This document shows positions 1-28,421 of a stretch of DNA of 28,421 bases, one piece after another. Within the stretch, counting starts at the first letter, position 1; each line of letters begins with the position of its first letter. Source of the stretch: Macrostomum lignano. Taxonomy: Eukaryota. Location of the stretch: NCBI GenBank assembly GCA_002269645.1, contig NIVC01005022.1:1-28421 (forward strand), given 5' to 3'. The translations under genes and the position numbers were made by a program. The notes beneath the pieces were generated by a model. That model worked only from the letters and a program-made list of their open reading frames with translations. It had not been told where the DNA came from and did not search any database.

Positions 1-51
1 TTAACACGCAATCCTATAAGAATCGAACCCGGGCCCTTCCGGCGAGCTCAC

Positions 52-1854
52 CTGTTCAGTGCAAGCCCCGCAAAGTCTCCAGGTCGATCTGCTCCTGGGC
101 GAACTGGTCCGCCAGGTCGCCAAGTCCCAGCCGCTGCAGCACCGACTCTACAGTCTCCTCAGACTGCGGCTCCGCGTCCTCCGCTGCCGCCTCCGCCTCC
201 GCCTCCAGCGCCTGCGCAACATCGCCGTTGGCGCTGGCCGACCCGGACGACTCGATCACGTCGAAGGCGAGGACGCCGCCAAGGCCGTGACCGGCGATGG
301 AGAAGCCGCCAGAGTAGGCGGTTCCTGGCCGCGAACAGCGACGCAGGCGGCACAGCTCGGCCGCCAGCCGCGGGCGCCGCTCGGCAAGTCGGCGGGCCTC
401 CCCGGCGGCCAGCGCGTCGGCCAAGCAGCCGCCGGAGCCGCGGCACCGAGGAGGGCGTCAGGCGGGCCATCAGGCGGGCATCGATAAGCGGAGGCTGCCG
501 CCACACGGCCGGCAGGAACTCCAGCGGCCGGGCCGGTGCGGGAAGTGGCTCCGCATGAGGTCCGCGCAGGTCCGCCGGATTCGATCGGCCGCGCCAGCGG
601 GTGCTGACCGGCGCCGGCGTCGGGGACCAGCAGGATCACGTGATCGATGGGCTGCCACTCACCCTCGGGCAGGGCGCCCACCAAGTGGCCGGTGCGCGCA
701 CCGTAGGGTCCAGGGCCTGGGGACTCACCGGGGCCGGTGGCCGGCGCCACCCGGTACTGCAGCAGGTCGGCGGGGCCCTGGAATACGAAGGCCGTGTCCG
801 CCTGGCCCAGCGACGCAGGCAGGCGGATCTCCCGGCGCCAGGCGCCGGTCTCCACAGCCGAGCGGTACTGCAGCTCCAGCTGCTCGCTGGTGGCCTCATC
901 AAAGGGAGCGAGCACCCCCGAGGAGTCGGCCTCGGCCCGGCGGAACCAGGTGCAGCGGCGGATCGGCAGGTCGGGCTCCTGCCAGTAGGCCGCCCGCTTC
1001 ACCCTGGCCGGCAGCCAGGCGTCGTACCGGCCGCCGTCCACCGGCACCGGCGCCTCCGACATGGAGTTGGCGGCCTGCTCAAGGCGCTGCGAGTCGTGGC
1101 CAGTAAAGGGCATCCAGATCTTCTCCTGCCGTTGCTGGCCGGCCTCCGCCTCCGCATCCCAGTCGTCAAGCGGCTGCTCAAAGAACCAGTGCGCCTCTGG
1201 CGGCCGGTAGCCGCTGAAGAGGCCGGGCGGCGGCCCGCCGGCTGTCGGATCGGCAACTGCCGGCACCGAGGAGGCCACCGCCGACGCCGCAGCCGTTGTC
1301 TGGTAGCCGCCGGCAGCAGAGTTTGAAGAGTAGGAGACGGGCGGCGGCTGGAACCCGGATTGCTGCTGCTGCTGCTGGTAGGATGCCAGAGATGGCGGCG
1401 GAGGCTGCGCGGAAAACGCTGTTGAAGAGGCGGCTGTCGCCGGCGCCGCGGAGCCAGAGAAGGCGGCGTCGGCCGGCGGCACCCAGCGACGCTGCGGGAG
1501 GCCGCCGAAACGGACGCCACCAGTGCCGCTGGGAGGAGGCGCTGCGGGTGGCGGCGCGCCAGCGGCGGGTGGCGGCGCCGCGGCCGGCTGGCCAAGGAAG
1601 GAGTCCTCGTCCAGGGCTTCCAGCTCCTCGAAGCCGCCGCCAACGACGCTGCTGGCCGCTCCGCTGGGCAGCTCGGCGGCGGCCGCGGGCGGAGGCGGCG
1701 GCGGAGGCGGCGGCGCAGGCGGCACCAGCATGGCGGGCAGCTCAAACGCGATGCCCTGATTTGAGGCTGCGAACAGCAGCGATGGGGCGGCTGCCTGGCC
1801 GCTGGGGGTGGCGCTTCGCTCGCGACTCTGCGATGCTCGGTGATGGTCGGACAT
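52..1854 (-). CDS. SEC23IP: SEC23IP/DDHD2-family protein, large coding exon (Pro-rich N-terminus, WWE-like region, lipase-like domain, start of SAM domain); frameshifted in this assembly; gene continues left of the window
   Basis: Joined frames give HWFF..WMPFTGHDSQRLE, VDGGRYD, AYW..IRRCTWF, IDHVILLV, RSHF..GR(V)EFLPAVW, FSIAGHGLGGVLAFDVI and SAM-like SVESVLQRLGLGDLADQFAQEQIDLETL. A splice donor CAG|GTGAGC lies at 52/51. Start may be ATG 1854 or 1911. Orthology (SEC23IP vs DDHD2) is not resolved. Confidence 0.85.
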
Positions 1855-2389
1855 GCCAGCAGCGCGATCTGAGGGCCAGGTGAAGGCAGTAGTAGTTATG
1901 AGCAGTGGCACATTATGGTATCTGAAAGTAATTCATTGATTAACTTTGTTTTTTATTTTATTGCAAGATATCCAACAGTAACTTTTTAATTGCATTATAG
2001 TAAAACTACTGTGCTCTGCTATACAATGTGTAAAGCTAAACTATTGCAATTTGCCAATTTTCATCGTCTTATACTTAATTTTGATTTTTATAGGTAGAGA
2101 TTTTAACAATTTTTCAATGTTTCGTCTTTACCAAAGAGTTACATGTTATTTTTCTACTATTTAAAAATGTTTAATATTGTTTCTAGTTTTATTGAGCCAA
2201 GAGCCAATAAGCATCTAGATAACAGGTATCTAGGTATCTATGTAACAGATCTGTATATTATATTTTTATAGGAAAAGATATTATATTAGTCAAGTAAACT
2301 TGAGAAAATATGCATACTAGCAATCTATTGCCTCCTTTTATAAGGTGCCCAAAAAGCAAGAGACAAAAATATTCATATGAATCCTATTT

Positions 2390-2500
2390 GACTTGACATC
2401 TTAGCAATTGCTTTATAAGCCTGCCCATCTTAGCAACTCTCTTTAATAAGCCTTGACATCTCAACAATTCCTGCAATAAGCCTTGAATCTTAGCAAAAAT
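2390..2500. repeat. Degenerate ~29-30 bp tandem repeat, about 4 copies
   Basis: Recurring (a)taagcc(t)tgacatct(t)agcaa motif. Confidence 0.5.
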
Positions 2501-2683
2501 AGTAAGCACCCCTAGATAGCAAATAGTCTATACAAAAATTTCCTTAGATCTATAGTTCTTTGTCACAATTTCTGATCAAATGGTACAACTTTGGAGAAAA
2601 TGGTTGAACTATTTTTTTCTGAAATCAATCATAAACTGATATATAGACAAACTATTCAGTGTATAATTTAATATATAAGATAA

Positions 2684-3900
2684 TCATGGTAATAATTGAT
2701 TACACTTGCCCAAATGGGCAGATGTGCAACTGATGCACCAATTCATTATCTGAAACCAGTTGGTGAAGCATTGGGACCATTCACTTTGTCCTATGGTTGC
2801 CATGGCATCTTGATATGCTTGAACAGCCTCCTCACTGGATGAAAATTGATGCCCCTTCAGCTGACTCTTGACTTTTGGGAACAAAAAAGTCACATGGGGC
2901 CAGGTCAGGTGAGTAGGTTGGGTGTGGTAGCAATTTTACTTCAGAATTGGTCAAGAAGTCAATAGTCAAAGCAGCCATGTGTGCCAGGGTGTTGTCATGG
3001 CGCCACAGAAGACCACGGACTCCAGTTCTAGGACATCATTTGGCCTATGCGTTGAGGACTTTGGTACACAGACATTGGTATACCAATGTGGTGTCACCAT
3101 CTGCTGACTCTCGAGTGCTACTGTGGCCACATAGCCCATGAGCTGAAGAATGCTATGACCATCTTCTTTCCTGAACTCCTAGATCGGATGGCCTTCTGAG
3201 TGGCATCCTTATCAGGAAAGCACCACTGTGATGATTGACACTTTGTCTTGGTTGGAAATTGTAAATCCATGTTTCACCACCTGTTAGAATATCAAAAACA
3301 GACTACTGGATGTGTCCACTGTTGAATTTGGTGGCAGTTTCTTGCGGCTAGAATTGTCTAATTGGGAGGGTTTTGTGTGTGGGTGGGATTTTTGTGTGGA
3401 AACATTGGTGTTTCCGCTTGGAATCAGCCAAAGAAACAGCCATATTTTGTAGCGGGTGTGTCCACTGTTGAATTTGATAAGCATGAACCAACACTAATCT
3501 ACCTTGGAAGTCTTCTGGTCAGCAGTGAGGCAGTGGGGGATCCACTGGGACACCTCTTTTGCACTCAAAGGTGTTGGTATAGGATCTCATTAAGTTCCCC
3601 CAATCCAATCTCTAGGCTTGCCTCGAGCTAGCAGTAGGTGATTCAAGGATCCTCCAAGATAAGCTGCTCTGCCTCATTAATGTTTTGGTAGATAACTGCG
3701 GTTGCAAGCCTGCCACAATGGGGCTTATCTTGGAGGTGCTGCCGACTGTATCTGAATTCTGCATATTAATCAAAACTATTGTCCACAATAGTGCAGTCTT
3801 GAAAACAGCTTTGAAGCCGATTTAGTGATTCTTGGGATAATAAACCCATTTTGTAGTCATAATAAATTATGGCTCTAAAATGCTCACAAGAGAGTTCCAT
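2684..3900 (-). mobile_element. Decayed mariner (DD34D) transposase, essentially full length
   Basis: Minus strand reads MELSCEHFRAIIYYDYKMG (ATG 3900), WIPHCLTADQK, ILTGGETWIY (degraded TGDETW), WRHDN, HPTYSPDLAPCDF and LFPKVKSQLKGHQF, with many stops and frameshifts. TIRs were not identified. Confidence 0.9.
3311..3476. repeat. 20-bp direct repeat (TGTGTCCACTGTTGAATTTG) flanking a 126-bp insertion in the mariner
   Basis: Identical copies at 3311-3330 and 3457-3476. Removing one copy plus the insert rejoins KFNSG.. with ..VFDILTG. Confidence 0.85.
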
Positions 3901-6131
3901 GGCTACTGCATGTTCCTAAGTCGGGGTACAATAAAAAAATCCAAATAGCTCAAGGCAGCAAACTTGTCTATAGCTAAAATTGGAGGTATAAATTTAAAAC
4001 ATATTTTTATGCCAATAAATAAAATATTTAAACCCTAAAACAAGCCATCTTGCTCCATCTGGAAATTTTCAGAGCACCCTTCGCATTTACCCTTAATTAT
4101 CTTAGCAAAAACTAATATCTATTTTAGCTAGAAAAACTTCTAAAGCAATGAAAAGTTGTTAAGTATCTTGCTCAAGCAAGGATAAATTTTTTTCAAGTTT
4201 TGTTATATTTTCTATTTTTGCTCATTTTGTTATATTATAATAATAAGTAGAGCTAGGCTAGGCTAATGTATGATAAAAAACTCAGCTTAGTCACCAGGTT
4301 ATAATTTTCCTATTAAAGGTTTGTATAGAATATGATTGTGATCAATAGGTTAACCTCAAACTACTCTTATCAATATTTTGGTTTTTTAATCTAAATTCCA
4401 CCTTTTTTAGCTTTTAATCCTTCTAGGCTATTTTATGGACTTGTCATATTTAGCTTCAGCCTAATCTATCTAACTTTTGTATTCTTATATATGTTCTTTT
4501 AAATGCTGCATTTATACTAGTTAGCCCCAGCCTTTATTCTGCTTTTCCCTATTATCCACACTCTCTTAATGCTATATACTATTTCCCTATACTCTTCACA
4601 CATTGCAAGTCAACAGTGAGGCATTGACTGACTCACATTGTTATTAGGCCTAGTAGTAATTGTAATTCTATTAACATGTCGTAAGTGCACTTATAATATT
4701 TATTGAAGCTTCTTCAAGTTTATGTTGATAAAATACTTCCCTATAGAGTTCTACACCCCTATAGAGACAAAATTATGATCCTATCAAAATTGAAACTATT
4801 TTATCAACATAAACTTGAAGAAGTCCATTTATTGTTATCTCTTATTAGGCCTACTGCTAAAAGCCATCAAAATCATTTGAAAATGCTCAAAGAACCTAAA
4901 CTCAGAGCTGAAGTGAAGAAAGATCAAGTCAAGATTGGATTCATCTTCAAATCCAAAGCCGAAGTTGACTGGTTTAATTGCAGCTGTGATACATTTAGCT
5001 AGGCTAGAGAAAAAACACAAAGGTAAAATTGCTAAAACTTTTCTGCTGACGAAATTTTAAATGGACAAACATTTGAATGGGCAAAAAGCCTGAGTGGGGC
5101 TGTCAATCTAGCTAAACGATGACAATGTAAGTTGTTTTTTGCCGCCTTTTGGTTTCTTAGAAAATGAGCCTGCATGACGCCGCATCAGTTTTAAACCCCA
5201 GCTATTACTGTTAAACAAGTTTAACTGACCATTCTTAGGCTTTAGGGAGAACATAAAACTTTCTTACTTATTTCTTTAAGCTAGCATATTTTACTTTCCA
5301 ATAAAACTTTTTGTAGATATAACATAGTAAGAGCCGCTGCATTAAAATAACAAATCCGGCATGAAAAACTTAAGCCTAGATGGCTGAGCTAATCTGTAGA
5401 AAGAGAATGCATTTACATACATATATACCCACATGGATTTGCATGGGCGTCTCTAGAACATTTTCGAAAATGGCTGACAATAGAGAGAAATAAAAAATAA
5501 AGGTAAATTAGGCGACCAAGGTTAGATTTGATTGACAACCGTTTGCATGGGTTATGGATGTCGCGAAGAAAGTGTACAATCACGCTTCCTTTTAAACTTT
5601 TAAACTTCTAGACCTTTCAACTTTTATATTTCGATTTGTGTGTGGTAGGAATACAGCAATGTTAAGACTGTCGGCAGAGCAGCAGTTGCATATCCACTCA
5701 GTCACGGCCCAAGGGGGCATAAGGCCACGTCACTGTCACGAACGTCTATTCAGCTATGAATCAAGGACACTGTATATAGTTATATACAGGCTCCTTGCTA
5801 TGAATCCGCTAAAAAAGAAAATTTTACAAAGAGATTTTTCGAGAGGAGATTGAACACCAACTTTTCTTAGTTTTACATGTAACTTGCTGTCTCTTCTCTT
5901 CTGGTTTTAGGCTTTTAGCTAGCTGTCTCTTCAGATACAGCTCTCTTCTAGTAATCTGAAAATTGTATTTTTAACACGCATGTGATTTTATTTAAACTTT
6001 TTTTCCAAAAAATGAAAGGTCCCGTTTATGTTTAGTTATAGTGTCCTACAATATTTCGAATATTCAGGGTGAATATTTCAACTGTTCAGGGTTAAGTGTC
6101 TTGGTTGCCTCACAATGCAATTCTTTTTGCT

Positions 6132-7653
6132 TCACTCGCACGAGTTTCCCACTGGGTCGAACAGCCGGATGACCACCAGGCCGTGCTGGCCGGCGTTGCC
6201 GCCAGTGGTGCCGCTGCAGCCGCTGCCGGAGCAGAAGGAGCCGCCGCCGCCTCCTGGAGGGCCCCCGAGAAGCTGGTGGCACCTCCGCTGAAGCCGCCGC
6301 CGGCCCCGGCAACGCCCCAGTTGGGGTTCATCGTGCCGCCGCCTCCGCCGCCGCCGAACCCGCCGTCGCCGGTGTTGGAGCCGCCAGCGTCGCCGCCCAG
6401 CCAGCCCTCGGCCCGACTGCCGCCTCCGTCACCGTCGTCCGGTCCCCGCCTGGTGCACACCGGCTTCCCCAGCCAGCCGGCGCCACAGCCAGCGAGGTTC
6501 TGGTTGCCGGTCATGGCGCTGGAGTCGTGGAAGCCCGGCTGTCCGTTGCTGCCGCCGTGGCTGTTTCCGCTCGGATTCGCGACGGAGCCGTTGACGCCGG
6601 CCTCTCCGGGCAGGCCTGTTGAAATTTTGGATGCGGCTTTTACCGGCTGCGTAGCAATCTGAGATAAGCTCAAGCTGAGTGTACTCAAAGTGGAGTCCGT
6701 TTGAAGTTGGGGTATTGTCAGAAATCTGAAGCTGGTGCTGTGTTCCCTATAGACCTATGTAATTTTACTGCACTCACCATCCCTATGATAGGTCCCGGCA
6801 CCTCCACCTCCGGCTGCAGCCAGCAGCAGCTCGTCTGCCGTCTGGTACACGAAGCTGCCGCCGCTTCCGCCGCCTCCGCTGTACTTGGAGCTGGGAGGAC
6901 CGCCGGCCTGTCCGACCACGACGCTCAGCTGGGTGCCGGCCGTCAGGTTGAAGGCGCCGGACACGAAGGCGCCGCTGCCGCCAGCCTTGCCTGAGAAGGA
7001 GTTGGTGCCGCCTCTGGCGCCCGACACTTCGATCCGGTAGCAGCCGGTCGAGGGGATCGTCACGGACTGGATGGAGCCGGCACTGCCCGTGCCGCTGTCT
7101 GCAGTGAAAGAGGGCGCTGCAGATCAGATGTCAAGGTGCAGCAAATGCTCGAAGCACAGAAAATTTGAAAACATTGGCTTTTCCTCACTTCTGAGCTCAA
7201 TGGTGACGTTCAGCATCCTCTTCCTCATTAGCATCAGCTCCGTGAAGTTCTCGGCCGTCCACAGCCTGGCGCCGGGCTCGGAGCCCACGAGTCTCTGCAA
7301 GTGAGTCCCGGCCGGTCCCGGCGCCTGAGACGCGTCGTTCAGCAGCAGCAGCTGGCAGACGCGCGAGCTGGGAATGAGCGAAGCCAGCAGGCAGCCACTT
7401 GACGCCGGTCAGGTTGACGAGTTCGCTGCTGGAGGCGTTGCCGATCAGGACGGGCTCGGGGGCCAAGGTAAAACGGCCGGAACAGTCCGGACGCGAGCCT
7501 GTGAGAGTTCAATTGGGAAAGCATCGCATGCATAAGTCAAACCCACGCAAGGGTTTTAATCCAGCTCCAAGATTTACCTGACACAGCAGCGGAGCAGCAG
7601 CAAAGCATGAGGGCTATGTAGCAGATTAACAGCATCTCCAGCTGTCTCGGCAT
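6132..7653 (-). CDS. Four-exon gene for a secreted protein: signal peptide, PAN/apple-like Cys region, ALK/LTK-type glycine-rich domain
   Basis: Exons ~7653-7578 (MPRQLEMLLICYIALMLCCCSAAVS), 7498-7189, 7098-6778 and ~6658-6132, with GT-AG sites. Motifs: QSVTIPSTGCYRIEVSGARGG, FNLTAGTQLSVVVGQAGG, GGGGSGGSFV, GDGGFGGGGGG, and GGGGGSFC..GLVVIRL after a +1 repair in a G run near 6265. The PAN-like call is weak, and the phase at the last junction is unresolved. Confidence 0.8.
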
Positions 7654-8254
7654 GCTCTCTGCTAATCGCGGGCTTATTCAAGCTTTAGTCTATCAAAAAC
7701 TGTCAAATGTGTCTGTGAGTGCACGGCCGCGCCACTCGGGAATCAGAAATAGCGATAGAAATAGAGGCAGAAGTTTGACAATTTTGCACTGAGCTGTTTT
7801 TCCCCGTTGCCTGGAAACTGCCAACAGAATTGAGGGGTTTAGCAGTCTTCTATTGGCTAAGCAGGGGGCGGCAGCATTCCGGTTTGAGACTCCTCATCGC
7901 GGGCTCATCAGCCCACGCAGGAATTGTCAGGATTCCAATGCGAATACCTAAATGTGAGCACAAAGCAAGTAGGCTTAAGAAAAGTCTGTATGCGCGAGTA
8001 AAGTGCACCCGTGCACCAATTGAAAGTTTGAAGCTCGCACCCGTCCAGCAGCTGGGTTGGGCGATTTGATCACTATTAGATCACCAGCTAGATTTCAGCA
8101 GATCCCACCACTGGAGCTCCTCACCCTGTCGTGTTGGCAAAGTAGACAAAAGCTTTTACAAGATTGCTTGAACCCCAATTCATTCTATCTGTTTAAACCA
8201 AAATGGCATCAGCCCCGAAAGCCTGCAATCCAAGCTAAGATATGAGCATCCGCT

Positions 8255-8820
8255 TTGAGCATCAGAAACTTCCCTTGAGCACTGGAATCTCAGAAACTTC
8301 CCCTTGAGCACTGGAATCTCAGCAACTTCCCCTTGAGCACTAGAATCTCAGAAACTCCCCTTGAGCATTGGAATCTCAGCAACTTCCCCTTGAGCACTAG
8401 AATCTCAGAAACTTCCCTTGAGCACTGGAATCTCAGAAACTTCCCTTGAGCACTGAAATCTCAGAAACTTCCCCTTGAGCACTAGAATCTCAGAAACTTC
8501 CCTTGAGCACTGGAATCTCAGAAACTTCCCTTGAGCACTGAAATCTCAGAAACTTCCCCTTGAGCACTAGAATCTCAGAAACTTCCCTTGAGCACTGGAA
8601 TCTCAGAAACTTCCATTGAGCACTAGAATCTCAGAAACTTCCCTTGAGCACTGGAATCTCAGAAACTTCCCTTGAGCACTAGAATCTCAGAAACTTCCCT
8701 TGAGCACTGGAATCTCAGAAACTTCCCTTGAGCACTGGAATCTCAGAAACTTCCCTTGAGCACTGGAATCTCAGAAACTTCCCCTTGAGCACTGGCATCT
8801 CAGCAACCCCCCTTGAGCCC
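8255..8820. repeat. 28-29 bp minisatellite, about 19-20 copies
   Basis: Unit GAAACTTCCC(C)TTGAGCACT(G/A)GAATCTCA, period 28 (e.g. 8641 to 8669), ending in a poly-C tract. Confidence 0.95.
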
Positions 8821-9787
8821 CCCCCCCCTGAGCGAAGACTTTTATGGGCGCGAATTTTCGGCGTACCGGATCGCGGACCGAATGAATGAAAGCGGTTTTC
8901 TTATTCTCCCCACTTTGACAAAGGCGGCGGGTATTGGCATTACGAAAGAGCGTCCCTAAAGTGGGTGCAGCCATATCAAATGTGAAATCTATAAGAAGTG
9001 GTTGTCTAATGTACGCTGTATATTAGACATATAACGCCGCACATTTGGCAGGTTGAATGAAACATGCCGTAAAATTTAATTCACTATACGGACTAAAAGA
9101 GAATATAAGGGATCTATGAAAAAGCACATACCATTGTACATTGTCTTATGATACAAAAACATACGGGTACAAATGTACGTTTGAATGTCCAGTTAGTCAT
9201 TGTAAACTGTTTAACTGAGTCTAAAGCTGTCTTTGTGTACACAAAAGGCAGAGCTGAGGCAGTGAGACATGTTTTCATGAGTTCAAGTTCCCTAGCTGCT
9301 TTTTCTCAGCTCTTAGTCTTTACTCGTGCAAAGGTCAAATACTTTTCCGAATGCCGTGCGGACACGCCTGCCGGCCATGTCAGCCCAATAAATATCTTCT
9401 TGACTGCTGCGACTTCAGCTGTGTGTCCAGTTGCGACAATTCCAATCAGACAACATCGAAGGCGCGCTTCATCTGGATTCGGCAGCTCAGTTGCGCCAGC
9501 TGTCTGAGAGCGACAGGAAAACCAGAGCTGTTTCCCTGATTAAGTACTCCGCTATTCCTGTCACCGACATCGAGCTGGTGCTGCCGAATAATAACAGTTC
9601 GACGAAGAGGACCTGCGGTAACTGGCAGATAAATTCGAAGTCTAAAGCACAGCGTGTCTGAAGGACAATTTCTGAAGGACATCAGGGGTTGGAAACATTT
9701 TTTATCTTAAGGCTAGATGAAGAATCCAGTTCAGGCCGTGCGCCATGTGTGAGTGGAAAGGAGAGAGAATAGAAGCTGAGAGGCGAG

Positions 9788-10484
9788 AGTAGAAGGCATG
9801 AGGGGGCTTTTGGGACAAAATTTTTCACGTCCTCCATAATCCCATTAAATCCATCCATATTATCCCCGACAGAATCAGAAAAAAAGGGGGTCGCACTCGC
9901 TCACAAAACGTCCTCCATAATCCCATTAAATCCATCCATATTATCCTTGACAGAATCATGAAAAAGGGAGGGGCCGCACTTGCTCCGAAAACTTCGAACA
10001 TAATCCCATTAAATCCATCCATATTATCCCTGACAGAATCAGAGCAGGTGTCCACTGATACCTGTTATGCTCACTGACACAGACATAATCCACTGACATC
10101 CACCCATAGCATCTTCGAAACAATAAGAAAATAATCTGCACTCTTCTCCCCACATTCAATCCGAAGCGGCGAAACCAGATCCCAAAGACTTTAAATCATC
10201 AGCGCAGGGTCCTTACCCTTTGAAAAAAAATTAATTTCTCAATAAAAATGTTTCCAGTTGTCTCTCCAGGTTCCTATTATACTCAGCCTCATCCATTGTA
10301 CAAATCCAAGTACCAATGCAAACTAGAATGCAGCGAATACATGAGAAAATATTGTCCCGGCATTGATATCAATGTCCCTAATATTAATCAAGCACTTAAA
10401 TCTCACTGGTTTCATAAGTATGGAGTAACCTACGTAAAAGATTACGACAGCTACTATAACTTTGCTGAAGTTATAAGGCAGTTG
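9788..10484 (+). repeat. Left terminal inverted repeat (~700 bp), with three 81-83 bp subrepeats and an ORF
   Basis: Reverse complement of ~24720-25403; homology ends near the stop of the embedded ORF. Confidence 0.93.
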
Positions 10485-10487
10485 TAG
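10248..10487 (+). CDS. 79-aa TIR-encoded protein of unknown function (left copy)
   Basis: AAAAATG start; 66/79 identical to the right-TIR copy, with about 12 synonymous codon differences. Confidence 0.75.
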   Translation: MFPVVSPGSYYTQPHPLYKSKYQCKLECSEYMRKYCPGIDINVPNINQALKSHWFHKYGVTYVKDYDSYYNFAEVIRQL

Positions 10488-10548
10488 TAGACAACTACAA
10501 GGTTGTACCTGGCGGCTTATATCCTAATTTTACAAGTCTGAAGACGAC

Positions 10549-11406
10549 TCACATTCTCTCAATAATAATTGTTAACACAAACTCTTCCCCGTTAAAATCG
10601 ACACCAACTCCATCCTCTGTTTCAAACAGCAGAACGATTTCATGTATCTCCCTATTACTCAGAATCACTCTTTTCACAGGGTTTGGCTTTTGCACAAGCA
10701 TTTTGCCACCAGCAACAGAGTTTGAAATGTTAAAAAGTATGTTGGTTCGTTTGCCTTTGAATATCCAATCATGGCTCAGATTGCTACGAATTAATATATT
10801 CAAACCTTTGACAATGTCAGCGATATTTGGCGCCAAGTACATACCGGATATTAGCCGGGACACAGCAACAGTGCCAGGCGCCTGCAGCGGGCTTTGGTCT
10901 GTGGCGCCACCATAAACTCTCTTTTCAAATCCCAACTCGCGATACCAAGTGCCATCTTTAAACTCTACCTCTGCGTCCTTATGAACTTGCAAGATAACTC
11001 TCATGACAGTTAGATCATAAGTTAATCTAACAGGGAACAGTTTATTTTCTGGTTTGCTTTCATCCGGTATCTCAAAATGCTTTCGTTTAGTGAAGACATT
11101 CTCCAAGAAGTAATTATAAGTATCCACGCTCTGTGTGCTGACAGGAAATATCACAACCTCTGTTGTAGTACGCTTCCATTTGTAATAAAACTTGTTATTT
11201 TCCGTTGTCACATTGGGAACATTTGACCACCCAGTGAAATCATTGAGATAGACGTGGTAATTCGCCTCGGGATCCAAACGAAGTGGTTGCTCCAATTTTT
11301 GAATGAAGATTCCGTTTGACTCAGTAATGCGACCCGCTACAGTGATTGGAATGCTCTCCTTAGAGTGTGAAACAATGTTGTTCAGTCTTTCGGCTATGGC
11401 TTCCAT
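10549..11406 (-). CDS. Minor capsid (penton-like, single jelly-roll) protein
   Basis: Intact 285-aa ORF next to the MCP. Pattern LEQPLRLD..YHVYLNDF.GWSNVPNV...NNKFYY and C-terminal IHEIVLLFETEDG..VDFNGE match Polinton/adintovirus pentons. Confidence 0.8.
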   Translation of the reverse strand: MEAIAERLNNIVSHSKESIPITVAGRITESNGIFIQKLEQPLRLDPEANYHVYLNDFTGWSNVPNVTTENNKFYYKWKRTTTEVVIFPVSTQSVDTYNYFLENVFTKRKHFEIPDESKPENKLFPVRLTYDLTVMRVILQVHKDAEVEFKDGTWYRELGFEKRVYGGATDQSPLQAPGTVAVSRLISGMYLAPNIADIVKGLNILIRSNLSHDWIFKGKRTNILFNISNSVAGGKMLVQKPNPVKRVILSNREIHEIVLLFETEDGVGVDFNGEEFVLTIIIERM

Positions 11407-11427
11407 TTTTTTATTGAAAAAAATTAT

Positions 11428-21933: not shown

Positions 21934-22956
21934 TTAATTAATTTCTGTGTCAGCTGGTATCACTAGGAGTTCAGCTCTAGTGAATGACCGCGTGGGGGAT
22001 TTAGGGTTAAAGGCTGAGATAAAAAGTAATAGTCACCGGAGTCGGAGGTAAAATGTCTGTCTATTTTATGTACATCAAGGCTGAAGTATGGATCTGTAGC
22101 TCTTCTTTTGGTGTCTTTCTCTAGCTCTCCAGGTAGATATAAAAAGCGTAGAAACTCAGAGTTTGTCAGTATGTATGGTGATTCAACTCCTGGAAGCTTA
22201 GGGTAGTTCGAGGTGTGTTTTGTGTTGTGTGTGTTGTGTGGGTTGTCGTGTTGTTGTCTGTTTTATGAGATGCCTTAAGTTCGACAGTGTCTTGTTTAAT
22301 TGCATGGGATGGTTTCAATCCAGTCATGCGTGTGACTTCATTGTTCAGTTGCTCTATAACAGTGGGGAGCTCTGTCCACTTGATAGTACTGCCACTTTTT
22401 AGTTTCAGCTCTTCAGCTGTCTGCTTAGTGAATAGCCTCTTGGCTAGAGTTAGATTGAATCTTTCCACAAAAGCCTGGTCTCTGTGCAAGTTTGTTCTGC
22501 CATAGCGAATCTCTGTGTGCTTTTCCATAAGGGATTTCACTGCACCCATGAATTCCTTACCCGGGTCGGTCATAAAATTTCAGGGTATGGGGGAGAGTTT
22601 TTATAAATATCTTGCAGTGCGCTGGCAACAACCTCTGACTTCTTCGTCTTGAGTGGGCGAGCTTCCTTATATCTGGAAGCAACGTCTGTAATTGTGAGAG
22701 CATACTTGTAGCCCGAGTCATTGGGGAGAAACAAAAGATCTGCTTGGTGCGCTTCATTAGGTTTATAGATGCTAAAGTGAGGTCTTGTAAATTTTACTGG
22801 TGGGAAATAGACTTGAAAGACAGCCTGCTTAGAGAGCCATTTTTCTACTGTAGCTTTTGGTTCCTTACTCAGCTCCATGAGTTTACTAACGGCATTTTTT
22901 CCTACAAAGAATCCTTTGTCGCTGTAGTAGAGTTTTTTAAGTTTTTGATCTGTCAT
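21934..22956 (-). CDS. int: Retroviral-like DDE integrase (~341 aa after three +1 repairs)
   Basis: HQADLLFL (D), TDPGKEF (D), FVERFN (E). The C-terminus RFLYLPGELEKDTKRRATDPYFS..PTRSFTRAELLVIPADTEIN* is missed by the ORF track; 1023+3 nt = 342 codons. Confidence 0.93.
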
Positions 22957-22986
22957 TTATTTAAAAAGAAAATTTTAAATAAAATA

Positions 22987-23445
22987 ATGCAGCGCTCTGG
23001 TGGTAAGTTAGATTCACATGGACTGATAGAAAAGCTTCCTCATCCGAACAAAGGCTGGACACTTCCCGGCTATAAATATTGCGGGCCTTTGAATCCACTT
23101 GAAATACAGCTAGATAAAAACAATAATCCACATCCTGGGCATGAGCCTGTGAACGAGCTAGACTCTGTCTGCATGTGGCATGACGTTAAATATAGAGATT
23201 TTCCTGAGGAGAAGAATCGTTGGGACAAAGAAATGCTTAAGAGACTAGACAATATAGGGGCTTCAAGCGGATTTCGCGAGTCTATTGCTAGGAAATTAGT
23301 CAAGGCGGTTATTTTTGGTAAGTCTAAGTTGGGGTTGGGGGTGTACGCCGAGGGCGGTGTTTGGGGAGAGAAGGTGGGTGCACGGGGAGAGAGGGCGGAC
23401 GCTCGGGAGCGGGGTTTATTTTGTGTGCTCCAAACGAGGTACTAG
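22987..23445 (+). CDS. Parvovirus VP1u-type phospholipase A2 (adintovirus PLA2X-like)
   Basis: LPGYKYCGPLN (Ca-loop-like), PVNELDSVCMWHDVKY (HD dyad). True start is most likely ATG 22987 (MQRSGG), not 22744. Confidence 0.88.
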   Translation: MQRSGGKLDSHGLIEKLPHPNKGWTLPGYKYCGPLNPLEIQLDKNNNPHPGHEPVNELDSVCMWHDVKYRDFPEEKNRWDKEMLKRLDNIGASSGFRESIARKLVKAVIFGKSKLGLGVYAEGGVWGEKVGARGERADARERGLFCVLQTRY

Positions 23446-23844
23446 GAAGACTGCTGAAAGAGCTGGGGGTTGAGAGAGACGCTTGAGTCGGGAAAGATTA
23501 TTCGCAGCCAAGCGCAACAGCTGCATTTTGAAAGGGGGGGGGGTAACTGCTATTTTCTGAGGGAGCGCAAAGTTCCACGCGTGCATTCCTTTCCGCTTTG
23601 ACAACCGGAGGGAAGGAAGCGGGTGGAGGGAATCGATCGCTCGGAAGCTAGTTAAAGCAAGCAAGAAAATTCAGCTTATTTCGCCCGCAAACGTTCTTCG
23701 TCACGCAATACTGCACCGTTGTGGCTGCTGATTTCATTATGTTGTAAGTTTATTCGTTTTTTTTACTTACTGAAATTCTATCCTGTGTTAAGAATTGAAA
23801 ATTCTCTTATTTTAATTAAATCTTTGTTTTTAGTTCACAAAAAA

Positions 23845-24132
23845 ATTACGTTCTACTCGACCGACCTAGAAAATCTCCACGACGGTCGCCTTGTTGAAGG
23901 ATTAGATGCCGACGAGCAGGCATCAGAGCGAATTCAAGAAGTTCTCCACAATTTCTTCAATGAAAAAGTTGAGAACCAGCGAATTCGTTCAAGAGCGGCC
24001 ATGGAGACCCAGGATCGCAACTATGCCATGAGAACCGAAATGGTGTTTGACGAACTTCGCCGATCATTTGTTGCTGATGAAGATTCACTTCTTAGTTATC
24101 AACAATTTTTTTCTGGGATTTTATTAATGTAA
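23845..24132 (+). CDS. Acidic helical accessory ORF of unknown function; start uncertain (ATT at 23845 after an A run, or spliced)
   Basis: TFYSTDLENLHDGRLVEGLDADEQASERIQEVLHNFFNEKVENQRIRSRAAMETQDRNYAMRTEMVFDELRRSF has protein-like composition; the upstream part of the 23719 ORF looks like AT-rich intron or UTR sequence. Confidence 0.5.
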   Translation: MTFYSTDLENLHDGRLVEGLDADEQASERIQEVLHNFFNEKVENQRIRSRAAMETQDRNYAMRTEMVFDELRRSFVADEDSLLSYQQFFSGILLM

Positions 24133-24495
24133 GCTACTCATAGTAGTCTTCTAAACACTTTCCTGGATCTCCAGGATTTTTTTAAACTCGTGCCAATTCC
24201 TGACAATACAGGAATTCCTGACAATACAGGAAAGTCTTTTTACTCGATTTTTTCAGGATTTTATCAATGTAAGCTACTCATAGTAGTCTTCTAAACACTT
24301 TCCTGGATCTCCAGGATTTTTTTAAACTCGTGCCAATTCCTGACAATACAGGAATTCCTGACAATACAGGAAAGTCTTTTACTGGATTTTTTTCCAGGAT
24401 TTTATCAATGTAAGCTACTCATAGTAGTCTTCTAAACACTTTCCTGGATCTCCAGGATTTTTTTAAACTCGTGCCAATTCCTGACAATACAGGAA
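24110..24495. repeat. 140-141 bp tandem repeat (~2.7 copies) built around TTCCTG-N6-CAGGA(A/T) palindromes
   Basis: ATGTAAGCTACTC recurs at 24127, 24267 and 24408; eight palindromes counted. Confidence 0.92.
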
Positions 24496-24715
24496 AGTGC
24501 TGTTCACAAAATGACCGGGAGGAAAATCAATATTATTCTGAATCCGAAGAATATCGATTTTGGATTGTTTCATTTCCAACCTTGCAACTAGCTTGCACGT
24601 CGCGGAAGAAAATTCTCAGCCGGATAGCCCTGCACACTCAGTGTCTGCTCTTTCCTCCTTATTTCCTCCTGTTTTATGTAAATATACTTGCGAATAAATG
24701 AACTCAGTATGTTTT

Positions 24716-24958
24716 TTAACGCAATTGCTTAATGATTTCTGCAAAGTTATAGTAGCTGTCGTAATCTTTTACGTAGGTTACTCCATACTTATGAAACCAG
24801 TGTCTTTGGAGAGCTAGATTAATATTAGGGACATTGATTTCAATGCCGGGCCAATATTTTCTCATGTACTCGCTGCATTCTAGTTTGCATCGGTACTTGC
24901 TCTTGTAATTAGGCTCGTCCGCTTTGTAATAAGAACCCGGAGAGACAACTGGAAACAT
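24716..24958 (-). CDS. 80-aa TIR-encoded protein (right copy)
   Basis: Paralogue of 10248-10487, with the same AAAAATG start and both copies pointing into the element. Confidence 0.75.
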   Translation of the reverse strand: MFPVVSPGSYYKADEPNYKSKYRCKLECSEYMRKYWPGIEINVPNINLALQRHWFHKYGVTYVKDYDSYYNFAEIIKQLR

Positions 24959-25403
24959 TTTTATTGAGAATTTAATTTTTTTTCAAAGGGTAAGGACCCT
25001 GCGCTGATGATTTAAAGTCTTTGGGATGTGGTAGCACGTTGCGGATTGAATGGGGGGAGAAGAATGCAGATTATTTTCTGATTGTTTCGAACATGCTATG
25101 GGTGGATGTCAGTGTCAGTGAACATAACAGGTATCAGTGGACACCTGCTCTGATTCTGTCAGGGATAATATGGATGGATTTAATGGGATTATGGAGGACG
25201 TTTTGTGAGCGAGTGCGACCCCCCTTTTTTTCTGATTCTGTCAGGGATAATATGGATGGATTTAGGTGGATTATGGAGGACGTTTTGTGAGCGAGTGCGA
25301 CCCCCCTTTTTTTCTGATTCTGTCAGGGATAATATGGATGGATTTAATGGGATTATGGAGGAGGTGAAAAATTTTGTCCCAAAAGCCCCTCATGCCTTCT
25401 ACT
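24720..25403 (-). repeat. Right terminal inverted repeat with three ~81 bp subrepeats
   Basis: Reverse complement of the left TIR; ends GCCTTCTACT at 25403. Confidence 0.93.
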
Positions 25404-28400
25404 ATCCAGACATTGCATTTAGAGCTCCATTCGATCGGCCAACTCCCCAACGCTGCATTGATGCCCAGACAACGGATATTCCTGTTGGAAAGGGGCTGTA
25501 CGCTTCATCAGCCGAACTTTAATAGCTAGATGTACATGTACAAACTTTTGTGCTCATGATATACAAACTGGTGTTCATCTTTATGTCGCTTTTGTTTTGC
25601 TTTAAAAAACTACATTACATGTAGGACCCTGTAGAGATTGATAGTACGACTTAATCTGTTAAAATCTTTAGCATGTTAAAGAAATGATGGTAGTGAAAAC
25701 AGGCAAGGCACACTGTAATGCAGCAAAATATATTTTGGACCTACATGTAGCAGTATACGAGCTCATGCTATTTGGTCGCTGCAGTAGTTTCTTCTCGTTA
25801 GATTTTAGCTAGTAGTAATAGCATATCTAGCTGCATGTCAATTAAAGGCCTAATTGACTCCTAATTTCTACTTTATGAGATATCAGACTTTCAGCATCAG
25901 CACTAATTTGATGGCACGTCCCCTATTACTGCCAGTAGAAATAGAAATTTCTTCTTCCCTTTTTTTTATCGGATCTTTTCAATATATTTACCTTTCCTCT
26001 CTCCTATCTTCGCTTCTTCCTATCCTTTGTCTCCCCTACTAATTATCTTTGCTACTTTTATGTTTTTTCTTATTTTTCATCGGGATTGTATACCAGCATA
26101 CTTTTTTCGGATCATGATCATATAAATCACCAGATTGTCAAGGTATTAGACGGACACCTGGCATGCATGCCTGCGGGTATACAGGTTCCTGATGGTCTGG
26201 GAGAATTTCTCATTTGTCAATCACATAAGAATTTGGCACGTGTGACGATATATTTTGACAGCTGTGAACTTTGCCCCTACACTAAAAGTACATGTATATT
26301 CGTTTTAATCCTACAATCATCTCGCGGATTTGGCAAAATCACCTCTCCTCTTCATCCCCGATCTAATGCATATTTCATGTTAATTTTGGACTTGAAATTC
26401 TAAAACTCATAAATAAATTTATATAAATAAAATTGGATGATTTATGGCCGCACCTATATCGCTTTTTGAGGATTCCCAGGGACCTGTAGGATCTCTCGGC
26501 TTTTCAGGTCGTGGTAGCTAAATGCATGCTTCAGCCGATCAGAAAATTAGACAGGGCGTTTTACCAAATCGGCTCAGCCAATCAAAATCGATGTGTTCTA
26601 ATTGTAACAAATCCCAACCCAAGCTACGAGCATAATTGGTTCCAAACAGTATTCAGTCAACCAACCATTTTGAATCAGAATTCAAGTCAGTCATGTACTT
26701 TATTGCTAACTTAGGCATCAAAGCGGCTTATATATCCACATGTATGTAAGCTAGAACCCACCAGCTACATGTAAGGGTCTCAGAGCTAGGGCTAATATAT
26801 TAGTTTTTAGTCACATTTTATGGCCAGAATCAATCGCGTGCATAGGAATTTGATAATGTAGTACATATATGTGTATATTTCACGAACCTATAGTCTTGCA
26901 GCCTAGCAACAAGAAGAACCCCTCTGCAAAAATATGCTATCCAGTAAGAGTACCGTCCCTTTTTCGGCTGACTTCGCGATTCAACTAAAAGACACCAGTT
27001 GGCACATCAGTTCAGGGCCTCTCCTTGAGTCGTGGTAACCCGATTCGAGAGAGAGCCGAGCGGCAGGTTTGGTGAGCCAGTTTTTGCATGAGTTGGTGGC
27101 CAGCTGATTAGCTTAATCTACGGATTAGCTGTTTTTGCCTTTAAAATTCTCCTGCTTGTCTCTCGCTGTATACTTTCTTAGGTAATAGGAGCTACATGTA
27201 GCTCATGTTCGGCACATCTAAATTATGATATATTCAGATTTGCAGATGTGCAAGCCGCGCCTAAGACACATAAAAAGACAGTGGCCTTGTCCGATAAATC
27301 GTGATCAACTTGCTAACGACTCTTAATTTTATACTTTTTTATTTTTTAACGCAAGTTACTGCTTTACTATTAATTTAATTTTTTTTAATAATTATCAAAG
27401 GAAGTATATTCTATTCTCAGAAGTTGCATTTTTTGTTTTGATTAAACTATAGATAAAATGTTTCAAAGTCAAAAACTTCCAATTGCAGGAATTCGTAAAA
27501 GCTGTGTGAGAGAGAGTATTGAGAATGCGAGCGACATTTTTGCATGACGTCACATTTGACATGTACAGTTTGTAACTTAGAGTGGGAGAACCACGTATAT
27601 AAGTTCGTGTATTTTTCATAGGATCTATTTTACTCTTTTTGAAGGCCGTAGAGGTTGTCCTGTCCCAAGAGTAATTGTGGAATCGAAGCAGTGCATTATC
27701 TTAATCTTATCAATGCCGAAAATTAATAAAATCTGCTAAAGTTCCTTATTTTATTTTGCTTGCAATTTACTATAGGCCCAGATAGGCTCTCTTGTAGGCC
27801 TACTAAAGATCTAGGCCTAATCCGTTTTATATCATATTTATTTTTTGAATTTATTCAGATATATCTCATGTGCCATCCCATCTGCCATGTCCATGGCGGC
27901 AAACTGTTATTGTTTAAGATCAAACTTTTATCGAAATTTATGATGACTAAAACCTATATTAGTTCATATTGAAAACAGTATATCATTTTTGGCAATCTTT
28001 TAGTTTTGTCCATTTGATTATTTTTCAACTGGCAACTATTGCAGCTTTAATTTAATTAACATTTTAACAAATGTTGTAAACCTTTAAGTTAAAAGGCAAA
28101 ACTTATTATATTATATTTAGTATTTAACTTTTTTATATTTGCAATTTGGCAGACATGAATTTTATGCTTCTTAAACTATTATATAATTAACTTGACATTG
28201 GTAAAAGTTGGCATGACTTAGCTTGGCACAAAATCAAATTAAAAAAATATCTATCTAGATATATTATTTATGCTTTTTACCACATCACTAGCTTGATATA
28301 TAACTTAGTATAAAATCAAATTAAATGTTCAAAACTAGAAAATCAATCCATTTTTGTTGCCTTTTCATAATGAAATTAATGTTTTTATATTTAATCATTT

Positions 28401-28421
28401 GCAATATATTTGATACTTAGT

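What the first reader, a model, noticed from the sequence alone, without database searches (positions are those of the whole stretch)
10248..10487. A protein gene embedded in both TIRs, with two diverged copies that both look selected
Seen: both TIRs carry an inward-facing ~80-codon ORF. The copies differ at 13 of 79 residues and at about 12 synonymous codons, with no stops or frameshifts. Differences cluster in patches separated by identical tracts (e.g. HWFHKYGVTYVKDYDSYYNF). CKLEC and HWFH are kept in both, suggesting a C-x3-C..H-x2-H metal site. TIR-encoded genes are not among the standard Maverick core genes. Inference: an unknown terminal gene family, with mosaic gene conversion between ends.
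Basis: partly seen in the sequence, partly recalled or inferred. Interest (0 to 1): 0.72.

Follow-up and report, generated by a model that had tools for sequence, protein, structure and literature searches.

The report
Maverick end gene resembling ribonuclease T2
A virus-like transposon family with hundreds of matching ends in this genome carries a small gene, under purifying selection, just inside one or both ends; the gene is likely a shortened relative of ribonuclease T2, and the two versions in this window belong to two different insertions joined in one contig.

Summary
The ORF is a real gene of a high-copy Maverick family: 95 of 105 sampled ends are intact, piN/piS is 0.32, and selection shows only in variants shared between copies.

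The window's two ends are not one element's ends. There is no target-site duplication. Each end's true partner and empty site lie on other contigs, so the contig joins two insertions (misassembly or ectopic recombination).

The phenomenon is still real elsewhere: 18 of 27 TSD-flanked elements carry different alleles at their two ends. Identity is polar, high near the tip and lost inside the ORF. Mosaicism is element-wide recombination, not ORF-specific, and some elements carry the gene at one end only.

The C-x3-C/H-x2-H metal site fails, because the second His varies. The protein has no sequence homologues, but Pfam, PDB and a language-model search weakly point to the CAS II half of RNase T2, with CAS I missing. 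It is likely a non-catalytic derivative. Expression is untested. The scan had no earlier look-alike.

The parts
10248..10487 (+). Terminal accessory ORF, left copy, 79 aa (insertion 1)
   Evidence: A-rich leader and AAAAATG start shared with core genes
24716..24958 (-). Terminal accessory ORF, right copy, 80 aa (insertion 2)
10323..10439 (+). Residues 26-64: the stretch that in other alleles matches RNase T2 profile positions 66-101 (M-x-x-Y-W-P ... H-x-x-x-K-H-G); this allele has Tyr at the last His
   Evidence: the window's own alleles give no Pfam hit at E 0.1
9788..10465 (+). Left end: AGTAG terminus, three ~82-bp repeats (9806-10043), leader and most of the ORF; no substitution against its true partner on C2688 over these 678 nt
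24711..25403 (-). Right end; no substitution against its true partner on C4651 over the outer 465 nt, then 49 substitutions in the ORF
9782..9787 (+). Left flank hexamer GGCGAG (TSD of insertion 1; the other copy is on C2688; empty site on C571)
25404..25409 (+). Right flank hexamer ATCCAG (TSD of insertion 2; the other copy is on C4651; empty sites on C4492, C3340 twice, C3992)
16000..21300 (.). Zone in which the window switches from insertion 1 to insertion 2; most likely 19669-21301, where the two are identical
10549..11406 (-). 285-aa ORF, minor-capsid-like by position only (no Pfam hit; label inferred)
11428..12723 (-). Major capsid protein (double jelly roll, PF21738, E 3e-8)
14554..15354 (+). 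Packaging ATPase (PF04665, E 8e-7)
16991..17392 (-). Adenain-like protease (PF00770, E 2e-4)
17456..21341 (-). Protein-primed PolB region, in several ORF pieces in this assembly (PF03175 E 2e-4 on one piece, below the family cut-off)
22166..22956 (-). rve integrase, in two ORF pieces in this assembly (PF00665 E 1e-5, below the family cut-off)
22987..23445 (+). Parvovirus-type PLA2-like gene (PF08398, E 5e-14)

Best explanation
The ORF is a real accessory gene that sits just inside the non-coding terminal repeat of a high-copy Maverick family, is shuffled by recombination among copies, is likely copied from one end to the other when the ends pair during replication, and likely encodes a shortened, non-catalytic relative of RNase T2; the window itself joins the left half of one insertion to the right half of another.

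Shown: coding selection; the gene at one or both ends; fine-scale mosaicism across the whole element; identity between true partner ends that is high near the tip and lost in the inner half of the ORF; the chimeric state of this contig.

Inferred: (a) replicating copies exchange segments, giving molecules with two unlike ends; (b) the displaced single strand folds into a panhandle and one end is re-copied from the other, from the tip inward for a variable distance, so the TIR boundary moves and often falls inside the ORF; (c) the protein descends from a T2 ribonuclease of which only the helical CAS II region is kept; (d) with CAS I absent it would bind RNA or a protein partner rather than cut, and so would damp a host RNA-based response or help the element's own RNA. 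My odds: real gene 0.9; contig joins two insertions 0.93 (misassembly rather than a true rearrangement about 0.7); tip-inward copying 0.65; T2 descent 0.6; non-catalytic RNA-binding role about 0.3.
For: Coding: piN/piS 0.32 over 95 intact copies; variants shared by 5 or more copies 0.29, singletons 0.76; no stops only in this frame; 33 of 62 informative sites at third positions. Same start context as core genes.

Chimera: no TSD; true partners with TSD and empty sites on other contigs. Window vs C2192 1/5029 mismatches at 10500-15600. At 12247-15600 window vs C1069 20/3237, while C4651 vs C1069 3/3237. At 21301-24700 window vs C1069 15/3363 but vs C2688 100/3213.

Recombination: 47 of 55 block pairs show all four gametes; r2 falls from 0.60 (1-10 nt) to 0.07 (61-120 nt). 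Alleles reproduce between contigs that hold the same insertion end: 0-2 substitutions in the 11 cross-contig duplicate pairs.

Polarity: within/between divergence 0.22-0.38 from -170 to +120 but 1.13-1.17 from +120 to +237 (27 TSD pairs). Differences are shifted inward in 17 of 20 pairs, p 0.001.

T2: PF00445 E 0.0026-0.08 for 7 of 10 alleles given and 4 of 24 members. T2 enzymes are 3 of 4 and 3 of 3 PDB hits and the top Atlas hits, score 0.88. One host T2 paralogue scores above shuffles (6 and 13 of 3000). Three predicted helices flank and cover the motif.
Against: All T2 scores are below Pfam's cut-off (18 vs 26 bits) and rest on one 39-residue stretch. The alleles that score were picked after I saw the motif. 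The window's two alleles and the whole-family profile give no T2 hit. The second host paralogue does not beat shuffles (518-2564 of 3000), and the window alleles are marginal against the first (167 of 3000). The Atlas scores are under its 0.9 lead threshold, with low recognition. The model is modest (pLDDT 65).

Polarity is not universal: 3 of 20 pairs go the other way and several true pairs differ throughout. Sixteen of the 27 pairs were picked because both ends ranked among top hits, which favours identical ends. p-values treat related copies as independent. Short-read polishing of a repeat could add some artificial mosaicism; interior sites of these contigs are visibly mixed. The panhandle step is not observed here, and one paper notes that direct evidence for panhandles is lacking (PMC11886824, passages).
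Confidence: 0.55

Rival explanations
1. One reading: one element whose two TIR genes diverged under selection and were patch-converted between ends, encoding a small zinc-binding protein.
For: dN/dS 0.30 and patchy differences. C24 (93 of 95), C28 and H53 (95 of 95) are conserved. Elements with two unlike alleles exist, including insertion 2 itself (20 aa differences, dN/dS 0.38).
Against: No TSD, and the true partners lie elsewhere. H56 varies in 17 of 95. At about 90% family identity most columns are invariant, so conserved Cys and His mean little. His/His, His/Tyr and Tyr/Tyr classes among 27 TSD pairs are 1/9/17, close to random pairing, so two kinds of allele are not favoured in one element.
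Confidence: 0.1
2. The gene, its recombination and the chimera are as described, but the T2 likeness is chance. The protein is a novel three-helix orphan, for example a DNA-binding regulator of the 82-bp terminal repeats or a calponin-homology-like cytoskeleton binder.
For: No homologue in 5.8 billion proteins. The only hits among 1.84 billion representatives are three unrelated repeat proteins. Many of the top 50 structural rows are calponin-homology domains (Hook3, IFT81, Hec1, augmin). The gene lies next to a repeat array.
Against: Three different methods put T2 first. The motif keeps T2's His-x-x-x-Lys-His spacing. The CH rows have Z of about 3.9 or less, below the level the tool calls meaningful, and no sequence support.
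Confidence: 0.3
3. The His-bearing alleles are active nucleases, or complete an active site with a partner, and act as a toxin or anti-host RNase; the Tyr alleles are regulators or decoys.
For: 12 of 95 copies keep the equivalents of His113, Lys117 and His118 of human RNase T2 (residue roles from PMC3458558, passages).
Against: CAS I (His65) and the beta-sheet are missing. The Glu114 position is Trp in all 95. The majority allele lacks the last His yet is equally conserved.
Confidence: 0.08
4. The ORF is not a gene; low dN/dS and mosaicism come from DNA-level constraints in the TIR or from assembly polishing.
For: Interior consensus is mixed between copies.
Against: Only one of six frames is open; it has the lowest ratio (0.32), and the only other low one (0.43) is an antisense frame with about 8 stops. 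Singletons are near neutral but shared variants are not. A one-codon deletion allele keeps the frame in 14 copies. Duplicated assemblies agree.
Confidence: 0.04

Closest known systems
Animal Mavericks/Polintons (adintoviruses), PLA2X-type
   Same: pPolB region, rve integrase, ATPase, protease, DJR capsid, PLA2-like gene; 5'-AGT termini and 6-bp TSDs in other copies. TIRs of 100-1500 bp and TSDs of 5-8 bp are described (PMC10748475, passages); accessory regions and TIRs of 46-1447 bp in vertebrates (PMC8097293, passages); PLA2X in Alpha-type modules (PMC8502044, passages).
   Different: A selected small gene lies across the TIR's inner boundary, at one or both ends, and true partner ends often differ in it. 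No RNase or ribonuclease is mentioned in PMC8502044's main text (0 occurrences). This contig's copy is a join of two insertions.
Genes in the terminal repeats of poxviruses and megamimiviruses; ITR expansion
   Same: Diploid terminal genes, with a boundary that moves by copying one end to the other (PMC10230479, abstract). TIR genes are under weaker purifying selection than core genes (PMC13712841, passages); here 0.31 against 0.17 for the neighbouring minor-capsid-like gene (the latter pooled over two subtypes).
   Different: Those are kb-scale and have hairpin or giant-virus ends. Here the boundary moves over tens to hundreds of bases within one 240-nt gene of a protein-primed, integrating element.
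Panhandle homology restoration in adenovirus/PRD1; TIR regeneration in endogenous mavirus-like elements
   Same: Ends re-matched by pairing of the displaced strand is the standing model (PMC11886824, passages). Truncated EMALEs regained TIRs (PMC8547959, passages).
   Different: Here a population of integrated copies records the gradient directly, including incomplete copying; the mechanism remains inferred.
RNase T2 family (PF00445; human RNASET2 3T0O, Actibind)
   Same: M-x-x-Y-W-P followed about 17 residues later by H-x-x-x-K-H-G in the His alleles. Non-catalytic roles of T2 proteins are known (PMC3458558, passages).
   Different: 78-80 aa against about 200 or more; no CAS I; Glu to Trp; no Cys after KHG; Tyr for the last His in most copies; intronless, whereas the host's T2 genes are split at this motif.

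Membership tests
Maverick/Polinton (element family) | pPolB and rve integrase | tested here: met
   PF03175 E 2e-4 and PF00665 E 1e-5, both below the family cut-offs, on ORF pieces
Maverick/Polinton (element family) | DJR capsid, packaging ATPase, adenain protease | tested here: met
   PF21738, PF04665, PF00770 above cut-off
Maverick/Polinton (element family) | TIRs starting 5'-AG(T) and a 6-bp TSD | tested here: met
   25 of 32 end pairs have a perfect 6-bp TSD, 2 have 5 of 6, 4 none, 1 not callable
Single intact insertion (this window's copy) | Both ends share one TSD and one empty site | tested here: not met
   GGCGAG vs ATCCAG; separate empty sites and partners
RNase T2 family | Score above the PF00445 cut-off (26 bits) | tested here: not met
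   best 18.3 bits, E 0.0026; window alleles none
RNase T2 family | CAS II motif (His-Glu-x-x-Lys-His) | tested here: inconclusive
   His and Lys kept, Glu is Trp in 95 of 95, last His in 12 of 95
RNase T2 family | CAS I with its catalytic His | tested here: not met
   the match begins at profile position 66 of 188 with only 25 residues before it; no conserved His there
RNase T2 family | alpha+beta T2 fold | tested here: inconclusive
   three-helix model, pLDDT 65; structural searches gave no match above Z 4.3
RNase T2 family | Ribonuclease activity | not testable with these tools
   needs an assay
C2H2-type metal site (C-x3-C..H-x2-H) | All four ligands conserved | tested here: not met
   H56 is E, L or Y in 17 of 95 intact copies
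Calponin-homology domain | CH fold or Pfam CH match | tested here: inconclusive
   many CH rows, all at Z of about 3.9 or less; no CH family among 24 members at E 10

The most novel reading that the evidence does not exclude
An animal Maverick captured the CAS II half of a T2 ribonuclease and keeps it as a fast-recombining, often diploid terminal gene, a mini pseudo-nuclease that acts against host RNA surveillance. The hundreds of integrated copies also give a direct population record of tip-inward TIR repair by the panhandle route, which has been a model without direct evidence.
Probability: 0.3. Interest if true: 0.72.

Novelty: new variant of a known kind. Interest (0 to 1): 0.5.

Why it matters
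If T2 descent holds, this is a Maverick accessory gene of a kind I did not find in the papers searched, and a natural minimal T2 fragment kept by selection after losing half its active site. That bears on the non-catalytic functions reported for T2 proteins. Independently, the family shows how Maverick TIRs are kept matched: identity decays from the tip inward and the boundary moves through a gene, which makes the panhandle-repair model testable on genome data. The practical lesson is that a Maverick with unlike TIRs and no TSD in a repeat-rich assembly can be a join of two insertions.

Tried and rejected
Homologue searches: none for the left allele or for the 24-allele alignment at longer and near lengths. 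The 1.84-billion search gave 3 hits, all unrelated tandem-repeat proteins whose weak scores add up over repeats; rejected. Viral and metagenome contigs held no relative. PHROGs gave one E 0.12 hit for 1 of 3 proteins. A look for outside T2 homologues with a host exon could not be run because the query was too short, so no profile-profile test against T2 was done.

Structure: the single-sequence model had pLDDT 47 and was not searched. The alignment model (pLDDT 65) had no Foldseek match at E 0.001 in PDB or BFVD. Best VIA Z was 4.3, and no T2 chain was among the 50 rows shown of 129. The second look found nothing. This absence shows neither likeness nor difference.

Expression: no RNA holder listed. 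Contigs of runs only guessed to be RNA cover the ORF but also the non-coding repeats; contigs show neither strand nor level, so I draw no conclusion.

I first read the flat linkage in the minor-capsid-like gene as showing that recombination is confined to the ends. One search showed this came from two capsid-module subtypes; rejected. The '35 of 42 broken' count mixes subtype indels with lesions and is not used. The second host T2 test picked the wrong exon and was redone. The idea that ends without the ORF hold a different gene at the same start was checked: no forward ORF starts there, and other cargo lies further in. Of 40 partner stretches asked for, 38 existed: 11 held the ORF, 8 a terminus only (6 with TSD, 2 in the wrong orientation and dropped), 19 neither.

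Literature (full-text library, Creative Commons papers only; no supplements read, and these may list such ORFs): Maverick + Polinton + terminal inverted repeats + a guessed host genus, 0 papers; the same with gene conversion, 5 listed, passages of one read, none on this; RNase T2 + Polinton, 1 review where the terms are unrelated; none of 30 listed of 291 papers in a wider search had 'RNase T2'. Searches were seen as listings only, apart from the papers cited.

Full report
Setting. The window is the whole of contig C5022 of a 764-Mb genome. A Maverick spans 9788-25403 with AGTAG termini. Pfam finds a DJR capsid, an A32-type ATPase, an adenain protease and a PLA2-like gene above cut-off, and pieces of pPolB and rve integrase below cut-off. 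The polymerase and integrase are in several ORF pieces in this assembly.

The observation. ORFs of 79 and 80 codons face inward from both ends. The inverted homology runs from the tips to about the stop codons.

The gene is real. Searches of the genome gave 525-626 first-look candidates, of which only the best 40 or 150 were scored. I extracted 117 ends, 105 distinct by flank; 95 have an intact ORF and 10 are broken. This sample is biased to close, intact copies. piN/piS is 0.32. Variants seen once give 0.76 (not different from neutral, p 0.21); those in 2-4 copies give 0.44 and those in 5 or more 0.29 (shared variants p 5e-7, treating copies as independent). This is the pattern expected if selection acts on replicating lineages and inserted copies then drift. 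Only this frame is free of stops; four other frames give 1.07-1.73, and one antisense frame gives 0.43 with about 8 stops. The start has the same A/T-rich leader and AAAAATG as the capsid, ATPase and protease genes.

The window's two ends belong to different insertions. The flanks are GGCGAG and ATCCAG, whereas 25 of 32 end pairs examined have a perfect 6-bp TSD. Contig C571 has the left flank without this insertion. What follows there matches for 320 nt (99.4%) the flank of an element end on C2688, which carries TSD GGCGAG and has no substitution against the window's left end for 678 nt. Four loci hold the right flank without the element; the sequence before it flanks an end on C4651 with TSD ATCCAG. 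That end has no substitution against the window's right end for 465 nt. Interiors agree. The window matches C2192 (1 mismatch in 5029 at 10500-15600). C4651 matches C1069 (3 in 3237) where the window does not (20 in 3237). At 21301-24700 the window follows C1069 (15 in 3363), not C2688 (100 in 3213). The switch lies between about 16 and 21.3 kb. The four other contigs break inside the element, and C2192 plus C1069 cover the whole window, which favours a misjoin; a true ectopic crossover is not excluded. The window pair's 47 differences are typical of unrelated ends (median 40), not of partners (median 12).

The phenomenon is nevertheless real. Among 27 TSD-verified pairs with the ORF region at both ends, 7 are identical in the ORF and 18 differ at 5 or more sites. 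Insertion 2 itself has alleles 20 residues apart. Relative to unrelated pairs, partners differ at 0.22-0.38 of the rate from -170 to +120 of the start codon, but at 1.13-1.17 from +120 to +237. In 17 of 20 pairs with 3 or more differences these are shifted inward (p 0.001); 10 of 20 have a rank of 0.7 or more, against 1.7% of unrelated pairs. Six TSD-flanked elements have the ORF at one end only, and in 4 of them identity stops 8-12 nt before the start codon. So the constant TIR is the non-coding 300-600 nt, and the gene sits where its inner boundary wanders. Copying from the tip inward in a panhandle intermediate fits this. It is the standing model for homology restoration in adenovirus and PRD1, though without direct evidence (PMC11886824, passages). 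Regenerated TIRs in truncated virophage elements (PMC8547959, passages) and poxvirus ITR expansion (PMC10230479, abstract) are precedents. The step is inferred.

Mosaicism is element-wide. In the ORF, 47 of 55 block pairs show all four gametes, there are 57 block haplotypes among 95 copies, and r2 falls from 0.60 to 0.07 within 120 nt. The same decay occurs in the non-coding TIR, and in the integrase and PLA2-like genes (12 copies each) and the minor-capsid-like gene within one subtype (33 copies). The patches therefore reflect recombination among copies generally, with end-to-end copying laid on top. Polishing artefacts could contribute, but the 11 insertion ends assembled on two different contigs agree to 0-2 substitutions.

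What the protein is. The proposed metal site loses its fourth ligand in 17 of 95 copies. No true homologue was found in any protein or contig collection. A weak signal recurs, however. The Atlas ranks RNase T2 clusters first for two alleles (0.88, a lead only). Pfam PF00445 is hit by 4 of 24 members and by 7 of 10 further alleles, mostly chosen for the motif (E 0.0026-0.08, residues 26-64 on profile 66-101 of 188). Human RNASET2 and Actibind are 3 of 4 and 3 of 3 PDB hits at E 0.05-0.4. Two His-type alleles beat shuffles against one host T2 paralogue (6 and 13 of 3000), the window alleles only marginally (167 of 3000), and none against the second paralogue. Against this, the window alleles and the whole-family profile find nothing, all scores are under the family cut-off, and the three-helix model (pLDDT 65) has no significant structural match. 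Mapped without gaps on human RNase T2 (His65; His113, Glu114, Lys117, His118; PMC3458558, passages), the ORF keeps His113 and Lys117, has Trp for Glu114, has His118 in 12 of 95 copies and Tyr in the rest, and lacks the CAS I half. I put T2 descent at about 0.6. It is not a family member by the tests above, and it most likely does not cut RNA. An RNA- or partner-binding accessory role is inferred and untested. His and Tyr alleles pair at random within elements (1/9/17), so there is no sign that two kinds are needed together.

Novelty. Genes in terminal repeats and moving boundaries are known from poxviruses and giant viruses (PMC13712841, passages; PMC10230479, abstract), and Mavericks have variable TIRs and accessory regions (PMC8097293, PMC10748475, PMC8502044, passages). 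I found no paper on a TIR-straddling or T2-like gene in Mavericks in the searches listed under Tried and rejected; the library is incomplete and no supplements were read. The scan's earlier notes had no look-alike by sequence and nothing for this genome; related notes on Maverick ends in other genomes were seen and not tested. Verdict: new variant of a known kind, interest 0.5. The headline pair is a join of two insertions, but the family-level gradient and the T2 lead are worth following.

Noticed in passing
window 10549-15354 vs loci L162-L199 and others: Two capsid-module subtypes occur in the family: minor-capsid-like gene and MCP are about 75% and ATPase about 80% identical in one group and 98-100% in the other, while the pPolB stretches recovered are 96-100% identical and the ends and terminal ORF are shared. 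This suggests a module swap within one family.
   Followed up: partly
L173:4710-5585, L180:2000-2674, L190:6878-7498, L166:3949-5330: Other copies carry different sub-terminal cargo ORFs of 97-250 aa with no Pfam family above cut-off; several look alike by eye in a helical stretch.
   Followed up: partly
L237 (G000:C4945:19500-27000); also C3540, C2606: A family element ends about 1.3 kb upstream of an exon of one of the host's RNase T2 genes; no such terminus was found in the matching stretch of C195. Probably chance.
   Followed up: partly
L237:3767-3880: This host T2 paralogue has Glu in place of the first CAS II His (R-E-E-F-K-K-H-G), whereas the other has N-H-E-Y-T-K-H-G; it may be a reduced-activity T2.
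   Followed up: no
L150:320-900 (G000:C571): A second family end with a degenerate terminus lies about 170 nt beyond the empty site of insertion 1 and begins in the C2688 flank too: insertions cluster here.
   Followed up: no
G000:C276 289943/299869, C2140 107646/122077, C869 288518/309999, C975 122827/133278: Some copies have inverted arms identical beyond 1.5 kb, duplicating the minor-capsid-like gene at both ends in at least C276 and C2140; C827 has two ORFs only 2.5 kb apart.
   Followed up: partly
L112/L113 (G000:C716): Both ends have the same flank in inverted orientation and no TSD: a large palindrome or a fold-back assembly artefact.
   Followed up: no
window 24108-24521, 15731-15890, 8273-8868, 13427-13582: Three ~140-bp repeats inside the right end, an 84-bp tandem duplication in a small ORF, a 28-bp host satellite left of the element, and a Gln/Pro-rich repeat in the 244-aa ORF.
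   Followed up: no
window 256-1854 (-): Host GC-rich ORF with WWE domains (PF23464, E 1e-6).
   Followed up: no
window 10276 (run X14): One contig of another sample departs after codon 10 into a variant of the 5' block not seen in the assembly sample, hinting at further alleles.
   Followed up: no

What the first reader, a model, noticed from the sequence alone, without database searches (positions are those of the whole stretch)
9788..25403. Complete Maverick/adintovirus that looks broken but may be an intact, virion-competent provirus
Seen: MCP, mCP, ATPase and protease are uninterrupted. The ~18 breaks in the other genes (pPolB 5, peptide precursor 4, integrase 3, hairpin 2, fibre at least 2, two others 1 each) are repaired by adding single bases, mostly in homopolymers, with exact codon arithmetic and no in-frame stops. 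One junction in the fibre tail does not fit this pattern. The host genes show the same defect, while the truly dead mariner nearby is full of nonsense codons. Inference: the breaks are long-read deletion errors and the element is young and potentially active.
Basis: partly seen in the sequence, partly recalled or inferred. Interest (0 to 1): 0.85.

Follow-up and report, generated by a model that had tools for sequence, protein, structure and literature searches.

The report
Flatworm Maverick provirus with mismatched ends
A virus-like Maverick element in a flatworm genome carries the full usual gene set and its broken genes look like sequencing errors, but its two ends appear to come from different copies, so it points to a recently functional family rather than proving an intact provirus at this spot.

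Summary
The 15.6-kb element (9788-25403) is a real Maverick/Polinton (adintovirus-like). The flanking host gene matches Macrostomum lignano. pPolB has 5 frame breaks and integrase 3, located against natural homologues; all 8 shift the frame the same way, with no internal stop. About 8 more breaks rest on weaker evidence, and 3 claimed ones are no better than chance. A host exon is residue-for-residue identical to a conspecific protein between at least six frame changes, so this sequence is indel-error-prone and most breaks are probably artefacts. The host errors go both ways, and a homopolymer bias was not shown. The sequence is therefore most likely a composite of two family members, either an assembly chimera or a recombinant. 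A recently coding-competent family is likely; an intact young provirus at this locus, and virions, are not shown. New member of a known kind.

The parts
9788..10487 (+). Left terminal inverted repeat (~700 nt; starts AGTAGA; 2.6 copies of an 82-83-nt unit)
10248..10487 (+). 79-aa ORF inside the left repeat, open; no family hit
10549..11406 (-). Putative minor capsid protein, 285 aa, open. Identity inferred from position and size only
   Evidence: no Pfam, PHROGs or meaningful PDB hit; single-sequence model failed, pLDDT 29.8
11428..12723 (-). Major capsid protein, 431 aa, double jelly-roll, full length, unbroken
   Evidence: PF21738 E 3e-8; 73% to P0246 over 1-430; no frame change vs 7 homologues; model pLDDT 89.5; best fold match Sputnik virophage capsid, E 2.5e-22
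12754..13961 (+). Unknown gene with a Gln/Pro-rich middle; one break near 13.1 kb (no homologue test)
   Evidence: 0 of 200 shuffles thread as well
13978..14357 (+). Small gene with GxG motifs, possibly a protease-processed core protein (inference); one break near 14.1 kb
   Evidence: (3 of 200)
14554..15354 (+). A32-type packaging ATPase, 266 aa, open, Walker A and B present
   Evidence: PF04665 E 7.5e-7
15370..16169 (+).
16262..17024 (+). Gene with a hydrophobic hairpin; one or two breaks near 16.6 kb
16991..17392 (-). Adenain-like maturation protease, 133 aa, open, His/Asp/Cys motifs present
   Evidence: PF00770 E 1.6e-4, just above cut-off
17456..21341 (-). Protein-primed DNA polymerase B; five breaks (three within about 19.9-20.1 kb, one near 19.05 kb, one near 18.85 kb); no internal stop; exonuclease and polymerase motifs present
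   Evidence: 40% to Corynactis coral adintovirus PolB (P0119)
21567..21916 (-). pX/mu-like core-protein precursor; one supported break near 21.8 kb; the longer tail with three more breaks is unsupported
   Evidence: PF05829 E 1.8e-7
21934..22956 (-). Retroviral-type integrase; three breaks (near 22.6, 22.2 and 22.0 kb); DDE present; no internal stop
   Evidence: PF00665; 73% to P0121
22987..23445 (+). Parvovirus-type phospholipase A2 domain protein, open frame, Ca-loop and HD motifs present
   Evidence: PF08398 E 5e-14
23446..24715 (.). Accessory region: second copy of an 11-aa PLA2 C-terminal peptide (23627-23659), a 158-codon open stretch (23656-24132), and a 140-nt x2.8 tandem
24716..25403 (-). 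Right terminal inverted repeat (688 nt) with its own open 80-aa ORF (24716-24958); 56 substitutions against the left arm; no target-site duplication outside
31..1917 (-). Control, host: WWE/DDHD-domain gene exon, identical in amino acids to a Macrostomum lignano protein between at least six frame changes
2684..3900 (-). Control: dead mariner transposase with stops and frame changes
   Evidence: (weak HTH_48 and Transposase_1 hits, E about 0.04)
6110..7500 (-). Control, host: ALK/LTK glycine-rich-domain gene with an apparent frame change near 6.26 kb (by eye, no homologue test)
   Evidence: PF12810 E 4.7e-10

Best explanation
This is a Maverick/Polinton of a Macrostomum flatworm with the standard gene set. 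By analogy with the family (inferred, not shown here), it would copy itself as linear DNA by protein-primed synthesis from its ends, integrate with the rve integrase, and package DNA with the A32 ATPase into a double-jelly-roll capsid matured by adenain, with PLA2 and pX-like proteins as virion accessories. Most frame breaks are small-indel errors of the assembled sequence, not mutations. But the sequence is a composite: the two ends descend from different members of the family, which diverged under selection and were joined either by the assembler or by recombination between two insertions in the genome. That one event explains both the mismatched repeats and the missing target-site duplication. 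SHOWN: gene set, MCP fold, break positions and class for pPolB and integrase, absence of stops, error-prone host exon, repeat divergence, no duplication. INFERRED: that the element's own breaks are errors, that it is a composite, and everything about activity.
For: (1) Host exon vs P0241: 474 of 490 residues match exactly, in runs separated by frame changes. There are six changes plus one compensated cluster. A bird DDHD2 places the same six changes. (2) pPolB and integrase: 8 breaks, 0 stops, one class; the mariner has about 6 and 5. (3) Integrase differs at 1 of 60 conserved columns, within the homologues' range; all catalytic motifs are present. (4) Five of 12 genes are unbroken, the modal outcome for 16 random breaks (5844 of 20000 simulations). 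(5) The arms differ by 56 substitutions, 27 of them in the outer 450 columns. Their ORF has pS 0.31 and pN 0.11, p=0.002. Neutral decay of that size would have left about 15 stops in about 12 kb of genes (my arithmetic from the 3.6% stop fraction), and none is seen in the frames examined. (6) No target-site duplication. (7) Precedent: a false consensus from multi-copy endogenous viruses creates frameshifts and variants (PMC10120064, passages). Published assemblies of this species are described as error-prone, with collapsed or expanded copies (10.1101/2023.04.19.537444, passages; PMC5730564, passages).
Against: No read or sister copy was seen, so no break in the element is directly proven to be an error. 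The unbroken genes include exactly the four morphogenesis genes: P=0.009 under uniform breaks, and 46 of 1320 shifts of the observed pattern. The element's breaks are one-directional while the host exon's are mixed, so the two error processes may differ. With only the 8 verified breaks, zero stops has P=0.03-0.26 under decay. The pPolB piece differs at 14 of 109 conserved columns, more than any of the 119 homologues, but it is also the most distant sequence, so this is inconclusive. No internal junction of the supposed composite could be located.
Confidence: 0.58

Rival explanations
1. One reading: one young, intact, potentially virion-forming provirus at this locus. All breaks are errors; the repeat asymmetry is a natural trait of the lineage, and the target-site duplication was lost or never made.
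For: Complete gene set, no stops, catalytic residues intact. The outermost ~60 nt of the arms differ by one substitution and one single-base indel, so both putative origins survive. Both repeat-borne ORFs are open.
Against: 8% arm divergence, including the non-coding part, and no duplication. Terminal repeats of linear protein-primed replicons are normally homogenised at replication (my own knowledge, from adenovirus). It fails the published 'intact' definition.
Confidence: 0.15
2. A decaying copy: the breaks are real, deletion-biased mutations in a dead insertion.
For: 96% of vertebrate Maverick loci are degraded (PMC8097293, passage). The dead mariner's frame changes are also mostly of one class (by eye). 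Eight of eight in one class has P=0.06-0.17 if deletions make up 70-80% of natural indels. Imperfect repeats and no duplication are typical of old copies.
Against: No stops where 3-10 are expected for about 19 breaks (P=0.04-0.0003 at assumed ratios of 5-15 substitutions per indel). The arm divergence carries a selection signature rather than a neutral one. The host exon shows the sequence itself is indel-ridden.
Confidence: 0.12
3. A replication-dead element whose capsid module (MCP, mCP, ATPase, protease, plus PLA2) is kept open by selection, as a co-opted or trans-complementing particle factory; the breaks elsewhere are real.
For: The four morphogenesis genes are all clean: P=0.009 uniform, 0.035 with the clustered pattern; PLA2 is clean too.
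Against: The number of clean genes is as expected by chance. Break-free stretches of 2.2 and 1.7 kb also lie largely inside pPolB. The broken genes lack the stops that real relaxation would add. Likely virion accessories (pX-like, fibre-like) are broken.
Confidence: 0.1

Closest known systems
Maverick/Polinton elements of animals (Barreat and Katzourakis 2021, PMC8097293)
   Same: pPolB, integrase, ATPase, protease, MCP and probable mCP. Size 15.6 kb and repeats ~700 nt, within the reported 12.7-24.6 kb and 46-1447 bp. AGT-type end.
   Different: No 6-bp target-site duplication; arms 8% apart; end motif AGTAGA rather than (AGT)2; PZ, PW and PM orthologues not identified; gene order differs from the vertebrate two-module layout.
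Adintoviruses, Alpha-type module (Starrett et al. 2021, PMC8502044)
   Same: PolB 40% identical to a named adintovirus PolB, with homologues bearing PF03175; adenain, packaging ATPase, rve integrase, PLA2 and a pX-like domain.
   Different: PLA2 and pX are separate ORFs on opposite strands, not the fused PLA2X described there. The pPolB sits on a long branch (1.87) with no supported placement among 24 selected homologues. The OTU domain is suggested only by a motif.
Artefactually fragmented endogenous Polinton-like viruses (Bellas et al. 2023, PMC10120064)
   Same: Multi-copy endogenous viruses whose genes look broken because of consensus errors.
   Different: There the authors checked with reads and resequencing, in protists; here it is inferred from internal controls in an animal.
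Orthopolintovirales-related insertions in Rhabditophora (10.1101/2025.04.19.649669)
   Same: Polinton-class insertions in flatworm genomes are already reported (passage).
   Different: No species, structure or intactness was given in the passages seen; 'Macrostomum' does not occur in the main text, and the supplements were closed.

Membership tests
Maverick/Polinton | [quoted passage not shown] | tested here: met
   3197 of 8000 candidates at E<=1e-10; motifs present; broken at five places as assembled
Maverick/Polinton | Retroviral-type (rve) integrase | tested here: met
   PF00665; 73% to a 326-aa integrase; DDE present
Maverick/Polinton | Double jelly-roll major capsid protein | tested here: met
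   PF21738 above cut-off; model pLDDT 89.5 matches virophage, iridovirus and PBCV-1 capsids
Maverick/Polinton | Packaging ATPase and adenain-like protease | tested here: met
   PF04665 and PF00770 above cut-off; motifs
Maverick/Polinton | Single jelly-roll minor capsid protein | tested here: inconclusive
   285-aa ORF next to the MCP; no Pfam, PHROGs or PDB support; fold failed
Maverick/Polinton | Terminal inverted repeats with a conserved end motif | tested here: met
   ~700 nt, both start AGTAGA; imperfect, 56 substitutions
'Intact' Maverick (PMC8097293 definition) | 6-bp target-site duplication | tested here: not met
   Best match 3 of 5 over 9 end registers and lengths 5-8
'Intact' Maverick (PMC8097293 definition) | All core ORFs uninterrupted | tested here: inconclusive
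   Not met as assembled; probably artefactual; needs reads
'Intact' Maverick (PMC8097293 definition) | PZ, PW (and PM) genes | not testable with these tools
Alpha adintovirus (PMC8502044) | PF03175-class PolB with N-terminal OTU-like domain | tested here: inconclusive
   PF03175 E 2e-4, below cut-off, on one piece; many homologues carry PF03175; OTU only by a recalled Cys/His pattern
Alpha adintovirus (PMC8502044) | PLA2X: PLA2 with a C-terminal pX-like domain in one protein | tested here: not met
   PLA2 (22987+) and Adeno_PX (21570-21836, minus strand) are separate ORFs flanking the integrase
Active virus | Transcripts, free linear DNA, particles | not testable with these tools
   No reads or expression data available

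The most novel reading that the evidence does not exclude
Macrostomum carries a currently active Maverick family with several co-circulating, recombining end types and an unfused PLA2/pX layout, and it makes virions. That would put a Maverick particle within reach in a laboratory-cultured, transgenic animal model. A bolder variant: the mismatched ends are genuine, and recombinant Mavericks with two different terminal repeats exist in the genome.
Probability: 0.2. Interest if true: 0.72.

Novelty: new member of a known kind. Interest (0 to 1): 0.33.

Why it matters
As of 2021, Maverick particles had not been observed (PMC8097293, abstract passage), and coding-intact copies were only about 4% of vertebrate loci. 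A coding-competent family in a cultured, transgenic flatworm would make the virion question testable by observation. The practical lesson is ordinary but useful: in this sequence frameshifts are not evidence of decay, and an apparently complete element may be stitched from two copies. I found no description of a Macrostomum Maverick in four searches: 'Macrostomum lignano + Maverick' (1 unrelated listing), 'Macrostomum + Polinton' (1 Tc1/mariner listing), 'adintovirus + Platyhelminthes' (0) and 'Maverick + Polinton + flatworm + capsid' (1). Repeat databases and subscription papers were not searchable, so it may already be catalogued.

Tried and rejected
(1) Exact look-up of 10 window proteins: 0 of 10 in the collection. 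No near-identical full-length pPolB among the 120 best listed longer proteins; the best was about 46%. So no sister copy was available as a direct test. Cluster membership of the homologues and the Atlas search stayed unchecked, as did the metagenome and viral contig collections. (2) Conserved-column decay test for pPolB: the first run (52 of 263) included one short piece in the wrong frame and is discarded. The repeat on one natural frame (14 of 109) is confounded because the window is the outgroup (45% to homologues, which are 60% alike). (3) Single-sequence fold of the putative mCP failed; the PDB search gave only a chance hit. (4) PHROGs gave no informative hit for 18 pieces. (5) A plasmid search for a mariner reference found nothing, so mariner counts are by eye. 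(6) The first pX threading used a wrong start and was redone. (7) The codon-usage path produces false compensating pairs in an intact gene at the lower penalty (MCP) and in the Gln-rich gene, so it is only supporting evidence. Its training excluded the gene under test. (8) Programmed slippage or frameshifting as the cause: rejected, since about 16 scattered sites and stop-free breaks in host genes make it implausible (inference). (9) Terminal-repeat divergence as a clock for insertion age: rejected, since it carries a selection signature and the expected stops are missing. (10) No obvious interrupted ORF continues across the two flanks (by eye). (11) The tree used 24 of 120 homologues, chosen to include the named and the more distant ones; it gives no placement.
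Full report
WHAT IS THERE. The window holds a 15.6-kb element at 9788-25403, bounded by ~700-nt inverted repeats that both begin AGTAGA. Pfam finds a double-jelly-roll capsid domain, an A32 ATPase, an adenain protease, pPolB and endonuclease VII pieces, an rve integrase, a parvovirus-type PLA2 and an adenovirus pX-like domain (38 pieces scanned). The 431-aa MCP aligns end to end with a 73% identical relative and folds with pLDDT 89.5; its best structural match is the Sputnik virophage capsid (E 2.5e-22). The neighbouring 285-aa ORF is called mCP on position and size only. The flanking WWE/DDHD gene matches Macrostomum lignano proteins. This is a Maverick/Polinton of a free-living flatworm.

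THE BREAKS. A frameshift-aware alignment to natural homologues placed 5 breaks in pPolB (15 of 15 homologues) and 3 in the integrase (25 of 30; 2 shorter matches and 3 with extra compensating shifts). All eight are in one frame class, with no stop on any path. All 17 catalytic-motif patterns tested were found, and the integrase differs at 1 of 60 conserved columns. The other genes have no homologue in hand. Five breaks (two single-break genes, two in the fibre-like gene, one in the pX-like gene) are supported by stop-threading against shuffles and a codon-usage path. One fibre junction is of the opposite class. The hairpin gene needs one break of the opposite class or two of the common class, and hydropathy favours two. 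The three further breaks claimed for the peptide precursor are matched by 283 of 300 random sequences. The defensible count is 8 verified plus about 8 likely. The homopolymer claim was not borne out statistically: 3 of 6 well-localised breaks, against 23% background.

ERROR OR DECAY. The best control is the host exon. Against the conspecific protein P0241, 474 of 490 residues match exactly in runs separated by six frame changes and one compensated cluster; a bird DDHD2 independently gives the same six. Indels without substitutions are not what decay or paralogue divergence gives: paralogous coding sequence in this species differs by about 1.1% SNPs (10.1101/2023.04.19.537444, passages). So the sequence is indel-error-prone. 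The host errors are mixed in class (3 and 3), clustered in 660 of 1460 nt and not in homopolymers, so they are similar to the element's defect but not the same. The mariner has about 5 stops and 6 frame changes (by eye; 3 stops in the first 110 codons), against 0 and 8 in the element (Fisher p=0.045). Under assumed ratios of 5-15 substitutions per frameshifting indel, zero stops has P=0.26-0.03 for 8 breaks and 0.04-0.0003 for 19. One result goes against the error reading: the clean genes include all four morphogenesis genes (P=0.009 uniform; 46 of 1320 shifts), although five clean genes of 12 is the modal expectation. Known precedent: reads from near-identical endogenous virus copies create a false consensus with frameshifts (PMC10120064, passages), and published assemblies of this species have many bases not scored as error-free (PMC5730564, passages).

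The two terminal repeats differ by 56 substitutions, a 13-nt indel and a few small indels; 27 substitutions lie in the outer 450 columns and only 2 in the first 100. The ORF inside the repeat is open on both sides and differs at 8, 9 and 19 first, second and third codon positions, pN/pS 0.36, p=0.002. Substitution errors are rare in this window, judged by the host exon, so these are real differences between source molecules. They cannot be neutral ageing after insertion: that much decay would leave about 15 stops in the genes (my arithmetic). There is also no target-site duplication, which the published definition of an intact Maverick requires (PMC8097293, passages and section 7). One explanation covers both facts: the two ends come from different family members, joined by the assembler or by recombination between two insertions. 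I could not locate the junction or tell the two causes apart.

HOW IT MOST LIKELY WORKS. By family analogy (inferred): protein-primed replication of a linear genome from the termini, integration by the rve integrase, packaging by the A32 ATPase into a double-jelly-roll capsid, adenain processing of small GxG-bearing core proteins, and PLA2-aided entry. The genes were under selection recently; whether any single genomic copy is whole, expressed or packaged is untested.

COMPARISON. It meets the Maverick hallmarks tested, except that the mCP is inconclusive. It fails the 'intact' definition on the target-site duplication. It resembles Alpha adintoviruses (PMC8502044, parts 1-2 of 6, passages and one truncated supplement seen) but has PLA2 and pX as separate genes. 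Its pPolB is a long, unplaced branch. Polinton-class insertions in flatworms are already mentioned (10.1101/2025.04.19.649669, passages; supplements closed and may bear on this). PMC10748475 was seen as passages only (5-8-bp duplications in Polintons). Three supplementary files of PMC5730564 did not mention Maverick or Polinton. All other papers were seen as search listings only.

VERDICT. Interest 0.33. The upside is an observable Maverick virion in a laboratory animal model (probability about 0.2).

Noticed in passing
window 23275-23307 and 23627-23659 (+): An 11-residue peptide of the PLA2 C-terminal region recurs 350 nt downstream with identical amino acids but about 30% of bases changed. 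This suggests an old duplication kept under selection and an unrecognised coding segment in the accessory region.
   Followed up: partly
window 10248-10487 (+) and 24716-24958 (-): Each terminal repeat carries an open 79-80-aa ORF with no family hit; the two copies differ at 13 of 79 residues in blocks separated by long identical stretches.
   Followed up: yes
window 24105-24495: 140-nt x2.8 tandem; the units are nearly identical (1 substitution, 2 small indels between units 1 and 2) and each holds an 18-nt internal duplication and a GTAAG...CAG pair that looks like splice signals.
   Followed up: partly
window 23743-23833 (+): Possible intron (GTAAGT ... TTTTAG) ahead of the open stretch ending at 24132; unusual for a Maverick if real (by eye).
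   Followed up: no
window 8262-8818: Satellite of about 20 units of 28-29 nt with an 85-nt higher-order period, about 1 kb left of the element.
   Followed up: partly
window 31-1917 (-): The DDHD-like host gene has Gly in place of the lipase-motif Ser (family motif recalled), and the conspecific protein has it too: possibly a catalytically dead paralogue. Two other database entries of this gene (P0242, P0243) are themselves frame-scrambled, P0243 at more than 30 sites.
   Followed up: partly
window 14404-14509: Short ACAC-rich 21-27-nt tandem repeats between the small GxG gene and the ATPase, possibly regulatory.
   Followed up: no
window 4709-4823: 30-nt, 97% inverted repeat with a 55-nt spacer in AT-rich host sequence.
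   Followed up: no
window 22170-22260 (-): The integrase has a 30-80-nt low-complexity insertion relative to most homologues near its second break.
   Followed up: no
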